This document shows, piece by piece, positions 1-64,000 of a stretch of DNA of 64,000 nt (positions within the stretch are counted from its first letter, which is position 1; every line of letters begins with the position of its first letter). The notes under the pieces are model-generated. The model ran no database searches, had not been told where the DNA came from, and worked only from the letters and a program-made list of their open reading frames with translations. The translations under genes were made by a program, and so were the position numbers. Location: the NCBI GenBank assembly GCA_041617635.1, contig JBFJOO010000006.1, positions 18,756-82,755 of the forward strand, in the 5' to 3' direction. The DNA is from Burkholderiales bacterium. Its GTDB lineage: Bacteria; Pseudomonadota; Gammaproteobacteria; Burkholderiales; SG8-39.

Positions 1-2
1 GG

Positions 3-713
3 CTGCTCAAGGGCAAGGGCGGCTCGATGCATCTCACGGACGTCAAGAAGGGCGCCATGGGCTCGTACGCGATCATCGGCGCCCATCTGCCGATCGCGGT
101 CGGGGCCGCGTGGTCGGCACAGTACCGTGGCACGCAGCAGGTGTCGGTCTGCTTCTTCGGCGACGGCACGACGAACATCGGCGCTTTTCACGAGGCCCTC
201 AATTTCGCCGTCGTGTGGAAGTTGCCGGTCGTTTTCGTGTGCGAGAACAATCTCTATATGGAGTACACGCCGATCAGAGAAGTGACTGCCGTCGAGCATC
301 CCGCGGCCGACCGCGCATCGGCATACGGCCTGGAATCGATCATCGTGGACGGGAATGACGCAGACGAGGTCTACCTGGTCGCCCAGGCGGCGCTCGCCAA
401 GGCGCGCAAGGGCGGCGGTCCCAGCCTCATCGAAGCGAAGACCTATCGGCACAGCGGGCACTCGCGGGCCGACCCGGCGAAATACCGCCCAGTCGGCGAG
501 CTGGAGAAGTGGATGGAGCGCGATCCGCTGAAGATCTACCGCGCGCGACTCACGAAGCTCGGCGTTTCCGCCAAGATACTGGACGACATGGAGGCGGAGA
601 CGATGCGCCAGGTCGACGCGGCGACCGATGCGGCGAAAGCGTCTCCGCCGCCGCCGATGGAACTGATCAATCGCGACGTCTGGGCGGACGGAGGTGCAGC
701 ATGGCGGAACTGA
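3..713 (+). CDS. TPP-dependent 2-oxoacid/acetoin dehydrogenase E1 alpha subunit (5'-truncated by window edge)
   Basis: Frame is open from base 3 (LLKGKGGSMH). TPP motif GDG...ENN and YRHSGHS phosphorylation-loop motif present. Confidence 0.93.
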   Translation: MLKGKGGSMHLTDVKKGAMGSYAIIGAHLPIAVGAAWSAQYRGTQQVSVCFFGDGTTNIGAFHEALNFAVVWKLPVVFVCENNLYMEYTPIREVTAVEHPAADRASAYGLESIIVDGNDADEVYLVAQAALAKARKGGGPSLIEAKTYRHSGHSRADPAKYRPVGELEKWMERDPLKIYRARLTKLGVSAKILDDMEAETMRQVDAATDAAKASPPPPMELINRDVWADGGAAWRN

Positions 714-1678
714 CCTATCGGGACGCCGTCGCCGCCGGCATCGCGCAGGAGATGCGCCGCGACGAGCGCGTCGTGTTCCTCGGCGAGGACGTCGCCGCTG
801 CGGGAGGGGTGTTCAAGACGACGGTCGGGCTCCTCGAGGAGTTCGGCCCGAAGCGGGTGCGCGACACGCCGATCTCCGAGCAGGCGATCATCGGCGCGGC
901 AATGGGAGCTGCCATGACCGGGCTGCGCCCGATCGCGGAGATCATGTTCTCGGATTTCTTCGCGGTTTGCTGGGACCTCGTCGTGAATCAGATCGCCAAG
1001 ACGCGTTACATGACCGCCGGACAGGTCACGATTCCGCTCGTGCTGCGCACCGCGAACGGCGGCGGCGTTCGGTTCGGCGCCCAGCATTCGCAGAGCGTGG
1101 AGAACTGGGCGATGGCGATCCCCGGGCTGAAGGTCGTGGCGCCGTCGAATTCCGCCGACGTCGTGGGGCTCATGGCCGCGGCGGTGCGGAGCGACGACCC
1201 GGTGATCTTCTTCGAGCACAAGTTCCTCTTCGGCAACAAGGGCAACGTGCCCGACGGCGAGCACGTCGAAGAGCTCGGCGTCGCGAAGGTGCTCCGCGAG
1301 GGCAAGGACGCCACGATCATCGCGCTCGCCGCGATGGTGCCGCGCGCGCTCGAGGCCGCGAAGACGCTCGAGACCGAGCATGGCATCTCTGCCACGGTGG
1401 TCGACGTGCGCTCGCTCGTGCCGCTCGACACCCGGACGATCCTCGAGCAGGTGGCAAAGACCGGCCGGATGTTCACGGTGGAAGAGAACCCGCGACTCTG
1501 TGGCTGGGGCGCCGAAATCGCCTCAATCGTGGCCGAGGAATGCTTCTACGACCTGGACGGGCCGATCGTACGCATCACCACGCCGCACGTGCCGTTACCC
1601 GCCGCCGACGCGCTCGAGGACGCGACGATTCCGTCCGCGGCGCGCATCGTCGAGACCGTCCGCACGTCGATGGGTTGA
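701..1678 (+). CDS. 2-oxoacid/acetoin dehydrogenase E1 beta subunit
   Basis: GEDV, DTPISEQ, QHSQ and PVIFFEHK motifs. ATG 701 follows GGAGG and overlaps the E1a stop. Confidence 0.93.
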   Translation: MAELTYRDAVAAGIAQEMRRDERVVFLGEDVAAAGGVFKTTVGLLEEFGPKRVRDTPISEQAIIGAAMGAAMTGLRPIAEIMFSDFFAVCWDLVVNQIAKTRYMTAGQVTIPLVLRTANGGGVRFGAQHSQSVENWAMAIPGLKVVAPSNSADVVGLMAAAVRSDDPVIFFEHKFLFGNKGNVPDGEHVEELGVAKVLREGKDATIIALAAMVPRALEAAKTLETEHGISATVVDVRSLVPLDTRTILEQVAKTGRMFTVEENPRLCGWGAEIASIVAEECFYDLDGPIVRITTPHVPLPAADALEDATIPSAARIVETVRTSMG

Positions 1679-1687
1679 GGAGAAGTC

Positions 1688-2965
1688 ATGGATGTCGTGA
1701 TGCCGCAGCTCGGCGAGACGGTGACCGAAGGCACCGTCGTCACCTGGCACAGGAAGACCGGCGACAAGGTGAAGGCGGACGAGCTGCTCTTCGACGTCGA
1801 GACCGACAAGGTTGCGATGGAGGTGCCGGCGCCCGCAACCGGTGTCCTGAAGGAGATTTTGGTCGCGGAAGGCGAGACCGTCTCGGTCGGGACGCGCCTC
1901 GCGGTGATCGAGGCGGTCGGCGCGGCAGCGGCGGCGGGCGCTTCGGCCGCAACCGCGGCCGCTCAACCCCCCGAGAAGCTCGCGGCAGGTGGGACGGCGG
2001 CTTCGGCCCGCCCGGAAGTCCGGGCGCGGTCCTCGGCCGACGAACCGCCGCTATCGCCGGTCGTGCGGCGCTTGCTCGCCGAGCACGATCTCGATCCGTC
2101 CGCGATCAAGGGAACCGGCCGCGGCGGGCGAATCACCCGTGAGGATGTGCTCGCGGCAGTCGATGGCGCAGCAGCGAAGCCGGCTCCGCCGGCGAAGGCT
2201 GCGCCACGCGTCGAGGCGCGGAGCGACAAAGGCGGCGGAGAGAGCAGCGGGAAGAGCGGCGAAGTCGTGCCGCTCAGCCGGATGCGCAAGCAGATCGGCG
2301 CGCACATGGTGCGTTCCAAAGCCACCAGTCCCCATGTGCTGCAGGCGGTCGAGGTCGACTTCCACGCGATCGACGCGGCGCGCGCGGCGCGCGGCAGGGC
2401 GTGGCGGGACCGGGAGGGCTTCGGGCTGACCTATCTGCCGTTCATCGCCCGTGCGGCGATGAACGCCATCGCCGAGTTTCCCCGGATCAACGCCTCGATC
2501 GACGGGGACAACCTCGTCGTGCACGCGGAGGTGCATCTCGGCATTGCGGTAGACCTCGGGTTCGAGGGATTGATGGTGCCGGTGATCCGGAATGCGCGGG
2601 GAAAATCCGTCGCCGAGCTGGCCCGGGCAATCCACGCATACGCGAACCGCGCGCGCGCGGGCTCGATTGCTCCCGACGATCTCGCGGGAGGCACGTATAC
2701 CATCTCGAACTCCGGACCGTTCGGCACGCTCATCACTGCGCCAATCATCAACCAGCCGCAGGTCGCGATCCTGTCGACCGACGGCGTGCGGAAGAAGCCG
2801 GTGGTAATCGAAAGCGCCGCGGGGGACGCGATCGCGATCCGCCCGGTGGGCGTGATCGCACAGTCCTTCGATCATCGTGCCTTCGACGGCGCGTATTCGG
2901 CGGCTTTCCTCAAGCGCCTGCGTGAGCTCATCGAAACGCGGGACTGGTCGAGCGCGGTCGATTGA
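1688..2965 (+). CDS. Dihydrolipoamide acyltransferase E2
   Basis: Lipoyl domain (VETDKV), E3-binding motif (GTGRGGRIT) and catalytic DHRAFDG. GAGGAG RBS. Confidence 0.93.
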   Translation: MDVVMPQLGETVTEGTVVTWHRKTGDKVKADELLFDVETDKVAMEVPAPATGVLKEILVAEGETVSVGTRLAVIEAVGAAAAAGASAATAAAQPPEKLAAGGTAASARPEVRARSSADEPPLSPVVRRLLAEHDLDPSAIKGTGRGGRITREDVLAAVDGAAAKPAPPAKAAPRVEARSDKGGGESSGKSGEVVPLSRMRKQIGAHMVRSKATSPHVLQAVEVDFHAIDAARAARGRAWRDREGFGLTYLPFIARAAMNAIAEFPRINASIDGDNLVVHAEVHLGIAVDLGFEGLMVPVIRNARGKSVAELARAIHAYANRARAGSIAPDDLAGGTYTISNSGPFGTLITAPIINQPQVAILSTDGVRKKPVVIESAAGDAIAIRPVGVIAQSFDHRAFDGAYSAAFLKRLRELIETRDWSSAVD

Positions 2966-3054
2966 CCGCCTGAACCGTTTTCGGCCCGGCGCTGCGCAGG
3001 CAGACACGCGCGCGGGAATGACTTGAAATCGACTGAAGAGTACAAGGGAGGCTC

Positions 3055-4077
3055 ATGATCAATGCCGCAATCGTAGGTTTGGGCTGGTGGGGCAAGACGC
3101 TCGTGGAGTCGGTCCAAGGCAGCGACGCGATCCGATTCGTCGCCGGTGCGACGCGGACCGTCACGCCGGACGTGGAGGAGTTCGCCCGGACCCAGGGCTT
3201 CACACTCCGCGGGAGCTTCGAGGAATTGCTGAAGGACCGGAAGATCAATGCGGTGGTGCTCGCCACGCCGCACTCCATGCACATTGAACAGATCATCGCA
3301 GCGGCGCGACGACGCAAGCATGTCTTCTGCGAGAAGCCGATTGCGCTGAAGAAGGCCGAGTCGGTGCGCGCCGTCAAAGCGATGCAAAAGAAGAATCTCA
3401 CGCTCGGGCTGGGGTACAACCGGCGTTTGCACCCGGCCATGACGGACCTGCGAGAGCGGGTCCGCAGTGGCGCGCTCGGCACGATCCTCCATGTGGAGGG
3501 CACGATGAGCTCACCGAACGCGCTGCTTCTGAAACCCGAGCACTGGCGCGCGAATCCCGAGGAAACGCCGTGCGGGGGACTGACGCCCATGGGCGTGCAC
3601 TTCGTCGACGCGCTGATCGACAACTTCGGCGAGATCGAGGAGGTCTACTGTGTGAGCCTCCGCCGCGCGGTCCAGATCCCGACCGACGACACGACCTCGG
3701 TCCTCTTCCGCATGAAGGATGGCATGTCGGCTTATCTCGTGACAATGATGGCGACCGGCGGCGGCTTCAGGTTGCAGGTGTATGGCTCCCAGGGCTGGAT
3801 CCGGTACGACGGTGTGACCCACGTCGCCGGCGCGTCCTCCGAGGAGCGACGCACGCGCCTGTTCGGCAGCTGCACGTTCCAGCCCGTGAAGGGGCCCGCC
3901 GAAACGTGGCAGGCGGATGCCTACGATACGTCGCGCGCCGCGCTCGAAGCGTTCGCCCGGGCCGCGGAAGGCGGGCCGCCCTATCCGGTCACGACGCAGG
4001 AGGTGATCCATGGCGCAGCGGCCACCGAGGCGATCATCAAGTCGGCTGCAGCCGGCAAGGCGAAGAAGGTAGCTTGA
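3055..4077 (+). CDS. Gfo/Idh/MocA family oxidoreductase
   Basis: IVGLGWWG Rossmann motif, HVFCEKP and GYNRR. Confidence 0.9.
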   Translation: MINAAIVGLGWWGKTLVESVQGSDAIRFVAGATRTVTPDVEEFARTQGFTLRGSFEELLKDRKINAVVLATPHSMHIEQIIAAARRRKHVFCEKPIALKKAESVRAVKAMQKKNLTLGLGYNRRLHPAMTDLRERVRSGALGTILHVEGTMSSPNALLLKPEHWRANPEETPCGGLTPMGVHFVDALIDNFGEIEEVYCVSLRRAVQIPTDDTTSVLFRMKDGMSAYLVTMMATGGGFRLQVYGSQGWIRYDGVTHVAGASSEERRTRLFGSCTFQPVKGPAETWQADAYDTSRAALEAFARAAEGGPPYPVTTQEVIHGAAATEAIIKSAAAGKAKKVA

Positions 4078-4158
4078 GCATCAGGCAAGTCGGGTGACCC
4101 AAGGCGCGGCGGCGCGAACGCCACCGGCCAACCATCCGCACACTCGAAGGGGCAGCAC

Positions 4159-5355
4159 ATGGATCTCGGCGGCAATCTCGGCCATCTGACGTACTCGACG
4201 CTCGTCCATCCCGGGGATACGTGGGACGAGATGTGGGACAGCCTCACGCGCTACGTTCCGGCAGTGAAGAAGCGCTTTTCTCCGGACAAGCGGTTCGGGG
4301 TGTCGTTGCGCCTCTCCGGGAAATCGGCGGAAACCCTCACCGCCGATCCCGACGAGCGCGCCAAGCTCAAGGAGTTCCTGGCCGCAAACGACATGTATCT
4401 CTTCACCGTCAACGCGTTCCCGCACGGCCCCTTCAAGGGCGTGCCGGTCAAGGAACTCGTCTACGAGCCCGACTGGCGCAGCGACGAGCGTGCGAACTAC
4501 ACCATGAGGGTCGCCGACATCCTTGCGGAGGTCGCCCCGGAGGGAATCGCACCATCCATCCAGAGCCCACCCTGCGGCTTCAAGCCGCGCGTGACCGGAA
4601 GCGACGTGGTGGACGCCTACACCCGGCAGGTGCTCAAGACGGTCGCGCATCTGGTGAAGCTCGAGGAGCGCACCGGTCGGCACGTGAAGCTCGCGCTCGA
4701 GCCGGAGCCAGCATGCTTCATGGAGCTCACCTCGGAGGTCGTCGATTACTTCACCAAGCACCTCTATGCGGACACTGCCGCCGCGACGCTCGCCAAGGCG
4801 ACCGGCCGCTCCCCGAAACAGGCGCACGACGCGCTGCGCCGGCATCTGGGGACGGTCTTCGACATCTGTCACCAGGCGGTCGAGTACGAGGACATCGCCG
4901 ATTCGCTGAAGTCGTTGAAGCGCGCCGGCATCCCGGTGTTCAAGCTCCAGGCGGCGGCCGCGGTCCGGATTCCGGAAGTCAATCAGGACGTCGTCAACGC
5001 GCTCAAGGCCTATGACGATCCGGTCTACCTGCATCAGACGATCGAGCACAAGGACGGCAAGACCCGGCAGTTCCTCGATCTGCCGCAGGCGTTCGAGGCG
5101 TGGGAGCGTGATCCCGGACCGCGCGAATGGCGCATTCACTTCCACGTCCCGGTGTTTCTCGAGGATCTCGGCGACTTCAAGACGACCCGTTCTGCCATCG
5201 AGGACGCGCTCAGGGTGCACAAGGCAAACCCGGTCTCGGATCAGGTCGAGATCGAGACCTATACCTGGGATGTCCTTCCCGATCACCTCAAGACCGGTGA
5301 CATCACCGATTACGTCGTGAGCGAGCTGGACTGGGTGAAGGGTGAACTGACCTAG
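4159..5355 (+). CDS. eboE: EboE-like xylose-isomerase-fold (TIM barrel) protein
   Basis: Family motifs NAFPHGPF, KELVYEPDW, LALEPEP, DICHQAVEYE, YLHQ, WRIHFHVP and EIETYTW. Confidence 0.8.
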   Translation: MDLGGNLGHLTYSTLVHPGDTWDEMWDSLTRYVPAVKKRFSPDKRFGVSLRLSGKSAETLTADPDERAKLKEFLAANDMYLFTVNAFPHGPFKGVPVKELVYEPDWRSDERANYTMRVADILAEVAPEGIAPSIQSPPCGFKPRVTGSDVVDAYTRQVLKTVAHLVKLEERTGRHVKLALEPEPACFMELTSEVVDYFTKHLYADTAAATLAKATGRSPKQAHDALRRHLGTVFDICHQAVEYEDIADSLKSLKRAGIPVFKLQAAAAVRIPEVNQDVVNALKAYDDPVYLHQTIEHKDGKTRQFLDLPQAFEAWERDPGPREWRIHFHVPVFLEDLGDFKTTRSAIEDALRVHKANPVSDQVEIETYTWDVLPDHLKTGDITDYVVSELDWVKGELT

Positions 5356-5360
5356 GCAAC

Positions 5361-5380
5361 ATCCGTACAAATCCGTACAA
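5361..5380. repeat. Perfect 10-bp tandem direct repeat (ATCCGTACAA x2)
   Basis: Read directly in the eboE / dehydrogenase intergenic region. Confidence 0.9.
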
Positions 5381-5472
5381 GTCCGCTTCCGCGGGCGTGT
5401 GCTCGGAATTAGGGGATTCGCGAGAGGGGAGATATCCCCTTTTGCAGCGTTCCCGAAACCCAGGAGCTGCAT

Positions 5473-6354
5473 ATGAAAGTTGGATTCATCGGACTGGGCC
5501 GCATGGGCCAGGGAATCGCCGGCCGCGTGGTCGGCGCGGGCCACGATCTCTGCGTTTACAACCGCACTCCGGAAAAGGCTGCGGCGCTCGGCAAGGCGGG
5601 CGCGAAGATCGTGAAATCGATCGCCAGTGCCTGCGAGGGCCGCGAGGTGGTCATCACGATGCTCGCCCACGACGAGGCGCTGGACGAGGTCACGCGCGGC
5701 GCAGGCGGGGTGCTCGCATCGCTCCCGAAGGGAGCCATCCACGTCGCGATGGGCACGCACAGCGTCGCCATGACGCGCGCGATGAGCCAGGCGCATGTCG
5801 ATGCGGGCCTGGTCTTCGTTGCCGCGCCGGTGCAGGGACGACCGGAGGTCGCCGCCACGGGACAGATCGGCATCTTTGCAGCGGGCCCCGCCGATGCCGT
5901 CGCGCGCTGTCGTCCACTGTTCGAAGTTATCGGCCGGAAAACCTACGAGGCCGGGACTGATCAGACCACCGCGGCCGCGATCAAGGTCGCGCACAACATG
6001 GTCCTCGGCTGCGCGATCGAGGCGCTCGGCGAGGGATTCGTGCTCGTGGAGAAATACGGCGTGGCGCGCCAGCTCTTCTACGAGGTGCTCACCGACGTCC
6101 TCTTCGCATGTCCCGCCTACAAGGGCTACGGCAAGATCATTGCCGACGAGGACTACGACCGCGTCGGCATCACCGCGATTCTCGGACTCAAGGACGCGAA
6201 TCTCGCGCTCGACGCCGCGGAAGCCGTCACGGTGCCACTGCCGAGCGCGAACGTTTGGCGCGAACGGCTCATCGGCGCGGTCGCGCACGGGCTCGCGGAG
6301 AAGGACCAGTCCGCCGTCGCCCACGCGCAGGCCAAGGCGAGCGGGTTGCGTTAG
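5473..6354 (+). CDS. NAD(P)-dependent oxidoreductase, 3-hydroxyisobutyrate/beta-hydroxyacid dehydrogenase family
   Basis: VGFIGLGRMG, VYNRT, APVQG and the catalytic-Lys region IKVAHN. AGGAG RBS. Confidence 0.9.
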   Translation: MKVGFIGLGRMGQGIAGRVVGAGHDLCVYNRTPEKAAALGKAGAKIVKSIASACEGREVVITMLAHDEALDEVTRGAGGVLASLPKGAIHVAMGTHSVAMTRAMSQAHVDAGLVFVAAPVQGRPEVAATGQIGIFAAGPADAVARCRPLFEVIGRKTYEAGTDQTTAAAIKVAHNMVLGCAIEALGEGFVLVEKYGVARQLFYEVLTDVLFACPAYKGYGKIIADEDYDRVGITAILGLKDANLALDAAEAVTVPLPSANVWRERLIGAVAHGLAEKDQSAVAHAQAKASGLR

Positions 6355-6367
6355 CAATTCGATTGAC

Positions 6368-6613
6368 CGTCGCTCCGATCGTGGGGCGAGCCGGCCCGGT
6401 ACGGGCTCATGGTGCCGCAAAGCGCGTCCTCGAGCGCAGGGAGGGTACGGAGGGGCCCCTCCTTCTCCATGCCGGCTCGCGGCGGCCAGTCAACACACGA
6501 CAGGCCGCGCACGAGCCACCCGCTTAACGAGGACTGCGGCACCTGGTGGGGAACGGAAGGGGCCCCCACCCTTCCTTGGCGCCCGCCCCGGGCCGGCTCG
6601 CCCCGTAGCGACG
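6368..6613. repeat. Self-complementary intergenic element with terminal inverted repeats (REPIN/MITE-like or structured RNA)
   Basis: A perfect 17-bp inverted repeat (6383-6399 / 6588-6604) is extended by CGTCGCT/AGCGACG. A nested inverted repeat (6411-6432 / 6528-6543) and internal hairpins are also present. Confidence 0.7.
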
Positions 6614-6751
6614 CCGTGCCGAGCGTTAGCCCGAAAGAGCGGTGCGCTTGCTACTGGTGCACTTTTCGGCGCATATACGACGCAGGCGTTGCTCCGGGCA
6701 TCGGCCGCTGCCCAACCTCGCACAGTGACCGCACTTCGTCGTGCAGCCTGC

Positions 6752-7528
6752 CTAGCTCGTCTTCGGCGCGAGCTGCAGATCGGCGCCACCGAGAATCATG
6801 CGGTTCCAGGTCGGGGAGACGACGATCTCGTTGACGCACATGTGCGGCGGCGCCTCGGCGAGAAACCGCACGAGGTGCCCCAGATCTTCGGGCCGCAGCA
6901 TCCGCGCGACATCCTCGGGGCGCGGCTGGACCGGGCGGACTTTCAGAATGGCCGTGGCGACTTCTCCGGGAAAGATCACGCACGCCCGGATGCCGTTCAC
7001 GCCCTCCTCGATGTTGAGGGATGCGGTCATCGCGGCCACTGCGTGCTTGGCCGCGTTGTAAGCGGGCCCGGCGAGATAGCCGTCGTAGCGTCCAAACCAC
7101 GAGGAGATGTTGATCACGAGGCCGTCGCGGCGCTCCCGCATCGCCGGCAGCGCGGCCGCGGTGCAATAGAACGAGCCATCCAGGTTCACCGTGCGGACGT
7201 AGTCCCAGCTCTCGGGAGCCATGTCGCTCCAGTGACGCTTGGGCACGTTGAGGCCGGCGGCGTTCACGAGGATATCGATGCGCCCGTGCCGTTCGAGAAT
7301 CTCGTGGGCGGCGTGCTGCACCCGCTGCCGATCGGTCACGTCGAGCGGCAACTTTTCGATCCGGCCGCCGGCTTGCGCGACCAGACGGTGCGTATCCTCG
7401 AGGGCCTCGGTGCGGCGACCCGACGCGACGACCAGGGCGCCTGCGCGGGCAAGCTCCATTGCGGCGGCTTGGCCGATGCCACTGCCCGCGCCGGTGATCC
7501 AGGCAATTTTCTCGCTCAGTGCGCTCAC
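6752..7528 (-). CDS. SDR family oxidoreductase
   Basis: ITGAGSGIG, LVNAAG and YNAAK motifs. GTG start at 7528 follows AGGAGAG. Confidence 0.92.
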   Translation of the reverse strand: MSALSEKIAWITGAGSGIGQAAAMELARAGALVVASGRRTEALEDTHRLVAQAGGRIEKLPLDVTDRQRVQHAAHEILERHGRIDILVNAAGLNVPKRHWSDMAPESWDYVRTVNLDGSFYCTAAALPAMRERRDGLVINISSWFGRYDGYLAGPAYNAAKHAVAAMTASLNIEEGVNGIRACVIFPGEVATAILKVRPVQPRPEDVARMLRPEDLGHLVRFLAEAPPHMCVNEIVVSPTWNRMILGGADLQLAPKTS

Positions 7529-7602
7529 GTCGACTCTCCTCTGGCTGAATCGAACCGTTGAATGACCGGTGATATCATCGCCCACCCTAGGGAGGAGCAC
7601 AA

Positions 7603-8007
7603 ATGACCGGAGTCGAATCCGCCTACCTCGCCGCGCGCGTGCTCTCGTGCGGAATCTGGATCGCCGCCGGCTGGTACAAGGCGAAACACTTCAACCGCAC
7701 CGTGGGCGAGATGGCCGATCACGGTATCCCGTTTCCCCGGTTCGTACTGCCATGGGTGCTGGCGCTCGAGTTCGTCGGGGCCGCGATGCTGATCTTCGAC
7801 TACTACGTCTGGGCGGCAGCGCTGGCGTGGATCGTCTTCACCATTCCGGCCAGCATCATCTACCACCTGCGCTTCATGGTGCGTGCGGGGACCATCGACT
7901 TCGTACAGTTCCTCCTGTTCTGGAAGAACGTTTCCATCACGGGCGGACTGATCGCGCTGATCCTGCTGGATACGTCGCGTCCGGCGTGGCTGTTTTCGCT
8001 CAGCTGA
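7603..8007 (+). CDS. DoxX family membrane protein
   Basis: Four hydrophobic segments, the KN(V)SITGGL DoxX signature, and a GGAGGAG RBS. Confidence 0.85.
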   Translation: MTGVESAYLAARVLSCGIWIAAGWYKAKHFNRTVGEMADHGIPFPRFVLPWVLALEFVGAAMLIFDYYVWAAALAWIVFTIPASIIYHLRFMVRAGTIDFVQFLLFWKNVSITGGLIALILLDTSRPAWLFSLS

Positions 8008-8061
8008 CGGACCACGCGACGGGAATCTCGCGCGCGGTTTGAGTTCGCGGATTGCCAAGCC

Positions 8062-9102
8062 ATGTCGTCCGAGTCGCCAGTTTCCGGATGGGTTGAGGAG
8101 AAGCGCTCGGCGCATCTTTACCGCGTGATCGCCGAGGTCGAGAAAGCCTCGGTTCGCGGCGGCCTCTTTCGCGAGCTGGCCGGCGAAGCCGAGAACCAGG
8201 CGCGCATCTGGGCGGAGCTCGCGCGGAAAGCCGGCGCGGCACTGCCGGAGTACCGACCCGACCTGCGCACCCGCATCGTCGCGCGGCTGGTGCGTCGCTA
8301 TGGGCCGCGCGCGCTGCGCGCGGTGCTTGCGGCGATGAAGGTGCGCGGCCTCTCCATCTACACCCAGCCCGTGCTCGGCCATCCGCGCCCCGTGTCGGTG
8401 GAAGAGACCGAGGCGCGGCATCGCGGTGTCCAGTCTGGCGCGAACCTGCGTGCCGCCGTGTTCGGCGTGAACGACGGCCTGATCTCCAACTGCAGTCTCA
8501 TCCTGGGAGTCGCGGGGGCCACTTCGGGCAGCACCGTCATCGTCCTGTCCGGCGTGGCCGGACTGCTGGCCGGGGCTTTCTCGATGGCCGCCGGCGAATA
8601 CGTCTCCATGCGCTCGCAGCGCGAGATGTTCGAGTACCAGATCGGGCTGGAGCGCAAGGAGCTCGCGCAGTATCCCGAGGAGGAGGCCGAAGAGCTCGCG
8701 CTGATCTACGCGGCGCGCGGGCTTCCGCGCGCCGAGGCGGTGGCGCTCGCGAAGCGCTCGATCGCGGACCCGGAGAACGCGCTCGACACGCTGGCGCGCG
8801 AGGAGCTCGGGCTCAACCCCGACGAGCTCGGCTCGCCGTGGGGCGCGGCGATCGCCTCGTTCCTCTCCTTCGCGATTGGCGCGGTCGTGCCGCTCCTGCC
8901 GTTCCTCGTGTTCGCGCGCGGCGCAGCCCTCCCCACGTCGATCGGGATAGCGGGCGCGGCGCTTTTTGGTGTGGGCGCGATCATCAGCCTGTTCACCGGC
9001 CGCAGCGCCGTGCGGGACGGGCTGCGCATGCTCGCGATCGGCGGTGCGGCGGGCGCGCTCACCTACGGATTCGGCAGCTTGCTCGGCGTAACCTTGGCGT
9101 GA
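8062..9102 (+). CDS. VIT1/CCC1 family transporter with N-terminal rubrerythrin-like segment
   Basis: LRAAVFGVNDGL, AGAFSMAAGEYVSM and REELGL motifs. N-terminal EEKRSAHLY helix. Confidence 0.9.
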   Translation: MSSESPVSGWVEEKRSAHLYRVIAEVEKASVRGGLFRELAGEAENQARIWAELARKAGAALPEYRPDLRTRIVARLVRRYGPRALRAVLAAMKVRGLSIYTQPVLGHPRPVSVEETEARHRGVQSGANLRAAVFGVNDGLISNCSLILGVAGATSGSTVIVLSGVAGLLAGAFSMAAGEYVSMRSQREMFEYQIGLERKELAQYPEEEAEELALIYAARGLPRAEAVALAKRSIADPENALDTLAREELGLNPDELGSPWGAAIASFLSFAIGAVVPLLPFLVFARGAALPTSIGIAGAALFGVGAIISLFTGRSAVRDGLRMLAIGGAAGALTYGFGSLLGVTLA

Positions 9103-9192
9103 GCGTCCGACCCGGTGCCGTCGCCGGGTTTTCCACAGACCGGCCGCTCGAAGTGCGAGAATCCGCCGCGGGAGGCGTTGCGGCGCTGGACG

Positions 9193-10839
9193 ATGAGGGA
9201 CGACGTGAAACGGACCATCGGCAGGTTCGAGCTCGATTCCGAGCTGGGACGCGGGGCGATGGGCGTCGTCTGGAAGGCGGTCGACCCGCTGATCGGGCGG
9301 CCCGTCGCGATCAAGACGGTCGAAGCCGCGCATTTCGATTTCGATCCCGAGGCCCGCGAGCGCTTTCTGCGCGAGGCGCGTGCGGCAGGGCGCCTGAGCC
9401 ACCCCAACATCGTGACCATCTTCGACGCGGGATCCGAGGGTGAGGATGCGTACATCGTGATGGAGCTGATCGCGGGCCGCACGCTGGGCGAGATGATCGG
9501 CGCCGGCAACCGGTTTCCCGCGTTCACGGTCGCTGACATCGGCGCCCAGATCGCGGAGGCGCTCGACTACGCGCATGCGCACGGCGTGGTTCATCGCGAC
9601 ATCAAGCCGGCCAACATCATGCTGACGTCGGGGGGTCTGGTGAAGATCACCGATTTCGGCGTGGCGCGTCTGGAAGATGCGTCGCGCACCAAGGTCGGCA
9701 CCGTGCTCGGCTCGCCGCGGTACATGTCGCCCGAGCAGGTGCGCGGCCACCAAGTCGACGGGCGAAGTGATATCTATTCGCTCGGCGTGCTGCTCTACGA
9801 GCTCGTCACCGGGGTCTGCCCATTCGGCGGCTCAGGGTCGGGCGATCTGATGAAGCTCATGAAAGACATCGTCAGCGGCGATCCCGTCCCGCTCCGGGAC
9901 CTTGCGCCGCATGCGCCGAAAGCATTCGAGGCGATCATATCGCGCGCGATGCGCAAGGACGCGGCAGAGCGCTATGCGCGGGGCGCCGGCGTGGTGAACG
10001 ACCTGCGCCATTACAAGATTCTCACCCGCTCGCTCGATCCCGACGAGCCCGTGACGCTCGTTCTCCCGCCGCCTGGCAAGCCGCACGCCGAGCCGACACC
10101 GGATGCGTCCCCGACTGCGGACGAGACCGTCATGGCGGCCCCTCCCCAAGGCAGGCAGGGTGAGCGTGTCGAATCGGGGCTGCTTGCCGAGCTCAAGCGG
10201 CGCGCGGGGTCGGATGGATTGCGTAATGCAGGAATATCCCGATCCGCGGCGGCCACGCGCGACCTCGATGCGCGCATGCGAACGGCACTCGCCTATCTGC
10301 AGGAGTTCGCGCGCTACGTGGGAGCCTTGCGGCCAGCGATACAGCGCGTGTACCCGTTCGTGACCGAGACGTTCAGCGGCGTGACGGTGACCGAAGCATT
10401 CACCGGATATCAGACGATCGGAGACGGCCCCGACTCGCTCCTCGACGCGATCACGTTGACCGTCAATTGCTTCGCGCCGCAGCAGTTTCGTTTCGAGCGT
10501 TCGAGCAGCTCGGTGAAACCGTTCGTCGATCACCTCAATGAGTGCGCGTTGCGCCATACGATCTCGAAGGTGCGCAACGAGCAGCGCGAAATGACGGGCG
10601 CGGTGTTTCGCGTGCTTGGTGAGATCCGCATCGAGGTGCGGCTCGTCGCGGACTACGCGGGTTCCATGGTGCGCGTCGAGGCGCGGAATCTGGAAGGATT
10701 CGGCGCGTCCGCGTTCGTCGTGTCGGCGGATGCCCTGGACCGGTCCCTGCTGGACGAGCTGGGCTGGCTCCTGCTCGGGCGGGCCAACCGGTTCGGCCTG
10801 GTTGCTGAGCGCGAGGCGAGCGGGCCGGCGCGGGCCTGA
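9193..10839 (+). CDS. Hanks-type Ser/Thr protein kinase with uncharacterised C-terminal domain
   Basis: [31 protein letters not shown] and DIYSLG are all intact. The start could also be 9115. Confidence 0.9.
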
Positions 10840-10966
10840 GCGCACCCGCCGCGCCGGCGGTTATTTGCATCGCTCCCCGATTCCGGCGAAAATCGCGTTC
10901 TTTCAACTATTTGACGCCCGCTCTTGCGGTTCGAGCCGCGGAGCGGCGGACGGTGGACCCGCGGCC

Positions 10967-13582
10967 ATGAACTCCGCCGAAATTCGCACCAGCTTTCTGG
11001 ACTTCTTCGCCAAGCGGAGTCACAGCATCGTGGCGTCGAGTCCGCTCGTGCCGGCCAACGACCCGACACTGCTTTTCACGAACTCGGGGATGGTCCAGTT
11101 CAAGGACGTTTTCTTGGGTCGCGAGAGCCGGTCGTACAGCCGGGCGACCACCGCGCAGCGCTGCCTCAGGGCGGGCGGCAAGCACAACGATCTCGAAAAC
11201 GTCGGGTACACGGCGCGACATCACACGTTCTTCGAGATGCTCGGGAACTTCAGCTTCGGCGATTACTTCAAGCGCGATGCGATCCGCCATGCGTGGGAGC
11301 TGCTCACGCAAGTCTGGGGCCTCGCCGGCGAGCGGATGTGGATCACGGTGTACGAGACCGACGACGAGGCCTACGAGATCTGGACCAAGGATATCGGCGT
11401 TCCGGCCGATCGCGTGCTGCGGATCGGCGACAAGCCCGGGGCCGGGAAGTACCAGAGCGACAATTTCTGGCAGATGGGCGACACCGGTCCGTGCGGCCCG
11501 TGTTCGGAGATCTTCTGGGATCACGGTCCAGGCGTTCCGGGCGGCCCGCCCGGCTCGGCGGATGCCGACGGAGACCGGTACATCGAGATCTGGAACCTGG
11601 TCGTCATGCAGTTCATCCGCGACGAAGCGGGCGTGCTGCATCCGCTGCCGAAGCCTTCGGTGGATACCGGCATGGGCCTGGAGCGCATCGCGGCCGTGCT
11701 GCAGGGCGTGCACGCCAACTATGAGATCGACCTGTTTCAGGATCTCATCAAGGCTGCCGCGCGGGAGACCGGGACGCGGGACCTCGCCGACAACTCGCTC
11801 AAGGTGATCGCAGATCACGTTCGCGCCTGTGCGTTCCTGATCGTCGATGGCGTCATTCCGGGGAACGAAGGGCGCGGCTACGTGCTTCGCCGCATCATCC
11901 GCCGCGCGCTGCGTCACGGCTATCAGCTCGGGCGGAAGGAGCCGTTCTTCTACCGGCTGGTGGACGATCTCGCTCGCGTGATGGGATCGGCATACCCGGA
12001 GTTGTCGAAGGCGCGGGAGCGGGTGAAGCAGGTGCTCCGCGCCGAGGAGGAGCGTTTCGGCGAGACCCTCGAGCACGGCATGAAGGTCCTCGAAGGCGCG
12101 TTGACGCGCGAGGATCGGATGCTGGACGGGGAGACCGTGTTCCAGCTCTACGACACCTTCGGGTTTCCGGTGGATCTCACCGCCGACATCGCGCGTGGGC
12201 GCGGCGTCATGATCGACCACGCCGGATTCGAGGCCGCCATGGCGCGTCAGCGCGAGCAGGCGCGCGCCGCGTCGAAGTTCAAGATGACGGCGGGCATCGA
12301 GTATCACGGCAAGCCCACCGAGTTTCGCGGCTACGAGGCGCTCGACATCGAAGGCACGGTCGTCGCGATCTACCGGGAGGGAACGCAGGTCGAGGAGATC
12401 CAGTCCGGCGAGACTGCCGCCGTGGTACTGAATCGCACGCCGTTCTACGCGGAATCGGGCGGACAGGTCGGCGATCGTGGCGAGCTGGTCGGCTCCGCGG
12501 GCACCTTTGTCGTTGACGATACGCAGAAGATCCAGGCGGAAGTATTCGGCCACCAGGGGCGGCTCACCACCGGCCGGCTGCGCGTCGGCGAGGCGGTGAA
12601 GGCCAAGGTCGACCCGGTCGCGCGGGCGCGTGCGGCATGGAACCACTCCGCGACCCACCTGATGCATGCAGCGCTGCGCCAGGTGCTCGGGGCGCACGTT
12701 CAGCAGAAAGGCTCGCTCGTCGATTCCGAGCGCACGCGCTTCGATTTCGCCCACAACGAGCCGCTGACCGAAGAGGAGATCCGGGAGGTCGAGGCGCTGG
12801 TCAATCGGGAGATTCGCCGGAACGTGGAAGTATCGGCGCGGATCATGAAGTTCGACGACGCGATTCGCGCCGGCGCGCTCGCCTTTTTCGGCGACAAGTA
12901 CGGCGACGAAGTGCGCGTGCTGCAGATGGGGGATTTCTCAACCGAGCTCTGCGGCGGAACGCACGTGCGCCGCACCGGCGACATCGGATTCTTCAAGATC
13001 ATCTCGCAGACCGGGATCGCCGCAGGCGTCCGGCGTGTGGAGGCAGTGACCGCCGACGGCGCGCTCGCGCTGGTGCAGGATCAAGAGGCGCAGCTCGCCG
13101 AGGCAGCGGCGGCGCTGAAGGCGCAACCGACCGAGATCACGGCGAAGATCCGGCAGATGCTGGACAACGTGCGGTCGCTCGAGAAAGAGCTCGCGCGCCT
13201 CAAGTCCCGGGCCGCCGCTGCCCAGGGCGACGATCTCGCCGCGCGGGCCGACGACGTGAAAGGAGTCAAGGTCCTCGCCGCGACTCTGGATGGCGCGGAT
13301 GCGAAGACGCTGCGTGAGACCATGGACAAGCTCAAGGACAAGCTCCGGACTGCGACGATCGTCCTCGCGGCGAGCGATGGCGAGAAAGTCAGCCTGATTG
13401 CGGGCGTCACGGCCGACCTCACGGCGAAAGTCAAGGCGGGCGAGCTCGTGAATTTTGTCGCCCGGCAGGTTGGCGGCAAGGGCGGTGGCCGGGCGGACAT
13501 GGCACAGGCCGGTGGCAGCGAACCTGCCAAGGTGCCCGCGGCGCTCGGTTCCGTGAAGGGCTGGGTGGCCGAGCGGCTGTGA
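10967..13582 (+). CDS. alaS: Alanine--tRNA ligase
   Basis: [30 protein letters not shown], editing HSATH...ELCGGTH, and C-terminal GGKGGG. Confidence 0.99.
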
Positions 13583-13667
13583 CGCTGCGCGCGGCGCGGG
13601 GCGGTCGCGGCCGCGCGCAATTCGGCTAGAATCAATAGCTTCCGTCGAGTCCTCTGAGAACTAAGCC

Positions 13668-14792
<1,125 letters not shown>

Positions 14793-14847
14793 TGCGGCGG
14801 CACCTTGAGCGCGCGGCGCGGGCTGCCCGGACGCGTGAAAGCGCGCG

Positions 14848-15615
14848 GTGCAGGGCGCGCGATTGACCGAGCTCCTGCCATTCTCGGTCGGCGAGCTTGC
14901 GGCAATCGCGGCGATTCTCCTGCTCGCCTACGTTGTCCTTGGCACCAGCGGATTCGGATCGGCTGTCGTCGGCATCCCGCTCCTTGCGCACGTGGTGCCG
15001 CTGCGCTTCGCAGTGCCGCTGGTGCTGCTGCTCGACGTCGTCGGAATGATCATCCAGTCGGCCCAGGTCCGCAGGCAGATCAACCGGGCGGAGCTGAAGC
15101 GGCTCATGCCGTTCATGGTGCTCGGCATCGCTTTGGGCACGACCTTGCTGGCGAACCTGCCGCAGCGGGCGCTGGTAGCGCTGCTTGGCTGCCTGGCGGT
15201 GGGATATGGGCTGCTCAACCTGGCGGGCAGGGTGTCGGCGCGGCCGTTACGCGCTGCCTGGGCGGTGCCCGCCGGTGTGGCGGGTGGGACGATGGGCGCG
15301 CTCTTCGGTACCGGCGGGCCGATCTATATCATCTTTCTCTCACGGCGGCTCGCCGACATGGTCGAGTTGCGCGCCACGATCACCGCGGTGCTCATGGTAT
15401 CGGTCGCCACCCGGGTGGTGATCTTCGCCGTCTCCGGGTTGCTTCAGCAGGACGGGCTGTTGCTCGTCGCGGCGGCGATGCTGCCGGTGATGTTCGCAGG
15501 GCTGAATATCGGCTGGCGGATGCACGCGCGGCTGCCGCAGGCCGTCGTCCGCAAAGCGCTGTACGTGCTGCTCATCCTCGCCGGCGCCTCGCTGCTCGTG
15601 CGCGCGTTGGCGTAG
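14848..15615 (+). CDS. Sulfite exporter TauE/SafE family protein
   Basis: Eight-TM hydrophobic pattern with the GTSGFG and GTGGP repeat-half motifs. Start codon uncertain. Confidence 0.85.
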   Translation: MQGARLTELLPFSVGELAAIAAILLLAYVVLGTSGFGSAVVGIPLLAHVVPLRFAVPLVLLLDVVGMIIQSAQVRRQINRAELKRLMPFMVLGIALGTTLLANLPQRALVALLGCLAVGYGLLNLAGRVSARPLRAAWAVPAGVAGGTMGALFGTGGPIYIIFLSRRLADMVELRATITAVLMVSVATRVVIFAVSGLLQQDGLLLVAAAMLPVMFAGLNIGWRMHARLPQAVVRKALYVLLILAGASLLVRALA

Positions 15616-15750
15616 CAGGTGGTCCGCCCACCGGCGCGGATGGGCGACGGCCCGCCCGGCTGTGGCTTATTGCTGCGCACCGTGCACCGGACCGGTATCG
15701 CCCTGGGGACCGATTTGTCATAATGCCCAGGCCGTAACGCGGGGATATCG

Positions 15751-16314
15751 ATGGCCGAGACGATCGACGACTCGAGACTGCCGCAGCTGGAGCACCTGGG
15801 CGACGCCACGCAGTTCGCCGGGAAGCTGCATGGCATGATCAACTACGCGCCGCTGTTCGAGAACTTCAGCCTGCCCGAGATCCGGCTGATGGCGCACTTC
15901 ATGCACAGTTATCGCGCCGAGGCCGGGCAGGAAATCCTGCGCGAGGGTGAGGCCGGCGATTTCATGATGATCGTGCTCGAGGGACGCATCGAAGTCTTCA
16001 AGCAGGACCGCTGGAACGCCCCGCGCGTGATCGCGACCGTCGAGGAAGGCAAGACGCTCGGCGAGATGTCCATGATCGACGGCGAGCCGAGGTTCGCCAC
16101 CTGCGTCGCGACCGAGCAAACCTTGATCGCGGTGCTGACGCGCGAGAGCCTCGCCCGCATCATTCTCGAGCAGCCGATACTCGGGGCGAAGATCCTGATG
16201 GAGCTTGTGTTGATGCTGTCCCAGCGGTTGCGCCAGACGAGCCTGAAGCTCGTGGGCTACCTGGACAAGCAGAAGGAGCTCCAGGAGCAGGTGCAGGGCC
16301 CGGGGTTTGTCTAG
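15751..16314 (+). CDS. Stand-alone cyclic nucleotide-binding domain protein
   Basis: ILREGEAGDFM and GEMSMIDGEPRFATC phosphate-binding cassette. No HTH follows. Confidence 0.88.
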   Translation: MAETIDDSRLPQLEHLGDATQFAGKLHGMINYAPLFENFSLPEIRLMAHFMHSYRAEAGQEILREGEAGDFMMIVLEGRIEVFKQDRWNAPRVIATVEEGKTLGEMSMIDGEPRFATCVATEQTLIAVLTRESLARIILEQPILGAKILMELVLMLSQRLRQTSLKLVGYLDKQKELQEQVQGPGFV

Positions 16315-16389
16315 CGGGCGCCGAGCGAAGCTAGTCTGAGCGGCTTTGCTCGGGGCAGTCAGCGTATCGGTCTAATCTCTTTCGCACGA

Positions 16390-16420
16390 ACAAGGGGGAA
16401 TCCCCCTTGTATATCCCCCC
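16390..16420. repeat. Short palindrome (ACAAGGGGG-AAT-CCCCCTTGT), REP-like or terminator, between convergent genes
   Basis: Perfect 9-bp stem read directly. Confidence 0.6.
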
Positions 16421-16436
16421 GCCTCGGTGGTTGTGA

Positions 16437-17138
16437 TCAGGCCGAAGCTGACCGGGTGGCGGCGCCGCCGTGCGCGGCGGACCACTCGGCGGGCGCATGC
16501 AGGAACTTCTCCACCTCGGAGAGCGTGCGCGCCTCGAAGTAGCCGAGCTGCTTGGCGGCTTCCAGCACGTCCCACCATGTCGCGAGCGAATGCAGCGTGA
16601 CGCCGAGATCGGCGAGTATCTTGCTGCTCTCGGTGAAGATCGAGTAGTAGAAGATCACGAAGACGTGGTCTACTTTGGCGCCCGCGTCGCGCAGCGCCTG
16701 GCAGAAGTTGATCTTGCTGCGGCCGTCCGTGGTGAGATCCTCGACGAGCAGCGCCCGGACCCCTTCGGGCATGTAGCCCTCGATCTGCGCGTTCCGCCCG
16801 AACCCCTTCGGCTTCTTGCGCACGTATTGCATCGGTAGCATCAGCGCATCGGCGATCCACGCGGCGAACGGGATTCCCGCGGTCTCACCGCCGACGATGG
16901 TGTCGATGGACTCGAATCCGATTTCCCGCAGGATCGTCGAGGCGGAAAAGTCGATGAGCGTGCGGCGCAGCCGCGGATAGGAGATCAGCTTGCGGCAGTC
17001 GATGTAGACCGGGCTCGCCCAGCCGGACGTGAAGATGAACGGCTTGTCGGCGTTGAACAGGACCGCCTCGATCTCGAGGAGCATCCTGGCCGTGGTGCGT
17101 GATACCAGTTCACGATCGGCGAAGCTGAATGCGGTCAT
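16437..17138 (-). CDS. pyrE: Orotate phosphoribosyltransferase
   Basis: [24 protein letters not shown] and the PRPP motif LVEDLTTDG. Confidence 0.95.
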
Positions 17139-17325
17139 CGGGCGGGCCGTGGGTCACGCGGACGGCGCCATTGTCGCACACGGTCGAGCGCGTCGGCCGG
17201 GCGAGGCCGCCGATCGCCTGTGGGAGAATGGCAGCCCCCGCCGTGATTGCGCCGGCGGTGCGCAGGAAACGCGAGAGGCCTTCCAGGAATGACGCTGAGC
17301 TCCCGCGCGGAGATGGGCCGAACCA

Positions 17326-17577
17326 GTGCGTGACCAGGAACGCTCTCCGCTCCGCATTCCGCTCGACTGGGTGATCGTCGACGCGCTGGGCGCGATTCTG
17401 ACCGGGGCGGGCGCCTACGGGCTCCTTGCCGGCCCCGGCGGGCCGCTGCCGATACTCGCCGAGCCGGGCGTCGCATGGGTCTGCATCGTTTTCGGCGTCG
17501 GCCTGATGGTGCTTGCGTTGGCGCAGATACTCAAGCGTATCCTGCGTCAGTCACGCGCCCCCCGCGAGAGGCGATAG
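17326..17577 (+). CDS. Small hypothetical membrane protein (2 TM)
   Basis: Two clear hydrophobic helices with a basic C-tail. Fills the gap between pyrE and the CDF gene. Confidence 0.55.
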   Translation: MRDQERSPLRIPLDWVIVDALGAILTGAGAYGLLAGPGGPLPILAEPGVAWVCIVFGVGLMVLALAQILKRILRQSRAPRERR

Positions 17578-17604
17578 GGCTCTTCGTTGCCGCCGCGGTC
17601 CGGC

Positions 17605-18531
17605 TCAACGCTGGTCGTCGCCCCTCGCGACGGGGCGATCGAGCCCGATGTCGGCGAACGACACGGGATCTTCGCGCGGCTCCAGGTGCGTGAAGACCGA
17701 CGCCTCCGGCAGGCGCGCCCGGACGTCGGCCTCGATGCGCTCCAGCACATCGTGACCGCGCTGCACGGTCCAGTGGCCCGGAACCAGGACATGGACGGAC
17801 ACGAACGAGCGGCCCGCGGCCTCGCGCGTACGTAACGCGTGGAAACGCACCCCTTCCTTACCGTAGGCGTCCAGCACCGCCTCGATGGCGCGCCGCTCCT
17901 CGGCCGGCAGCGCGCGGTCGAGCAGGCCGAGGAACGATCTCCGGACGAGCGTCACTCCGGACCATAAGATGTTCGCTGCGACCGCGAGCGCCACGATCGG
18001 ATCGATTCGCTGCCATCCGGTCGCGGCGACCAGGAAAATCGCAACGATCACGCCTGCTGTCGTCCAGACGTCCGTCATCAGATGCTTGGCGTCGGCTTCG
18101 AGCGCGATCGACCGGAATTGCCGCGCAGCGCGCCTGAGCACCACGGCGACAGCCAGGTTGACGCCTGCGGCGATCGCCGAGATGGCCACACCGGCTCCCA
18201 CACTCGTGATGGCTCGGGGGTTGACGAGGCGATCGGTCGCCGCCACCACGATGGCGGTGGCCGCTGCGAGAATGAGCATCCCCTCGAAGCCGCTCGCGAA
18301 ATATTCGGCCTTGCTGTAGCCGAACGCGTGGTCCTCGTCGGCCGGGCGCGCGGCGAGCGCGAGCATGGCCAGGGTGACGATCGCCGCCGCGAGATTCACC
18401 AGCGACTCCATCGCGTCCGAGAGGAGTCCGACCGAGCCGGTCAACCACCAAGCGGCGCCCTTCAGCAGAAGGGTCGCAAGCGCCGCTCCGATGGAAAGCC
18501 AGGCGAAGCGTCGCAGGCTATTCCGATTCAC
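17605..18531 (-). CDS. Cation diffusion facilitator family transporter
   Basis: LLSDAMES, HAFGYSKAEY, HLMTD and the C-terminal VFTHLEP dimerisation domain. Confidence 0.94.
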   Translation of the reverse strand: MNRNSLRRFAWLSIGAALATLLLKGAAWWLTGSVGLLSDAMESLVNLAAAIVTLAMLALAARPADEDHAFGYSKAEYFASGFEGMLILAAATAIVVAATDRLVNPRAITSVGAGVAISAIAAGVNLAVAVVLRRAARQFRSIALEADAKHLMTDVWTTAGVIVAIFLVAATGWQRIDPIVALAVAANILWSGVTLVRRSFLGLLDRALPAEERRAIEAVLDAYGKEGVRFHALRTREAAGRSFVSVHVLVPGHWTVQRGHDVLERIEADVRARLPEASVFTHLEPREDPVSFADIGLDRPVARGDDQR

Positions 18532-18611
18532 CGCACGATTTTGCGCCTCGCGGCGATGCTTCGCACGCGTTCAGCGCGCGCGAGGAGTTGACCGCGCACG
18601 GTTCGCGGCGC

Positions 18612-19421
18612 CTACCAGAATTTCTGGCAATCGCCCTTGGCGATCATGGGCCCGGTCGCAGCGCCGCCGGATCCCTTTGCGGGCTCCATCGTGATCGCGA
18701 GCGCCGGCAGGTCCGCGAGCGCCTGGTCGGCAGACGAAGCGAGCCGAATCGTGCCTTTTTCGACCCCCGGGATCATTCCGAAAGAGCGGGGCTTCGCGCC
18801 TGGCTCCGTCGGCAGGCCCCAGAGCTCGTAGCCCATGTCGTCACTCGGATTCGCCATGCCGATCCGCTTGAACCAGAGCTCGTTCGAATCGCGGTTGGCG
18901 TACGCGAGAAATACGATCTTGCCCGCGTCGTCGCGCAGCACCGCGACGTATGCGGGCTGCATCTGCTTCGAAGCGACCTCGATGACCCGCTCGACCGGAA
19001 CTTCGACGACCCGCTCGACGGGTACCTGCACGACGCGCGGTTCCTGAACTGCGACTGCGACGAGCAGCGCCGCCGCCATGCCGCTCGCGACGAGCCCGGT
19101 GGTTCGCCAGAACGCGACGCTGTCCCAGAAGCCTGCCCCGCGCGCGCTCGCGGCGGACCGGCTGGCGGTTCCGCGGGGCGGCGCGGCGTCGGTGCCGACG
19201 CGGGCTTCGATGGCTTTCCACACCCGGGGCGACGGCCGCACCGGCTTGACGGCATCGGCCAGAGGGTTCAGGCGTGCCTCCCAGCCCGCGACACGGCGGC
19301 GCAGCGCCGCGTCCTCGCGCGCCCAGCTCTCGAAGCGCAGCCGGGCCCGGCCACGCAGCGTGCCCAGCACGTACTCCGCGGCGAGCCTGTCCTGCAGCTC
19401 CGGTTTGTCGCGATATCTCAT
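18612..19421 (-). CDS. Anti-sigma factor, RskA type
   Basis: LAAEYVLGTL N-terminus, a single TM, YELWGLP and AITMEPAKGS. Lies 7 bp downstream of an ECF sigma gene. Confidence 0.9.
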   Translation of the reverse strand: MRYRDKPELQDRLAAEYVLGTLRGRARLRFESWAREDAALRRRVAGWEARLNPLADAVKPVRPSPRVWKAIEARVGTDAAPPRGTASRSAASARGAGFWDSVAFWRTTGLVASGMAAALLVAVAVQEPRVVQVPVERVVEVPVERVIEVASKQMQPAYVAVLRDDAGKIVFLAYANRDSNELWFKRIGMANPSDDMGYELWGLPTEPGAKPRSFGMIPGVEKGTIRLASSADQALADLPALAITMEPAKGSGGAATGPMIAKGDCQKFW

Positions 19422-19428
19422 TTACCCG

Positions 19429-20001
19429 CTAATCCTCGCCGAGACAGCTCTTCAGCCGCTCGAGACCACGCCGAATCCACGTCTTCACCGTTCCCAGCGG
19501 CTGCTGCATGTGAACGGCGAGCTCCGAATGTGACAGTCCCTCGAAGAAGGCCAGCATGATCGCCTGGCGCATCTTCCCGTCGAGCTTCGCCATGCATGCC
19601 GCCAAGGCTCTTGCATCGCTGGACCGCTGCAGCGTCGCGAGCGGCCCGAGCTCCTCGCTCGGCACGGCGGCGAGCGGATCCTCGCCGCTCTCCTCGTTCC
19701 ATGCGAGCGACACCTCCATTCTGGGCCGCCGCAGCGAGTCGAGACAGCGATTCCGCACGATGCTGGTCATCCAGGTCATCGGTGCCGACAGGGCGACCGA
19801 GTACGTCCTGGCGTTCATCCAGATGCTGACGTAGCACTCCTGCAATACCTCCGCCGCCAAGTCCTCTCTTCGCAACATACGTACGGCGACGCCAAACAGT
19901 TTCGGCGAGGTCGCCTCGTACAAGCGTGCGAAGGCGGCCCGGTCGCCGTGCCCGCAGGCGTCCAGCAGCTCAGCTAACTCTTTGTTTTGTTGTGGTTCCA
20001 T
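19429..20001 (-). CDS. ECF sigma-70 factor (SigK-like)
   Basis: Region 2 (AEVLQECY...RNRCLD) and region 4 (FFEGLSHSE...GTVKTWIRRG). Confidence 0.93.
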   Translation of the reverse strand: MEPQQNKELAELLDACGHGDRAAFARLYEATSPKLFGVAVRMLRREDLAAEVLQECYVSIWMNARTYSVALSAPMTWMTSIVRNRCLDSLRRPRMEVSLAWNEESGEDPLAAVPSEELGPLATLQRSSDARALAACMAKLDGKMRQAIMLAFFEGLSHSELAVHMQQPLGTVKTWIRRGLERLKSCLGED

Positions 20002-20142
20002 GCTTATCGCCCGCCGCGCGTGGCAGGGAGCGGCGCGATCTGACGCCCGATTAGTGGTGGGTGCTCGCGTACGCCTGTGCCCATGGCCGGGGCTGAGCGC
20101 GGCGCGGGGCGCCGGCGCGCCCGCGGCGGACCCCCGCGGTGT

Positions 20143-20694
20143 TCACCGATTCTTCCCTTTCTGCCAAAGGACATCTCCCACCCCCGCGTGGCGGTTCAAC
20201 ACGCGGCCGAGGACGAACAGCAGGTCGGAAAGCCGATTCAGATAAATGCGAGCCGCGACTGAGATCGATTCGGATCGGGCGAGCGCGATCAAATTTCGCT
20301 CGGCCCGCCGGCACACGGTGCGCGCGAGATGGGCAAGCGCTGCGACCCGCGCGCCCCCCGGGAGAATGAATTCCTTCAGAGGCGCGAGGTCGCCGTTGAA
20401 TGCTTCGGTGAGGGTTTCGATGCGTTTCACCTGATTCTCGTGCAGGGCGACGTGGCCGGGAATGCTCAGCTCGCCCCCGAGATCGAAGAGATCGTGCTGG
20501 ATGCCGGTCAATGCGTCCGCTACGGCCTCCGGAAGGGATTCGGCGAGCAGTAATCCAATCGTGGAATTCAGCTCGTCGACCTCGCCGAGCGCGGCGATGC
20601 GGGCGCTGTCCTTCGGCACCCGCGACCCATCACCGAGGCCGGTTTCCCCGGAATCGCCGGTGCGCGTCGTGATCTTCGAAAGTCGGTGGCCCAT
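20143..20694 (-). CDS. Cob(I)alamin adenosyltransferase, PduO type
   Basis: KITTRTGDSG, GEVDELNS, RTVCRRAER and YLNRLSDLLF. Confidence 0.95.
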   Translation of the reverse strand: MGHRLSKITTRTGDSGETGLGDGSRVPKDSARIAALGEVDELNSTIGLLLAESLPEAVADALTGIQHDLFDLGGELSIPGHVALHENQVKRIETLTEAFNGDLAPLKEFILPGGARVAALAHLARTVCRRAERNLIALARSESISVAARIYLNRLSDLLFVLGRVLNRHAGVGDVLWQKGKNR

Positions 20695-21006
20695 TGCGTC
20701 GTGGCGCAGACTATAGCATGTGGTCATGGCTGCATCTGCGACCGAAAGCGTGCATCCGGCGGCGCGCTGTGCCGCGTACAAGCAGTGATATGCGCCGGTG
20801 CGGACCGTCGGCCCACTGCAACGTGTCGGCGAGGTCACGAGGCCGTACGGTGGTCGTCAGCAGGAAATCAGCGTTCGAGAAGGGGTGATTCGAGAACGTC
20901 GCCGGTGCGGGCCAGGGCGACGCGTTGTATCGTTGAGCACTCTGGTGGTCATCAGAACAGTGCGCCAAAGTGGTGCGCGCCGGGAACAGGAAAGGAACTT
21001 CGACCG

Positions 21007-21972
21007 ATGCATGCAACGCTTCCGCATCTTGCGGATACGGACTTTCCCGCAATCTCCCGCAGACAGCTCGAGGTCCTGCAGGTCAATCTCGGCTATCGAT
21101 GCAATCAAAGCTGCGTGCACTGCCACGTGAACGCGGGACCGACCCGAACCGAGATGATGAGCGGGGAGAATGTCGATACCGTGCTCGACTTCCTGGCTGC
21201 GTCCGCGGTGGGCACCCTCGACGTCACGGGTGGTGCGCCCGAGCTGAGCCCGCACTTCAGGCGCCTGGTGACGCAAGCGCGCGCGCTGGGGGTGCACGTC
21301 ATGGACCGATGCAACCTCACGATCCTGCTCGAGCCTGGCCATGAGGATCTCGCCGAGTTTCTCGCGGCGAACTCGGTCGAGGTGGTGGCGTCGCTCCCTT
21401 GCTACCTCGAGGACAATGTCGACCGCCAGCGCGGCAAGGGCGTCTTCGTCCGGAGCATCACGGCGCTGCGCCAGCTGAATGCGCTCGGCTACGGGCGCCC
21501 GGCGAGCGGCCTCAAGCTGAGCCTCGTCTACAACCCCCAGGGGCCGTCGCTTCCCCCCGAGCAAGGCGCGCTCGAGGAAGCGTATCGCATGCATCTCCGT
21601 GCGAACTTCGGCGTGGAGTTCAACGACCTCTTCACGCTCGCGAACATGCCGATCCAGCGGTTCGGCAGCACCCTCATCTCCAAGGGACAGTTCGGCGAGT
21701 ACATGAAGCTGCTGCGCAGCAGTCATCGTGACGAGAACCTCGAGCACGTGATGTGCCGGTCGCTGATCTCCGTGGACTGGCAGGGCTACGTCTACGACTG
21801 CGATTTCAACCAGATGCTCGGATTGCCGCTGCGGATAAACGGGAAATCCCGCGAGCGGCTCGCGGACCTCATCGGCAGAGACCTGTCCGGAACGCCGATT
21901 ACCGTCGCGGATCACTGCTTCGGATGCACCGCGGGGCAGGGGTCGAGCTGCGGAGGCGCGCTGGGTGAGTGA
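21007..21972 (+). CDS. arsS: ArsS-type radical SAM / Cys-rich (DUF3641) protein
   Basis: LQVNLGYRCNQSCVHCH (CX3CX2C), DVTGGAPE, YDCDFNQML and C-terminal HCFGCTAGQGSSCGG. Confidence 0.9.
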   Translation: MHATLPHLADTDFPAISRRQLEVLQVNLGYRCNQSCVHCHVNAGPTRTEMMSGENVDTVLDFLAASAVGTLDVTGGAPELSPHFRRLVTQARALGVHVMDRCNLTILLEPGHEDLAEFLAANSVEVVASLPCYLEDNVDRQRGKGVFVRSITALRQLNALGYGRPASGLKLSLVYNPQGPSLPPEQGALEEAYRMHLRANFGVEFNDLFTLANMPIQRFGSTLISKGQFGEYMKLLRSSHRDENLEHVMCRSLISVDWQGYVYDCDFNQMLGLPLRINGKSRERLADLIGRDLSGTPITVADHCFGCTAGQGSSCGGALGE

Positions 21973-22954
21973 CCACCGCCCGGGTCGCTACTGCCCGCAA
22001 AGCTATCGCTACGCTCCGGCCAGTCTGGCGCGCGAGCCGGAGCTGCTCGCAGACACGCTGTACGTCGTGGGGGGCCTCTACGGCAACGTGCCTGCCCTCG
22101 ATGTCGTCGAGCGGCTTGCGGCCGCCGAAACCGGCACGACGCGGGTGATCTTCAATGGCGATTTCCACTGGTTCGACGTCGACCCTGCGGCGTTCGCCGA
22201 AGTCGACCGCCGCGTGGCGGCGCACTTCGCCCTGCGCGGCAATGTCGAGACCGAGATCGCCTCGGATGACGGCGCGGTCGGGTGCGGCTGCGCCTACCCC
22301 ACGACGGTGAGCGATGCCGACGTCGAACGATCGAACGAGATCCTCGTCCGGTTGCGCGCGACTGCGCGCAGCGTTGCCGCGCGGCGGGCCGCGCTGGCGG
22401 GGCTGCCGATGAACGCAGTGGCGGGCGTCGGCGAAGCCCGCATCGTGGTCGTGCATGGCGATCCGGAATCGCTCGCGGGATGGGGGTTCGCGCACGATCG
22501 CCTCGCCGACCCACGCCACGCCGAACGAATCGCAGCGTGGTGCGCAGCGGCGCGTGCGGACGTCTTTGCGTCGAGCCACACCTGCCTGCCGGTGTGCCGG
22601 GAGCTGGTCGCCCGCGCCCGGCGGTCGGTGGTCATCAACAACGGCGCGGCGGGAATGCCCAATTTCGCGGGCACGCGATTCGGCATCGCGACGCGAATCT
22701 CGCGGCGTCCCGCGCCTCCGGAGCTCGCGCTCTACGGCGTGCGTGTCGGTGCGCTGCGGGTCGACGCGGTGCGCCTCGACTACGACCATGACGACTGGGT
22801 GCGCCGGTTCCTTTCGATGTGGCCGGAAGGATCGCCTGCGCATCGCTCCTACTTCCAGCGGATCGTCGCCGGCCCGTCGTATGACCGATCTTCCGCTCAA
22901 CCGGTGGTTACCATCTTGCCGGAAGCGCGTTACGCAGCCGCTGGGCACGGGTAG
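21965..22954 (+). CDS. Uncharacterised metallophosphoesterase-fold protein
   Basis: GGLYGN, FNGDFHWFD, GNVE, VHGD and SHT resemble calcineurin-like motifs. Its GTG start overlaps the arsS stop. Confidence 0.75.
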   Translation: MSDHRPGRYCPQSYRYAPASLAREPELLADTLYVVGGLYGNVPALDVVERLAAAETGTTRVIFNGDFHWFDVDPAAFAEVDRRVAAHFALRGNVETEIASDDGAVGCGCAYPTTVSDADVERSNEILVRLRATARSVAARRAALAGLPMNAVAGVGEARIVVVHGDPESLAGWGFAHDRLADPRHAERIAAWCAAARADVFASSHTCLPVCRELVARARRSVVINNGAAGMPNFAGTRFGIATRISRRPAPPELALYGVRVGALRVDAVRLDYDHDDWVRRFLSMWPEGSPAHRSYFQRIVAGPSYDRSSAQPVVTILPEARYAAAGHG

Positions 22955-23068
22955 GCGCGGCGTGTAATGTTCGGACGTCTCGCGCGACCGTGAGATAGGT
23001 CGCTCAGCCAGCGCGGGCCGCGCGGCCGTAAAGTTCGCAGGCGCGACTGGATAACCAAGGAGGAACCG

Positions 23069-25270
23069 ATGACCAAGGGCCGGATCGTGCTGATCGTAGC
23101 AATCGCCGTGCTGATCGCGGCGTTCTTTGCGCTCGACCTCGGCCGCTTCTTCAGCATCGAGTATTTCAAGGCGCAGCAGGCCGCGTTCGACGAGTTCTAC
23201 CGGGCGAACCCATTTGCGACGGTGGCAGTGTTCTTCACGGTCTATGTCGCAGTCACCGGGCTGTCGCTGCCGGGCGCGGCGCTCATGACGCTGGTGGCCG
23301 GGGCGATCTTCCAGCTGCTGTGGGGAACCGTGATCGTTTCCTTCGCCTCGTCGATCGGCGCGACGCTCGCGTTCCTGGCGAGCCGGTTCCTGTTTCGCGA
23401 CTGGGTGCAGGGCAAATTCGGCGACAAGCTGCGTGCGATAAACGAAGGCGTTGCGCGCGAAGGGGCGTTCTACCTGTTCACGCTGCGGCTCGTGCCGCTG
23501 TTCCCGTTCTTCGTCATCAATCTCGTCATGGGCCTGACGCCCCTGCGGACGCGAACGTTCTACTGGGTGAGCCAGCTCGGAATGCTCGCCGGGACGATCG
23601 TCTACGTCAATGCCGGGACCCAGATCGCGCGCATCGAGTCTCTCAAGGGCATCCTGTCGCCAGGCCTGCTGATCTCGTTCGCGCTGCTCGGCGTGTTTCC
23701 GCTCATTGCCAAGCGCATTGTCGCGTTCTTCCGCTCGCGCAAGGTGTACGCCCGCTGGAGTAAGCCCGCGGCCTTCGACCGGAACGTCGTCGTCATCGGC
23801 GCGGGGTCCGCAGGGCTCGTGTCGGCCTACATCTCGGCTGCAGTCAAGGCCAAGGTGACGCTCGTCGAGAAGCACCAGATGGGTGGCGACTGCCTGAACA
23901 CGGGATGCGTGCCTTCGAAGGCGCTGATCCGCTCGGCGAAACTGTTGTCGCACATCCGCCGGGCGAAGGAGTTCGGGATCGGATCGGCCTCGGCCGATTT
24001 CGACTTCGCCGACGTCATGGAACGGGTGCAGCGCGTCGTGCGGACAGTCGAGCCGCACGACTCGGCGGAGCGATATACCGGGCTCGGTGTCGAGGTCATC
24101 GCTGGTGACGCGCGCATCACGTCGCCGTGGACCGTCGACGTCCAGACCGCGGACGGCGTGCGCACGCTGACCACGCGCGCCATCGTGATCGCCGCAGGCG
24201 CGCGCCCGTTCGTGCCGCCCATTCCGGGGATCAAGGAGGTCGGATACCTGACTTCCGACAACGTGTGGGAATTGCGCACGCTGCCGAAGCGCCTGGTCGT
24301 GCTGGGCGGCGGGCCGATCGGCTCGGAGCTCACGCAGGCCTTCGCGCGCTTCGGATCGAAGGTCACCCAGGTCGAGATGCTGCCGCGCATCCTGATCCGG
24401 GAGGATCCCGAGGTCTCCGAAATGGTCACCGAGCGCTTCCGCGCCGAGGGCATCGAGGTGCTGGTGGACCATAAGGCGACGGCCTTCCGCGTCGAGAACG
24501 GCGAGAAAGTGATGCTCGCCGAACACGCGGGGCGCGAAGTGCGCATCCCCTTCGACGCGGTCCTCGTCGCGGTGGGGCGGGTGGCGAACACTCAGGGATA
24601 CGGGCTCGAGGAGCTCGGAATCGGCACGACGAAGGCGCGGACTGTCGAGACGAACGAGTATCTGGAGACGATCTATCCGAACATCTACGCTTGCGGGGAC
24701 GTGGCGGGGCCGTTTCAGTTCACCCACACTGCGGCGCACCAGGCCTGGTTTGCGGCGGTCAATGCGCTCTTCGGCACGTTTCGCAAGTTCAAGGCGGACT
24801 ACTCGGTGATTCCCTGGGCAACGTTCACTGAGCCCGAGGTGGCGCGGGTCGGGCTGAACGAGATCGAGGCCCGCGAAAAAGGGGTCGCCCACGAAGTCAC
24901 GACCTACGGCATCGACGATCTCGATCGGGCAATCGCGGACGAGGAGGCCCACGGCTTCGTGAAGGTGCTCACGGTCCCGGGAAAGGACAAGATTCTCGGT
25001 GTCACCATCGTCGGCGAGCATGCGGGAGACCTGATTGCCGAGTACGTGACGGCAATGAAGCACGGTCTGGGGCTCAACAAGATCCTCGGCACGATCCACA
25101 TCTATCCGACCCTTGTCGAGGCGAACAAGTACGCGGCCGGCAACTGGAAGCGCGCGCACGCGCCTGCGACGGTGCTGAGGTGGCTCGAGCGCTATCACGC
25201 ATGGCGGCGCGGCGGCGACGCGGGAACCCGCGAGGCCGGCGCTCGGGCCGGGCGCTCGGCGCAGGCCTAG
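23069..25270 (+). CDS. TVP38/VTT (DedA-like) membrane domain fused to a class I flavin-disulfide reductase (LpdA/MerA-like)
   Basis: N-terminal LSLPGA...LRLVPLFPF, then GAGSAG, GGDCLNTGCVPSK, GGGPIG, CGDV and IHIYPT. AGGAGG RBS. Confidence 0.92.
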   Translation: MTKGRIVLIVAIAVLIAAFFALDLGRFFSIEYFKAQQAAFDEFYRANPFATVAVFFTVYVAVTGLSLPGAALMTLVAGAIFQLLWGTVIVSFASSIGATLAFLASRFLFRDWVQGKFGDKLRAINEGVAREGAFYLFTLRLVPLFPFFVINLVMGLTPLRTRTFYWVSQLGMLAGTIVYVNAGTQIARIESLKGILSPGLLISFALLGVFPLIAKRIVAFFRSRKVYARWSKPAAFDRNVVVIGAGSAGLVSAYISAAVKAKVTLVEKHQMGGDCLNTGCVPSKALIRSAKLLSHIRRAKEFGIGSASADFDFADVMERVQRVVRTVEPHDSAERYTGLGVEVIAGDARITSPWTVDVQTADGVRTLTTRAIVIAAGARPFVPPIPGIKEVGYLTSDNVWELRTLPKRLVVLGGGPIGSELTQAFARFGSKVTQVEMLPRILIREDPEVSEMVTERFRAEGIEVLVDHKATAFRVENGEKVMLAEHAGREVRIPFDAVLVAVGRVANTQGYGLEELGIGTTKARTVETNEYLETIYPNIYACGDVAGPFQFTHTAAHQAWFAAVNALFGTFRKFKADYSVIPWATFTEPEVARVGLNEIEAREKGVAHEVTTYGIDDLDRAIADEEAHGFVKVLTVPGKDKILGVTIVGEHAGDLIAEYVTAMKHGLGLNKILGTIHIYPTLVEANKYAAGNWKRAHAPATVLRWLERYHAWRRGGDAGTREAGARAGRSAQA

Positions 25271-25272
25271 TC

Positions 25273-26085
25273 ATGCGGATCCTGCAGGCTGGCTTCACTG
25301 CCCTGATGGCTCTGGCGCCCGGCGCGGTGCAAGCGCAGTTCGACCATTCGCACTCGGCTTGGAACGCGCTCGTCGCGCGCCATGTCGAGGTGATCGATGG
25401 GGGCAAAGCGTCGCAGGTTCGCTACGCGGGATTCAAGAAGGATCGTGCGGCGCTCCGCGGGTATCTCGACTCGCTCTCCGCGGTCAAGCGGGCGGAATTC
25501 GACGGCTGGTCGAAGGCCGAGCAGCTCGCGTTCCTGATCAACGTGTACAACGCGTTCACGGTCGAGCTGATCGTGCGCAACTATCCGGGGATCGAGTCGA
25601 TCCGCGACCTGGGCAATCTGCTCCGCAGCCCATGGCGTATACGCTTCTTCACTCTGCTCGGCGGGGAGCAGCATCTGGACGCCATCGAGCACGACATGAT
25701 CCGCGAGCCCGGCGTATTCGACGAGCCGCGCATCCACTTCGCCGTCAATTGCGCATCGGTGGGCTGCCCGATGCTGCGCGCAGAGGCCTATGTCGCGCCG
25801 CGCCTCGATGCCCAGCTCGAGGATCAGACGGTGCGCTTCCTTTCGGATCGGTCGCGGAACCGCTATGACCCGCAGCGCGGGGTGCTTGAGGTCTCGATGC
25901 TGTTCGACTGGTATCGTAAGGACTTCGAAATGGGCTTGCGTGGGATCGAGTCCCGCGAAAGCTTCTTCGCTGCGCACGCGCACCTGCTCGCCGACTCGCC
26001 GTCCGGACGGCAGGTGATCGCCTCCGGCGCCGCGCCCATCAGGTTCCTCGAATACGACTGGGACCTGAACGACGCGAGGCGCTGA
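25273..26085 (+). CDS. DUF547 domain protein, probably exported
   Basis: Signal-peptide-like N-terminus. LAFLINVYNA, RIHFAVNCASVGCP and YDWDLN. Confidence 0.88.
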   Translation: MRILQAGFTALMALAPGAVQAQFDHSHSAWNALVARHVEVIDGGKASQVRYAGFKKDRAALRGYLDSLSAVKRAEFDGWSKAEQLAFLINVYNAFTVELIVRNYPGIESIRDLGNLLRSPWRIRFFTLLGGEQHLDAIEHDMIREPGVFDEPRIHFAVNCASVGCPMLRAEAYVAPRLDAQLEDQTVRFLSDRSRNRYDPQRGVLEVSMLFDWYRKDFEMGLRGIESRESFFAAHAHLLADSPSGRQVIASGAAPIRFLEYDWDLNDARR

Positions 26086-26089
26086 CCGC

Positions 26090-26773
26090 GTGCGCATCTC
26101 GGCCATTGTTCCGGTATTGAACGAAGCGGCGGTCATTGATGCCACGCTCGGCGCGCTCGCCCCGCTCCGTGCGCGCGGGCACGAGGTGATCTTGGTCGAC
26201 GGCGGATCGACCGACGCCACCTTGGCCATCGCCGCCGGCAAGGCAGACCGGGTGATCACCGCGCCCCGCGGTAGGGCGGACCAGATGAACGCTGGTGCGG
26301 GGGTGGCGTCGGCGGACATTCTGGTCTTCGTGCACGCGGACACTTTGCTACCCGCTGACGCCGATCTCGCGATCGCGCGCGGGCTGGCCAGCCCAGATGG
26401 AGCATGGGGCCGCTTTGACGTGTTGATCGACAGCCGCCGCTGGCTGCTTGGCTGCGTCGCGTGGGCGATGAACACGCGGTCCCGTATCACCGGCATCGCC
26501 ACCGGTGACCAGGCGATCTTCATGCGGCGCGCCGAGTTCGAGGCGGTCGGCGGTTTCCCGCGCCTCGCGCTGATGGAAGACGTCGCGATGACCCGCCGTC
26601 TCAAGCGCCGCTCGTCGCCGATTTGTCTGCGGGATCGCGTCGTCACGTCGGGCCGGCGATGGGAATCGGCCGGCGTGCTGCGCACGATCGCGCTCATGTG
26701 GTGGTTGCGATTCCGATTCTTCCTCGGCGCGTCGCCCGATCGCCTTGCGCGGAGCTATGACGCGCGTGACTAG
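26090..26773 (+). CDS. GT2 glycosyltransferase, TIGR04283 type (rSAM/selenodomain-associated transferase 2)
   Basis: IVPVLNE, VDGGSTD, FVHADT, GDQAIF, MEDV and TSGRRW. Confidence 0.9.
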   Translation: MRISAIVPVLNEAAVIDATLGALAPLRARGHEVILVDGGSTDATLAIAAGKADRVITAPRGRADQMNAGAGVASADILVFVHADTLLPADADLAIARGLASPDGAWGRFDVLIDSRRWLLGCVAWAMNTRSRITGIATGDQAIFMRRAEFEAVGGFPRLALMEDVAMTRRLKRRSSPICLRDRVVTSGRRWESAGVLRTIALMWWLRFRFFLGASPDRLARSYDARD

Positions 26774-27458
26774 CCAGGCGCCCGTTGTCGAGAGCGAGGT
26801 TGCAAGCGTCGTTGCAACTGTGGTTGTGTTCGCCAAGGCACCGGTACCGGGAGCGGCCAAGACGCGCCTCATACCGCGTCTCGGCCCCGAAGGCGCCGCG
26901 CGGCTCCACGCGGCGCTCGTCGAGCGCGCGCTCGCGACTGCGCAGCAGGCGGCGCTCGGCAGCGTGGAGCTATGCTGCGCGCCTGACGCAGAGCATCCGT
27001 TCTTTGCGACATGCGCGGAGCGATACGGCGTGGCGCTCACGACGCAGGCCACCGGCGATCTCGGCGCGCGAATGCTGAGCGCGTTCGACCGCGTGGTGCC
27101 AAATCGCGGTGCAACGCTGCTCATCGGGTCGGATTGCCCGGCGCTCACGCCCGAACACCTGCGCGAAGCCGCGGCCGCGTTGGCGGCGGGGCGCGATGCC
27201 GTGTTCGGCCCGGCCGAGGACGGCGGCTACGTTCTGGTAGGTCTTCTGCGCGCCTCGCCTCGCGTATTCGAAGGAATCGAATGGGGCGGGCCGGACGTGA
27301 TGTGCGAGACGCGCGCGCGGCTCGCAGCGCTAGGCTGGCGATGGCACGAGCTCGCCGAGCTCTGGGACGTCGATCGTCCCGCAGATCTCGCGCGGCTCGC
27401 CGAGCGCATCGAGGACGGCGCACGCTACCTTGCAGCGGCGATGAATGCCGGGGCCTAG
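26757..27458 (+). CDS. DUF2064/CofC-like transferase, TIGR04282 type (rSAM/selenodomain-associated transferase 1)
   Basis: FAKAPVPGAAKTRL, QATGDLGARM, IGSDCP, GPAEDGGYVLVG and WDVD. Start uncertain (26745-26766). Confidence 0.9.
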   Translation: MTRVTSQAPVVESEVASVVATVVVFAKAPVPGAAKTRLIPRLGPEGAARLHAALVERALATAQQAALGSVELCCAPDAEHPFFATCAERYGVALTTQATGDLGARMLSAFDRVVPNRGATLLIGSDCPALTPEHLREAAAALAAGRDAVFGPAEDGGYVLVGLLRASPRVFEGIEWGGPDVMCETRARLAALGWRWHELAELWDVDRPADLARLAERIEDGARYLAAAMNAGA

Positions 27459-27491
27459 GTTTCCGAGGCGCGCGTCGGTGCGCGCGGCACG

Positions 27492-28601
27492 ATGAAGCGG
27501 TTACTGCTTGTCGGCGGCGGTCACAGCCATGTCGCGGTGCTGCGCAGTCTCGGCGACCATCCGATGCCGGAGGTCGAGGCGACGCTCGTCAGCCCGGAGC
27601 GGTTCACGCCGTACTCGGGAATGCTCCCGGGGCTCATCGCGGGCCACTATGCGCACCGCGAATGCCACATCGATCTCGCCGCGCTTGCCCGCTTCGCCCA
27701 TTGCCAGCGTGTCGAGGCGACCGTCACGATGCTGGATCTCGAGCGCGGGATCGCCGTGGCGGCGGACGGTCGCGAGCATGCCTGGGATGTCATCTCGCTC
27801 GACATCGGCTCCAGCCCGGCCATGGCGGGCGTACCGGGTGCGCGCGAGCGGGCGATCGCCGTGAAACCCGTACACCGCCTGCTCGCTGCGCTGGAGGACG
27901 TTGCGGTCCGGGCACGCCACGGTTCCCTGCGCCGGATCCTCTTTGTCGGAGGCGGAGCGGCGGGCGTCGAGGTCCTGCTCGCGTTGCAGCACCGCTTGGC
28001 GACCGAGGGATTTCGGAGCGTGGAGATGCTGCTCGCGATCGATGCCGATGCGCCGCTGCCCGGTCACAACGAACGGGTTCGCGCCGCATTTGCGCGCGTC
28101 CTGGCCGACCGGGGCGTGCGCGTTCACGCGCGCAGCCGGGTCGTGCGCGTCGACGAGGGCGTGGCGCTGACCGAAGGGGGCGAGCGAATCGGTTTCGACG
28201 CACTCGTCTGGACAACCGGTGCGGCCGCCGCGCCGTGGCCGGGAGAGTCGGGTCTGAGCGTCGATCCGAGCGGATTCGTGCTCGTCGACGAGACGTTGCA
28301 ATCGACGTCGCATCCAAGGGTGTTCGCGACCGGCGATATCGCCACGATCCGCGGCCACCCGCGTCCGAAATCCGGCGTGCACGCGGTCCGTCATGGCCCG
28401 CCCCTGGTGCGCAACCTCCGCCGCGTGCTCGCCGGCGAGCGGCTCGAGCGGTTCGTTCCGCAGCGCGACGCCTTGGCGCTGATCTCGACGGGCAATCGTT
28501 ACGCAATCCTGTCGCGCGGCACCTGGGCGCTTAAAGGCGCCTGGGTGTGGCGCTGGAAGGACTGGCTGGACCGCAGGTTCATGCGGCGTTACGACGTGTA
28601 G
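27492..28601 (+). CDS. FAD-dependent pyridine nucleotide-disulfide oxidoreductase, SelD N-terminal-like (TIGR03169 type)
   Basis: LLVGGGHSH, YSGMLPG, PKSGVHAVRHGP and WKDWLDRRFM. Confidence 0.88.
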   Translation: MKRLLLVGGGHSHVAVLRSLGDHPMPEVEATLVSPERFTPYSGMLPGLIAGHYAHRECHIDLAALARFAHCQRVEATVTMLDLERGIAVAADGREHAWDVISLDIGSSPAMAGVPGARERAIAVKPVHRLLAALEDVAVRARHGSLRRILFVGGGAAGVEVLLALQHRLATEGFRSVEMLLAIDADAPLPGHNERVRAAFARVLADRGVRVHARSRVVRVDEGVALTEGGERIGFDALVWTTGAAAAPWPGESGLSVDPSGFVLVDETLQSTSHPRVFATGDIATIRGHPRPKSGVHAVRHGPPLVRNLRRVLAGERLERFVPQRDALALISTGNRYAILSRGTWALKGAWVWRWKDWLDRRFMRRYDV

Positions 28602-28791
28602 CGCGCAGACGAGAGCCGGTCGCTGGCTTTCGCCAAGCAGCAGGTAGACCGAGCGATTGCCGCCCCTTCTTGCTCGGGCGCCGCGTCGGCGACGTGACGG
28701 ACGAGCGTTGCCTCGCTCTGAAGGATCGGCCAAACTGCCGGGAGCGCCGACGTGGAATGCGCTCGACCGGTCTCTTTTTCTCAGAGCTGTC

Positions 28792-29508
28792 ATGTCACGA
28801 CTTCTCTTCCGCGATGACGCATATCTGCGCGCTTGTGAGACACGGGTCACGGGCGTCGACGCACGCGGCATCCGCCTCGAGGCGACCGTGTTCTATGCGA
28901 ATTCCGGCGGACAGCCGGGCGATACCGGCACGCTCCGGCTCGAGAACGGAACGGAGGTCCGTGTCATCGACACGGTCAAGGGGAATGGACCCGACGAAGT
29001 GGTCCACGTTCCGGCGCCCGACAGCCCGCCAGTGTCGGTGGGAATGGGCGTGCAAGCCGAGATCGACTGGCAGCGGCGGTATCGGCACATGCGCCTGCAT
29101 ACCTGCATGCATCTCCTGTGCGCCGCGGTCCCGTACGCGGTCACGGGTGGACAGATCGCGGCCGACAAAGCGCGACTCGATTTCGACACGCAGGGCAATC
29201 CGCTGGACCGGGACGCCGTGGCGACGCGCTTGAACGAGCTCATTGCGCAGGGCGCGCCGGTTGGGGCGCGTTGGATCACCGAGTCGGAACTCGCGGAGAG
29301 CCCGCAACTCGTGCGCACGATGTCGGTCAAGCCGCCGACCGGACAAGGTCGCGTGAGACTGCTCGAAGTGAGCGGCATCGATCTGCAGCCCTGCGGGGGC
29401 ACGCACGTCGGCAACACCGCGGAGATCGGCCGGGTCGTCGTGCTCAAGATCGAGAACAAGGGGCGGCAGAACCGGCGCGTAGTCGTCGGGTTCGCCGGCG
29501 AGGAGTGA
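28792..29508 (+). CDS. alaX: AlaX alanyl-tRNA editing protein
   Basis: FYANSGGQPGD, HMRLHTCMH and PCGGTHV zinc/editing motifs. Confidence 0.93.
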   Translation: MSRLLFRDDAYLRACETRVTGVDARGIRLEATVFYANSGGQPGDTGTLRLENGTEVRVIDTVKGNGPDEVVHVPAPDSPPVSVGMGVQAEIDWQRRYRHMRLHTCMHLLCAAVPYAVTGGQIAADKARLDFDTQGNPLDRDAVATRLNELIAQGAPVGARWITESELAESPQLVRTMSVKPPTGQGRVRLLEVSGIDLQPCGGTHVGNTAEIGRVVVLKIENKGRQNRRVVVGFAGEE

Positions 29509-30083
29509 GGCGCGAGACGCGCGCGGGTGTAACCGAGGCTGCTCCCGGTCGGGCAACGATCCGCGCGAGCGTGCTCGCGGACGTGCCCGCGATCACCACG
29601 ATCTACGCGCACCACGTTCTCAACGGGCTTGCTTCGTTCGAGACCGTCGCGCCGGACGAAGCGGAGATCGCGCGCCGCCGTGATGCGATACTCGCCCGCG
29701 GCCTGCCTTACCAGGTGGCCTTGCTCGATGGCAACATCGCCGGCTACGCCTACGCCGGACCATACCGGGCGCGTGCTGCCTATCGCTACACGCTGGAGGA
29801 CTCGGTGTATGTCGATCCATCAGCGGCCCGGCGCGGCATCGGGCGCGCGCTCCTCGAGTCGCTGCTCGCGACTTGCGCGACGCTCGGCTATCGGCAAATG
29901 ATCGCGGTGATCGGTGATAGCCAAAACACGGCATCGATCACGCTGCACGAGGCATGCGGCTTCACGCGCGCCGGGTTATTGCGGAGCGTGGGTTACAAGC
30001 ATCGGCGTTGGGTGGACAGCGTGCTCATGCAACGCTCGCTGGGAGCTAGGGACACCGCCGCACTGGAGCAAGGCGAGACGTGA
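29505..30083 (+). CDS. GNAT N-acetyltransferase, phosphinothricin/YncA family
   Basis: ASFE, YAYAGPYR, EDSVYV, LHEACGF and GYKHRRWVD. GTGA overlap with alaX; start uncertain. Confidence 0.9.
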   Translation: MRRETRAGVTEAAPGRATIRASVLADVPAITTIYAHHVLNGLASFETVAPDEAEIARRRDAILARGLPYQVALLDGNIAGYAYAGPYRARAAYRYTLEDSVYVDPSAARRGIGRALLESLLATCATLGYRQMIAVIGDSQNTASITLHEACGFTRAGLLRSVGYKHRRWVDSVLMQRSLGARDTAALEQGET

Positions 30084-30204
30084 ACGCGTCATACGATCCG
30101 CGCCCGCGACACGCGCAACTTGCGCGGCAAGCGGCAAGATGCTATCGAGAAGGTGGCGCTCAGCCAAACGTCGTCAACGGGGCACCTATCAGAGGAGGCA
30201 GCAC

Positions 30205-30618
30205 ATGGCCGACACCATACGCAAGACCGACTACTTCGCGATTCAGGTTCCGAACCGCCCGGGTTCCGGCGCGCGCGTCCTCGCCGGGCTCAAGGCGGAG
30301 GGCGTCAACCTGATTGCATTCACGGCGTTTCCGAACGGGAAGACGGCGCAAGTCGACCTGGTTCCAGAGCGCACCGCGACGCTTCGCCGCGCGGCGAAAA
30401 AGCTCAACCTTCGCCTGGGCAAGCGCAAGACGTGCTTCATCATTCGCGGTGACGATCGGGTGGGCGCGCTCGCGAACACGTTGCAGCGATTGGCGGCCGC
30501 GCGTATCAACGTCAGGGCGCTCGATGCGGTCATCGCCGGCAAGGGCCGGTACGGAGCAGTGTTCTGGGTCAACCCGAAGAGCGTGGCGCGGACGTCGCGG
30601 CTGCTCCGAGCTCGATAA
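30205..30618 (+). CDS. Tandem ACT domain protein
   Basis: Two ACT-like repeats (VPNRPGSGARV; GDDRVGALA). GAGGAGG RBS. Confidence 0.8.
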   Translation: MADTIRKTDYFAIQVPNRPGSGARVLAGLKAEGVNLIAFTAFPNGKTAQVDLVPERTATLRRAAKKLNLRLGKRKTCFIIRGDDRVGALANTLQRLAAARINVRALDAVIAGKGRYGAVFWVNPKSVARTSRLLRAR

Positions 30619-30629
30619 AGCCTGCGGGC

Positions 30630-30676
30630 AAAAAAATCCTCGAGGCGGCTGAGGAGGAGGGTGCGCCGCCCCGAGG
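30630..30676 (-). terminator. Intrinsic terminator, minus strand
   Basis: 12-bp stem CCTCGGGGCGGC/GCCGCCTCGAGG followed by A-T7 on the minus strand. There is no T-run on the plus side. Confidence 0.8.
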
Positions 30677-30780
30677 GTCCACAGGAGAGAATGAAACTGC
30701 CGGAGTGCGCTGCCTGCATTGCGCGAGACATCGCACCCAAGCATCGAGGGGCCCGCCTTGCGGCGCGCCCCGCGACTGAT
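30630..30780 (-). ncRNA. Candidate trans-acting small RNA (~150 nt)
   Basis: Promoter upstream, four predicted hairpins (two with GCAA loops, two with CU-rich loops), a terminal stem plus U7, and no start-to-stop ORF inside. Confidence 0.65.
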
Positions 30781-30784
30781 TCCA

Positions 30785-30814
30785 AGCTTAGAGACTGTCT
30801 AATTATCTGTCCAA
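30785..30814 (-). promoter_or_regulatory. Sigma70-type promoter, minus strand
   Basis: TTGGAC-18 nt-TAAGCT in an AT-rich patch. Confidence 0.65.
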
Positions 30815-30850
30815 TCGATCCGGGCAATCAGGATAATCATCCTGGTTGAT
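30814..30850 (-). promoter_or_regulatory. Paired LysR (NodD/MexT/NahR-type) binding boxes
   Basis: Minus strand reads ATC-N9-GAT-N7-ATT-N9-GAT, ending exactly at the -35 hexamer. Confidence 0.7.
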
Positions 30851-30999
30851 ATCTGCGGCCCCACGCCCCGGAAAACATCCCAGGGCGTTTGGAATTCGCG
30901 CCATGGGCGCTCAGGGTGGCCGAGCGACGTCGCCCGACCCGACGTTTCGCGGGTACGACATTGATCGGCGTGATCGAACCGAGCTAGAGTATTGCCCGT

Positions 31000-31977
31000 A
31001 TGGATATTCGCGACGTTGATCTGAACCTGCTGGTGGCGCTGGATGCACTGCTCGCCGAGCGTAGCGTCACCCGCGCGGCGCAGCGGTTGAGCCTGAGCCA
31101 ACCGGCGATGTCCGCGGCTCTGGCACGGCTGCGCATCCTGTTCACCGATCCGTTGCTGCTGCGAACCGCGCGCGGAATGCTCCCCACGGCCAAGGGCGTC
31201 GAGCTCGCGGCGCCAGTCAAGCAGGTGCTCGACGAGATTGGACGGATCGTCCGGCAGGCCGAGGCGTTCGATCCGGCGCGCGCGGAAGTGACGTTCACCA
31301 TCACGGCGTCCGACTACGTGGAGTTCACCATCCTGCCGCGCCTCGTGGACCACGTCGAAGCCCGTGCACCCGGCTGCCGGCTGGCCGTTCGGCCGATCAA
31401 CTTTGCGTCCCTGCCGGAGCAGCTCGAGCGGGGCGAAGTCGACCTCGCGCTGGTGAGCGCCACCAACGCGCCGGAGAACGCACGGCTGCGGCCGCTCTAC
31501 CCCGAGCGTTTCGTCTGTGCCGTCCGGCGCGGCCATCCGCGCGCGGCGAAGCAGATCACGCTGGACGAGTTCTGCGCGCTCGAGCACGTGCTCATCTCAC
31601 CGAGTGGCGGTGCCTTCGTCGCGCAGACCGACGCCGCCCTAGCCGCGCTCGGCCGCAGCCGCAGCGTGCGGCTCTCGGTCCCGCACTTTCTCCTCATTCC
31701 CGAGATTCTCGCGCGGTCCGACATGATGGCCGTATTGCCGGAGCGCCTCGCGCGCGCCCATGCCGACCGACTGCACGTCATGGAGATCCCCTTCGAGTTG
31801 CCGCCTTACACGATCGCGCAGGTGTGGCACGAGCGGACGCATCGCGATCCCGCGCGCGCGTGGCTGCGCCAGGCGCTCGCGGAGCTCATGGAGAAGGAGG
31901 GCGCGCCGATGCCGCGGATTCCGCGTCAGCAAAAGCGCACCCGCCGGGGCGACCGCCGCGCGACCCAGGCGGTCTGA
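31000..31977 (+). CDS. LysR family transcriptional regulator (NodD/NahR/MexT-like subfamily)
   Basis: DLNLLVALDALLAERSVTRAAQRLSLSQPAMSAAL HTH, ASDY and WHERTHRDP...WLR. Confidence 0.96.
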   Translation: MDIRDVDLNLLVALDALLAERSVTRAAQRLSLSQPAMSAALARLRILFTDPLLLRTARGMLPTAKGVELAAPVKQVLDEIGRIVRQAEAFDPARAEVTFTITASDYVEFTILPRLVDHVEARAPGCRLAVRPINFASLPEQLERGEVDLALVSATNAPENARLRPLYPERFVCAVRRGHPRAAKQITLDEFCALEHVLISPSGGAFVAQTDAALAALGRSRSVRLSVPHFLLIPEILARSDMMAVLPERLARAHADRLHVMEIPFELPPYTIAQVWHERTHRDPARAWLRQALAELMEKEGAPMPRIPRQQKRTRRGDRRATQAV

Positions 31978-32038
31978 CCGGTCGGACGGCGGCGTCTTCG
32001 GGGGCGAACGGTCGCGCTCGCCCTGCAGCGCGGCGCAA

Positions 32039-32665
32039 TCAGAGAGCCTTCGCCTCCTTCAGGAGCTGCGCCACCCGTTCTGCCAGACGGGCGTACCCGC
32101 GCCCGTTCGGATGGATCGGGTCCGATTTGAGCTCGTTGTCGGTGAGGATTTCTGCGAGTGCATCCCGCTCGACCGGGAGGTTGAGCTCTTCGCCAACCTC
32201 GATGTAGACCCGATGTGCCGAGGGGAAGAGCCCGGGCTTCGGCACCGCGATGAGCAGCACGGGTATGCCGCGATCGCGGGCGAGGCGCACCATCGCCCGC
32301 AGGTTCGCGGCGAGCGCAGCGGAGTCAAGCTTGCGCAGGATATCGTTGCCGCCATGGCAGAGGATGAGGAGCTGCGGGTGGACCTGGTCGAGAACGGCAG
32401 GCAGGCGGGCGAGCCCGCTCGCGCTCACCTCGCCCGGCACGCCCGCCGAGACGACCTTGCGACCGATCAGCCGCTCGAGCTCTGCGGGATAGCTTTGCGC
32501 CGCCGCGGCACCCGTGCCGAACGTCAGGCTGTCCCCGAGGGCGAGCACCACGGCATCGGGGGCGAGCGGCGCCAGCCGCGGCACCGATTTCCCGCAGCCG
32601 GCGAGCGCGCCGGCAAGGGCAAGCATCCCCGCGTAGGCGATGGCACGCAGCAGGTGGGATGGCAT
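32039..32665 (-). CDS. SGNH/GDSL arylesterase, probable lipoprotein
   Basis: GDSLT, GGND and DPIHPN motifs. Lipobox LAGC. Confidence 0.9.
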   Translation of the reverse strand: MPSHLLRAIAYAGMLALAGALAGCGKSVPRLAPLAPDAVVLALGDSLTFGTGAAAAQSYPAELERLIGRKVVSAGVPGEVSASGLARLPAVLDQVHPQLLILCHGGNDILRKLDSAALAANLRAMVRLARDRGIPVLLIAVPKPGLFPSAHRVYIEVGEELNLPVERDALAEILTDNELKSDPIHPNGRGYARLAERVAQLLKEAKAL

Positions 32666-32667
32666 CG

Positions 32668-34503
32668 TCAGTAGAGCGGGAAGAAGTGCGGCACCAGCAG
32701 CGACAGCGAGACCCACATGATAACGAGCAACGGCAGGCCGCCCCGCACGAAGTCCGCGAACCGGTAGCCCGCGGCGCTCATCACGAGCAGGTTGGTCTGG
32801 TAGCCCATCGGCGTGACGTAGCACAGGTTGGCGCCGAACAGGATGGCCAGCACGAACGGTTCCGGCGCTGTGCCCAGCCCGTTCGCGATCTGGATCGCGA
32901 TCGGAGTCCCGACCGCAGCGGCGGCGTTGTTCGACACGAAATTCGTGATCAGCGCCATGAGCAGCATCAGCAGCGAAGCGATCCATTGCGGCGGCAGTCC
33001 TTCGACTAGCCGCAGAAAGCCAGCTGCCAGGAAATCGATCCCGCCGGTGAAATTCAGCGCCTGACCGAGGGCCAGACTCGCCGCTACGAGCAGCACGACC
33101 TTGGAGCTCAGCGCGGCGCGCGCTTCCTGCCAGTTGATGCAACCGGTGGCGACGAGCAGGGTCACCCCCAGGAGCGCACCGATCGAGATCGGCACGAGCT
33201 GCGTCGCCGCGGCTGCCACCACGGCCACGATGACGGCGATGGCGATGGGCGCTTTCCGCGAGCGCGGCAGCATGATCGTCTCATCCAGCATGAGCAGGCC
33301 CGTGAAGTCCCGAACCTCCTTCAGGCGCTCCTCGTTGCCTTGCACGAGCAGGACGTCTCCCACCTCCAGCACGGTCTCGTTGACGTCCTTCGGCTTCACC
33401 GCCCGGGCCCCGGATGGCCGGTGCAGCGCGAGGACCGCCACGCCGTAGACGTCCGAGAAGCGCAGGCGCTGCAGGGTGGTGCGCGCGACGAGCGAGTCGT
33501 CCGTCACGACGACCTGGACGAGCCGCTGATCGCCGATGCGCAGCGGGTGCTCGTTGTCCACCGGATGCTCCTGATCGCCCGGATCGTAGAGCGTTGCGCC
33601 CAGGAGCTGCTCGTACTCCTTCAGGTTCTCCGGCGTGTCGCTGACGTGCAGCCGGTCGCCGGCGCGCAGCGTGAGCGAGGGCAGCCTGGCGAGGAACATG
33701 TTGTCACCCCGCTCGATATCCTCGATCCGAATGCGTCCGTCGGTCTTCTCGTACATCTCGCTCAGCTTGCGGCCGTTGGCGAACCCGTCCTCGCGGACGT
33801 TCAGCACCGCAGCGAAGCGCCGCGGCGGTTCTTGCTGGATCGGGCTCGACCGGTTCCTCAGCAGCCGTGGCAGGACGAGCCAGAGGTAGAGGAGTCCGCC
33901 GATACCGGCCAGCATCACGACCGGATAGAACTCGAACACGGTGAACCGCCGCACCCCGAGGTCCGCGGCGATCGACACGACGAGCAGATTGGTCGAAGTT
34001 CCGATCGACGTCGCCATGCCGCCGATCAGCACGGCGTAGTTCATGGGCAGGAGCATGCTCCCCGCGGGCGTGCTGGTCCGCAATGCGACCCCCAGCAGGA
34101 TCGGCATCATCACCACGACGACGGGCGTGTCGTTCACGATGCCGCTCGCCGCGAAACAGAATACGAGCACGGTGACGAGCGCCACGCGCGGCGAGCGGGC
34201 CCAGAGCCGCGCGATGGCGCCGGCGACGGGATCCAACGCTCCGGTGACGGCGAGGCCCTTGCCGATGATCATCAACCCGCTGATCGCCACCAGCGCCTCG
34301 TGCCCGAACCCGAGGAAGAGCGAAACCGGCGCGAACTGCTCGCCGTTGCGCGCGTACGGGAAGATCTGGAAACCGAGCGTGAGCGCGGCGAGCACGCCGA
34401 TGCTGGTCGTCTGGATAGGGATCCGCTCGCGCATGAAGAGCGCGAACGCGATCCCGGTCAGCGCCAGGACGGCGATCGCGTGCGCATCGAGCGGGGCGGT
34501 CAT
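32668..34503 (-). CDS. SLC13/CitMHS-type permease with two TrkA-C domains
   Basis: NDTPVV, IGTSTNLL, SNNAAA and TPMGYQTN, with central TrkA-C repeats. Confidence 0.92.
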   Translation of the reverse strand: MTAPLDAHAIAVLALTGIAFALFMRERIPIQTTSIGVLAALTLGFQIFPYARNGEQFAPVSLFLGFGHEALVAISGLMIIGKGLAVTGALDPVAGAIARLWARSPRVALVTVLVFCFAASGIVNDTPVVVVMMPILLGVALRTSTPAGSMLLPMNYAVLIGGMATSIGTSTNLLVVSIAADLGVRRFTVFEFYPVVMLAGIGGLLYLWLVLPRLLRNRSSPIQQEPPRRFAAVLNVREDGFANGRKLSEMYEKTDGRIRIEDIERGDNMFLARLPSLTLRAGDRLHVSDTPENLKEYEQLLGATLYDPGDQEHPVDNEHPLRIGDQRLVQVVVTDDSLVARTTLQRLRFSDVYGVAVLALHRPSGARAVKPKDVNETVLEVGDVLLVQGNEERLKEVRDFTGLLMLDETIMLPRSRKAPIAIAVIVAVVAAAATQLVPISIGALLGVTLLVATGCINWQEARAALSSKVVLLVAASLALGQALNFTGGIDFLAAGFLRLVEGLPPQWIASLLMLLMALITNFVSNNAAAAVGTPIAIQIANGLGTAPEPFVLAILFGANLCYVTPMGYQTNLLVMSAAGYRFADFVRGGLPLLVIMWVSLSLLVPHFFPLY

Positions 34504-34564
34504 GGCACGATCGGACGGATCAACCGACCAGCAGGGCTCGCACGCGACGCAGGGTGGCTCGACT

Positions 34565-36496
34565 TCACGCCGTCTTCACGATGAGCACCGCGCACTGTAT
34601 CCGATCCAGGACCTGCTCGGCATTGCTGCCAAGGAGCAGACGCTCGAATCCGGTGCGGCCATGGCTGCCCAGAATGACGAGATCCGAATTCTTGCGCTCC
34701 GCCGTATCGACGATCATCTCGGGCACCGGCCCCACGGGAACTTCGCCCTCGGTGTCGATCGCTTCCTTGCCGAGCAGCGTGACCAGCCGGTCGACGACCA
34801 CCGGCGCCTCCTTGCGGCGATCCTCGCTGTGCGTGGGCACGTCGATCGAGATGACCGTCACCGGCGCGCCGCACAGTTTGGCAAGGTTTCGCGCGGCGAC
34901 CGCGGCCGCGTCTCCGAACCGCGAGCCATCGGAGGCCAGTACGAATCGCCGGCCGGTGATCTCCGCGTAGGCCGGCACCACGAGAACCGCGCAGTGCGCG
35001 CGCTGTACGACGTCCCGGGTCGGATTTCCCGCCAGGAAGCGCGTCACGCCGCGCTCGCTACGGCCACCCATGAAGATGAGATCCGCGTGCCACCGATCCG
35101 CCTCGCCGATGATCTGCTCATAGCGCTTGGTGCCCTGCACGACCTGGCTTTCGCATTCCACGCCGGCAGCGATGGCGCGGGCCTTGATTGCGTCGAGGCG
35201 CGCGCGCGCCGAGTCCATTTCCTTGTCGAGCAGCTGCTCGCCCAGCGTCTCGTGCTCCACGCCACCCGCGACGACCGAGAGAACGTAGACCCGCGCGCCA
35301 CACTTCTGCGCGAGACGCAGCGCCTCGCGCACGGCACCCTCACTCGATTCGGATCCATCGGTCGCCACGAGAAAGCGCTCGAATCGACCCACCGGCGATA
35401 GTTGCACGGGCGCGGCCACAGGCGCCGGGGCGACGGCCGCGGCACGCGCTTCGGCCGCACGATCTTCGCGAATCCCCACGCGCAGCGCCGCGAGGATGAT
35501 CAATGCTCCGGTGGCGAGGGCGAGCACCATGATCCCGAAGCTCGTGCCGGAAAGCAGCTTCGCGGTGCCGGCGCTCAGACGGTCGACGAGCTCGAGCTCG
35601 GACAGATACACGGGGATGACGAATCCACGACTGACGAGCACCATCACCATGATGACGCCCATCACGAGCTTGATCATGTAGGGCTTCACGTAGGTCGTGC
35701 CGATCGCGCCGAGCTGGATGCCGAACAGCGACCCGGCGAGAATGATCATGGCAAGGCGGATGTCCACGAGCCCGCTCCAGGCGAACTTGATCGTCCCGCC
35801 GAGGCCCATCACGAACGCGATGACCAGCTCGGTGGCCGATGCCATCAGGCTCGGAGCGCCGAGCACATAGTGCATGCCCGGCACGCCGATGAACCCCCCG
35901 ACCGCGATGGTGGCGGCGAGCATGCCGGTGGCAAAGCCGAGCGGAATGGTGAAGAGCACCGACACCCTGGCGTCGAGGCTCTTGAAGTACATCATCGTGT
36001 ACGGGATGTTCACCGACTGCACCCAGCGCGCGAGCCGCCCGGTCACCTCCCGTGCCGCGCCGGCCCCGCTCCGATAGGTCCGGATCGCGTCGCGAAGGAC
36101 GTAGCCGCCGACGATGGCGAGCACGACGATGAACGCCATGCTGACGTAGAGATTCGATCCGGCATCGCCGTATGCGCGCTTGATGTTCTCCTGCACCTGG
36201 GCGCCGTAGAGCACGCCGGCCTCCGCGGAGACGCCCATCACGAGGCCGAGCTTCACGTCGACCTGACCGTACCGCGCCCGTTTGATCGCGCCGACCAGGG
36301 CTTTGGGAAACTTGTGACAGAGGTTGGAGGCGACCGCGACGATGCCGGGCACGCCCAGGCTCATCATTGCGGGCGTCAGCACGAACGCGCCACCCGAGCC
36401 GATGAACCCGCTCACCAGGCCGCCAATGAATCCGACGACGAACAGGTAGGCGACGTTGAACGGATCGAGCTGGATGAAGTTGGTCGCGGCGTCCAC
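34565..36496 (-). CDS. TauE/SafE exporter fused to two universal stress protein domains
   Basis: GFIGSGG...AVGGFIGVP multi-TM part, then FLVATDGS...FMGGR and ASDGS...LGSHGRTG...LGSNAE, all in one open frame. Confidence 0.88.
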   Translation of the reverse strand: MDAATNFIQLDPFNVAYLFVVGFIGGLVSGFIGSGGAFVLTPAMMSLGVPGIVAVASNLCHKFPKALVGAIKRARYGQVDVKLGLVMGVSAEAGVLYGAQVQENIKRAYGDAGSNLYVSMAFIVVLAIVGGYVLRDAIRTYRSGAGAAREVTGRLARWVQSVNIPYTMMYFKSLDARVSVLFTIPLGFATGMLAATIAVGGFIGVPGMHYVLGAPSLMASATELVIAFVMGLGGTIKFAWSGLVDIRLAMIILAGSLFGIQLGAIGTTYVKPYMIKLVMGVIMVMVLVSRGFVIPVYLSELELVDRLSAGTAKLLSGTSFGIMVLALATGALIILAALRVGIREDRAAEARAAAVAPAPVAAPVQLSPVGRFERFLVATDGSESSEGAVREALRLAQKCGARVYVLSVVAGGVEHETLGEQLLDKEMDSARARLDAIKARAIAAGVECESQVVQGTKRYEQIIGEADRWHADLIFMGGRSERGVTRFLAGNPTRDVVQRAHCAVLVVPAYAEITGRRFVLASDGSRFGDAAAVAARNLAKLCGAPVTVISIDVPTHSEDRRKEAPVVVDRLVTLLGKEAIDTEGEVPVGPVPEMIVDTAERKNSDLVILGSHGRTGFERLLLGSNAEQVLDRIQCAVLIVKTA

Positions 36497-36511
36497 GGAC
36501 GGTTTCCCGGA

Positions 36512-36814
36512 CTACCGCTTGGCCCTGACGCCCAGCACTTCCCAGAAATGGCCGGTGAACGTGCCGTGCGCGATCGAAAAGACGAACGCGATGATCACCG
36601 GAATCAGAAAGTACCAGCCCCCGCGCGCGGAACTCTCGAGAATGGGCTCGTCGAAGGCGTACAGACCGGCGTACAGGACGACACTTGTCAGGCCCAGGAA
36701 CACCAGTTTGACGAGCTGCCTGCTCCTGCTGCTTCCCGTGCCTGCCAACGCTCCGACCTCCCATCCGGTTCGGGTCGCCGCGCCGGCGGCTGCGATCCCG
36801 TCGCCCACCGCCAC
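36512..36814 (-). CDS. Small membrane protein upstream of the TauE-USP gene
   Basis: Two hydrophobic helices (GGWYFLIP...HGTFTGHFW). An alternative TTG start at 36748 follows GGAGG. Confidence 0.75.
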   Translation of the reverse strand: MAVGDGIAAAGAATRTGWEVGALAGTGSSRSRQLVKLVFLGLTSVVLYAGLYAFDEPILESSARGGWYFLIPVIIAFVFSIAHGTFTGHFWEVLGVRAKR

Positions 36815-36983
36815 CGTGACGGGGCATCATGCCCCGCCGCGCCCGCCGTCCGTGCAACGGGAAAATGGTAGCACGGCGCCAAGCGCTGACTGTATAGCGA
36901 GTTTGAAGGGCGCGATAAGGTGTTCTGCAGCGCAACCGCCCGCGACGCGCCAGCGCAGGCCGCGATCGCCGTGAGGCGAATCG

Positions 36984-38798
36984 TTATTTCACGCGGTCCG
37001 GGTCGCCGCCTTGCGAGTCGTCCCCAGGCTCCGGGGGCGGCAGGCTTGCGCATTCAACGAACACACGCGCCCGGCAGCGTGCACAGATCTGCCGATCGAG
37101 TTTTGGGAAGAGCGTTGTGATCGCATCGCTCTTGGTCGAGAAGAAGTTCTCCGCGCCGATCTGGCCGAGGAACTCCGGCTTCTTCAGCAACTCCTCCGCC
37201 TCGGCGCGCGCGCCGTGGAAGTACAGCCCCCCGCCGAGCGCGCGACGCATGCGTGCCTCCCGGACCAGAAGCTCGGCGCCCGCCACGTCCACGAACCGCA
37301 CGCCCTTCACCATCAGCACGAGGCGCCTCTGGTCCGGTGAGCGCTCGCGAAGCCAGTCGAGATAGGTCTCCACATGGTTGACGGCGCCGAAGTAGATGGA
37401 GCCCTCAACGCGCAGGAATTTCAACTGCGGGCATTCCTGCAGGTTCTCGCGCAGGTCGGTGAACTTGCGGCTCGTCCGCGCAGGATCGGGAGCGAGACCG
37501 ATCAGCCGTGGCCGCGCCGTGCGGTGGAGATAGAGGACGAGCGACACGAACACGCCCAGCAGGATCGCAAATTCGAGCTCGAGGAGCAGCGCAGAGACGA
37601 AAGTCAGCGTGAGCACCCCGGTCTCGGCCCGGCTGGTGCGCACGATGGTGCGGATGGACGCGAAGTCGAAGAGCCGCCACGCGACCAGGAACAGGATTGC
37701 CGCCATGGACGCCACAGGGAGGTAGGCGACCAGCGGCGCGATCGCGAGGACGATCACGACGAGCAGCAACGCTGCGAAGACCGCGGCGAGCGGCGTTCGC
37801 GCCCCGGCCTCGTAGTTCGCGCCCGATCGGTTGAACGAGGCGCTGGTCGGGAAGCCGGAGAAGAAGCTCGCGACGATGTTCGCAAGCCCCTGACCGATGA
37901 ACTCCTGATTTCCGTCGATGCGCTGGCCGGACTTGAGCGCAATCGCGCGGGCGATCGACACGGCTTCCGTGAGGCCGAGCACGACGACCCCGAGCGCGAT
38001 CGCAAGCAGCTTCCGGAACGTGTCGAGGTCGAACGAGGGCGCGGAAAGCCCGGGGAGCGCTGCCGGGAGTGCTCCCAGCGTGCGGATCCCGGAATGGGTC
38101 TCGCCCAGCTCGTAGTTGATGCCGTAGGCGAGCACGCTGCCCACGAGCAGCGCCGCGATCATGTACGGAAACCGCGGAATCCACCGGCGCGCCATGACTC
38201 CTGCAGCGAAGGTCACGCCGGCCACCAGCACGACGTACGGGTTCGCGCGAAGCGGATCCAGCAGAAACGCCGCCCAGGTCTGCAGAAAGGATTGACCGGG
38301 CGGGATCGCCATCCCGAAGAAATTGCTCAGCTGGCTGGTGATGATCAGGGCGCCGGCGCCCGCGGTGAATCCGACCACGACGGTGTGCGAGATGAAGTTG
38401 ACGAGCGCGCCCAGGCGCAGCACGCCCATCGTCAGCATGATCAGACCGGCCATGAACGACAGCGTGAGGACCAGGCTCACGTACTGCGCCGAGCCCGGCA
38501 CTGCGAGCGGCGCCACGGTGGCGAACACGAACAGGGACACCGCATTGGTCGGGCCGGTCACGGCATGCAGCGACGATCCGAAGAGGGCCGCGACGACGGT
38601 CGGCACCATCGCCGCGTACAGCCCGTACTCGGGGGGCATACCGGCCAGCGTGGCGAACGCGACCCCCTGGGGAACCACGATGATTGCGCCAATCAGTCCG
38701 GCAAACAGGTCCGCGCGGAAGGTCTCGCGCGTGACGAGCGGCCACCAGCGCAGCGGCGGGAGGACGCGGGCGATCGAACGCAGGCGGATGGCAAACAT
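36984..38798 (-). CDS. SulP family anion transporter with STAS domain
   Basis: PQGVAFA, GLYAAM, GPTNAVS, NQEFIGQG, SFNRS and STAS IYFGAV. Confidence 0.94.
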   Translation of the reverse strand: MFAIRLRSIARVLPPLRWWPLVTRETFRADLFAGLIGAIIVVPQGVAFATLAGMPPEYGLYAAMVPTVVAALFGSSLHAVTGPTNAVSLFVFATVAPLAVPGSAQYVSLVLTLSFMAGLIMLTMGVLRLGALVNFISHTVVVGFTAGAGALIITSQLSNFFGMAIPPGQSFLQTWAAFLLDPLRANPYVVLVAGVTFAAGVMARRWIPRFPYMIAALLVGSVLAYGINYELGETHSGIRTLGALPAALPGLSAPSFDLDTFRKLLAIALGVVVLGLTEAVSIARAIALKSGQRIDGNQEFIGQGLANIVASFFSGFPTSASFNRSGANYEAGARTPLAAVFAALLLVVIVLAIAPLVAYLPVASMAAILFLVAWRLFDFASIRTIVRTSRAETGVLTLTFVSALLLELEFAILLGVFVSLVLYLHRTARPRLIGLAPDPARTSRKFTDLRENLQECPQLKFLRVEGSIYFGAVNHVETYLDWLRERSPDQRRLVLMVKGVRFVDVAGAELLVREARMRRALGGGLYFHGARAEAEELLKKPEFLGQIGAENFFSTKSDAITTLFPKLDRQICARCRARVFVECASLPPPEPGDDSQGGDPDRVK

Positions 38799-38971
38799 GG
38801 GCCGGATTCCTGCGCTCCCGGGAGCGCAATTCACCATGTTAGCAAACGGTCCCGGCCCGGCGAGCGATCGAACGCGGTCGTTCCGTGGACGCACCCGATT
38901 GCCGTGCGCGCGCCGGGCGGCCCGGTCCTTCGCTTCGACCGGCCCGGGCAGAATCGGGTAGGCTCGGCAAG

Positions 38972-40456
38972 ATGAATGCGCCCAGCAGCCCGGTCGACGC
39001 GAGTCGCCAGGCCGAAGTGACCAAGCGCCTCCTGCAGGTGCTGCCCGAGACATCGGTGCTGCACCACGAGGAGGACACTCGGCCGTACGAATGCGACGGA
39101 CTGTCGGCGTACCGCGAGCTGCCGATGGTCGTCGTCCTGCCCGCAAACGAGCGCGAAATCCAGGCGGTCCTCGAGGTGTGCAGCGAGCTCCGTGTCAAGG
39201 TGATTGCCCGCGGCGCGGGGACGGGGCTGTCCGGCGGCGCGCTGCCGTCGGGCGAAGGCGTGCTGCTCTCGACCGCGAAGATGGGGAAGATCCTCCAGGT
39301 CGATCCGGTTGCCCGCACGGCGCGGGTGCAGCCGGGTGTACGAAACCTCTCGATCACCGAGGCCGCAGCACCCTACGGGCTCTATTTCGCGCCCGACCCG
39401 TCGTCGCAGATCGCGTGCACGATCGGCGGCAACGTCGCCGAGAATGCGGGAGGCGTTCACTGTCTCAAGTACGGCTTGACCGTGCACAATGTCATGCGGG
39501 TGCGCGGGGTGACAATTGCGGGCGAAGTGATCGAGCTGGGCTCCGAAGCACTCGACGCGCCCGGCTACGATTTGCTGGCGGCGGTGATCGGGAGCGAGGG
39601 CATGCTCGCGGTGACCACCGAAGTGACCGTGCGTCTGATCCCAAAGCCCGAGCTCGCGCGCTGCATCTTGGCCGCATACGACGACGTGGAGAAGGCCGGC
39701 GACGCGGTCGCCGGCGTGATCGCCGCCGGCATCATTCCGGCCGGGCTGGAGATGATGGACCAGCCCGCGACGCGCGCGGTCGAGGAATTCGTGCACGCGA
39801 ATTATCCGCTCGATGCGAAGGCCATTCTGCTGTGCGAGTCGGATGGCACCCCGGAAGAGGTCGCGGAAGAGATCGACCGGATGACTGAGGTGCTCAGGCG
39901 AACGGGCGCGACCGAGATCCGGGTGTCGCGCGACGAGGCCGAGCGGCTGAAGTTCTGGGCCGGGCGCAAGGCCGCGTTTCCGGCGGTGGGGCGCATCTCG
40001 CCCGACTACTACTGCATGGACGGTACCATTCCGCGCAAGCGGCTCGGTGCCATGCTGAGCGCCATCGCGGAGCTCGAGAAGAAGTACCGACTGCGGTGCC
40101 CGAACGTCTTTCACGCCGGCGACGGCAATCTGCACCCGCTAATCCTGTTCGATGCGAACGACCCTGACGAGCTCCACCGCACCGAGCAGTTTGCCGCCGA
40201 GGTGCTCGAGCTCTCGATCGCGTACGGCGGCACGGTGACCGGCGAGCACGGCGTCGGCATCGAGAAGATCAACCAGATGTGCGTGCAGTTCTCGCCCGAC
40301 GAACTCGAGATGTTTCGCGGCGTGAAGCGCGCATTCGATTCGCCCGGACTGCTCAACCCCGACAAGAACATCCCGACGCTCCGCCGTTGCGCCGAGTACG
40401 GAAAGATGCACGTGCATCGCGGGCAGCTGCCGCATCCCGAATTGCCCCGGTTCTGA
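38972..40456 (+). CDS. glcD: Glycolate oxidase subunit GlcD
   Basis: RGAGTGLSGG, PDPSSQIACTIGGN, HAGDGNLHP and GEHGVG. Confidence 0.93.
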   Translation: MNAPSSPVDASRQAEVTKRLLQVLPETSVLHHEEDTRPYECDGLSAYRELPMVVVLPANEREIQAVLEVCSELRVKVIARGAGTGLSGGALPSGEGVLLSTAKMGKILQVDPVARTARVQPGVRNLSITEAAAPYGLYFAPDPSSQIACTIGGNVAENAGGVHCLKYGLTVHNVMRVRGVTIAGEVIELGSEALDAPGYDLLAAVIGSEGMLAVTTEVTVRLIPKPELARCILAAYDDVEKAGDAVAGVIAAGIIPAGLEMMDQPATRAVEEFVHANYPLDAKAILLCESDGTPEEVAEEIDRMTEVLRRTGATEIRVSRDEAERLKFWAGRKAAFPAVGRISPDYYCMDGTIPRKRLGAMLSAIAELEKKYRLRCPNVFHAGDGNLHPLILFDANDPDELHRTEQFAAEVLELSIAYGGTVTGEHGVGIEKINQMCVQFSPDELEMFRGVKRAFDSPGLLNPDKNIPTLRRCAEYGKMHVHRGQLPHPELPRF

Positions 40457-40478
40457 AGGAAGTCGCGAGCGCCAGCTG

Positions 40479-41543
40479 ATGCCGGACGAGGTGAAAGCGC
40501 TTGCCGAGACGATACGCGGTGCCGCGGAAGCGGGGCGTCCCCTGCGCTTGCGCGGTGGTGGCACCAAGGATTTCTACGGCCAGTCGCTGGATGGTGACGT
40601 GCTGGACGCGCGCGGCCACGCCGGTATCGTCGCGTACGAGCCGACGGAGCTTGTGGTCACCGTGCGCGGCGGCACGCGCCTCGCGGAGCTCGAGGCGGCG
40701 CTCGCGGAGAAGGGGCAGATGCTCCCCTTCGAGCCGCCGCACTTCGGGGCCGACGCGACGGTCGGCGGTGCCGTGGCGGCCGGGCTCTCCGGCCCGCGGC
40801 GACAATCCGCCGGTGCACTGCGCGATTTCGTGCTGGGCGCGCGCATCCTCGACGGCCGGGGACGTGACTTGAGCTTCGGTGGCCAGGTGATGAAGAACGT
40901 CGCGGGCTACGACGTCTCGCGGCTGGTGGCGGGATCGCTCGGCACGCTCGGCCTGATTCTCGAGGTGTCGCTCAAGGTCCTGCCGATCCCCGTGACGGAG
41001 ACGACGCTGCGCCTCGAGTTTCCCCAGGACAAGGCGGTCGAGACCATGAACCGTTGGGGCGGCAAACCGCTCCCGATAAGTGCCACGGCGTGGGCTGGTG
41101 GCGACCTGGAAGTGCGGCTGTCCGGGGCCGAGGCGGCCGTGCGTGCTGCGCGCGAGAAGATCGGTGGCGCCGTCGTCGATGCCGCCCAGGCGGCCGCATT
41201 CTGGACCGGCGTTCGCGAGCACACGGCCCCTTTCTTTCGCGGCGGTGCTTCGCTGTGGCGCGTATCGGTGCCTTCGTCCGCTGCGACGCTCGAGCTGCCC
41301 GGCGACCAGTTGATCGAGTGGGGCGGCAGCCTGCGCTGGCTCGCGACCGAAGCCGACGCGCGGATCATTCGTGAGCGGGTCGCGAAGGCCGGCGGACATG
41401 CCACGCTCTTTCGCGGCGGAGACAAGACGGTGGGCGTGTTCCACCCGCTCCCAACGACGATCGCCCGGATCCACGCGAACCTCAAGCGCGAGTTCGATCC
41501 GCAGGGCGTGCTGAATCGCGGCCGGATGTATCCGGGTTTCTAA
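40479..41543 (+). CDS. glcE: Glycolate oxidase subunit GlcE
   Basis: YEPTELV, FGGQVMKNVAGYD and EWGGSLRW. Confidence 0.94.
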   Translation: MPDEVKALAETIRGAAEAGRPLRLRGGGTKDFYGQSLDGDVLDARGHAGIVAYEPTELVVTVRGGTRLAELEAALAEKGQMLPFEPPHFGADATVGGAVAAGLSGPRRQSAGALRDFVLGARILDGRGRDLSFGGQVMKNVAGYDVSRLVAGSLGTLGLILEVSLKVLPIPVTETTLRLEFPQDKAVETMNRWGGKPLPISATAWAGGDLEVRLSGAEAAVRAAREKIGGAVVDAAQAAAFWTGVREHTAPFFRGGASLWRVSVPSSAATLELPGDQLIEWGGSLRWLATEADARIIRERVAKAGGHATLFRGGDKTVGVFHPLPTTIARIHANLKREFDPQGVLNRGRMYPGF

Positions 41544-41548
41544 GTCTC

Positions 41549-42769
41549 ATGCAGACCAGCCTTGCCGAGTTCATCAAGGACACGCCTGCGGGCCGGGAGG
41601 CCGAGTCCATCCTGCGCAAGTGCGTGCACTGCGGCTTTTGCACCGCGACCTGCCCGACGTATCAGCTGCTCGGCGACGAGCTCGACGGGCCGCGCGGGCG
41701 CATCTACCTGATGAAGCAGGCACTCGAAGGGCAACCGGTCACGACGAAGACCCTGCTGCACCTCGATCGCTGCCTGACCTGCCGGAGCTGCGAAACGACC
41801 TGTCCATCGGGTGTCCAGTACGGGAGACTGCTCGACATCGGCCGTAGCGTCGTCAATGAACGGGTCGACCGACCGACGATCGACACTCTGCAACGCAAGG
41901 CGCTCGCGTCGGTGCTGCCGCGACGCGGGCTGTTCACCTTCCTGCTCGCGCTCGGCCGAATCGTTCGCCCGCTGCTGCCAGGCGTGCTGAAGGAAAAAGT
42001 GCCCGCGGCCGGGAACCCGGGAACGTGGCCGTCCGCGCGGCACGCCCGCCGGATGATCGCGCTCGCGGGATGCGTGCAGCCCGCGCTCGCGCCCGACATC
42101 AACGCGGCGGCTGCGCGCGTGCTCGACCGCATCGGCATCTCCCTGGTCGAGGCCCCGGGCGCGGGCTGCTGTGGTGCCGTGCGGTATCACCTCGACTACC
42201 AGGCGGACGGCCTCGACGACATGCGGGCGATGATCGACGCGTGGTGGCCGCACGTCGAGGCCGGCGCCGAGGCGATCGTCATGACGGCGAGCGGCTGCGG
42301 CGTGACCGTCAAGGACTACGCTCACCTCTTGGCGGGCGATCCGAAATACGCCGACAAGGCGCGCCGCGTCAGCGCGCTCACGCGCGACCTGTGCGAAGTG
42401 CTGGAGCCCGAGATGGACCGGCTCGGGCCCGCGCGGGACGAAGGGCCGCGCGTGGCGTTTCACTCACCTTGCACGCTGCAGCACGGGCAGCAGGTGCGGG
42501 GTGTCGTCGAGCGCATTCTGGCGCGCGCCGGTTTCCGGCTCGCGCCGGTGCCCGACGCACACTTGTGCTGCGGGTCGGCGGGGACGTATTCAATTCTGCA
42601 GGCGCGACTCTCGAAGGAGCTGAAGCGGAACAAGCTCGTCGCGCTGCAGTCGGGCATGCCCGACCTGGTCGCCACGGCGAACATCGGATGCCTCGCGCAT
42701 CTCGCGGGCGGGTCACAGGTCCCTGTGCAGCACTGGATCGTCGCCCTGGACCGGCGCCTCGCGTCCTGA
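41549..42769 (+). CDS. glcF: Glycolate oxidase Fe-S subunit GlcF
   Basis: CVHCGFCTATCP, CLTCRSCETTCP and two CCG domains. Confidence 0.95.
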   Translation: MQTSLAEFIKDTPAGREAESILRKCVHCGFCTATCPTYQLLGDELDGPRGRIYLMKQALEGQPVTTKTLLHLDRCLTCRSCETTCPSGVQYGRLLDIGRSVVNERVDRPTIDTLQRKALASVLPRRGLFTFLLALGRIVRPLLPGVLKEKVPAAGNPGTWPSARHARRMIALAGCVQPALAPDINAAAARVLDRIGISLVEAPGAGCCGAVRYHLDYQADGLDDMRAMIDAWWPHVEAGAEAIVMTASGCGVTVKDYAHLLAGDPKYADKARRVSALTRDLCEVLEPEMDRLGPARDEGPRVAFHSPCTLQHGQQVRGVVERILARAGFRLAPVPDAHLCCGSAGTYSILQARLSKELKRNKLVALQSGMPDLVATANIGCLAHLAGGSQVPVQHWIVALDRRLAS

Positions 42770-42832
42770 CTCCGGACGGCGGAGACCGGCGGTCGCGTGT
42801 AGGCTTCGACGTTCCACTAGCCTCCCGATTTC

Positions 42833-43792
42833 ATGCACCCACAGTTCGCCAGCGGCGTCGCGCTCGCGATGGCCGCGGTCATCGTCTGGGGCGCGCAGTT
42901 TCCCATCGCCAAGAGCGCGTTCGCGTACGTCGATCCGTACCACGTGTCGGCCATCCGCTACACGCTCGGTACGCTGCTCCTGGTGCCGCTTGTCGCGGCG
43001 CTCCAGGGCCCGCAATCGTTGCGTTACTACGGGCGCCTGTGGCCGGCGTCGCTGCTCGGATTGATCGGCATGACCGGATCGCCGCTCCTGGTGTTTACGG
43101 GTCTGTCGATGACGGGCCCCGAGCACACGGCGATCATCGTTTCGCTGCAACCCTCGATGACGGCGATCGCCGACTGGCTGGTGCACGGTCGCCGGCCCGC
43201 GCGCTTCACGCTCGTGTGCATCGTGACCGCTTTTGTCGGCGTCGTGCTGGTCGTGACGCAAGGCGGCACCGCGCTGGCGCCCGGACGCGATGCATTGCTG
43301 GGCGATGTGCTCGTCCTGGCCGGCGCGCTGTGCTGGGTGGTCTACACGATGGGCACCGAGATGTTCCGCGGCTGGTCGGCGCTCAAGCTGACGGCGCTCA
43401 CGCTCATCCCGGGTTCGATCGGACTCGTGCTCGTGACGGCGGCGTTGGTCCCGCTCGGCGTCGCGACGGTTCCGACTTGGGGCGGCATCCAGGCGGTCGG
43501 CGCAGAGCTCGCCTTTCTCGCGGTCGTCGGCGTGGCCGCCTCGTTCATCTGCTGGAACGCCGGCAGCCGGCGGATCGGGACGCTCAATACCATGCTCATG
43601 ATGAATCTGATTCCGGTCGTCACGTTCATGATCGGGTTCATGCAGGGCCGGCGCTTCGTCGCGTCGGAACTGGCCGGCGCCGCGATCGTGATCGGCGCGC
43701 TCGCGGCGAACAACGTCTACCTGCGGCGCGCGGCACGCACGGCGGCCGCGCGTGCCGCCGCCATTGGCGATAATCAGGCCCGGCCGGCCTGA
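42833..43792 (+). CDS. DMT/EamA family transporter
   Basis: Ten-TM duplicated EamA pattern (VWGAQF; GALCW). Confidence 0.9.
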   Translation: MHPQFASGVALAMAAVIVWGAQFPIAKSAFAYVDPYHVSAIRYTLGTLLLVPLVAALQGPQSLRYYGRLWPASLLGLIGMTGSPLLVFTGLSMTGPEHTAIIVSLQPSMTAIADWLVHGRRPARFTLVCIVTAFVGVVLVVTQGGTALAPGRDALLGDVLVLAGALCWVVYTMGTEMFRGWSALKLTALTLIPGSIGLVLVTAALVPLGVATVPTWGGIQAVGAELAFLAVVGVAASFICWNAGSRRIGTLNTMLMMNLIPVVTFMIGFMQGRRFVASELAGAAIVIGALAANNVYLRRAARTAAARAAAIGDNQARPA

Positions 43793-43828
43793 TCACGCAG
43801 CGCCGGACACGGCTCTAGAACCTATCTC

Positions 43829-45622
43829 ATGGCGCGCAGACGCGACGATATCCCCGATCGACCCGCGAACCGGGACTTGCGATTGCTCGTGCGAATCGGC
43901 GGCTTCCTGAAGCCGTACCGAGGCCGCATCGCCGTCGCGGTGGTGGCGCTTCTGACGGCCGCCGGTTGCGTGCTCGTGCTCGGGCAGGGCCTGCGGCAGG
44001 TCATCGATGCCGGGTTCGCGGCCCGCGATCCCACGTCGCTCGACCGTGCGCTCTTCGGCCTGCTCGCAGTGGTCGGAGTCCTGTCGATCGCGACGTACGC
44101 GCGCTTCTACTCGGTGTCGTGGCTCGGAGAGCGGGTCACCGCCGACTTGCGGCGCGCCGTTTTCAGCCGAATTCTCGATCTGCCGCCCGGCTTCTTCGAG
44201 GCGACCCGCACGGGAGAAGTGATCTCCCGGCTCACCAACGACACTGCGTTGCTCGAGGTCGTGATCGGCTCGTCGGCGTCGTTCGCGGTCCGGAACTTTC
44301 TCATCACGACCGGCAGCCTGGTGATGCTGATCGTCACCAGCCCCAAGCTCACCGCGCTGGTGGTCCTCGGCGTGCCTCTCGTCGTCGTGCCGATCCTGCT
44401 CTTCGGGCGGCGCGTGCGGCGGCTGTCGCGCGCCACTCAGGACCGGGTCGCGGACCTCTCCGCCTATGTCGACGAGGCCCTGCACGAGATCCGTACCGTC
44501 CAGGCCTATGGCCACGAGCCGCACGATCGCCGGCTGTTCGCCGAGCGTGTCGAGAACGCGTTCGGCACCGCTTTGCGGCGCATTCGCCAGCGAGCGGCGC
44601 TGATCTCGATGGTGATCCTGCTGTCGTTCGGGGCGGTCGGGGTCATTCTCTGGATCGGCGGCCACGACGTCCTGTCCGGGCGCTTGAGCGCCGGAGAGCT
44701 GTCCGCGTTCGTGTTCTATGCAGTGCTGGTGGCCGGCGGGGCGGCGGCGATCTCGGAGGTCGTCGGCGACCTGCAACGTGCCGCCGGCGCGACCGAACGG
44801 CTGCTGGAGCTGCTCGCCACCGAGCCCGAGATCCGCGCGCCCGCCGATCCGGTCGCGCTTCCCGATCCGCCGCGCGGTGAACTCGATCTCTCGCGCGTGA
44901 CGTTCTGCTATCCGTCGCGTCCGGATGATCCGGCGCTCGCCGATTTCACGCTCGCCGTGCGTTCCGGGGAGCGCGTCGCGCTGGTGGGGCCGTCGGGGGC
45001 GGGCAAGTCCACGGTGTTTCAGCTGCTGCTGCGCTACTACGAGCCGGGCGCGGGCGAGATCCGGCTCGACGGATACGACGTCCGGCGCGCCGATCCGCGC
45101 GCGGTCCGCAGCCGCTTCGCGCTCGTGCCGCAAGACCCCGTGATCTTCGCCGCATCGGTGCGGGAGAATGTTCGCTATGCGCGGCCCGACGCAGCCGACG
45201 TCGAGGTGCTCGAAGCCTGTCGCGCGGCGTATGCGATGGAGTTCATCGAGCGCCTCCCCGATGGGTTCGATTCCTACCTCGGGGAGCGTGGTGTGCGGCT
45301 GTCGGGCGGGCAGCGGCAGCGGCTGTCGATCGCTCGCGCCCTGCTCGCCGATCGCGCAGTGCTGCTGCTCGACGAGGCGACGAGCTCGCTCGACGCGCAA
45401 AGCGAGCGATACGTGCAGCTGGCGCTCGGGCGTCTCATGGAGGGCCGCACAACGCTCATCATCGCGCATCGATTCGCCACTGTGCAGGGCGTGGACCGCA
45501 TCGTGGTGATGGACCAGGGTCGCATCGTCGCGTCCGGCACGCACGCCGAGCTCATGCGGGCCGGCGGGCTCTACGCTCGGCTCGCGGCGCTGCAGTTCAT
45601 GGCCGAGGCCGAGACCGCATGA
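43829..45622 (+). CDS. ABC exporter, permease + ATPase (MsbA-like)
   Basis: Six-TM domain, GPSGAGKS, LSGGQRQR and LLLDEATS. Confidence 0.94.
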   Translation: MARRRDDIPDRPANRDLRLLVRIGGFLKPYRGRIAVAVVALLTAAGCVLVLGQGLRQVIDAGFAARDPTSLDRALFGLLAVVGVLSIATYARFYSVSWLGERVTADLRRAVFSRILDLPPGFFEATRTGEVISRLTNDTALLEVVIGSSASFAVRNFLITTGSLVMLIVTSPKLTALVVLGVPLVVVPILLFGRRVRRLSRATQDRVADLSAYVDEALHEIRTVQAYGHEPHDRRLFAERVENAFGTALRRIRQRAALISMVILLSFGAVGVILWIGGHDVLSGRLSAGELSAFVFYAVLVAGGAAAISEVVGDLQRAAGATERLLELLATEPEIRAPADPVALPDPPRGELDLSRVTFCYPSRPDDPALADFTLAVRSGERVALVGPSGAGKSTVFQLLLRYYEPGAGEIRLDGYDVRRADPRAVRSRFALVPQDPVIFAASVRENVRYARPDAADVEVLEACRAAYAMEFIERLPDGFDSYLGERGVRLSGGQRQRLSIARALLADRAVLLLDEATSSLDAQSERYVQLALGRLMEGRTTLIIAHRFATVQGVDRIVVMDQGRIVASGTHAELMRAGGLYARLAALQFMAEAETA

Positions 45623-47127
45623 TCTTGCGCGCGGCTTTGCTTGCGCTCCTGTGCGCGACCAGTGGCGGGTTGCAGGCGCAGGATGACGTCCTCAAGGTCG
45701 GGTCGAAGCGGTTCACCGAGTCGTACATCCTCGGGGAGATCATCCGCCAGAGCGCGGTGCGCGCCGGCGCGCGCGCCGCGCACCGCCAGGGTCTCGGAGG
45801 CACCGGCATCGTGTTCGCGGCGCTCGAAGCGGGGGCGATCGACCTCTATCCCGAGTACACTGGCACGATCGCGCGCGAGATCCTCAGGCTGGAAGGTAGC
45901 CCGACGATCGAAGAGCTCAACCGTGCCCTCGCGCCGCGCGGTTTCGCAGTCGCCGTGCCCCTCGGGTTCAACAACACGTACGCGCTCGCGATGCGCAACG
46001 GCCAAGCCCAGGAGCTCGGCATTCGCTCGATCTCCGACCTAGCGGCGCATACCGAGCTGCGCCTGGGGTTCGGGCCCGAGTTCATCGCACGGCCCGATGG
46101 CTGGGCCGGCGTCAAGGCGGCCTATGGTCTGCCGCAGCGCACGCCGCCGGCGCTCGATCACGGGCTCGCGTACGAGGCGATCGGCGCGGGCCGCATCGAC
46201 GTCATGGACATCTACTCCACGGACGCCAAGATCGAGCGGTTTGACCTGCGCACACTCGACGACGACCGTGGCTTCTTTCCCAAGTACGATGCCGTACTCC
46301 TGTACCGCATCGATGTCCCGAAGCGCTTTCCTGAAGCGTGGCAGGCGCTCCTCGCGCTGGAAGGGAAAATCGACGCCACCCGAATGATCCGGCTCAATGC
46401 CGCCGCCGAGCTGGAAGGCCGCACTTTCGCCGAGGCGGCGCGGCTCTACTTCGACGATTCGACCAAGCCGGCGTCGGCTGGACGCGGGACGCTGTGGAAC
46501 GCGGTATGGGGGCCGGGTTTCGTCCGTCTCACGCGCGAGCACCTCGTACTCGTTTTCGCCTCGCTCGCCGTGGCGGTTCTGATCGGCGTGCCCCTCGGAT
46601 TCGTCGCGGCCAAGTTTCCGGCTGCTGGGCACGGCATTCTCGCGGTGGTCGGCGTGATCCAGACAATCCCCGCGCTCGCGCTGTTCGCTTTCCTCATCGC
46701 GCTGATGGAGGCGATCGGGATCCTCCCTGCGCTGGTCGCGCTGTTCCTTTACGCGCTCCTGCCGATCGTGCGCAACACGCATGCCGGCATCACGGGTGTC
46801 CGCGCGAGCCTCCGCCACGCTGCGATGGCGCTCGGACTCTCAGCGCGCGATCGCGTCCTGCTCGTCGAGCTGCCGCTCGCGGCGCCGACGATTCTCGCCG
46901 GCGTGAAGACCTCGGCCATCATCAACGTCGGCACCGCGACGATCGCCGCCTTCATCGGTGCCGGCGGCTACGGCGAGCGCATCGTGCAAGGCCTCGCGCT
47001 GAACGACACCACTCTCATGCTCGCCGGGGCCCTACCGGCGGCGGCACTGGCGATCCTCGTGCAGATCGTCTTCGACGTGCTGGAGCGAATGGCAAGCCCA
47101 CTCGCGCGGGCCGGCGCCGGTTCGTAA
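45619..47127 (+). CDS. Osmoprotectant (glycine betaine/choline) ABC transporter, substrate-binding + permease fusion
   Basis: VGSKRFTE, YPEYTGT, NNTYA, QTIPALAL and the EAA-like AAMALG. ATGA overlap with the upstream gene. Confidence 0.92.
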   Translation: MILRAALLALLCATSGGLQAQDDVLKVGSKRFTESYILGEIIRQSAVRAGARAAHRQGLGGTGIVFAALEAGAIDLYPEYTGTIAREILRLEGSPTIEELNRALAPRGFAVAVPLGFNNTYALAMRNGQAQELGIRSISDLAAHTELRLGFGPEFIARPDGWAGVKAAYGLPQRTPPALDHGLAYEAIGAGRIDVMDIYSTDAKIERFDLRTLDDDRGFFPKYDAVLLYRIDVPKRFPEAWQALLALEGKIDATRMIRLNAAAELEGRTFAEAARLYFDDSTKPASAGRGTLWNAVWGPGFVRLTREHLVLVFASLAVAVLIGVPLGFVAAKFPAAGHGILAVVGVIQTIPALALFAFLIALMEAIGILPALVALFLYALLPIVRNTHAGITGVRASLRHAAMALGLSARDRVLLVELPLAAPTILAGVKTSAIINVGTATIAAFIGAGGYGERIVQGLALNDTTLMLAGALPAAALAILVQIVFDVLERMASPLARAGAGS

Positions 47128-47225
47128 GATCTGCGGCGGCGGCGCTGGCGATACTCGTGCAGATCGTCTTCGATGTGCTGGAGCGACTTGCCAGTCCGCT
47201 CGCGCGGGCCGGCGCCGGTTCGTGA
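47038..47225 (+). repeat. Degenerate direct duplication of the last 30 codons of the osmoprotectant transporter gene
   Basis: 47038-47127 vs 47136-47225 match at 81/90 nt. Confidence 0.92.
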
Positions 47226-47362
47226 GCGCAGTCGTTCTGGCGCATTGACCGGGGCCACGGGCGCTGTTGTATCATCGGTGCACTCGGCGCGCCGGCCATC
47301 AGAACGGCCACTAGAACGATCCTCGCCCGGCGCGCAAGCAGCAGACAGCAAGGGGGAAAAGC

Positions 47363-48493
47363 ATGCTCATCGGTATTCCCGCCGAGACCCGTGCGGGCGA
47401 AGCGCGCGTCGCCGCGACGCCCGAGACGGTAAAGAAGCTCGTCGCCGGCGGACACCACAAGGTTCTCGTGCAGACCGGAGCCGGCGTGGGCGCAAGCATC
47501 CCGGACGCCGAGTTCGCGGCGGCGGGCGCGACGATCGCGGGCTCCGCAGCCGATGTTTTCGCGAAGGCCGATGTCGTGCTGGTGGTGCGTGGGCCGGACG
47601 CGAGCGTGGTCGGGCAGATGAAGAAGAGCGCGATGCTCGTCGGCCTGCTGAATCCCTTCGACAGCGGCGCCATGGAGAACTACGCGAAAACCGGCGTCAC
47701 CGGCTTCGCGCTGGAATCGCTGCCGCGGACCACCCGCGCGCAATCCATGGACGTGCTGTCTTCGCAGGCGAACATCGCGGGCTACAAGGCCGTCATGATC
47801 GCGGCGAACGAATACGGCCGGTTCATGCCGATGCTCATGACTGCTGCCGGCACCGTGAAGGCCGCGCGCGTGCTGATCCTCGGCGCGGGTGTGGCGGGTC
47901 TGCAGGCCATTGCGACCGCGAAGCGCCTCGGCGCGGTGATCGAGGCGTCCGACGTGCGGCCGGCGGTGAAAGAGCAGATCGAATCGCTCGGCGCGAAATT
48001 CCTCGACGTTCCGTACTTGACCGACGAGGAGCGCGAGATCGCGGAGGGCGTGGGCGGCTATGCGCGGCCCATGCCGGCGGATTGGATGCGCCGCCAGGCG
48101 GAGCTCGTCGACCAGCGCGCGCGGGCGGCCGACATCGTGATCACGACGGCGCTCATCCCCGGGCGTCCGGCGCCGCGGCTGATCCGGGAGGACACTCTCA
48201 AGGCAATGAAACCGGGGTCGGTGGTCGTCGACCTGGCGGTCGAGCAGGGCGGCAACGTGGAGGGCTCCGAGGCCGGCAAGATCGCGGTCAAGCACGGCGT
48301 CAAGATCGTCGGGCTCCTCAATCTGCCAGCGCTGCTGGCCGCGGACGCGAGCGCGCTTTATGCGCGCAACGTACTCAATTTCGTCGCGCTGCTCGCCGAT
48401 CCCAAGACCGGGGAGCGCAAGCTCGACCGCGAAGACGAGATCATCGCGGGCGCGCTGGTGTGCATCGACGGCGCAGTCGTCAAGAAACAGTGA
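47363..48493 (+). CDS. pntAa: NAD(P) transhydrogenase subunit alpha, part 1
   Basis: [24 protein letters not shown] and DLAVEQGGN. Confidence 0.95.
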
Positions 48494-48503
48494 GGAACGA
48501 GAA

Positions 48504-48821
48504 ATGACCGGAACCATCGACCCGACCGTCTTCTACCTGATCGTCTTCGTGCTGGCGATCTTCGTCGGCTACCACGTGATCTGGAACGTGACGCCGGCGC
48601 TGCACACGCCGCTGATGAGCGTCACGAACGCCATCAGCTCGGTGATCATGGTGGGCGCGATCCTCGCCGCCGGTCCGGAGGAGACCGACTTCGGCTCGAT
48701 CATCGGCGCGGTGGCCGTGGGCCTCGTCGCGATCAACACGTTCGGCGGATTCCTCGTCACGCAGCGCATGCTCGACATGTTCAAGAAGAAAGAGCCCAAG
48801 GGCGGCGCGAAGAAGGGCTGA
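48504..48821 (+). CDS. pntAb: NAD(P) transhydrogenase subunit alpha, part 2
   Basis: [17 protein letters not shown] and RMLDMF. Confidence 0.95.
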
Positions 48822-48831
48822 GGATCCGACG

Positions 48832-50229
48832 ATGACCGGCAATCAGCTCGCACTCTGGTACCTCGTCGCCTCGGTGCTCTTCATCCTGGCCCTCAAGGGG
48901 CTGTCCAGCCCGGCGTCCGCGCGCCGCGGAAACCTCTTCGGCATCGTCGGGATGCTCATCGCGGTCGCGTTCACGATGGCGATCGTCAAGAACCACACGC
49001 TCATAGTCCTCGCCATCGTGATCGGTGGAACGATCGGTGTGGTGGTGGCGCGGCGGGTCGAGATGACCCAGATGCCCGAGCTGGTCGCGGCGATGCATTC
49101 GCTGGTCGGCATGGCTGCCGTGCTGATCGCGATCGCCGCCGTCCACAATCCGTCGTCCTTCGGGATGATAGTCCCGATGCCGGCGGGCAACCGCCTCGAG
49201 CTATTCATCGGAACGTTTGTCGGGGCGATCACGTTCTCGGGCTCGGTGATCGCCTTCGGCAAGCTGGCCGGCCTTGGGAAGCATTTCCGCCTGTTCTCGA
49301 GCGCCCCGGTGGTCTTTCCGGGCCAGCATTTGCTGAACCTGGCTCTGGCCATCGTGATGATCGGCTTCGGGATCGCCTTTTTCATGGCATCGGATCAAGG
49401 CTGGATGCCGTTCGTCGTGATGACCGCGGTCGCTTTCGTGCTGGGCGTCCTGATCATCATCCCGATCGGCGGGGCGGATATGCCGGTGGTGATCTCGATG
49501 CTGAACAGCTACTCGGGCTGGGCGGCGGCAGGCATCGGCTTCTCGCTCGGCAACACGATGCTGATCATCGCGGGCTCGCTGGTCGGTTCGTCGGGCGCCA
49601 TCCTCTCGTACATCATGTGCCGGGCGATGAACCGATCGTTCTTCAGCGTGATCCTGGGCGGATTCGGTGGAGCGGAAGGCGCGGCTGCGGCAGGCGCCGA
49701 GCAGAAGCAGGTGAAGTCGGGGTCGGCCGAAGACCTCGGGTTCCTGCTAGCGAACGCCGAGAGCGTCCTGATCGTCCCGGGCTACGGTCTCGCGGTGGCG
49801 CGCGCGCAGCACGCCGTGAAGGAGATGGCGGAAAAGCTGATCGAGAAGGGTGTGAACGTGCGCTACGCCATTCACCCGGTGGCGGGCCGGATGCCCGGGC
49901 ACATGAACGTGCTGCTCGCGGAGGCCGAGGTGCCGTACGACCAGGTGTTCGAGATGGAGGACGTGAACAACGAGTTCGGCACGACCGATATCGCCCTCAT
50001 TCTCGGCGCGAACGACGTGGTGAACCCTCTTGCGCTCGAGAAGGGCAGCGCGATCTACGGCATGCCGATCCTGGAGGCGCACAAGGCGCGCACGGTCGTG
50101 GTCAACAAGCGCTCCATGGCGGCCGGCTACGCGGGGCTCGACAACCCGCTCTTCTACATGGACAAGACCATGATGGTTTTCGGCGACGCCAAGAAGGTGA
50201 TCGAGGACGTCGTCAAGTCCCTGGATTGA
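48832..50229 (+). CDS. pntB: NAD(P) transhydrogenase subunit beta
   Basis: MPELVAAMHS, GGADMPVVISMLNSYSG and HPVAGRMPGHMNV. Confidence 0.97.
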   Translation: MTGNQLALWYLVASVLFILALKGLSSPASARRGNLFGIVGMLIAVAFTMAIVKNHTLIVLAIVIGGTIGVVVARRVEMTQMPELVAAMHSLVGMAAVLIAIAAVHNPSSFGMIVPMPAGNRLELFIGTFVGAITFSGSVIAFGKLAGLGKHFRLFSSAPVVFPGQHLLNLALAIVMIGFGIAFFMASDQGWMPFVVMTAVAFVLGVLIIIPIGGADMPVVISMLNSYSGWAAAGIGFSLGNTMLIIAGSLVGSSGAILSYIMCRAMNRSFFSVILGGFGGAEGAAAAGAEQKQVKSGSAEDLGFLLANAESVLIVPGYGLAVARAQHAVKEMAEKLIEKGVNVRYAIHPVAGRMPGHMNVLLAEAEVPYDQVFEMEDVNNEFGTTDIALILGANDVVNPLALEKGSAIYGMPILEAHKARTVVVNKRSMAAGYAGLDNPLFYMDKTMMVFGDAKKVIEDVVKSLD

Positions 50230-50281
50230 GCGAGGGGGAAGCAGGTGGTTCTTGCGGGCCGAAACCGGTAGGTCACGAACA

Positions 50282-50323
50282 GGAGGAAACCGGCTGGTTT
50301 CCTCCCGTTACCCTCCTTCTCGC
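50282..50323. repeat. Palindromic element downstream of pntB (GGAGGAAACC-GGCT-GGTTTCCTCC plus leader)
   Basis: Perfect 10-bp stem. The minus-strand leader GGAGGGTAAC resembles the hairpin leader at 6440. Confidence 0.6.
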
Positions 50324-50356
50324 TGAACTGAGAACCGTCAGTATCTGCCAACGCTT

Positions 50357-51037
50357 ATGAGCATCGGGAAATCAGATCACGCGAGAAAGACCATCCTCGG
50401 GCGTATCCGGCGGGCGCAGGGGCACGGTGGAAAGGCGCCCACGAGCGACGAGCGCGCGGAGGTGGAGACGTACATCCGGGCGCACCCGCGCGGTCCGATT
50501 CCGCGCGTGGAGGACGACGTCGTCACGCGATTTCGCACCCGCGCGGAGTCCATGCAGACGACGACCGACACGGTCGGAGCCATGCGGGAGGCCCCGGCCG
50601 CCGCGGCACGCTATCTGCGGGCGGGGGAGTTGCCGATGACGGGGTGCGTCTGGCCGCAGCTCGCGCATCTCGACTGGCGCGGCGCGGGTTTCGAGCTTGC
50701 GGCGCGCGAGGCCGTCGGCACGGACCTCGTCGGCGTGACCGGCGCGTTCGCGGGGATTGCGGAGACCGGGACGCTCCTGGTCGTCTCCGGGCCGCAAACG
50801 CCGGCGAGCGCGAGCCTGCTCCCCGAGACGCACATCGCGATCGTGGAGGCGAGCCGCATCGTCAAGCACATGGAGGACGCCTGGGATCTCGTGCGCGCCG
50901 AGCTGGGCCAGTTGCCGCGCGCGGTGAACTTCATCTCCGGGCCTTCGCGAACCGGGGACATCGAGCAGGTTATCATCCTGGGTGCGCATGGTCCCTATCG
51001 CGTGCATCTGATTCTGGTGGGCGGACGTCCCGCGTAG
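50357..51037 (+). CDS. LutC/YkgG (LUD domain) protein
   Basis: GIAETGT, SLLPETHI and FISGPSRTGDIEQ...GAHGP. Confidence 0.9.
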   Translation: MSIGKSDHARKTILGRIRRAQGHGGKAPTSDERAEVETYIRAHPRGPIPRVEDDVVTRFRTRAESMQTTTDTVGAMREAPAAAARYLRAGELPMTGCVWPQLAHLDWRGAGFELAAREAVGTDLVGVTGAFAGIAETGTLLVVSGPQTPASASLLPETHIAIVEASRIVKHMEDAWDLVRAELGQLPRAVNFISGPSRTGDIEQVIILGAHGPYRVHLILVGGRPA

Positions 51038-51106
51038 TGGGGCCGCTTGCGGCCCGCGAGCGCGGGCATCGCTCGGACATCGGACTCCAAACCTCGAGCG
51101 GAACGC

Positions 51107-52312
51107 ATGGGCGAGTACTTCTTCCTGCCGAGCTGGCCGCTGGAGATCCCGCAGCTGTTCTGGCTCGGCGTCGTGCTGCTCGGGGCGACGCTGCTCGGCG
51201 AAGTCGTCGACCGGCTCTTCCGGTTGCCGCGGATCATCGGCTACGTGATTGCCGGCGCCGTGCTCGGGCCCGAAGCGACGGGTCTCCTGTCGTACACCGA
51301 AGTGCGGGGACTGCGGCCGTTCTTCGAGGTGGCGATGGGAATCGTCCTCTTCGAGCTCGGCACGCGCGTCGATCCGGGCTGGCTGCGCCGCAATCCGTGG
51401 CTGCTGGTAACGAGCGGCGTCGAGTCGGCGCTCGCGTTTGGCGCGGTGTTCGGGATCCTGCTGGTGGTCGGAACGAGCCCTCTCGTCGCCGCAGCGGCAG
51501 GGGCGATCGCGATCGCGACCTCGCCGGCAGTCGTCCTGACGGTCTCGCGGGAACTGCGTGCCCAGGGCCAGGTGACCAGCCGGCTACAGCTCCTCACCGC
51601 GCTCAATTCCGTCTACTCGTTCGTCGTGTTCGGCATTCTGTACGCGTGGCTGCACCTGGAGGAACGCGGCAACGTCGGGCTCTTCACGCTGCATCCGCTT
51701 TACATCGTCCTAGGCTCGGCGTTGCTCGCGCTGGTTTCCGCCAAGGCGCTCCTCACGCTCCTCGCGCGGCTCGGCCCGCGCGGCGACGTGCAGACGATTT
51801 CGGCGGTCGGCGTGGTGATCGTCACCGTCGCGGTGGCGATGGCGCTCAAGCTTTCGGTGGTCATGGCCATGCTCGCCCTCGGGATCCTGACGCGCGCGCT
51901 CGACCGGGACCGTCGCTTTCAGGCGGTTTCCTTCGGCTATGTCGGTCAGCTCTTCGTCATCGTCCTCTTCGCGCTGACCGGCACCGCGCTGCCGCTCGAC
52001 TTCGGCGCAACGGCGTTTGCCGCCGGTCTGGGTCTCGCCGCAGCGCGAGCGCTCGGCAAGGGTGTGGCGGTAGTGGGGCTCGCGCGCCCGAGCGGACTTT
52101 CTTACCGCAAGGCTTCGCTGCTCGCAGTGGGTCTACTGCCGATGTCCGGGGTCGCCGTGGTCATGGTGCACGAAGCCGGAACGATCTGGCCGGAGTTCGC
52201 ACCGGAGCTCGGCGCCGTCGTGCTCGCCGCGGTTCTGATAATGGAGCTGCTCGGCCCGCTCGCGGTCCAGTTCGCGCTGCGGCGGGCGGGCGACGCGCCG
52301 GAGAGGAGGTGA
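51107..52312 (+). CDS. Cation:proton antiporter (CPA2), no RCK domain
   Basis: GYVIAGAVLGP, LFELG and ATSPA, with about 12 TMs. Confidence 0.88.
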   Translation: MGEYFFLPSWPLEIPQLFWLGVVLLGATLLGEVVDRLFRLPRIIGYVIAGAVLGPEATGLLSYTEVRGLRPFFEVAMGIVLFELGTRVDPGWLRRNPWLLVTSGVESALAFGAVFGILLVVGTSPLVAAAAGAIAIATSPAVVLTVSRELRAQGQVTSRLQLLTALNSVYSFVVFGILYAWLHLEERGNVGLFTLHPLYIVLGSALLALVSAKALLTLLARLGPRGDVQTISAVGVVIVTVAVAMALKLSVVMAMLALGILTRALDRDRRFQAVSFGYVGQLFVIVLFALTGTALPLDFGATAFAAGLGLAAARALGKGVAVVGLARPSGLSYRKASLLAVGLLPMSGVAVVMVHEAGTIWPEFAPELGAVVLAAVLIMELLGPLAVQFALRRAGDAPERR

Positions 52313-52315
52313 GGC

Positions 52316-53437
52316 GTGGAACAGCTTGACTTCAAGCAGTCCGCGGCGCTTTCGATCGGCGTGGAGCTCGAGCTGCAGCTGGTCGAGACCTTCGGTTGCG
52401 ATCTGACGCACGCGGCCTCCGACCTGATCGCGCTCGCCGCGCGCAAACCGCATCCCGGGGAGATCAAGCCCGAGATCACCGAGAGCATGATCGAGATCGC
52501 CACCGGGATCCATCAGACTCACGCTGCGCTCGACACGGAGCTCAGAGCGATCCGCGACGCGGTGAGCAGCGCCGCTGAGACGCTGAACGTCCTGGTGTGC
52601 GGCGGCGGCGCGCATCCGTTCCAGCAATGGACCGAGCGCCAGATCTATGACCGGCCCAGATTCAAGCACCTGTCCGAGCTGTACGGTTATCTCGCCAAGC
52701 AGTTCACCGTGTTCGGCCAGCACGTCCACATCGGTGTGCCGCACGGCGACGACGCGCTCTACCTGGTTCACGCGATGTCGCGCTACGTGCCGCACTTCGT
52801 CGCGCTTGCCGCATCCTCGCCGTACTTCCAGGGTGCAGATACCCAGTTCGAGTCCTCGCGGCTGAACGCGGTGTCGGCGTTTCCGCTCTCGGGGCGTGCG
52901 CCCTTCGTCCTGCGCTGGAGCGAGTTCATCGATTACTTCACAAAGATGCAGGGGCTCGGCATCGTCGAGAGCATGAAAGACTTCTACTGGGACATCCGTC
53001 CGAAGCCCGAGTACGGCACGGTCGAGATGCGCGTGTGCGACACGCCGCTCACCGCCGAACGGGCCGCGGTGCTGGCGGCCTACGCCCAGACGCTCGCGCG
53101 CTTCCTGCTGATCGAGCGGCCGTTCCAGGTTTCCGAGGACCTGCACCTGCCGTACGGCTACAACCGATTTCAAGCCTGCCGTTTCGGAATGGATGGAGAT
53201 TTTATCGACCCGCTCGTGCAGTCCCACGTGGCGCTGCGCGACGATATCGCGGCGACGCTCGCGCGGCTGAAGCCGCACGCCACGGAGCTCGACACGGAGG
53301 GGCCGCTCGAGGATCTCGCGGCGGTCGCGCGCGACGGCACCACCGACTCGCGCTGGATGCGCGCTCGCTATCAACTGACCGGGTCGCTGCAGGATCTGGT
53401 CTGGCAGCAATGCCGGAAGTGGCGCGGAGACTCTTGA
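52316..53437 (+). CDS. YbdK family carboxylate-amine (gamma-glutamyl) ligase
   Basis: SIGVELELQ, FGQHVHIG, ASSPYF, YWDIRP and EMRVCD. Confidence 0.93.
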   Translation: MEQLDFKQSAALSIGVELELQLVETFGCDLTHAASDLIALAARKPHPGEIKPEITESMIEIATGIHQTHAALDTELRAIRDAVSSAAETLNVLVCGGGAHPFQQWTERQIYDRPRFKHLSELYGYLAKQFTVFGQHVHIGVPHGDDALYLVHAMSRYVPHFVALAASSPYFQGADTQFESSRLNAVSAFPLSGRAPFVLRWSEFIDYFTKMQGLGIVESMKDFYWDIRPKPEYGTVEMRVCDTPLTAERAAVLAAYAQTLARFLLIERPFQVSEDLHLPYGYNRFQACRFGMDGDFIDPLVQSHVALRDDIAATLARLKPHATELDTEGPLEDLAAVARDGTTDSRWMRARYQLTGSLQDLVWQQCRKWRGDS

Positions 53438-53459
53438 GCGACGCGCCGCCGCAAGCGAG

Positions 53460-54248
53460 ATGAGCCGACCCAGACCGCTCCGGATCGGGCTCTCCGCCCG
53501 GCTGATGCACCAGCCCCCGTCGGAGCTCGGGTTCCGGGACAAAACCCTCCAATACCTCGAGCAGTCGGTGGCGCACTGGATCATGTCGCAAGGTGCGCTG
53601 GTCTTCATGGTGCCGACGCTCGAGAGCGCCGCAGAAGTGCGGCGCGCCGCCGTGCACGTGTCCGACTACGTGCGCGAGATCGACGCGCTGGTTCTGCAGG
53701 GCGGCGCCGACGTCAGCCCGACGAGCTACGGGGAGGAGCCGCTGCGTGCCGAGTGGGCCGGCGACCGTGTCCGCGATCTCTACGAAATCGAGCTGCTATG
53801 GGAATGCGTGATCCAGGGGCGGCCGGTGCTCGGAGTGTGCCGCGGTGCCCAGCTGATCAACGTCGCGTTTGGCGGCACGCTCTACCAGGACATCGCGACG
53901 CAGGTGCCAGCCGCAACCCTGCATGTCGACCGGGCCGTCTACGATCTGCTCGCGCACGACATCGAGATCGAGCCGGGATCGGAGCTCGCGCGGCTCTATC
54001 CGGCGGCCGCCGGTGCGCGCGTGACCAGCATCCATCATCAGTGCGTCAACCGCCTGGGAAACGGCCTGGTGGTGGAGGCGCGCTCGCCGGCGGACGGGGT
54101 GATCGAGGCGATCCGCTATACCGGCGCGGGCGACGTGATGGGCGTGCAATGGCATCCGGAGTTCCACCCGCCCGGAGAGAGCCTGCTGCTCGACAGCGGG
54201 CCGCTCTTGTACGATTTTCTGCGCCGTGCGGAGGGGCGGCGGCGCTGA
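53460..54248 (+). CDS. Gamma-glutamyl-gamma-aminobutyrate hydrolase family (peptidase C26)
   Basis: LQGGADV, GVCRGAQ, SIHHQ and VQWHPE catalytic motifs. Confidence 0.92.
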   Translation: MSRPRPLRIGLSARLMHQPPSELGFRDKTLQYLEQSVAHWIMSQGALVFMVPTLESAAEVRRAAVHVSDYVREIDALVLQGGADVSPTSYGEEPLRAEWAGDRVRDLYEIELLWECVIQGRPVLGVCRGAQLINVAFGGTLYQDIATQVPAATLHVDRAVYDLLAHDIEIEPGSELARLYPAAAGARVTSIHHQCVNRLGNGLVVEARSPADGVIEAIRYTGAGDVMGVQWHPEFHPPGESLLLDSGPLLYDFLRRAEGRRR

Positions 54249-54258
54249 ACACGTGGAT

Positions 54259-56685
54259 CTAAGGCGGGGGGGCGCTGTTTCCATCGGCCAGAAATCGCCG
54301 CATTTCCCCGGGCGCGATTTCATGCAGCGCTTGCACCACGCCGACCCTGATCGGAGCGGCGTTGGAGGGGTGCGCGTGCACCTCGAACGCGTCCTGGGTG
54401 AACCGAAGATCAAGGCCCTGGCCGCGGTAGCGGATCGCCATCTCCAGGCGCGTGACCTCATCCGGCAGGCAGGGGTTGAACCACAAGGTATCGCTGCGCG
54501 TCTCGATGCCGGCGTAGCCCCGCTGCAGCAGGTCGACGACGCTCGCCATGGCTCCCAGGTGGACGCCCTCGGGCGTCGTGCCACCCTGGACGTCGGCGAT
54601 GTCGCTTTCCAGCGCTTCCTTGAAACGCTCCCACGAGCGGGCACGGCTCGAGCGGGCCAGCACCCAGGAGTCGACCACGCGGCTCAGTGTCGAGCCGTGC
54701 GAAGTGCGCGGCGCGTAGTACGCAATGTTCTGCGGGATGGTCGCGTACTCGAACGGATACCCGAGCCGCTGGAAGAGCTCGCCGAGCTCCTCTGCGGAGA
54801 ACAGGTAGAACAGCATGAGCACGTCAGCCTGCTTCGCCACCTTGTAACGGTCGACCGAATCGCCCTCGGCCTCGAGGATGCGGTCGAGGCGGTGGATGTC
54901 GCCGTACTTCTCGCGGTAGCGCTCCCAGTCCAGCTCGCCGAGTTCCTCGTAGCCTTCGAACTGGCTGATGATCCCGTCGTCGTGGAACACCACCCGCATC
55001 TTGCGGCTCACCTCGTCCCAATGCGCCAGCTCGTCGTCGTGCAGGTCGAGCTGCTCGCGGAGCTCCCGGCTGCGTTCCTTGGGTAGTAGCGCAAGCACCT
55101 CGCTCGCCCGGCACAACACCCACGTGGCCATGATGTTCGTGTAGCTGTGGTTATCCAGGCCCAGTCGGTCGGCGCCCAGCTCAGTGGTGTGGAACTCGTC
55201 CGGCCCCACCACGCCCCGGATCTCGTAGCGGTCGAGCTCCGCGTTGTAGGTGGCGACGCTCGCCCAGAAGCGTGCGATCTCCAGGAGCATCTCCGCGCCG
55301 TAAAACGACATCAGCTCCATGTCGCGGGTCGACTGATAGTAGAGCCAGATGTTGTACGCGATCGCTGCGTTGACGTGCCGCTGCAAATGGGTGTGGTCAG
55401 GGAGCCAGCGCCCCGACACCGGGTTCAGATGCAGCAGCTGGGTCTCTTCGCGGCCACTCGAGCCGCTCTGCCAGGGATACATCGCGCCGCGGTAGCCGGC
55501 GGCACGGGCATTGGCCCGGGCCTCGTTCAACCGGCGGTACCGGTACCTGATCAGGGCTCGGGTGATCTCGGGCAGGCGCAGATTGATGAGGGGGAAGATG
55601 AACAGCTCGTCCCAGAAGATGTGCCCGCGGTAGGCCTCGCCGTGCCAGCCGCGAGCGGGAACGCCGACGTCAAGGTCCAAGGTGTTCAGCGACGCGGTCT
55701 GCAGGAGGTGGAAGATGTGCAGGCGGATGATCAGCTGCGTTCGGTTCCCGGCGTGCTCGTCCCGCTCTTCGATGGTGATGTCGAAACGGCGCCAGAGCTG
55801 CTCCCAGGCGAGCGCGTGCGAGGCCGCAAGCGCCGCGAATCCGAGGGGCCGGCCGAGGGCCTCGCGGGCGGCGACCCCGCATTCGGAGATCGCGCGATCA
55901 CGCGAGGAGTAGAGCGAGGCGACCTTCTCGAGGCGCACCGTCTCGCCTTGCGCGATGCCGACCGAAAACTCCTGGGCGACGAATCCATCACCGCGCAAGA
56001 CCTCGGGTTCGAGTTGGAGTTCGTCCGCGTCGCGATACACGCGGATGCGCGCGGCTTGCGCGATCTCGAGACGCGATTGACTGGTGCGCGTCTTGAGATA
56101 AATCGTATCCGCGGTGACCGCCTCCGCGGCGATCGGCTCCAGATGGCGGCGGGCGAGCGCTCGGTAGCGCGCCACGCCAGAGTTCTCGATCCGCCCGTCG
56201 AGAGCGCTCCGCACCGCGAACTCGCCCGACCAGTTTTCCGCGGTCAGCGCGATCTCGATCGCGGCGAGGTGCGGCGCGCTCATGTGCACCAGGCGGCGCT
56301 CGGCGAGTCGGGTCACCCGGTCCGCGTGATCGCGCCAGCGGAGGTTGCGCTCCAGCATGCCGCGACGCAGATCGAGCGTTTGGCGATACTCGAGCAGCTC
56401 CACGTCTCGGAGCGCGAACCACTCGCTACCCACCCGAAAGTCGAGCCTGAGCCAGTTCGGCAGGTTGACGAGATCTTCGTTCTCGACCGTGCGGTCGTCG
56501 AGTTCGGTGGCGAGGCGGTTGTAACCCCCGGCGAGGTACGTGCCCGGGTAATGCACGTCATCGGCGCTGGCGGCGAGCACCGCACCCCGCGTGGCGAAGT
56601 AGCCGTTGCCGAGCGTGCACAGCGCTTCGCGCAGACCCTCCTGCCCCGGATCGAAGCCTTCGAATACGAGCAGCCAACCGTTCAC
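54259..56685 (-). CDS. Glycoside hydrolase family 65 (trehalose/trehalose-6-phosphate phosphorylase-like)
   Basis: TLGNGYFATRG, GEAYRGHIFWDE, GPDEFH, KQAD and HGSTLS. GTGA overlap with otsB. Confidence 0.93.
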   Translation of the reverse strand: MNGWLLVFEGFDPGQEGLREALCTLGNGYFATRGAVLAASADDVHYPGTYLAGGYNRLATELDDRTVENEDLVNLPNWLRLDFRVGSEWFALRDVELLEYRQTLDLRRGMLERNLRWRDHADRVTRLAERRLVHMSAPHLAAIEIALTAENWSGEFAVRSALDGRIENSGVARYRALARRHLEPIAAEAVTADTIYLKTRTSQSRLEIAQAARIRVYRDADELQLEPEVLRGDGFVAQEFSVGIAQGETVRLEKVASLYSSRDRAISECGVAAREALGRPLGFAALAASHALAWEQLWRRFDITIEERDEHAGNRTQLIIRLHIFHLLQTASLNTLDLDVGVPARGWHGEAYRGHIFWDELFIFPLINLRLPEITRALIRYRYRRLNEARANARAAGYRGAMYPWQSGSSGREETQLLHLNPVSGRWLPDHTHLQRHVNAAIAYNIWLYYQSTRDMELMSFYGAEMLLEIARFWASVATYNAELDRYEIRGVVGPDEFHTTELGADRLGLDNHSYTNIMATWVLCRASEVLALLPKERSRELREQLDLHDDELAHWDEVSRKMRVVFHDDGIISQFEGYEELGELDWERYREKYGDIHRLDRILEAEGDSVDRYKVAKQADVLMLFYLFSAEELGELFQRLGYPFEYATIPQNIAYYAPRTSHGSTLSRVVDSWVLARSSRARSWERFKEALESDIADVQGGTTPEGVHLGAMASVVDLLQRGYAGIETRSDTLWFNPCLPDEVTRLEMAIRYRGQGLDLRFTQDAFEVHAHPSNAAPIRVGVVQALHEIAPGEMRRFLADGNSAPPP

Positions 56686-57488
56686 GGCGCGGTCTCCGGC
56701 GCGGCGGTCAATGCGTCAAGAAAGGCGCCCACCTCGTCCGGATCGCGCAGCGCGTACGCTGCTGCCGTGGCGCGCGGCGAATCGAGCACGGCGACGCCGA
56801 TACCACGGCCGGCCAGCGCCCGAAACGCATCCTCGTCGGTGAGGTCGTCGCCGACATAGATCGGCAGCACGTCCTTCCCGTCGAGGTCGAGCGCGTCGAG
56901 CAGCCAGCGCACCGCGGCGCCCTTGTCCCAGGCGAGATCGGGTTGCAGCTCCAGGACTTTCTTGCCGTGACGCTTGCGCAGGCCGGGATGCTCCGCAAGC
57001 CCCGCGTCCACCGCAAGATGCACCGCTGGCACCTCGGCCTCGCGCACGAGCCGGTAGTGGACGGCAATCGTGAACCGCTTGCGCTCGAGAAGCACCCCGT
57101 CGATACCGCCGAGCGCAGCGCCCAAGTCGCGCTCGACGGCATCGAGCGTCGGTATCGCGCCTTGGGCCTGGGGAAGCGCCTGCTGCAGGCCCGCAGGGCC
57201 CGCGATGTCGAACCCGTGGCTTCCTGCGTAGATCAGATTCGCGAGCCCCACCCGCTCGCGAACGTCCAAGAGATCACGGCCGCTCACGACGGCCACCGGG
57301 CAGCGCGTCGCAAGGCGTGCGACCGTCGCACGCATGCGCTCTTGCATGACGGCATCGTGGGGACGGTCGACGATCGGAGTGAGTGTGCCGTCGTAGTCGA
57401 GGAACACGGCGAGGCGTTTCCCGCGCGCCATGGCCAGGATTTCTCCGATCCGATCTAGTGCCGATGGGATCGGATGACCCGCGCTCAT
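56682..57488 (-). CDS. otsB: Trehalose-6-phosphate phosphatase
   Basis: HAD motif FLDYDGTL, VSGR, YAGSHG, WDKG and GDDLTDEDAF. Confidence 0.93.
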   Translation of the reverse strand: MSAGHPIPSALDRIGEILAMARGKRLAVFLDYDGTLTPIVDRPHDAVMQERMRATVARLATRCPVAVVSGRDLLDVRERVGLANLIYAGSHGFDIAGPAGLQQALPQAQGAIPTLDAVERDLGAALGGIDGVLLERKRFTIAVHYRLVREAEVPAVHLAVDAGLAEHPGLRKRHGKKVLELQPDLAWDKGAAVRWLLDALDLDGKDVLPIYVGDDLTDEDAFRALAGRGIGVAVLDSPRATAAAYALRDPDEVGAFLDALTAAPETAP

Positions 57489-57524
57489 CGCTGACGTCAG
57501 GGTGTGCTCGCGCGATCGACCGGA

Positions 57525-57740
57525 CTATTCGCTCACCGGGCGGCAGTGGACGCCCACGACGTGCCGGTCGACGACGATCGCCTCCGGCTCCGCCTTGCCA
57601 AGAAGGATGAGCGTGATCCGCTCTTCCTTCACCTCGTGCATGACGTGTGCGACACGCACGCGCGTACCCCGCGCAATCTGCCGTCCGTCGACATCGGCCG
57701 GCTCGACGAACTCCATGACCTGCCCGACCTTGATTTCCAT
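57525..57740 (-). CDS. Small hypothetical protein (71 aa, beta-rich)
   Basis: AAGGGG RBS and natural composition. Fills the gap between EncFtn and otsB. Confidence 0.65.
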   Translation of the reverse strand: MEIKVGQVMEFVEPADVDGRQIARGTRVRVAHVMHEVKEERITLILLGKAEPEAIVVDRHVVGVHCRPVSE

Positions 57741-57783
57741 CGTTCAATCCCCTTGACCGAGCCGCCAACTCGCGGCCGATTCT

Positions 57784-58071
57784 CTAGTCGTGCGTCAGCG
57801 GCTTGTCGGTGAAAATGTAATCCCGCAGTTCGTGGTCGAACGCGGGATCGTGCCGGCGGATCCATTCGAGCACCATCGATGCGTGCTCCTTTTCCTCGTC
57901 GCGGTTATGCGCGAGGATGGCGCGTAGCTCGGCATCCTTGCACGCGTCGACCCGCTGGTTATACCAGTCCACCGCCTCGAGCTCCTCCATCAGCGAGACG
58001 ATCGCGCGGTGCATGTCGCGCGTCTCGTCGCGCAGCTCGTTGGCCAGCTCGTGGTAGCCCTCGTTCGCCAT
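57784..58071 (-). CDS. Encapsulin-associated ferritin-like protein (EncFtn/Flp)
   Basis: MHRAIVSLMEELEAVDWYNQR and HNRDEEKEHA ferroxidase motifs. Confidence 0.92.
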   Translation of the reverse strand: MANEGYHELANELRDETRDMHRAIVSLMEELEAVDWYNQRVDACKDAELRAILAHNRDEEKEHASMVLEWIRRHDPAFDHELRDYIFTDKPLTHD

Positions 58072-58199
58072 GTAGATCTCCTTTCCTCGTTGCAATCGCG
58101 GCGAGCGGATCGATCGCGATCGCGCTCATTCGCCGACTAACCGGTGCGAATGCCGGCATCCGGCCTGAAGGCATTGTGGATTCGCGGGTGAGGACGGGA

Positions 58200-58213
58200 T
58201 TGACCCAGATCAT
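58200..58213. promoter_or_regulatory. Putative FNR/CRP-family box upstream of EncFtn
   Basis: TTGAC-CCAG-ATCAT (8/10 to TTGAT-N4-ATCAA). A minus-strand -10-like CACAAT at 58178-58173 gives class II spacing. Confidence 0.5.
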
Positions 58214-58308
58214 ATAGCGTTGCCGCGACAACGCGGACGAGAACCGAATCGCGACTCGGAGTTGGCTTCTCGAAGCTGGGCAAGTTCGGCGACGATCTCC
58301 GCGGACGG

Positions 58309-58911
58309 TCAGAGTCGCCGGCGGCCGAACGGCCCCCGGCCGCGCCACCAGCGGATCATCAGATAGCCCCCGACCATGCCCCCGAGGTGCGCGAAGTGCG
58401 CGACGCCGGCTTGGGTCCCGGTGACTCCGAAGTAGAGTTCGAGGATGCCGAAGAGCGTCACGAAGAGCCAGGCCGGCATCGGAATCGGCGGGATGATGAG
58501 TAGGACCCGGCGGTTCGGAAAGTACATCGCGAACGCCAGCAGCAAGCCGAACACGCCACCGGACGCGCCGACGGTCGGGTAGGGCGGTGCGGCAAGGGCC
58601 GCCGTCACCACGAGCTGGGCGACTGCCGCGCTCAGCACGCATACGAAATAGAACGCGAGGTAACGCCGCTGGCCGACCACGCGCTCGATCTCGCCGCCGA
58701 ACATGTAGAGGGCGAACATGTTGAGGAGCAGATGAGTGAGTCCCGCATGCAGGAAGCCGTACGTCACGATCTGCCAGGGCAGGAACCCGGACGCGAGCGG
58801 CCATAGCGCGAAGAGCTGGATCAGCGTTCCGCCGGCGACTGTCTCGAGGAGGAAGACTGCGACATTGACGATGATCAGCAGCTGTGTGGCGGGCGGGATG
58901 GATGGAAACAT
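58309..58911 (-). CDS. Rhomboid family intramembrane serine protease
   Basis: FLHAG, HLLLNM, GASGG and AHFAHLGG. Confidence 0.93.
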   Translation of the reverse strand: MFPSIPPATQLLIIVNVAVFLLETVAGGTLIQLFALWPLASGFLPWQIVTYGFLHAGLTHLLLNMFALYMFGGEIERVVGQRRYLAFYFVCVLSAAVAQLVVTAALAAPPYPTVGASGGVFGLLLAFAMYFPNRRVLLIIPPIPMPAWLFVTLFGILELYFGVTGTQAGVAHFAHLGGMVGGYLMIRWWRGRGPFGRRRL

Positions 58912-58958
58912 TTCAGGAGATCGGAGAGGGCGGCTTAAAACCCGCGGAGACCGGCAAG

Positions 58959-58989
58959 AAAAAAGGCGCTGGCCGGGGGGCCCGGCCTT
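58959..58989 (-). terminator. Possible intrinsic terminator after the glycosidase gene
   Basis: GGCCGGG/CCCGGCC stem with a T6 run 6 nt later on the minus strand. Confidence 0.4.
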
Positions 58990-59053
58990 GTGTGTCCCCG
59001 AGGGTAACACCAGACGAGCGCGCGCGGCGACGCTCGCAGCCTTCCAGACCGGT

Positions 59054-60256
59054 CTAGGCGGAAACGCGGAACGGCCGCGCCCCGCCGTACGCGGCACGAT
59101 GCGCCATCAGAAACGCCGCGGCGTTCCAGGACTGGCGCGGCATGCCGTGGGGCTCGAGTGTCCGGCCGTGCAGCCACTCGTTGAATTGCCAGCCGCCAAT
59201 CTGGTTCGCACGCGCGACCTTCGCGAGCTCGCGCTGCGCGCGATCGCGCAAGCCCGCTTCGGCGAGCGCGGTCACCCAGAACCCGCCGACGAACGGCCAG
59301 ACGCCGCCGTTGTGGTATTGCCAGGCGAGATTCTGCCGGTGCCGCGACATGTACGGCCGCCAGAGGAAATGGGTTTCGCGGATCGGCTCGCATACCGCGC
59401 GCACGGGATACGGGTCCGCGACGCCGGCGCGTTCGAGCGAGCGCAGAATGCGCGAGCGTGTGGCGCCGTCGGCTAGCCCGCACAGGACGGCGAGGATGTT
59501 TCCGAACGTGTCGCCCTCGTTGCCGAAAAAAGCGAAATTGACGAACGAGAGATACAGACCGCGATTGCGTGCATCGCGCTTGACGTAGTGCACGAGCAGC
59601 CGCGCGCGGCGGTACTCGGCCAGCTCGGCCCCGAACGGATGGAACAGGTGGTTTGCGTTCGCGCGGGTTTCCCGCTGTTGGGGCAGGCGGAAGAGGCGCT
59701 TGACCCAGTGCCAGAGGGCGTTCGTGTACAGCACGAATCCGGAGCGGGGCATGATGTCGGCCCAGTCGCTCGCCTCGTTTTGCTGCAACAGGAAGAACCG
59801 CTGGTGCTCCTGCGCCTGGAGCCATGCGATGGCGCGGCCGATCTCGCCGGCGAATCGGTCGCGCAGCCGCCCACGCGGGTTGCAGAGATCGAGGAACGCC
59901 AGGCCGCCGAGCCACCAGAGGGTCGCATCGATGCAGCCGAGGTACCAGAAATCGGCTTCCGCGCGCTCGACGTCCACGAACTTCGGAATCTGGCCGTTCG
60001 GCGCCTGGTGGCGTGCGAGCGTGACGAGCCCTGCTGCTGCCGCGTGCTCGAGGTCCGGCTCTCCCGACAGGGCCATCCCCATCGCGCACACCGCGGCATC
60101 GCGCCCGAAGATCGCCGTGTAACCGCGCGCCCGCGCGCGTGCGGCGGGCGCCGCCGCGAGGATGCCCGGAGGCGTGAGATTGGCGCGCAGGAGCTCGATC
60201 GAGCGCCGGCGGCATTCCTCGGTGAGCGCGTGATCTGCGGACGTCGGCCGGCTCAT
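59054..60256 (-). CDS. Six-hairpin glycosidase (GH100/invertase- or debranching-enzyme-C-like)
   Basis: IFGRDA, NGQIP, DATLWW, SDWAD, YHNGGVWP, FNEWLHG and QSWNAA. Confidence 0.8.
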   Translation of the reverse strand: MSRPTSADHALTEECRRRSIELLRANLTPPGILAAAPAARARARGYTAIFGRDAAVCAMGMALSGEPDLEHAAAAGLVTLARHQAPNGQIPKFVDVERAEADFWYLGCIDATLWWLGGLAFLDLCNPRGRLRDRFAGEIGRAIAWLQAQEHQRFFLLQQNEASDWADIMPRSGFVLYTNALWHWVKRLFRLPQQRETRANANHLFHPFGAELAEYRRARLLVHYVKRDARNRGLYLSFVNFAFFGNEGDTFGNILAVLCGLADGATRSRILRSLERAGVADPYPVRAVCEPIRETHFLWRPYMSRHRQNLAWQYHNGGVWPFVGGFWVTALAEAGLRDRAQRELAKVARANQIGGWQFNEWLHGRTLEPHGMPRQSWNAAAFLMAHRAAYGGARPFRVSA

Positions 60257-60270
60257 GGCGCCCGCGCCGG

Positions 60271-61695
60271 TCAACCCACCGGGGGCAGGCGGGAGGCAGC
60301 AGGCGCGCGCGCCGGGATGAGGCCCGCGGCGAGCGACTCGAAGAGCGGCACCGGGCACACCAATCGCGACATGCCGGTCGCGACGAGGGAGGTGGCCATG
60401 AGCGGCATGAGCATGCTCTGGCTGTCGGTCATCTCCAGCACGATCACGAACGCGGTGATCGGCACGCGCAGCACGCCCGCGAAGAACGCGACCATGCCGA
60501 GCAGCGCGACCACGGCGGTCGGCAGGTAGGGCATGAGCACCGCGAGGTTGGCGCCCAATCCGGCGCCGATGGCGAGCGACGGCGCGAAGATGCCGCCCGG
60601 GATGCCGCTCACCGCCGAGACGATGGTCGCCATGAGCTTGTAGAGGCCGTAGGTCCAGTCAAGATCGGCGGTGCCCTCGATGATCTGGCGCGCCTCGTAG
60701 TAGCCCGTACCGTAGCTCGTGCCGTCCGACGCCAGCCCGATCAGCGCGATCACCAGCCCGCACGCGGCGGCGAACGCGATCGGGCGCATGCGGGAGAATT
60801 CGCCGAGTCGTCCCTGCAGGCCCCGCGCGGCGCCGCTCAGGATCCGGCTGAACAAGCCTCCGGCGAGACCGCCGGCCACACCGACCACCCCGATCGCGAT
60901 CCAGGCCTCGCCCAGGCTCGCCTCGGCGGATGTCCGGCCGAAGTACGTGTAGTCGCCGAGCACCGCGAGCGCGATGAAGCCGGCGAGGATCACTGCCGTG
61001 AGGATGGTGCCGCTCGTGCGCTCCTCGAGCGATCGGCTCATCTCGACCGCGAATACGATGCCGGTGAGCGGTGTATTGAATGCGGCCGCGATCCCGGCCG
61101 CACCGCCGGCCACGATCAAGCCCCGCTCCAGGCCCGGATACGCGGGTCGGCCGACACCGCCGAGCGCGTGCATGATCGAGGCGCCGATCTGGACCATCGG
61201 CCCCTCGCGGCCGACCGATGCGCCGGCGCCGATGCCGAGCAGCGTGAGCGCGATCTTGCCGAATGCGATGCGCAGGCTGATGAGTCCGGAGCGTGCGGAG
61301 CGCTCGGTCACCGCGAGCGCGGCGATCACGGGTGGGATGCCGCTGCCGGCGGTGCCCGGAAAGAAGCGCACGAGCCACGCGGCGAGCGCCACGCCCACGG
61401 GCGTGACGAGCAGCGGCAGGTAAGGCGACTGATCGATGCGCCGGCGAAAGAACGCTTCCACGAAGTCGGCGGCGAGGGCAAAGAAGATCGCCGTGCCGGC
61501 CACGCTTGCGGCGGCGACCCACAACGCGACGCGCTGCGTCCAGATCCGGCGCGACCACAGCTCCTGAAGTTGTGTCCCTTCGACGCGCGGCGGCGTGGGC
61601 GCGCTTCCCGGGCGAGTCTCACCACTCGCGGCAGCGGGCGAGGCCCCATCGGTCGGCGGCCGATCGGGCGGCGGTTCGGCGGTCGGCTCGCTCAC
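60271..61695 (-). CDS. ClC family chloride channel/antiporter
   Basis: GSGIP, GREGP, AFNTPL and GGIFAP. GTGA overlap with treY. Confidence 0.93.
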   Translation of the reverse strand: MSEPTAEPPPDRPPTDGASPAAASGETRPGSAPTPPRVEGTQLQELWSRRIWTQRVALWVAAASVAGTAIFFALAADFVEAFFRRRIDQSPYLPLLVTPVGVALAAWLVRFFPGTAGSGIPPVIAALAVTERSARSGLISLRIAFGKIALTLLGIGAGASVGREGPMVQIGASIMHALGGVGRPAYPGLERGLIVAGGAAGIAAAFNTPLTGIVFAVEMSRSLEERTSGTILTAVILAGFIALAVLGDYTYFGRTSAEASLGEAWIAIGVVGVAGGLAGGLFSRILSGAARGLQGRLGEFSRMRPIAFAAACGLVIALIGLASDGTSYGTGYYEARQIIEGTADLDWTYGLYKLMATIVSAVSGIPGGIFAPSLAIGAGLGANLAVLMPYLPTAVVALLGMVAFFAGVLRVPITAFVIVLEMTDSQSMLMPLMATSLVATGMSRLVCPVPLFESLAAGLIPARAPAASRLPPVG

Positions 61696-64000
61696 TTTCG
61701 AGGTTGGATGTTATACGTAAGCAGCGCGCCGGGAAAGTTTGCGAACGCGTCGGCAAGCAGAATCCGGCCATCGCGCACCGCCACCCGCTCGCCGGTGAGC
61801 GCGTTCACGAGCTGCACGTCCGCTGGCAGCGCGTGAGCGTCGATAGTCGTGTCGCCCCAGACCGCCGCGCCGATCGGCGCCACGCGCGTATCGACGCCGA
61901 GCGATGCCCAGAGCCGGCCCGCGATCGCGATCACGCCGGCGTCCGCGTGCCGGCGCGCGAACGCGACGACGTGATCGGCGCGTGTACCGCTCGCAGCGAG
62001 CGGCGCGTAGTCGCCTTGCTCGAACAGCTTCGGATGCAGCCGTCGCAACCCGAGCGCGCGCCACACGACCCAGAGCTTGGCGCGCCCATCGTCGGGCGCC
62101 TCGGCCATCTCGCGAGCCGCGTTCGCCATGCCTTCCGATCCTGCGATCGCCGTCATTCCCTCCAGCATCGCCTTGCGGTGTGCGTAGTCCACCGGGCGCC
62201 GATTGTCGGGATCGACGAGACTGAAGTCCCAGATCTCGGTGCCCAGGTAGATGTCGGGCACGCCGGGCGAAGCGAGCTTGATCGCAGTCATCGACAGGCT
62301 GTTCAGCATCCCGAACCAGGCGATCGAACGGACCTGCGCCGCGAGATCGTCAAGAAACAGGTTGGCCTCGCGCCGACCGAGCAGCTGACGCACGAACTCG
62401 GTGACCGCGGCCTCGTAAGGCTCCGACACGCTGATCCAGCTCGATCGGACTTTTGCCTCGCGGATCGCCTTCACCATGTAGCGCTCGATGCGCTCACGGT
62501 ACGTTGCGAGCCCCGCATCGTCGAGGCTCTCCAGGGGAAACGTTCCGAGCAACGTCTGGTACAGCAGGTACTCGTCGTTGCGCGAGGGCGCGGGAGCGCG
62601 ATCCACGGTGCGCTTGCGGGCGCGGTTCATCCTGCTCCAGCGGCGCAGGACCAGCCGCCAGGCGGCGGGCATCTCCGACAGCACGTCGATGCGCGTCCGC
62701 ACGTCTTCGGCACGCTTGTTGTCGTGCGTCGAGGTGGCGAGCATGGTGTGCGGCCAGCGTGCTGCGCGATCGGCGCTCGCGCCGTGGAATGCCGTGACCG
62801 TGAAGCCGAACAGGTCCGGGTCACCGCCGACCTCGTTCAGCGACACGAGACGGTTGTAGATGTAGAAGGCCGTGTCCTCGACACCCTTTGCGGTGACCGG
62901 CGCGGTGAACTGCTGGAATTTCATCGCGAACGCGCGAAATTGCGCCGCGTGCTCCGGCGACGCGCCCTTCGGTGCGCGGCCGAGCATGGCGACCCGCACG
63001 AAATCGAAGATGCTGATGTCAGCCGCGCGGCTGCGGCGCTTGGCGTGCGCAATCGCCCAGTCGATCTGGCGCCGATCCTGCTGCGTGACGCCATCGGCTA
63101 TGTAGGTCCGGTAGACGGGAAAGCACGCGACGATTTCGGTGAGCGCCTCGCGCAGGGTGTTGAACGTGTAGTCCCGGGTGCGCCGGTCCGCGCGCGCGAT
63201 GCGCAGGAGCGCGTTGGCGAGAACCGTCAGCTCCGAGGCGAGCGCGGAGCGCATCGTCGTGCGCTTGCCCCGGTAGATGATCTCGCCCAGCTCCAGCGCC
63301 TCGCCGATAAACGCTCGGTAGATGCGGTCGAATTTGCTGCGCGCCGAGCCGTCGACGAAGAGGCCGTTAACGACCGTGGCAAAGCGGTAGCCGGTGGTGC
63401 CGTGCACTGCCCAGCTGTCGGGCACGTGCTCGTGACCTGCCGTGATCTTCTCGACCAGCACGTAGAGCGGGCAGGCCGGGCGGCCGTTTTCGGGCGGCGG
63501 AATGTCGATGCCGGCGTGCTGGGCATAGCGCTCCTGCAGTCGACGGAAGTACTGCGCCGGATCGTACAGACCGTCCGGATGGTCGAGGCGCACCCCGTCC
63601 ACCTTGCCCTCGACAAGGAGGTCGAGCACGAGGCGGTGCGTGGCCTCGAACACCGCCTCGTTCTCCATGCGCAGCCCGGCAAGCTCATTGATGTCGAAGA
63701 ACCGGCGGTAGTTGATCTCGTCGGACGCGACCCGCCAGTAGGCGAGGCGATAAGCCTGCCGCTCAAGGAGTTCGTGCAGGGTCTCGAAGCTCTCGCCATC
63801 GCCCGCCGTGCCATTCATGACGCGCACTGCGCGCTCGATGGCCTCCAGCACGGCCGGCGCCTCACCGGCGAGCTGCGCGAGCCGGCGTTTGTGTAGCTCC
63901 TTGTCGCGGTGGCGCTCCGAGACGGCCTCGGTAGCAGTGCTCTCGCGCTCCGGCAGGTGTCCGAACGCGGCGATCAGACTCGATAACTGGGCCCCGCTCG
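61692..64000 (-). CDS. treY: Malto-oligosyltrehalose synthase TreY (5'-truncated by window edge)
   Basis: INYRRFFDI, RLDHPDGL, EKI, KGVEDT, TSTHDNKR, GVPDIYLG and LVDPDNRRPVD. The frame stays open to the window end. Confidence 0.95.
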   Translation of the reverse strand, partial: SGAQLSSLIAAFGHLPERESTATEAVSERHRDKELHKRRLAQLAGEAPAVLEAIERAVRVMNGTAGDGESFETLHELLERQAYRLAYWRVASDEINYRRFFDINELAGLRMENEAVFEATHRLVLDLLVEGKVDGVRLDHPDGLYDPAQYFRRLQERYAQHAGIDIPPPENGRPACPLYVLVEKITAGHEHVPDSWAVHGTTGYRFATVVNGLFVDGSARSKFDRIYRAFIGEALELGEIIYRGKRTTMRSALASELTVLANALLRIARADRRTRDYTFNTLREALTEIVACFPVYRTYIADGVTQQDRRQIDWAIAHAKRRSRAADISIFDFVRVAMLGRAPKGASPEHAAQFRAFAMKFQQFTAPVTAKGVEDTAFYIYNRLVSLNEVGGDPDLFGFTVTAFHGASADRAARWPHTMLATSTHDNKRAEDVRTRIDVLSEMPAAWRLVLRRWSRMNRARKRTVDRAPAPSRNDEYLLYQTLLGTFPLESLDDAGLATYRERIERYMVKAIREAKVRSSWISVSEPYEAAVTEFVRQLLGRREANLFLDDLAAQVRSIAWFGMLNSLSMTAIKLASPGVPDIYLGTEIWDFSLVDPDNRRPVDYAHRKAMLEGMTAIAGSEGMANAAREMAEAPDDGRAKLWVVWRALGLRRLHPKLFEQGDYAPLAASGTRADHVVAFARRHADAGVIAIAGRLWASLGVDTRVAPIGAAVWGDTTIDAHALPADVQLVNALTGERVAVRDGRILLADAFANFPGALLTYNIQPRK

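What the first reader, a model, noticed from the sequence alone, without database searches (positions are those of the whole stretch)
21007..28601. Complete seven-gene ArsS-type radical SAM / transferase operon with no adjacent arsM
Seen in sequence: seven co-oriented genes, most overlapping or a few bp apart. They are ArsS-type rSAM, a metallophosphoesterase, a VTT-reductase fusion, exported DUF547, TIGR04283- and TIGR04282-type transferases, and a SelD-N-terminal-like flavoprotein. No arsenite methyltransferase, arsR, arsC or selD lies in the window. Established: ArsS adenosylates dimethylarsenite in cyanobacterial arsenosugar synthesis together with ArsM, and these families were linked as a radical SAM/selenodomain system whose product is not defined. 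Inference: this may be a self-contained pathway (reduce, adenosylate, hydrolyse or dephosphorylate, glycosylate, export) making or salvaging an As- or Se-containing sugar from an externally supplied methylated metalloid.
Basis: partly seen in the sequence, partly recalled or inferred. Interest (0 to 1): 0.7.

Follow-up and report, generated by a model that had tools for sequence, protein, structure and literature searches.

The report
ArsM-less ArsS arsenic-sugar gene cluster
This is a real seven-gene operon built around the arsenic-sugar enzyme ArsS; it is a common but experimentally unstudied proteobacterial gene set that mostly occurs, as here, without the arsenic methylase expected to supply ArsS with its substrate.

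Summary
Seven co-oriented, tightly packed genes lie at 21007-28601: ArsS, a degenerate metallophosphoesterase-fold protein (g2), a DedA/VTT-MerA-like reductase fusion, exported DUF547, the TIGR04283 and TIGR04282 transferases, and a TIGR03169 NDH-2-like flavoprotein.

The cluster is not rare.
- ArsS occurs in 115 of 301 sampled Burkholderiales genomes.
- About 83% of those genomes lack a cysteine-complete ArsM.
- In 89 proteobacterial loci the core arsS-GT2-DUF2064 is present in over 80%. All seven genes recur together in four other genomes.

The link to arsenic rests on association. In 15 of 89 loci a cysteine-complete ArsM sits inside the same cluster, and those ArsS sequences are interleaved in the tree with ArsM-less ones.

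The window's own genome (91% complete) has no such ArsM. It has two ArsM-like paralogs that lack two of the three arsenic-binding cysteines. It also has selD-mnmH, senA-senB and arsR-arsI-acr3 at other sites.

The new point concerns g2. It occurs only in ArsS-positive genomes (59 of 59), never shares a cluster with ArsM (0 of 25), and often sits beside an importer (11 of 25 against 1 of 64). This fits a salvage entry from pre-methylated arsenic, but tree-controlled tests were underpowered.

Verdict: a variant of a known cassette, of moderate interest.

The parts
21007..21972 (+). arsS: radical SAM enzyme of the ArsS family (321 aa). It has the CNQSCVHC cluster motif and a C-terminal DUF3641 domain with HCFGCTAGQGSSCGG.
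   Evidence: TIGR04167 458 bits against cut-off 300; PF12345 183 bits. The motifs are invariant across 41 relatives. No solved structure of a close relative exists.
21965..22954 (+). g2: metallophosphoesterase-fold protein (329 aa) with a degenerate dinuclear site and four invariant cysteines (C10, C107, C109, C207). It overlaps arsS by 8 bp.
   Evidence: No HMM hit at 1e-3; Metallophos E=0.12. More than 7300 homologs. Invariant GGLYGN, NGDFHWFD, GNVETE, GCGCAYP, HGD and SHTC. AF2 pLDDT 91; top Foldseek matches 1nnw, 3rqz, 3qfm. Found in 59 of 301 Burkholderiales genomes, all of them ArsS-positive.
23069..25270 (+). g3: fusion of an N-terminal DedA/VTT membrane domain with a class-I flavoprotein disulfide reductase (733 aa). 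The redox pair is CLNTGC. There is no C-terminal Cys pair.
   Evidence: PF09335 73 bits plus Pyr_redox_2 211 bits and Pyr_redox_dim 99 bits. Closest solved relative is the MerA core 4k8d, 254 bits. TIGR02053 scores 386, below its cut-off of 454. Present in 48 of 89 related loci.
25273..26085 (+). g4: exported DUF547 protein (270 aa from the ATG at 25273) with an invariant NCASxGCP (CxxxxC) motif.
   Evidence: PF04784 84 bits. Invariant C160 and C165. AF2 pLDDT 88 but no PDB fold match. Follows g3 in 24 of the 26 loci that have it.
26090..26773 (+). g5: GT2-type transferase of family TIGR04283 (227 aa).
   Evidence: TIGR04283 265 bits against cut-off 182; Glycos_transf_2 53 bits. Present in 74 of 89 related loci.
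26745..27458 (+). g6: DUF2064 / TIGR04282 protein with a CofC/MobA-like nucleotidyltransferase fold. The start is uncertain: TTG at 26745 or ATG at 26757.
   Evidence: TIGR04282 206 bits against cut-off 134; PF09837 113 bits. Solved relative 3cgx, 66 bits. Present in 72 of 89 related loci and paired with g5 in 70.
27492..28601 (+). g7: TIGR03169 flavoprotein ('N-terminal to SelD' family, 369 aa), similar to type II NADH dehydrogenases.
   Evidence: TIGR03169 412 bits against cut-off 310. Closest solved relatives are YjlD/NDH-2 and FSP1. Present in 27 of 89 related loci.

Best explanation
This is a complete, ArsM-less version of the widespread proteobacterial ArsS-TIGR04283-TIGR04282 cassette, the 'arsenosugar-type' gene set.

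The most likely working is as follows.
1. ArsS uses SAM to put a 5'-deoxyadenosyl group on trivalent dimethylarsenic, giving 5'-deoxy-5'-dimethylarsinoyl-adenosine. This reaction is established for ArsS of the arsenosugar pathway and inferred here from family membership.
2. The universal partner pair, the GT2-type transferase and the CofC-like DUF2064 protein, then builds the riboside conjugate (inferred).
3. The DedA-fused reductase and the exported DUF547 protein place a late step or the product at the cell envelope (inferred).

Because the genome has no cysteine-complete ArsM, the methylated arsenic is probably taken from outside the cell. The ArsS-dependent, cysteine-rich phosphoesterase-fold protein g2, with one of the two flavoproteins, is proposed to prepare that substrate, for example by reducing dimethylarsenate or by binding and handing over the trivalent form (speculative).
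For: Membership and conservation:
- HMM scores are above the curated cut-offs for ArsS, TIGR04283, TIGR04282 and TIGR03169.
- The ArsS reaction and its dependence on ArsM-made methylarsenite are described in PMC13598754 and bioRxiv 10.1101/2022.09.23.509062.
- In 89 clade-A loci the counts are GT2 74, DUF2064 72, VTT-reductase 48, DUF547 26, g7 27 and g2 25. All seven genes occur together in L033, L039, L040 and L042.

Arsenic link:
- A cysteine-complete ArsM lies inside the same cluster in 15 of 89 loci.
- ArsM-bearing and ArsM-less ArsS sequences are interleaved in the tree. The ArsM label needs at least 9 changes, of which 3 are forced by well-supported branches.
- Across whole genomes, ArsM is enriched in ArsS-positive genomes: 20 of 115 against 9 of 186.

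No ArsM in this genome:
- The best NF008823 hits score 213 and 210 bits, below the cut-off of 263.
- Both read GVG and SNGV where ArsM has GCG and SNCV.

g2:
- It is found only in ArsS-positive genomes, 59 of 59.
- It shares a cluster with ArsM in 0 of 25 loci, and sits next to an SSS-like or PhnD-like importer in 11 of 25 loci against 1 of 64.
- Its phosphoesterase fold has lost the ligands of one metal site and the catalytic His, and has gained four invariant Cys.

The genome also carries arsR-arsI/cadI-acr3. ArsI-type enzymes act on methylarsenite. The sequence comes from samples labelled marine metagenome.
Against: - No experiment exists on any proteobacterial member of this cassette. Only ArsS has a known reaction, and that comes from cyanobacteria.
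- The g2/ArsM and g2/importer associations are raw counts. Tree-controlled independent pairs were too few to be significant (median p 1 and 0.25).
- Across whole genomes, g2 and ArsM do co-occur, in 7 of 59 g2-positive genomes.
- 49 of 89 loci have neither ArsM nor g2 in the cluster, so g2 cannot be the general answer.
- This cluster has no importer, and none resembling the SSS-like one was found in the genome.
- ArsS turnover is redox-neutral, so the two reductases have no assigned need.
- It would be surprising if 38% of Burkholderiales genomes kept a pathway that depends on scarce external dimethylarsenic.
- The genome is 91% complete.
Confidence: 0.5

Rival explanations
1. This is an ordinary arsenosugar pathway in which methylation is done in trans. 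The methylase would be either a canonical ArsM hidden in the unassembled ~9% of the genome or one or both ArsM-like paralogs (C16:37053-37841 and C42:12983-14326).
For: The two paralogs score 213 and 210 bits on NF008823, far above generic methyltransferases at 90 bits or less. They keep the Cys equivalent to ArsM C224. This class (190-228 bits) occurs in 15 sampled genomes, all ArsS-positive. Related 'GVG-type' methyltransferases lie next to arsS in L055, L057 and L116. The genome is 91% complete.
Against: Both paralogs are below the curated cut-off and lack the Cys of the GCG and SNCV motifs that bind As(III) in solved ArsM structures. They are not near the cluster. The C16 copy sits with an ArsR-rhodanese regulator and a DsrE-like protein, which suggests sulfur or selenium chemistry. 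The C42 copy carries a weak MerC-like tail. The chance that a true ArsM lies in the missing 9% is small, given that only about 17% of ArsS-positive genomes have one.
Confidence: 0.2
2. In ArsM-less clusters the ArsS homolog acts on something other than dimethylarsenite. Candidates are inorganic As(III) or MAs(III), which would give arsono- or methylarsinoyl-adenosine, or another soft-centre substrate containing Se, Sb or S. The product would then not be a classical dimethylated arsenosugar.
For: About 83% of ArsS-positive Burkholderiales genomes have no cysteine-complete ArsM. 49 of 89 loci have neither ArsM nor g2. The family was first named for selenoprotein members (model name rSAM_SeCys), and g7 belongs to a family otherwise fused to SelD. 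Some ArsM-like genes in ArsS-positive relatives carry an in-frame TGA.
Against: ArsS sequences from ArsM-bearing and ArsM-less clusters are 57-81% identical, share all invariant motifs and are interleaved in the tree. This argues for one chemistry. Selenium use in this genome is accounted for by selD-mnmH and senA/senB at other loci. No selenium gene lies in or beside any of the 120 clusters examined with my query set.
Confidence: 0.2
3. The seven genes are two or more unrelated units lying side by side: arsS-g2, g3-g4, g5-g6 and g7. They would not form one pathway.
For: The modules are gained and lost separately in relatives (g3 48, g4 26, g7 27, g2 25 of 89). There is a 114-bp gap between g2 and g3. 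No transcript data exist. Promoter and terminator scans were uninformative.
Against: g2 is found only in ArsS-positive genomes. g5-g6 accompany ArsS in over 80% of loci. g3-g4 and g7 recur next to ArsS across beta-, gamma- and alphaproteobacteria in the same order. Five of the six junctions are overlaps or gaps of 33 bp or less.
Confidence: 0.08

Closest known systems
Synechocystis sp. PCC 6803 ArsM-ArsS arsenosugar pathway (first committed steps)
   Same: The radical SAM enzyme is of the same family (TIGR04167, well above cut-off), with the same cluster motif and C-terminal Cys-rich domain. Relatives of this cluster carry ArsM inside it.
   Different: There is no ArsM in the cluster or, as far as the 91% complete assembly shows, in the genome. 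In Synechocystis arsS is co-transcribed with arsM. Here arsS is translationally coupled to a phosphoesterase-fold protein instead. The host is a heterotrophic-type Burkholderiales bacterium, not a cyanobacterium.
NCBIfam/TIGRFAMs 'rSAM/selenodomain-associated' cassette: TIGR04167 + TIGR04283 + TIGR04282 (now named arsenosugar biosynthesis proteins)
   Same: All three families are present, adjacent and above their cut-offs. This is the core found in over 80% of related loci.
   Different: The names come from co-occurrence, not assays. The window adds four further conserved partners (g2, DedA-MerA-like fusion, DUF547, TIGR03169) that those three family models do not cover. It lacks the TIGR04169 peroxidase-like partner.
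Mercuric reductase MerA (core domain), for g3
   Same: MerA is the best solved relative (254 bits). g3 has the redox-active CxxxxC pair and a Tyr rather than His before the PT..E segment, as seen in the alignment.
   Different: g3 has no NmerA domain and no C-terminal Cys pair. It scores below the TIGR02053 cut-off and is fused to a DedA/VTT membrane domain.
Calcineurin-like metallophosphoesterases such as SapH (3qfm) and Pfu-1218608 (1nnw), for g2
   Same: The overall fold and the order of the five motifs are the same. The Asp, Asn and two His that form one metal site are retained.
   Different: DxH is replaced by GLY, GNHE by GNVE and GHxH by SHTC. There is an inserted invariant GCGC and an N-terminal invariant Cys. 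The Pfam score is below threshold.

Membership tests
ArsS (TIGR04167, arsenosugar biosynthesis radical SAM protein) | Whole-protein HMM score above the curated cut-off | tested here: met
   458.4 bits against cut-off 300.
ArsS (TIGR04167, arsenosugar biosynthesis radical SAM protein) | CX3CX2C radical SAM cluster motif and C-terminal DUF3641 domain with a Cys-rich motif | tested here: met
   C32, C36 and C39 (CNQSCVHC) and C304, C307 and C315 are invariant. PF12345 scores 183 bits.
ArsS (TIGR04167, arsenosugar biosynthesis radical SAM protein) | Genomic partnership with an As(III) SAM methyltransferase (ArsM), as in the characterised system | tested here: not met
   There is no ArsM in the window. 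The best genome hits score 213 and 210 bits, below the cut-off of 263, and lack two As-binding Cys. In relatives this feature is also absent from most loci.
ArsS (TIGR04167, arsenosugar biosynthesis radical SAM protein) | Adenosylation of DMAs(III) to 5'-deoxy-5'-dimethylarsinoyl-adenosine | not testable with these tools
   This needs an enzyme assay. The reaction is described for ArsS in PMC13598754.
TIGR04167/TIGR04283/TIGR04282 cassette | All three families adjacent and above their cut-offs | tested here: met
   Scores of 458, 265 and 206 bits against cut-offs of 300, 182 and 134. The trio recurs in 70 or more of 89 loci.
Metallophosphoesterase (Pfam Metallophos / Metallophos_2), for g2 | HMM score above the gathering threshold | tested here: not met
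   PF00149 scores 13.2 bits against 21.5, E=0.12. A few homologs carry a precomputed PF12850 hit.
Metallophosphoesterase (Pfam Metallophos / Metallophos_2), for g2 | Calcineurin-like fold | tested here: met
   Foldseek probability 1.00 to 1nnw, 3rqz and 3qfm, with target-normalised TM 0.65-0.75, on a model with pLDDT 91.
Metallophosphoesterase (Pfam Metallophos / Metallophos_2), for g2 | Complete dinuclear metal site and catalytic His (DxH, GDxxDR, GNH[DE], H, GHxH) | tested here: not met
   The invariant residues read GGLYGN, NGDFHWFD, GNVETE, HGD and SHTC. Assigning them to motif positions rests on motif order from established knowledge, not on a structural superposition.
Mercuric reductase MerA, for g3 | Curated HMM cut-off, C-terminal Cys pair and NmerA domain | tested here: not met
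   TIGR02053 scores 386 bits against 454. No CC follows the aligned core, and the N-terminus is a VTT domain.
ArsM (As(III) S-adenosylmethionine methyltransferase), for the two paralogs on C16 and C42 | Curated HMM cut-off and the three As(III)-binding cysteines | tested here: not met
   They score 213 and 210 bits against 263. GCG is replaced by GVG and SNCV by SNGV; only the third Cys is kept.
Selenoneine pathway (SenA/SenB/SenC) | SenB-type glycosyltransferase inside the cluster under study | tested here: not met
   SenB (TIGR04348, 406 bits) and SenA (NF041186, 513 bits) exist but lie on contig C11, unlinked to the window.

The most novel reading that the evidence does not exclude
g2 would found a new family of cysteine-dependent enzymes derived from the metallophosphoesterase fold. 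Such an enzyme would prepare imported pentavalent methylated arsenic (DMAs(V) or MAs(V)) for ArsS, that is, act as a reductase or carrier of pentavalent organoarsenicals. The ArsS cassette would then have two interchangeable entry modules: ArsM for synthesis from arsenite, or importer plus g2 for salvage of environmental methylarsenic. A gene for bacterial methylarsenate reduction was being sought in 2015 (PMC4457076), and I know of no report that it has been found.
Probability: 0.2. Interest if true: 0.7.

Novelty: new variant of a known kind. Interest (0 to 1): 0.4.

Why it matters
Only the first two steps of arsenosugar synthesis (ArsM, ArsS) have assigned enzymes. The later steps, and the whole pathway in non-photosynthetic bacteria, are unassigned.

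This analysis shows that the ArsS cassette is very common in Proteobacteria and usually lacks ArsM. That raises a concrete question: where does the substrate come from, or is the substrate different?

It also names testable candidates:
- g2, a protein found only where ArsS is found, as an alternative entry step;
- a DedA-fused MerA-like reductase with an exported CxxxxC protein as an envelope module;
- the GT2/DUF2064 pair as the universal later steps.

If the salvage reading holds, many heterotrophic bacteria would convert dissolved methylated arsenic into arsenosugar-type compounds. That would change how arsenic cycling in water and soil is modelled.

Tried and rejected
- NF038099 (the 'AsSugarArsM' model) was searched in 80 ArsS-positive genomes. 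It matched nothing anywhere, including the control genomes, so the result is uninformative.
- The sigma-70 promoter and terminator scan of 20500-29000 gave no promoter and one terminator-like hairpin inside g3, fewer than in shuffles. It is uninformative.
- Sequencing runs: only five DNA 'marine metagenome' runs hold the stretch and no RNA runs do, so co-transcription is untestable.
- The tree-controlled independent-pairs test of g2 against ArsM and g2 against importer had too few informative pairs (median p 1 and 0.25). The raw Fisher values (0.009 and 1e-6) must be read as suggestive only.
- The DUF547 model is confident (pLDDT 88), but no PDB fold matched at E<=0.001. There was no PDB sequence match either.
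- Literature searches for DUF3641, DUF2064, TIGR04167, TIGR04282, TIGR04283, TIGR03169 and DUF547 returned no paper on the function of this cluster.
- TIGR04169, the peroxidase-like partner seen in other phyla, is absent from this genome.
- Reading g3 as a true mercuric reductase and reading the two ArsM-like paralogs as ArsM were both rejected on defining residues.
- Horizontal transfer of the cluster was considered. GC content is even across the window, at 0.65-0.70.

Full report
**Observation.** The window is contig C6:18756-82755 of a 4.58-Mb, 176-contig assembly that is 91% complete, with 67% G+C. An earlier agent's note calls the organism an uncultured Burkholderiales bacterium. The nearest ArsS relatives found here are Burkholderiales MAGs.

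Seven + strand genes fill 21007-28601. HMM scans give these assignments:
- ArsS: TIGR04167, 458 bits against cut-off 300, with DUF3641.
- g3: a 733-aa fusion of a VTT/DedA domain with a class-I pyridine-nucleotide disulfide reductase.
- g4: DUF547.
- g5: TIGR04283, 265 bits against 182.
- g6: TIGR04282, 206 bits against 134.
- g7: TIGR03169, 412 bits against 310.

The second gene (g2) has no family hit at 1e-3, and Metallophos scores E=0.12. Five of the six junctions are overlaps or gaps of 33 bp or less; the g2-g3 gap is 114 bp.

The flanking genes are unrelated. Upstream on the minus strand lie a CDF transporter, an RskA-type anti-sigma factor, an ECF sigma factor and a PduO-type cobalamin adenosyltransferase. 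An AlaX-like gene lies downstream.

**How common is it?** TIGR04167 matches 115 of 301 evenly sampled Burkholderiales genomes, 113 of them over the cut-off, in 54 of 143 genera. A pattern scan of 185,579 species genomes found at least 597 ArsS relatives. The 80 best (62-81% identity) come from beta-, gamma-, alpha- and zetaproteobacteria.

I fetched 40 loci from the Burkholderiales sample and used those 80 loci. I then mapped the window's proteins onto all of them. Among 89 loci with a clade-A ArsS (at least 56% identity) and at least 8 kb downstream, the counts are:

| Gene | Loci of 89 |
|---|---|
| GT2 (g5) | 74 |
| DUF2064 (g6) | 72 |
| VTT-reductase (g3) | 48 |
| DUF3047 (absent from the window) | 29 |
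| g7 | 27 |
| DUF547 (g4) | 26 |
| g2 | 25 |
| Cysteine-complete ArsM | 15 |
| SSS-like transporter | 8 |
| PhnD-like binding protein | 4 |

All seven window genes occur together, in the same order, in L033, L039, L040 and L042. The genes are therefore co-conserved, with a fixed core (arsS, g5, g6) and several optional modules. g4 follows g3 in 24 of its 26 occurrences. A second ArsS clade (about 50% identity, 8 loci) has none of these partners, apart from a g2 gene beside it in L030.

**The arsenic link.** In 7 of the 40 Burkholderiales loci a methyltransferase lies inside the cluster. It carries every ArsM cysteine: TSACCD, YYGCG, SNCVxN and YGECLGG. In the wider set there are more of this type, plus a second type with LCCPVDYD and SNCVLN directly after arsS.

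On an ArsS tree of 121 sequences the ArsM-bearing, g2-bearing and other loci are interleaved. The ArsM label needs at least 9 changes and g2 at least 17; well-supported branches force 3 and 10 of these. The enzyme is thus the same lineage with or without ArsM, which argues for the same chemistry.

That chemistry is the adenosylation of DMAs(III) to 5'-deoxy-5'-dimethylarsinoyl-adenosine in a redox-neutral cycle (PMC13598754). In Synechocystis arsS is co-transcribed with arsM and uses the methylarsenite that ArsM makes (bioRxiv 10.1101/2022.09.23.509062).

**Is there an arsM elsewhere?** The curated ArsM model (NF008823, cut-off 263) gives no hit over threshold in the window's genome. The two best hits are C16:37053-37841 (213 bits) and C42:12983-14326 (210 bits); the next scores 90 bits.

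Aligned to solved ArsM structures, both read GVG for GCG and SNGV for SNCV, and keep only the third cysteine. tblastn with the cluster-embedded ArsM of relatives finds nothing better than these two, at 38% identity.

Over the same 301 genomes:
- 19 have an ArsM over the cut-off, and 13 of those are ArsS-positive.
- Adding the lower-scoring AS3MT-type, about 20 of 115 ArsS-positive genomes (17%) have a cysteine-complete or probable ArsM, against 9 of 186 ArsS-negative genomes.

ArsM is therefore enriched with ArsS, yet about 83% of ArsS-positive genomes lack it. The 'missing arsM' is the rule in this order, not a peculiarity of this window.

- selD is present at C2:31095-32150, beside mnmH, the selenouridine synthase gene.
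- senB (TIGR04348, 406 bits) and senA (NF041186, 513 bits) form a divergent pair on C11.
- arsR, an ArsI/CadI-family gene and acr3 lie together on C150.

Selenium use thus has its own loci, and the cell has ordinary arsenic resistance, including a candidate methylarsenite lyase.

**g2.** The family is large, with more than 7300 hits, almost all labelled 'hypothetical'. In 38 sequences the invariant residues include C10, GGLYGN, NGDFHWFD, RGNVETE, GCGCAYP, HGD, SHTC and NNGAAGMPN.

The AlphaFold model is confident (pLDDT 91, pTM 0.91). Its best structural matches are metallophosphoesterases, including the Ap4A hydrolase SapH. I read the invariant residues against the five classical motifs; this is established knowledge of the superfamily applied by motif order, not by superposition.
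- Retained: the Asp, Asn and two His of one metal site.
- Replaced: the Asp and His of motif I, the catalytic His of motif III, and the last His of motif V (now Cys207).
- Added: three more invariant cysteines.

Across whole genomes g2 occurs in 59 of 301 genomes, and every one is ArsS-positive (Fisher p about 1e-30). At cluster level it never shares a locus with a cysteine-complete ArsM (0 of 25 against 15 of 64, p=0.009). It lies beside an SSS-like or PhnD-like importer in 11 of 25 loci, against 1 of 64 (p=1e-6).

These p values ignore shared ancestry, and the independent-pairs test on the tree had too few informative pairs to confirm them. Across whole genomes g2 and ArsM do co-occur, in 7 of 59 genomes.

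**The other parts.**
- g3's reductase domain is closest to the MerA core (254 bits) and has the CLNTGC redox pair. It lacks the C-terminal Cys pair and scores below the MerA cut-off. Its DedA domain has no cysteine.
- g4 has a signal-like N-terminus and an invariant CxxxxC motif. Its confident model matches no solved fold.
- g6 resembles 3cgx, a structural-genomics 'nucleotide-diphospho-sugar transferase', and more weakly CofC.
- g7 resembles type II NADH dehydrogenases and FSP1.

**Interpretation.**

Shown:
- The operon is a genuine member of a conserved ArsS cassette.
- The cassette is tied to arsenic by recurrent inclusion of true ArsM genes.
- g2 occurs only where ArsS occurs.

Inferred:
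- ArsS here adenosylates trivalent dimethylarsenic.
- g5 and g6 carry out the later riboside-forming steps.
- g3 and g4 act at the envelope.

Speculative:
- The substrate is methylated arsenic from outside the cell.
- g2, with a flavoprotein, reduces or delivers that substrate.

The main alternatives are these. The cysteine-poor ArsM-like paralogs may do the methylation; they occur only in ArsS-positive genomes, 15 of 15. Or ArsM-less ArsS enzymes may take a different substrate.

**Novelty and score.** The three-gene core is already a named cassette in NCBIfam, and earlier notes of this scan hold about 190 findings that mention it. This instance is not rare.

To my knowledge, and in the literature searched, three things are not described:
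- the ArsM-less majority state in Proteobacteria;
- the four extra conserved partners;
- the behaviour of g2 as a possible alternative entry module.

I class it as a new variant of a known kind, with moderate interest (0.4).

Noticed in passing
Own genome, contigs C16:37053-37841(-) and C42:12983-14326(-), outside the window: Two ArsM-like methyltransferases score 213 and 210 bits on NF008823 and lack two of the three As-binding cysteines. This class (190-228 bits) was seen in 15 of 301 Burkholderiales genomes, all ArsS-positive, and some copies in relatives carry an in-frame TGA. The C16 copy lies beside an ArsR-rhodanese fusion and a DsrE-like gene. The C42 copy has a weak MerC-like membrane tail.
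   Followed up: partly
Own genome, contig C11, about 35.5-37.9 kb: A divergent senB (TIGR04348, 406 bits) and senA (NF041186, 513 bits) pair, that is, selenoneine biosynthesis genes. selD lies elsewhere (C2:31095-32150), next to mnmH.
   Followed up: partly
Own genome, contig C150:4051-6045: An arsR, ArsI/CadI-family (NF041414, 127 bits, with CC pairs) and acr3 (TIGR00832, 372 bits) operon. It is a candidate methylarsenite lyase within ordinary arsenic resistance.
   Followed up: partly
Related loci L012, L014, L019, L027, L030, L047, L048, L050: A second ArsS clade, about 50% identical to the window's ArsS but still above the TIGR04167 cut-off. None of the cassette partners lies next to it, except g2 in L030. 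Its context was not examined.
   Followed up: no
Related loci, e.g. L018:2972-3715, L033:6692-7519, L017:6955-8340, L028:6961-8715: Relatives carry further cluster genes that the window lacks. These are an exported DUF3047 protein (29 of 89 loci), an SSS-like transporter between arsS and g2, a PhnD/PhnE-like ABC importer, a C92-family amidase, and in L020 a GST and a haloacid-dehalogenase-like (HAD) gene (the HAD assignment is from the N-terminal sequence only).
   Followed up: partly
window 25273-26085: The DUF547 protein gives a confident AlphaFold model (pLDDT 88) that matches no solved structure at E<=0.001. It carries an invariant NCASxGCP motif. The fold has no solved representative.
   Followed up: partly
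Locus L075 (3.6-kb contig labelled Deinococcota MAG): An ArsS 70% identical to the window's lies on a short contig binned as Deinococcota, among hits that are otherwise all proteobacterial. This is probably a binning error rather than a transfer.
   Followed up: no

What the first reader, a model, noticed from the sequence alone, without database searches (positions are those of the whole stretch)
30630..30780. Candidate novel LysR-controlled small RNA divergent from the regulator (GcvA/GcvB-like layout)
Seen in sequence: the 380-bp gap between the ACT gene and lysR contains, on the minus strand, TTGGAC-18-TAAGCT, then ~150 nt, then a 12-bp GC stem and U7. The ~150 nt fold into a GCAA-capped hairpin (30771-30748), a second GCAA-looped hairpin (GUGCG...CGCAC), a hairpin with loop UUUCAUUCUCUC, and the terminator stem. 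Both ATG-initiated minus-strand frames run past the terminator without a stop, so the transcript holds no complete ORF. The terminator points away from the ACT gene, so it does not serve that gene. Established: a LysR gene divergent from its sRNA target is the GcvA-GcvB arrangement. Inference: an unannotated trans-acting sRNA that is the output of this LysR.
Basis: partly seen in the sequence, partly recalled or inferred. Interest (0 to 1): 0.85.

Follow-up and report, generated by a model that had tools for sequence, protein, structure and literature searches.

The report
New LysR-linked anti-Shine-Dalgarno small RNA
This is a real, conserved, roughly 150-base non-coding RNA gene of uncultured Burkholderiales; it always sits back-to-back with one LysR regulator, carries that regulator's binding boxes on its promoter and displays two ribosome-binding-site look-alike decoys, so it is a new example of a well-known kind of regulator rather than a new kind.

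Summary
On the minus strand, TTGGAC-18-TAAGCT (30814-30785) is followed by about 150 nt of hairpins, a 12-bp GC stem and U7 (30676-30630). There is no complete ORF. A covariance model of the 3' 70 nt finds one copy per genome in 33 genomes of 9 genera of one uncultured Burkholderiales family, and none in about 390 genomes of other families of the order. An orthologous LysR gene lies divergently beside it wherever the contig reaches far enough. The promoter carries a gap-free conserved nod-box-type double operator (ATC-N9-GAT-N7-ATY-N9-GAT) abutting the -35; this operator is unique in the 4.6-Mb genome. The invariant parts are a mostly unpaired CUCUCCUGUGG stretch and a CCCUCCUCCUC terminator loop, both anti-Shine-Dalgarno. 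No Rfam family reaches threshold; the only sub-threshold resemblance is to alphaproteobacterial CcsR1/ar14 'cuckoo' RNAs. Unstranded environmental metatranscriptome contigs cover relatives of the locus but not the flanking genes. In sister genera the same promoter drives a 44-48-aa hydrophobic small ORF that ends in the same CU-loop hairpin. The LysR tree indicates the ORF is ancestral and was lost in the window's genus. Verdict: a new sRNA family of a known kind (LTTR-activated, SD-masking). Targets and effector are unknown.

The parts
30630..30780 (-). sRNA gene (predicted TSS about 30780-30777, 3' end in the U-tract at 30630): two to three variable 5' hairpins, a CU-rich mostly single-stranded stretch, and a terminator with a CU-rich loop
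   Evidence: Sequence. Fold z = -3.74. Homologues in 33 genomes, one per genome. No ORF.
30785..30814 (-). Promoter: -35 TTGGAC (30814-30809), 18-nt spacer, -10 TAAGCT (30790-30785)
   Evidence: Gap-free alignment of 19 loci: TTGGAC is nearly invariant and the -10 is TAAGCT/TAGACT/TAAACT/TACACT.
30836..30850 (-). Distal LTTR box ATCAACCAGGATGAT (ATC-N9-GAT), preceded by conserved (T)TATC
   Evidence: Conserved in 19 loci while the flanks are random. The motif is the nod-box/LTTR box (PMC2794183).
30805..30828 (-). Proximal LTTR boxes. ATTGCCCGGATCGAT (ATY-N9-GAT, 30828-30814) lies 7 nt after the distal box and shares one base with the -35. The conserved dyad ATCGATTGGACAGAT (30819-30805) spans the -35.
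   Evidence: columns ATCGATTGGAC.GATA have the highest information content. The full pattern ATC-N9-GAT-N7-ATY-N9-GAT is unique in the 4.58-Mb assembly.
30679..30696 (-). Seed A: UUUCAUUCUCUCCUGUGG. CUCCUGUGG is invariant in the 19 aligned loci. The stretch is largely unpaired, or is the loop of a weak hairpin closed by CUGUGG.
   Evidence: Alignments A1/A2. Unpaired probability 0.45-0.77 across 19 homologues.
30638..30676 (-). Terminator hairpin: 12-bp stem (30676-30665 / 30649-30638) enclosing the 15-nt loop GCACCCUCCUCCUCA (30664-30650), which is seed B
   Evidence: 100% of 192 cells paired, 2 pairs with compensatory GC<->AU changes, slid controls 34-50%. Loop unpaired probability about 1.0 in all homologues.
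30630..30636 (-). U7 tract: end of the intrinsic terminator and a possible Hfq-binding 3' tail
   Evidence: Sequence. T-run conserved in all homologues. hfq gene present in the genome.
31000..31977 (+). Divergent LysR-type regulator (HTH_1 + LysR_substrate; NodD/LeuO/BsrA-like N-terminus MDIRDVDLNLLVALDALL)
   Evidence: Pfam. NCBIfam best hits BsrA at 225 bits and LeuO at 150 bits, both below cut-off. Orthologues adjacent to the sRNA in all loci.
30205..30618 (+). Convergent ACT-domain gene (true start ATG 30205 behind SD GAGGAGG; the 234-aa ORF from 29914 is over-extended). It is a syntenic neighbour, not part of the RNA, and a possible target.
   Evidence: Pfam ACT. Only residues about 96-234 are conserved in relatives. 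Start and SD. Complementarity to the seed is strong in g42 relatives but average in the window.

Best explanation
Window 30780-30630 (minus strand) encodes a stand-alone, roughly 150-nt regulatory small RNA. Its sigma-70-type promoter has a sub-optimal 18-nt spacer and is occupied by the divergently encoded LysR-type regulator. The regulator would bind a nod-box-like double operator: a recognition dyad near -65 and an activation dyad abutting the -35. The regulator, presumably on binding an unknown small-molecule effector, most likely activates transcription (inferred). The RNA ends in an intrinsic terminator whose 15-nt loop displays CCCUCCUCCUC. Just upstream it carries a second, largely unpaired CU-rich stretch, CUCUCCUGUGG. 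Both mimic the 3' end of 16S rRNA. The proposed action is base-pairing with purine-rich Shine-Dalgarno regions of several mRNAs, probably with Hfq, blocking ribosome loading and lowering translation or stability (inferred by analogy). Evolutionarily, the RNA is the surviving 3' part of an ancestral LysR-controlled mRNA for a 44-48-aa hydrophobic protein. The coding part is still present in sister genera and was lost in the window's genus.
For: Shown by sequence and computation:
- Promoter, hairpins, terminator and absence of an ORF.
- One copy per genome in 33 genomes of 9 genera of the family, with none in about 390 genomes of other families of the order.
- The promoter and 3' domain are conserved while the middle is variable.
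- The terminator stem is 100% paired, with compensatory changes.
- CU seeds are predicted to be exposed in all 19 homologues.
- A LysR orthologue is divergently adjacent in every locus with flank. It is single-copy and confined to the same family. The nearest outside homologues are at most 50% identical and are linked to a different gene.
- The double ATC-N9-GAT operator is conserved gap-free and unique in the genome, with 0.09 expected by chance by my own base-composition arithmetic.
- hfq is present.
- Metatranscriptome contigs from eight environmental runs contain relatives of the RNA. In four soil runs, long collinear contigs cover the sORF+sRNA unit of a g42 relative, while the LysR and ACT flanks receive only scraps even at 80% likeness.
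- The same promoter drives a homologous small ORF plus a CU-loop hairpin in genera g18, g39, g46 and g37, and a tandem arrangement in g42.
- The LysR tree places ORF-bearing lineages in all three basal clades.

Precedent: NfeR1, with CCUCCUCCC anti-SD motifs, is activated by the LTTR LsrB bound at -72 to -57 and silences mRNAs at their translation initiation regions (PMC10746234). CU-rich double-hairpin sRNAs of Burkholderia are predicted to cover ribosome-binding sites (PMC5688073).
Against: - No strand-specific or end-mapped transcript evidence exists for this organism. The metatranscriptome contigs are unstranded, come from relatives, and some run past the terminator or over the promoter.
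- No target is established. My crude genome-wide duplex scan gives plausible hits (CBS protein, TRAP and ABC solute-binding proteins, an outer-membrane channel). These hits have no demonstrated conservation.
- An anti-SD seed pairs with any strong SD, so prediction has little specificity.
- Activation versus repression by the LysR is inferred only from box geometry.
- Covariation support is limited to the terminator, with 2 compensatory pairs. The 5' hairpins cannot be aligned across genera.
Confidence: 0.72

Rival explanations
1. Evolutionary relic: the unit is merely the decaying 5'UTR/3'UTR of a lost small-protein gene. The promoter and terminator persist, but the RNA has no function of its own.
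For: Sister genera have the small ORF between the same promoter and the same 3' hairpin. g49 shows a visibly decayed ORF. The middle of the window's RNA is poorly conserved.
Against: In ORF-less lineages (g1, g3, g13, g44, g50), 31 columns of the 3' domain remain invariant and the operator and promoter stay intact with no indels. This holds across LysR divergence down to 60%, which indicates purifying selection on the RNA itself. g42 gave the RNA its own second LysR-box promoter, which argues that the RNA is the valuable part.
Confidence: 0.08
2. Local cis/antisense device: the unit exists to control the convergent GNAT-ACT operon. It could do so by pairing of the CU seeds with the ACT gene's extended SD, or by convergent-transcription interference or termination at the shared hairpin. 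It would not be a multi-target trans regulator.
For: GNAT-ACT lies convergently downstream in most loci. The ACT start carries a long purine SD (GAGGAGG in the window; AGGAGAGGAGGA in L029, a 12-nt perfect match to that genome's seed, duplex -35.7 kcal/mol).
Against: The RNA and LysR are conserved unchanged where ACT is absent downstream (g13, g3, g50, g46, g49). In the window itself the ACT TIR pairs no better than an average gene (-15.7/-16.5 against genome means of -13.8/-11.7). The hairpin lacks a T-run on the + strand, so it is not ACT's terminator.
Confidence: 0.12
3. Protein-titrating RNA: the CU-rich loops and invariant stem are a binding platform for an RNA-binding protein (Hfq sponge, ProQ-like or ribosomal protein S1-like) rather than base-pairing seeds.
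For: 7 of 12 stem pairs and the stretch GGACCCUCGGGG never vary, which is more constraint than a terminator stem needs. U-tail and hfq are present.
Against: Known CU-rich loop RNAs with the same motif act by pairing with SDs (PMC10746234). There is no repeated multi-site architecture like CsrB/RsmZ or CrcZ. No ProQ homologue was detected by tblastn.
Confidence: 0.06

Closest known systems
NfeR1 / alpha-r14 (Rfam RF02344) and CcsR1-4 (RF02791), the alphaproteobacterial 'cuckoo' RNAs
   Same: Hairpins whose loops display CCUCCUCC(C) anti-SD motifs, with redundant seeds that mask translation initiation regions. NfeR1 is activated by an LTTR (LsrB) bound at about -72 to -57 (PMC10746234). These are the only Rfam models giving any signal.
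   Different: Scores are far below gathering (19-24 bits against 58.8-65.3). This RNA is from a different class (Betaproteobacteria). It has one loop motif plus one linear motif rather than three loops. The invariant CUGUGGACCC extension has no counterpart. lsrB is not adjacent to nfeR1, whereas here the regulator is always divergent.
GcvA-GcvB, OxyR-OxyS (Enterobacteria) and VtlR/LsrB-AbcR1/2 (Rhizobiales)
   Same: An LTTR gene transcribed divergently from the sRNA it controls. The sRNA represses many mRNAs at or near the RBS (GcvB and AbcR target transporter solute-binding proteins). Basis: established knowledge; VtlR paper PMC7486931 was listed.
   Different: There is no sequence or structural homology. 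GcvB uses GU-rich and AbcR CUCCCA-type seeds. The operator here is a nod-box-type double ATC-N9-GAT.
Betaproteobacterial double-hairpin 'toxic small RNAs' (Rfam RF02278; ncS27 etc. of Burkholderia) and Neisseria NmsR/RcoF
   Same: Same bacterial class. CU-rich unpaired stretches are predicted to cover RBSs (PMC5688073).
   Different: No cmscan hit at E<=10 in the window or eight relatives. Those RNAs are about 65-70 nt, multi-copy and not LysR-linked. This one is about 150 nt and single-copy, with a dedicated regulator.
3'UTR-derived and dual-function sRNAs (e.g. SgrS/SgrT, mRNA 3'-end sRNAs such as CpxQ, DapZ)
   Same: In sister genera the same CU-loop domain is the 3' end of a small-protein mRNA.
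   Different: In the window the coding part is gone and the RNA is a primary transcript from the regulator's promoter.

Membership tests
Rfam RF02791 CcsR1 | Covariance-model score at or above the gathering threshold (65.3 bits) | tested here: not met
   19.1 bits, E = 0.16 in the window. 17.5-21.5 bits in relatives. Only the CU-loop hairpin aligns.
Rfam RF02344 ar14 (NfeR1) | Covariance-model score at or above 58.8 bits; three CCUCCUCCC hairpin or linker motifs | tested here: not met
   No hit in the window. 20-24 bits in L008/L009. There are two CU motifs, not three.
Rfam RF02278 Betaproteobacteria toxic small RNA (double-hairpin RNAs) | Any covariance-model match | tested here: not met
   Not listed even at E<=10 in the window or 8 related loci.
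LTTR-controlled divergent sRNA (GcvB/OxyS/AbcR type) | LTTR gene divergently adjacent, with the association conserved | tested here: met
   Adjacent in all loci with flank. 33 sRNA-positive genomes all have the single-copy orthologue.
LTTR-controlled divergent sRNA (GcvB/OxyS/AbcR type) | LTTR box(es) (T-N11-A / ATC-N9-GAT) at recognition (about -65) and activation (about -35) positions | tested here: met
   ATC-N9-GAT-N7-ATY-N9-GAT ends at the -35. It is gap-free conserved in 19 loci and unique in the genome.
LTTR-controlled divergent sRNA (GcvB/OxyS/AbcR type) | Transcription depends on the LTTR | not testable with these tools
   Needs a reporter fusion with and without the regulator, plus EMSA or footprint.
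Hfq-dependent trans-acting sRNA | Rho-independent terminator with U-tail; hfq in the genome | tested here: met
   12-bp stem + U7.
Hfq-dependent trans-acting sRNA | Discrete transcript of defined ends; Hfq binding; seed-dependent target regulation | tested here: inconclusive
   Unstranded metatranscriptome contigs cover relatives of the RNA but not the flanking genes. Ends, strand, Hfq binding and targets are not determinable.

The most novel reading that the evidence does not exclude
One bacterial family appears to preserve every stage of the conversion of an mRNA into an sRNA. The stages are listed below.
- Ancestral state (g46, g37, g18, g39): a LysR-activated mRNA for a 44-48-aa membrane peptide whose 3' end is an anti-SD hairpin.
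- Intermediate state (g42): the 3' domain has acquired its own copy of the LysR operator/promoter.
- Decay in progress (g49).
- Derived state (the window's genus and four others): a pure stand-alone sRNA.

If so, the regulator's real conserved output is the anti-SD RNA. The locus, next to a phosphinothricin/arsinothricin-type N-acetyltransferase and an ACT protein, could form a response that shuts down transporter synthesis when a toxic amino-acid analogue is sensed.
Probability: 0.4. Interest if true: 0.65.

Novelty: new member of a known kind. Interest (0 to 1): 0.5.

Why it matters
It adds an uncatalogued sRNA family (no Rfam model) with a dedicated transcription factor in a large, entirely uncultured family of soil and sediment Burkholderiales, where no riboregulator is known. 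The pair comes with a clean, unique operator, so it is a ready-made LTTR-promoter-sRNA module for heterologous dissection. The CCUCCUCC-loop solution recurs independently of the alphaproteobacterial cuckoo RNAs. The sister-genus comparison gives an unusually complete natural series for how a stand-alone sRNA can arise from the 3' end of a small-protein mRNA. It does not reveal a new regulatory principle.

Tried and rejected
- Consensus promoter/terminator scan: missed both real elements because of the 18-nt spacer with a weak -10 and the 15-nt loop. It was uninformative.
- Rfam at permissive E-value on the window and on 8 relatives: only sub-threshold CcsR1/ar14/ErsA hits through the CU-loop hairpin. 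Membership rejected.
- Coding hypothesis: no complete sense ORF. The antisense ORF (30661-30849, +) is conserved only where the nucleotide sequence is conserved, and it frame-shifts between relatives. Rejected.
- Search of the window's own genome for the sister-genus small protein (tblastn): only low-complexity Ala-rich noise. Pfam on the peptides gave nothing.
- Bidirectional-terminator idea for the ACT gene: no T-run on the + strand, and the hairpin is conserved where ACT is absent. Rejected.
- Target prediction: a crude GC3-based gene call (3796 TIRs) plus RNAduplex gave candidates. The orthologue test of the best double hit (TRAP solute-binding protein) failed to inform, because only 2 of 20 genomes have a true orthologue. 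I stopped there, and targets remain open.
- TSS or 3' end from metatranscriptome contigs: the contigs are unstranded unitigs. In g42 relatives they read through the sRNA promoter from the upstream sORF promoter and past the terminator. In X23 an adapter-joined contig end lies about 13 nt downstream of the -10 of L003, which is suggestive only.
- Weak R1 hits in genus g14 (model positions 22-70 only, no LysR orthologue): treated as chance terminators.

Full report
**1. What is in the sequence**

All coordinates in this section are on the minus strand.

| Feature | Coordinates | Sequence / note |
|---|---|---|
| Distal dyad | 30850-30836 | ATCAACCAGGATGAT (ATC-N9-GAT) |
| Spacer | | 7 nt |
| Proximal dyad | 30828-30814 | ATTGCCCGGATCGAT (ATT-N9-GAT) |
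| -35 | 30814-30809 | TTGGAC; the last T of the proximal dyad is its first T |
| Third dyad | 30819-30805 | ATCGATTGGACAGAT, spans the -35 |
| Spacer | | 18 nt |
| -10 | 30790-30785 | TAAGCT |

From about 30780 the predicted transcript folds as follows (-81.4 kcal/mol; shuffles -65.8 +/- 4.2; z = -3.74; 0 of 200 shuffles as stable).

- A GCAA-capped hairpin at 30776-30743.
- A second hairpin at 30742-30699.
- A weak hairpin whose loop is UUUCAUUCUCUC, at 30695-30678.
- A 12-bp GC-rich stem (30676-30665 / 30649-30638) around the loop GCACCCUCCUCCUCA.
- A, then U7 (30636-30630).

The + strand has A7 before the hairpin and no T-run after it, so the terminator serves only the minus strand. No complete ORF lies in the transcript.

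**2. Neighbours**

- lysR (31000-31977, +) has HTH_1 and LysR_substrate domains. Its best NCBIfam matches are BsrA (225 bits, cut-off 480) and LeuO, so it belongs to the NodD/LeuO-like branch but to no named equivalog.
- The convergent ACT gene really starts at ATG 30205, behind GAGGAGG.
- Upstream of the ACT gene lies a GNAT related to phosphinothricin/arsinothricin N-acetyltransferases.

**3. Conservation**

- BLASTN of the 400-bp gap against 40 relatives hit all 7 genomes of the genus and 2 other genera. The last 60 nt were 85-95% identical, far above the surrounding DNA.
- A pattern scan of 185,579 species genomes found 19 true loci, all uncultured Burkholderiales or 'beta proteobacterium' MAGs. 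It also found 2 chance hits inside CDSs of unrelated phyla.
- The RNAs are 127-169 nt. The 5' two-thirds cannot be aligned between genera. The last 70 nt have 31 invariant columns.
- The terminator helix is paired in 100% of 192 cells. Two pairs show GC<->AU compensatory changes plus GU intermediates. Slid controls give 34-50%.
- A covariance model of this 3' domain (R1) finds exactly one copy per genome. It hits 39 of 317 genomes of the GTDB family.
- Six of those hits (genus g14) match only the bare hairpin and lack the regulator, so I discount them. That leaves 33 genomes in 9 genera.
- In 401 genomes sampled across the order, there is no hit outside the family.

**4. The LysR link**

- tblastn shows the orthologous LysR (55-95% identity) divergently upstream of the RNA in every locus whose contig reaches that far.
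- The orthologue is single-copy and present in 54 of 317 family genomes.
- Outside the family the best homologues are at most 50% identical. They sit instead next to an NQO/flavodoxin-like reductase gene.
- Nineteen promoter regions align without a single gap. High-information columns spell (T)TATC-N9-GAT-N7-AT(C/T)-N6-ATCGATTGGAC-GATA-N13-CTA-ACT, while everything around them is random.
- ATC-N9-GAT is the nod-box/LTTR motif (PMC2794183).
- The two-dyad layout, with the second dyad abutting the -35, is the classical recognition-site plus activation-site geometry (established knowledge). With the long 18-nt spacer, it suggests an activator-dependent promoter (inference).
- The double box occurs once in the 4.58-Mb assembly, against about 0.09 expected by my own base-composition arithmetic. 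In this genome the RNA therefore looks like the regulator's one dedicated target.

**5. Functional anatomy of the RNA**

- In all 19 homologues folded, the terminator loop (CCUCCUCCUC core) is unpaired with probability about 1.0. The upstream CU-rich stretch has an unpaired probability of 0.45-0.77.
- In several genera CCACAG(G) pairs with the invariant CUGUGG, so the upstream CU stretch becomes a hairpin loop too. This gives two tandem CU-loop hairpins.
- Both motifs are complementary to purine-rich Shine-Dalgarno sequences.
- hfq is present.
- The only Rfam signals, all far below threshold, are to CcsR1 and ar14/NfeR1, whose defining module is a CCUCCUCCC hairpin loop.
- NfeR1 is itself activated by an LTTR (LsrB, -72 to -57) and silences mRNAs at their initiation regions through redundant anti-SD seeds (PMC10746234).
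- Burkholderia double-hairpin RNAs with CU-rich loops are predicted to do the same (PMC5688073), but their model RF02278 gives no hit here.
- I therefore commit to SD masking in trans as the mechanism. This is by analogy, not demonstration.

**6. Expression**

The organism is uncultured.

- Logan contigs of four metatranscriptomes (estuary, sediment, wastewater) contain close relatives of the window's RNA. In X23 a 219-nt contig of depth 10.9 begins with a Nextera adapter joined about 13 nt downstream of the -10 of L003.
- For the g42 relative L029, four soil RNA runs give long collinear contigs over 5697-6190, the sORF+sRNA unit.
- In those runs the LysR and ACT flanks receive only 30-70-nt scraps of unrelated contigs, even at 80% likeness.
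- This argues for preferential transcription of the unit rather than DNA carry-over. However, contigs have no strand, some run past the terminator, and X21 also covers the promoter. Ends and strand remain unproven.

**7. Unexpected relatives**

| Genus | Arrangement |
|---|---|
| g18, g39 | LysR orthologue present, no R1 hit. The same boxed promoter drives a conserved 44-aa hydrophobic ORF (e.g. MDFGLAKVIVGYLSASAAALVASVKLACILGGPMMVTFSGSFFR), followed by a hairpin with loop CCUCCUCCUCC and a separate terminator |
| g46, g37 | The ORF is followed directly by the R1-type 3' domain |
| g42 | The ORF has its own ATCGATTTGAAGGATA promoter and the sRNA has a second, double-boxed promoter |
| g49 | Retains a decayed ORF |

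- The peptides align without gaps.
- A LysR tree rooted with the outside homologues places ORF-bearing lineages in all three basal clades, with ORF-less ones nested. At least 5 changes are needed. Independent gain of a homologous peptide is implausible, so the ORF is ancestral and was lost repeatedly, including in the window's genus.
- No copy of the peptide exists elsewhere in the window's genome.

**8. Targets**

- A crude scan was run: 3796 GC3-called starts, with RNAduplex against both seeds.
- It ranks a CBS-domain protein, a TRAP solute-binding protein (both seeds, -27.7/-24.1 kcal/mol), an ABC solute-binding protein, a FadL-like porin and methylmalonate-semialdehyde dehydrogenase near the top.
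- Transporter binding proteins are the classical prey of GcvB, AbcR and NfeR1. However, the one orthologue test I could afford was uninformative.
- The adjacent ACT gene has a strikingly extended SD in g42/g44 (a 12-nt perfect match in L029) but pairs only averagely in the window.
- Targets and effector are open.

**9. Verdict**

It is a new sRNA family, but of a well-known kind: a divergent LTTR-controlled, anti-SD, probably Hfq-assisted riboregulator. Its origin from a small-protein mRNA and its clean unique operator make it a good experimental module. They do not make it a new principle.

Noticed in passing
L091-L094, L096 (g18); L085, L088-L090 (g39); L057-L058 (g46); L141 (g37); L014, L019, L020, L023, L029, L030 (g42): A conserved 44-48-aa hydrophobic small ORF (invariant Met1 and Tyr12, Ala-rich helix, no Pfam family) is transcribed from the LysR-boxed promoter in sister genera. 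It is absent from the window's genome.
   Followed up: partly
window 30956-30978 (minus strand), 20-45 nt upstream of the lysR ATG: TTCGATCACGCCGATCAATGTCG is shared with L002/L003 (ATCGATCAATCTGATCAATGTCG) and resembles the ATCGAT-type half-sites. It is possibly the lysR promoter or autoregulatory site, or a remnant of the sORF promoter seen in g42.
   Followed up: no
window 29118-30618: A GNAT related to phosphinothricin/arsinothricin N-acetyltransferases (ArsN1b 145 bits, below cut-off) and a 138-aa ACT protein lie convergently next to the sRNA in most genera. Both longest ORFs are over-extended at the N-terminus: the real ACT start is 30205, and the GNAT is conserved only from about residue 144.
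   Followed up: partly
L029 about 5697-5755 and the equivalent in L014, L023, L030: In g42 an extra element of about 130 nt follows the sRNA terminator. It has a U7-stem-A7 hairpin (bidirectional-terminator-like) and a conserved CCUCGG-N4-CCGAGCC hairpin. Metatranscriptome contigs run through it.
   Followed up: no
L059, L060 (g49): Between the boxed promoter and the R1-like 3' domain there is a broken reading frame (MKTLRSR* ... GAMLKLAMLKLG*). Its tail resembles the ...PGSLLKVL*/...PGSMLRPGS* ends of the g46/g37 peptides, so it is an apparent pseudogene of the small ORF.
   Followed up: no
G000 contig C11, about 65813 (+), outside the window: An AT-rich stretch, AAATCGATTGAACTAATACTTTCAAG, resembles the ATCGATTnGACnnATA core (3 mismatches). 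It is the only other remotely similar site in the genome and has no double box.
   Followed up: no

What the first reader, a model, noticed from the sequence alone, without database searches (positions are those of the whole stretch)
30650..30700. Two exposed anti-Shine-Dalgarno seed loops in the candidate sRNA
Seen in sequence: one loop region (minus strand UUUCAUUCUCUCCUG) is the exact reverse complement of CAGGAGAGAAUGAAA, a complete RBS plus AUG-AAA initiation region. The 15-nt terminator loop GCACCCUCCUCCUCA is complementary to UGAGGAGGAGGGUGC. Established: CU-rich anti-SD loops are the seed regions of multi-target repressing sRNAs such as alphaproteobacterial AbcR1/2. Inference: the RNA blocks translation initiation of several mRNAs using two independent seeds.
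Basis: partly seen in the sequence, partly recalled or inferred. Interest (0 to 1): 0.65.

Follow-up and report, generated by a model that had tools for sequence, protein, structure and literature searches.

The report
LysR-linked small RNA with anti-ribosome-site seeds
The two C/U-rich stretches are real and are the most conserved part of a roughly 150-nt small RNA gene that always sits next to one LysR regulator in uncultured soil Burkholderiales, so it is most likely a new family of a well-known kind of RNA that covers ribosome-binding sites.

Summary
UUUCAUUCUCUCCUG lies at 30696-30682. The 15-nt loop GCACCCUCCUCCUCA (30664-30650) sits in a 12-bp hairpin followed by U7.

They form the 3' domain of a single-copy RNA gene of about 150 nt (~30779-30629). 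It has a conserved TTGGAC-N18-TAGACT-type promoter overlapped by ATC-N9-GAT LysR boxes. An orthologous LysR gene (60-95% identity) lies divergent to it in every locus that has enough flank.

The loop core CCUCCUC and the linker core CUC(U)CCUGUGG are kept across 12 genera, while the 5' domain drifts freely. The helix covaries. The loop is predicted to be fully unpaired, and the linker partly unpaired.

No Rfam family matches. The genome carries its own RF02278 copy at another locus.

Target scans were not discriminating. Real seeds hit start regions no more often than flank-shuffled seeds did, and no long complementary sites exist.

Verdict: a real RNA gene, probably an LTTR-driven anti-Shine-Dalgarno repressor. 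It is a new member of a known kind and of moderate interest.

The parts
30805..30850 (-). LysR-type (LTTR) operator region. It has three boxes: ATC-N9-GAT (30850-30836), ATT-N9-GAT (30828-30814) and ATC-N9-GAT (30819-30805). The last box overlaps the -35 element.
   Evidence: Coordinates were checked. The same ATTATC-N-GAT ... ATCGA-TTGGAC-NGATA layout is present in 26 loci from 12 genera.
30809..30814 (-). -35 element, TTGGAC.
   Evidence: It is invariant or nearly so (TTGGAC, TTAGAC or TTGTAC) in all loci, with an 18-nt spacer. The generic sigma-70 scan did not call it, because its -10 rule was not met.
30785..30790 (-). -10 element, TAAGCT. Homologues have TAGACT, TAAACT, TACACT or TATAGT.
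   Evidence: The position is conserved. The transcription start (~30781-30777) is inferred, not measured.
30629..30779 (-). Predicted primary small RNA, about 150 nt.
   Evidence: It is bounded by the conserved promoter and the intrinsic terminator. It is single copy in the genome. The fold z-score is -3.6, although that test sequence included a few post-terminator bases. No complete ORF lies inside it on either strand, and 1-nt indels between close relatives break any frame.
30697..30779 (-). Variable 5' domain, with two predicted stem-loops in this species.
   Evidence: It cannot be aligned between species of the same genus. The consensus fold of the four closest relatives has a covariation term of only -0.12 kcal/mol.
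30679..30696 (-). Seed 1 region, UUUCAUUCUCUCCUGUGG. The conserved core CUCUCCUGUGG is 30689-30679.
   Evidence: The core is conserved in 12 genera. The first 18 loci matched it by construction of my search pattern. The CM-found loci L051-L060 show CUCUCCUGUGG, CUCCUCCUGUGG or CUCCUCUGUG(G/A). Mean P(unpaired) is 0.68 here and 0.38-0.76 in homologues.
30638..30676 (-). Terminator hairpin. The 5' arm is CCUCGGGGCGGC (30676-30665), the loop is 30664-30650, and the 3' arm is GCCGCCUCGAGG (30649-30638).
   Evidence: In 15 distinct homologues, 100% of cells are paired and 2 pairs show compensatory changes. In the CM alignment of 35 matches, 98% of cells are paired and 0 of 500 shuffles reach the observed covariation. 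That alignment is fitted to the model and includes 5 non-family rows. The top of the stem shows CGGC/GCCG, CAGC/GCUG, CAAC/GUUG and CAGU/ACUG.
30650..30664 (-). Seed 2, the 15-nt terminator loop GCACCCUCCUCCUCA. The conserved core is CCUCCUC(C).
   Evidence: The core is invariant in 27 distinct family sequences, although it was not part of the search pattern. P(unpaired) is 0.99-1.00 in all 23 folded homologues.
30630..30636 (-). U7 tract of the intrinsic terminator, which is also the expected Hfq-binding 3' end.
   Evidence: A U-run of 5 or more follows the hairpin in all homologues. Hfq is encoded at C44.
31000..31977 (+). Divergent LysR-family regulator. HTH_1 plus LysR_substrate domains, BsrA/DntR/NahR/LeuO-like.
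   Evidence: Pfam. In NCBIfam the best hit is BsrA at 225 bits, below its cut-off of 480. In PDB the best hit is DntR. An orthologue at 60-95% identity is divergent and adjacent in every sRNA locus with enough flank. It is absent from 20 of 22 genomes in which the CM found no RNA, and the other two carry a variant RNA.
30205..30618 (+). Convergent ACT-domain gene of 137 aa. It is a neighbour, not part of the RNA.
   Evidence: Pfam ACT. Homologues align only from residue ~98 of the 29914 ORF, so the true start is 30205. It is syntenic in g1, g39 and g40 and absent in g3, g13, g45, g47 and g48.

Best explanation
The finding is the 3' functional domain of an independently transcribed, non-coding small RNA of about 150 nt on the minus strand (~30779-30629).

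Shown by sequence comparison:
- The gene has a conserved sigma-70-type promoter fused to LysR boxes.
- An orthologous LysR regulator always lies divergent to it.
- It ends in a covarying 12-bp intrinsic terminator.
- It carries two strictly conserved CU-rich stretches: CUCUCCUGUGG in the linker just 5' of the terminator, and CCCUCCUCCUC in the unusually large terminator loop. The 5' two-thirds of the RNA is free to vary.

Inferred:
- The LysR protein, on sensing an unknown ligand, activates transcription of the RNA.
- The RNA is bound by Hfq at its U-tail. It may first be trimmed to a ~65-nt 3' fragment that begins at the A/U-rich patch before seed 1, as happens with Bordetella S17.
- It pairs its CU-rich seeds with purine-rich Shine-Dalgarno regions of several mRNAs and blocks 30S binding. 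Likely targets are high-expression solute-binding-protein and catabolic genes.
- The conserved UGUGG tail of seed 1 is probably structural or used for processing rather than part of the target duplex.
For: - Orientation and gene structure: the A7 run precedes the hairpin on the + strand, so the U7 run follows it on the - strand. The conserved -35/-10 elements and LTTR boxes lie upstream on the - strand in 26 loci of 12 genera.
- Conservation pattern: the 3' ~60 nt are 85-95% identical where the rest of the spacer is unalignable.
- Loop core: it is invariant although it was not in the search pattern.
- Helix: 100% paired with compensatory pairs.
- Copy number and spread: single copy. Found in 41 of 301 genomes and 12 of 34 genera of the GTDB family, one copy each. 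Only two marginal hits turned up in 401 genomes of the order.
- Coupling to the regulator: the LysR orthologue is adjacent in all loci with enough flank. It is missing from 20 of 22 genomes without a CM hit, and the other two have the same promoter plus a CU-loop hairpin.
- Accessibility: seed 2 has P(unpaired) ~1.0 and seed 1 0.4-0.76, against 0.31-0.45 for the rest.
- Cofactors: Hfq is present and no CsrA or ProQ was found.
- Start-region pairing: start regions are 5-7 times richer than intragenic windows in strong duplexes with either seed. The top hits are NMT1-like, DctP and LivK-like binding proteins and FadD.
- Precedents for the mechanism: AbcR1/2 (PMC8844928), NcS27 double-hairpin RNAs (PMC5688073) and Bordetella S17 with loop and single-strand CU sites (PMC11722255).
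Against: - No transcript evidence exists.
- The enrichment of start regions is partly circular, because my start-codon picker favoured SD motifs.
- Real seeds give no more strong hits than flank-shuffled seeds that keep the CU core. For seed 1 the counts at <= -18, -20 and -22 kcal/mol are 218/60/12, against shuffle ranges of 53-301/12-111/1-36. Seed 2 behaves the same way.
- The best CCACAGGAG-containing start region, fadD, keeps that motif only in the two closest genomes.
- In 15 genomes, the only 15-nt near-perfect complements of seed 1 are the RNA genes themselves plus two stray sites. No conserved specific target was therefore identified.
- The generic promoter/terminator scanner called neither element, because the loop exceeds 8 nt and the -10 is non-canonical.
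- In three genera the same promoter drives a small ORF before the CU-loop hairpin, so the RNA could be a remnant of an mRNA.
Confidence: 0.6

Rival explanations
1. A real, conserved RNA, but the CU-rich motifs do something other than occlude ribosome-binding sites. Options include a protein-binding platform, a sponge for G-rich RNAs, or a transcript that is mainly the 3'UTR remnant of a lost small-membrane-protein gene whose hairpin acts in cis on stability or termination.
For: - In g47, g38 and g18 the same LysR-divergent promoter drives a 45-50-aa hydrophobic ORF followed by the CU-loop hairpin.
- The window's 5' domain is unconstrained.
- No specific target signal was found.
- The lower terminator stem CCUCGGGG/CCCCGAGG and the UGUGG motif are conserved in sequence, not just in pairing. 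That is more than a terminator or a seed needs.
Against: - Where the ORF has been lost, the CU motifs remain invariant across 12 genera. This argues for a trans function.
- Exposed CCUCC-type motifs are experimentally established anti-SD seeds in at least three unrelated families.
- No CsrA or ProQ is present to be titrated.
Confidence: 0.2
2. The plus strand is the functional one. CAGGAGAGAAUG would be a true RBS and start of a 52-aa ORF (30691-30849), and the 'anti-SD' motif would simply be its complement.
For: AGGAGAG lies 4 nt before an ATG and opens a 52-codon frame.
Against: - Relatives have no ATG there, or a different peptide of different length.
- 1-nt indels separate the closest relatives.
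- There is no Pfam hit.
- The ORF would run antisense through a conserved promoter.
- Conservation peaks in the hairpin, outside the ORF.
Confidence: 0.03
3. It is a plus-strand element of the convergent ACT-domain gene. This would be a 3'UTR hairpin displaying GGA motifs (a CsrA-type decoy) or a bidirectional terminator.
For: The hairpin starts 20 nt after the ACT stop codon. Its plus-strand loop reads UGAGGAGGAGGGUGC. The ACT gene is syntenic in three genera.
Against: - On the + strand an A-run precedes the hairpin and no U-run follows it.
- The element is kept in g3, g13, g45, g47 and g48, where no ACT gene follows.
- The g39 loci carry a separate terminator for the convergent gene.
- No CsrA homologue is present in the genome.
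Confidence: 0.04

Closest known systems
AbcR1/AbcR2 (alpha-r15) with the LysR-type activator LsrB/VtlR, in Rhizobiales
   Same: - An RNA of about 115-150 nt.
- One anti-SD motif in a hairpin loop and one in a single-stranded linker.
- Transcription from an LTTR-bound promoter next to the regulator gene.
- Targets are mainly mRNAs for periplasmic binding proteins (PMC8844928).
   Different: - No sequence or CM similarity: there is no Rfam hit at E<=10.
- The host is betaproteobacterial.
- The loop seed sits in the terminator hairpin, not in the 5' hairpin.
- The LTTR is BsrA/DntR/NahR-like, not shown to be an LsrB orthologue.
- It is single copy rather than a tandem pair.
Betaproteobacteria 'toxic small RNA' / double-hairpin RNAs (Rfam RF02278: Burkholderia NcS27/BdhR1, Bordetella S17S)
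   Same: - The same bacterial order.
- CU-rich single-stranded 5' site plus CU-rich loop sites that cover ribosome-binding sites.
- Hfq-associated, with a rho-independent terminator.
- S17 also uses a second loop as an auxiliary site and is processed from a longer primary transcript.
   Different: - RF02278 does not match this locus.
- The genome has a separate true RF02278 copy at C15:32176-32237, scoring 55.5 bits.
- RF02278 has two hairpins, with the seed in the first and a small terminator loop. Here a single hairpin serves as both terminator and seed carrier.
- RF02278 genes are not LysR-linked.
CcsR1-4 / 'cuckoo' RNAs (Rfam RF02791, RF02344 ar14/NfeR1), in Alphaproteobacteria
   Same: CCUCCUCC(C) motifs are displayed in hairpin loops, and the terminator-proximal hairpin carries the motif. 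This was the best (weak) Rfam hit for the locus.
   Different: - The score is 19.1 bits against a gathering score of 65.3.
- There is no DUF1127 gene, no tandem array and no RpoH-type promoter.
- The class of bacteria is different.
GcvA-GcvB and OxyR-OxyS divergons (Enterobacteria)
   Same: An LTTR gene and a trans-acting sRNA gene are transcribed divergently from one control region, with the LTTR activating the sRNA.
   Different: The RNAs are unrelated. GcvB uses G/U-rich seeds on C/A-rich sites. Neither family matched in Rfam.

Membership tests
Rfam RF02278 (Betaproteobacteria toxic sRNA / BdhR / S17S) | Covariance-model score at or above the gathering score (50 bits). | tested here: not met
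   The permissive cmscan of 29500-32000 gave no RF02278 hit at E<=10. The only hit above the cut-off in the genome is at C15:32176-32237, scoring 55.5 bits.
Rfam RF02278 (Betaproteobacteria toxic sRNA / BdhR / S17S) | Double-hairpin architecture, with the CU seed in the 5' single strand and first-hairpin loop, followed by a separate small-loop terminator. | tested here: not met
   Here one 12-bp hairpin is both seed carrier and terminator. Compare the genome's own RF02278 copy.
Rfam RF02791 CcsR1 / RF02344 ar14 (cuckoo RNAs) | Covariance-model score at or above the gathering score (65.3 and 58.8 bits). | tested here: not met
   CcsR1 scored 19.1 bits, E 0.16, and ar14 gave no hit at this locus. 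The variant locus L093 reaches only 31.6 bits for ar14.
Rfam RF02791 CcsR1 / RF02344 ar14 (cuckoo RNAs) | Tandem copies downstream of a DUF1127 gene. | tested here: not met
   The RNA is single copy. The flanks are a LysR gene and an ACT-domain gene.
AbcR1/2 (alpha-r15) - LsrB/VtlR circuit | Sequence and structure homology to alpha-r15. | tested here: not met
   No alpha-r15 hit in Rfam 15 at E<=10.
AbcR1/2 (alpha-r15) - LsrB/VtlR circuit | Two anti-SD motifs, one in a loop and one in a single-stranded linker. | tested here: met
   By prediction only. P(unpaired) is ~1.0 for the loop and 0.68 for the linker. Both motifs are conserved.
AbcR1/2 (alpha-r15) - LsrB/VtlR circuit | The activator is an LsrB/VtlR orthologue. 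| not tested
   The regulator is LysR-family and closest to BsrA, LeuO and DntR. It was not compared directly with LsrB.
Trans-acting Hfq-type sRNA gene (generic kind) | Own promoter and rho-independent terminator, and non-coding. | tested here: met
   The promoter is conserved. The terminator covaries and is followed by U7. No conserved or complete ORF is present.
Trans-acting Hfq-type sRNA gene (generic kind) | The transcript is detected, with defined 5' and 3' ends. | not testable with these tools
Trans-acting Hfq-type sRNA gene (generic kind) | Seed-dependent regulation of target mRNAs. | tested here: inconclusive
   The in-silico scans were not discriminating. Experiments are needed.
LTTR-sRNA divergon (GcvA-GcvB / OxyR-OxyS layout) | A divergent LTTR gene sharing the control region, with an LTTR box at the sRNA promoter. 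| tested here: met
   The LysR orthologue is adjacent in all loci with enough flank. ATC-N9-GAT boxes overlap the -35 element and are conserved. Binding and activation were not tested.

The most novel reading that the evidence does not exclude
The RNA may be the dedicated, and perhaps the only direct, output of this LysR regulator. Regulator and RNA are inherited and lost together across at least 14 genera. The RNA may also have been born from the 3'UTR of a small membrane-protein mRNA. Three genera still carry the 45-50-aa ORF between the same promoter and the CU-loop hairpin, while the others lost the ORF but kept, and in most cases extended, the anti-SD module. That would make the family a natural series showing the transition from mRNA to dual-function RNA to pure sRNA. 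A possible CCACAG/CUGUGG pairing might gate seed 1.
Probability: 0.25. Interest if true: 0.55.

Novelty: new member of a known kind. Interest (0 to 1): 0.4.

Why it matters
It adds an uncatalogued RNA family, absent from Rfam 15, to the anti-Shine-Dalgarno class of small RNAs. The family is found in a large, uncultured soil lineage of Burkholderiales. It also gives a second bacterial class in which a LysR-type sensor is hard-wired to such an RNA.

The strict regulator-RNA co-occurrence means that identifying the LysR ligand would directly reveal the signal. The ORF-containing relatives offer a tractable case of how 3'UTR-derived regulators become stand-alone sRNA genes.

The mechanism proposed is conventional, and no specific target or expression evidence exists yet.

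Tried and rejected
1. Rfam at permissive thresholds gave only sub-threshold CcsR1 (19.1 bits) and ErsA (16.3 bits) hits, driven by the CU loop. The relatives L053, L057, L061, L062, L093 and L094 also match nothing.
2. The generic promoter/terminator scanner found nothing. Its rules (loop of 8 nt or less, canonical -10) exclude this design.
3. Genome-wide target scan. I called 4,273 starts with a home-made GC3/SD-based caller and ran RNAduplex with both seeds. Enrichment over intragenic windows was not above flank-shuffled seeds, so the scan says nothing about specificity.
4. GGAGAG-N0-4-ATGAAA has 7 other sites. The 15-mer has no other match at 1 substitution or fewer.
5. Phylogenetic check of the best CCACAGGAG start region (fadD). 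The motif is kept only in G000 and G004. All genomes, with or without the RNA, have strong SDs.
6. A search for 15-nt complements of seed 1 in 15 genomes found only the RNA genes themselves plus two stray sites.
7. Neighbour genes as targets. The LysR start region is not complementary (-6 to -7 kcal/mol). The ACT start region has a conserved GAGGAGG, which is unspecific.
8. Possible CCACAG/CUGUGG pairing enclosing seed 1. It forms a clear 7-bp hairpin in g3 and g45, and a loop-to-linker (pseudoknot-like) match in g39 and g40. It is weak or absent in the window, and there was no valid control, so it is left as an idea.
9. The 5'-domain consensus structure shows negligible covariation.
10. The small ORFs of the variant loci have no Pfam match.

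Full report
**Observation.** The window's 381-nt spacer 30619-30999 lies between an ACT-domain gene and a LysR-family gene.
- The ACT-domain gene is on the + strand. Its stop codon TAA is at 30616-30618, and its true start is 30205.
- The LysR-family gene is on the + strand at 31000-31977.
- The minus strand reads ...GCAGUUUCAUUCUCUCCUGUGGA-CCUCGGGGCGGC-[GCACCCUCCUCCUCA]-GCCGCCUCGAGG-AUUUUUUU.
- The hairpin has 12 bp, including one G-U pair, and is followed by U7. On the + strand an A-run precedes it and no U-run follows, so it terminates minus-strand transcription.

**Is it more than chance?** I folded the sequence upstream of every T5+ run in the 4.58-Mb genome. Only two terminator-like hairpins carry a CU-rich loop of 8 nt or more, and this is one of them. 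Conservation is the stronger argument.
- BLAST of the spacer against 40 relatives matched all six congeners and two other genera. In the more distant ones, only the last ~60 nt matched, at 85-95% identity.
- A pattern scan of GTDB representative genomes returned 18 loci, all from uncultured soil Burkholderiales or Betaproteobacteria MAGs.
- The loop core CCUCCUC was not in that pattern, yet it is invariant.
- A covariance model of the 3' domain (R1) finds exactly one copy in the own genome.
- R1 finds one copy in each of 41 of 301 genomes, covering 12 of 34 genera of the GTDB family. Among 401 genomes of the order it gives only two marginal hits outside the family.
- In the CM alignment, 27 distinct family sequences keep C-UGUG and CCUCGGG, plus UCCUC within the loop core, at 100%. 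The upper stem covaries: CGGC/GCCG, CAGC/GCUG, CAAC/GUUG and CAGU/ACUG.

**What it is.** Upstream on the minus strand, every locus has TTGGAC-N18-TA(G/A)ACT. The window has TTGGAC at 30814-30809 and TAAGCT at 30790-30785.
- An ATC-N9-GAT dyad overlaps the -35 element, and a second ATTATC-N-GAT box lies ~20-30 nt further up.
- The transcript predicted from ~30779 to ~30629 is about 150 nt.
- It has no complete ORF, and 1-nt indels between the closest relatives break any frame on either strand.
- Its 5' two-thirds is unalignable even within the genus and shows no covariation.
- An orthologue of the window's LysR gene (60-95% identity) sits divergently 150-460 nt upstream of seed 1 in every locus that has enough flank.
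- Conversely, 20 of 22 genomes without a CM hit lack that orthologue.
- The two exceptions (genera g38 and g18) have the same promoter, a 45-50-aa hydrophobic ORF and then a hairpin with a CCCUCCUCCUCC-type loop.
- Genus g47 has the ORF and also the full two-seed 3' domain.
- The regulator is BsrA/LeuO/DntR/NahR-like.

The element is therefore an LTTR-coupled RNA gene whose constrained part is the two-seed 3' module.

**Are the seeds exposed?** Partition-function folding of 23 homologues, from the predicted start to the U-tract, gives these values:
- Terminator loop core: P(unpaired) 0.99-1.00 everywhere.
- The 12 nt of seed 1: 0.38-0.76, and 0.68 in the window.
- The rest of the RNA: 0.31-0.45.

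In the window, seed 1 lies in a linker, not a hairpin loop. In g3 and g45, a CCACAGG segment pairs with the conserved CCUGUGG, so the CU stretch is presented as a true loop. In g39 and g40, a CCACAG in the loop of the preceding hairpin could do the same through a pseudoknot. I could not control this statistically.

**The anti-AUG idea.** Only CUCUCCUGUGG is conserved. The preceding UUUCAU is replaced by AUUCAU, UGUUUU, GGCUAU, CCUCCU and others. The plus-strand ORF that would use CAGGAGAGAAUG is not conserved. The 15-mer has no second near-match in the genome.

**Mechanism.** Exposed CCUCC-type motifs are experimentally established anti-SD seeds in several families.
- AbcR1/2 has two independent aSD motifs and LsrB-dependent transcription (PMC8844928).
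- NcS27 and the double-hairpin RNAs are a second case (PMC5688073).
- Bordetella S17 has sites in the 5' single strand and in loops, is processed from a longer form, and is enhanced by Hfq (PMC11722255).

The genome encodes Hfq and no detectable CsrA or ProQ. I therefore favour LysR-activated transcription, Hfq binding, and occlusion of strong Shine-Dalgarno regions by either seed.

My in-silico tests neither confirm nor refute the targeting part.
- Start regions are 5-7 times richer than intragenic windows in strong duplexes. My start picker favours SD motifs, however, and flank-shuffled seeds perform equally well.
- Top hits are NMT1-like, DctP and LivK-like binding proteins, FadD and a CBS protein. 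This is the usual list for any anti-SD probe.
- The CCACAGG part of the fadD site is not conserved beyond the two closest genomes.
- No 15-nt complement of seed 1 exists outside the RNA genes in 15 genomes, apart from two stray sites. The invariant UGUGG is therefore probably not a pairing determinant.

**Comparison with known families.**
- Rfam 15 gives nothing above threshold: CcsR1 scores 19.1 bits against 65.3.
- RF02278 has its own bona fide copy elsewhere in this genome, with a different architecture.
- The layout matches AbcR-LsrB and GcvB-GcvA in logic but not in sequence.

The RNA is best described as a new family within a known kind.

**Limits.** Transcript ends, LysR dependence, Hfq binding and all targets are inferences.

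Noticed in passing
L057 and L058 (genus g47), L093 (g38), L094 (g18): between the LysR-divergent promoter and the CU-loop hairpin: A conserved 45-50-aa hydrophobic small ORF occupies the position of the window RNA's variable 5' domain. An example is MRKELWVSSAGYAAVAALAELAAWMLGENLPGVASLAPGSLLKVL, and L058 has a GGAAGGAGG SD. It has no Pfam match. This suggests that the RNA family derives from, or alternates with, an mRNA 3'UTR.
   Followed up: partly
Own genome C15:32176-32237 (-) (L030): A bona fide RF02278 (toxic sRNA / NcS27 / S17S) gene scoring 55.5 bits: AACUCCUCCACCCUCCUCCUUUGGUGGAUUCUGCGCAGCCACACCGGCUGCGC-U9. The organism therefore has at least two different anti-SD sRNA families.
   Followed up: partly
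Own genome C47, around + 25271 (minus strand), and C17, around + 32652 (minus strand): Two further CU-loop hairpins. In C47, GGGGGCGCGCGG[CCCUCCUCCUC]CCGCGCGCCCUC plus a T-run lies directly after a ~90-aa secreted-protein gene, a 3'UTR position. In C17, GGUCCGCG[CCCUCCUCCUC]CGCGGACC is followed by a separate terminator.
   Followed up: no
L061 (G632, family f34) and L062 (G638, family f45): Other Burkholderiales families carry RNAs of the same design: a single-stranded CUCCUCCCCU stretch, then UGUGGA or UGGGGA, then a terminator with a CUCCUCCCCCUU loop. L062 has two tandem copies. They have no adjacent LysR orthologue and no Rfam match.
   Followed up: partly
window 29914-30618: The 234-aa ORF is an overcall. 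Homologues and SD position place the ACT-domain gene start at 30205 (137 aa). 29118-30083 is a GNAT acetyltransferase.
   Followed up: yes
window 30679-30685 and the homologues' upstream hairpin loops: The invariant CCUGUGG after seed 1 often has a CCACAG(G) partner 5-23 nt upstream. This forms a hairpin in g3 and g45 and a loop-to-linker match in g39 and g40. It may be a switch or pseudoknot that gates seed 1, and it is not statistically controlled.
   Followed up: partly
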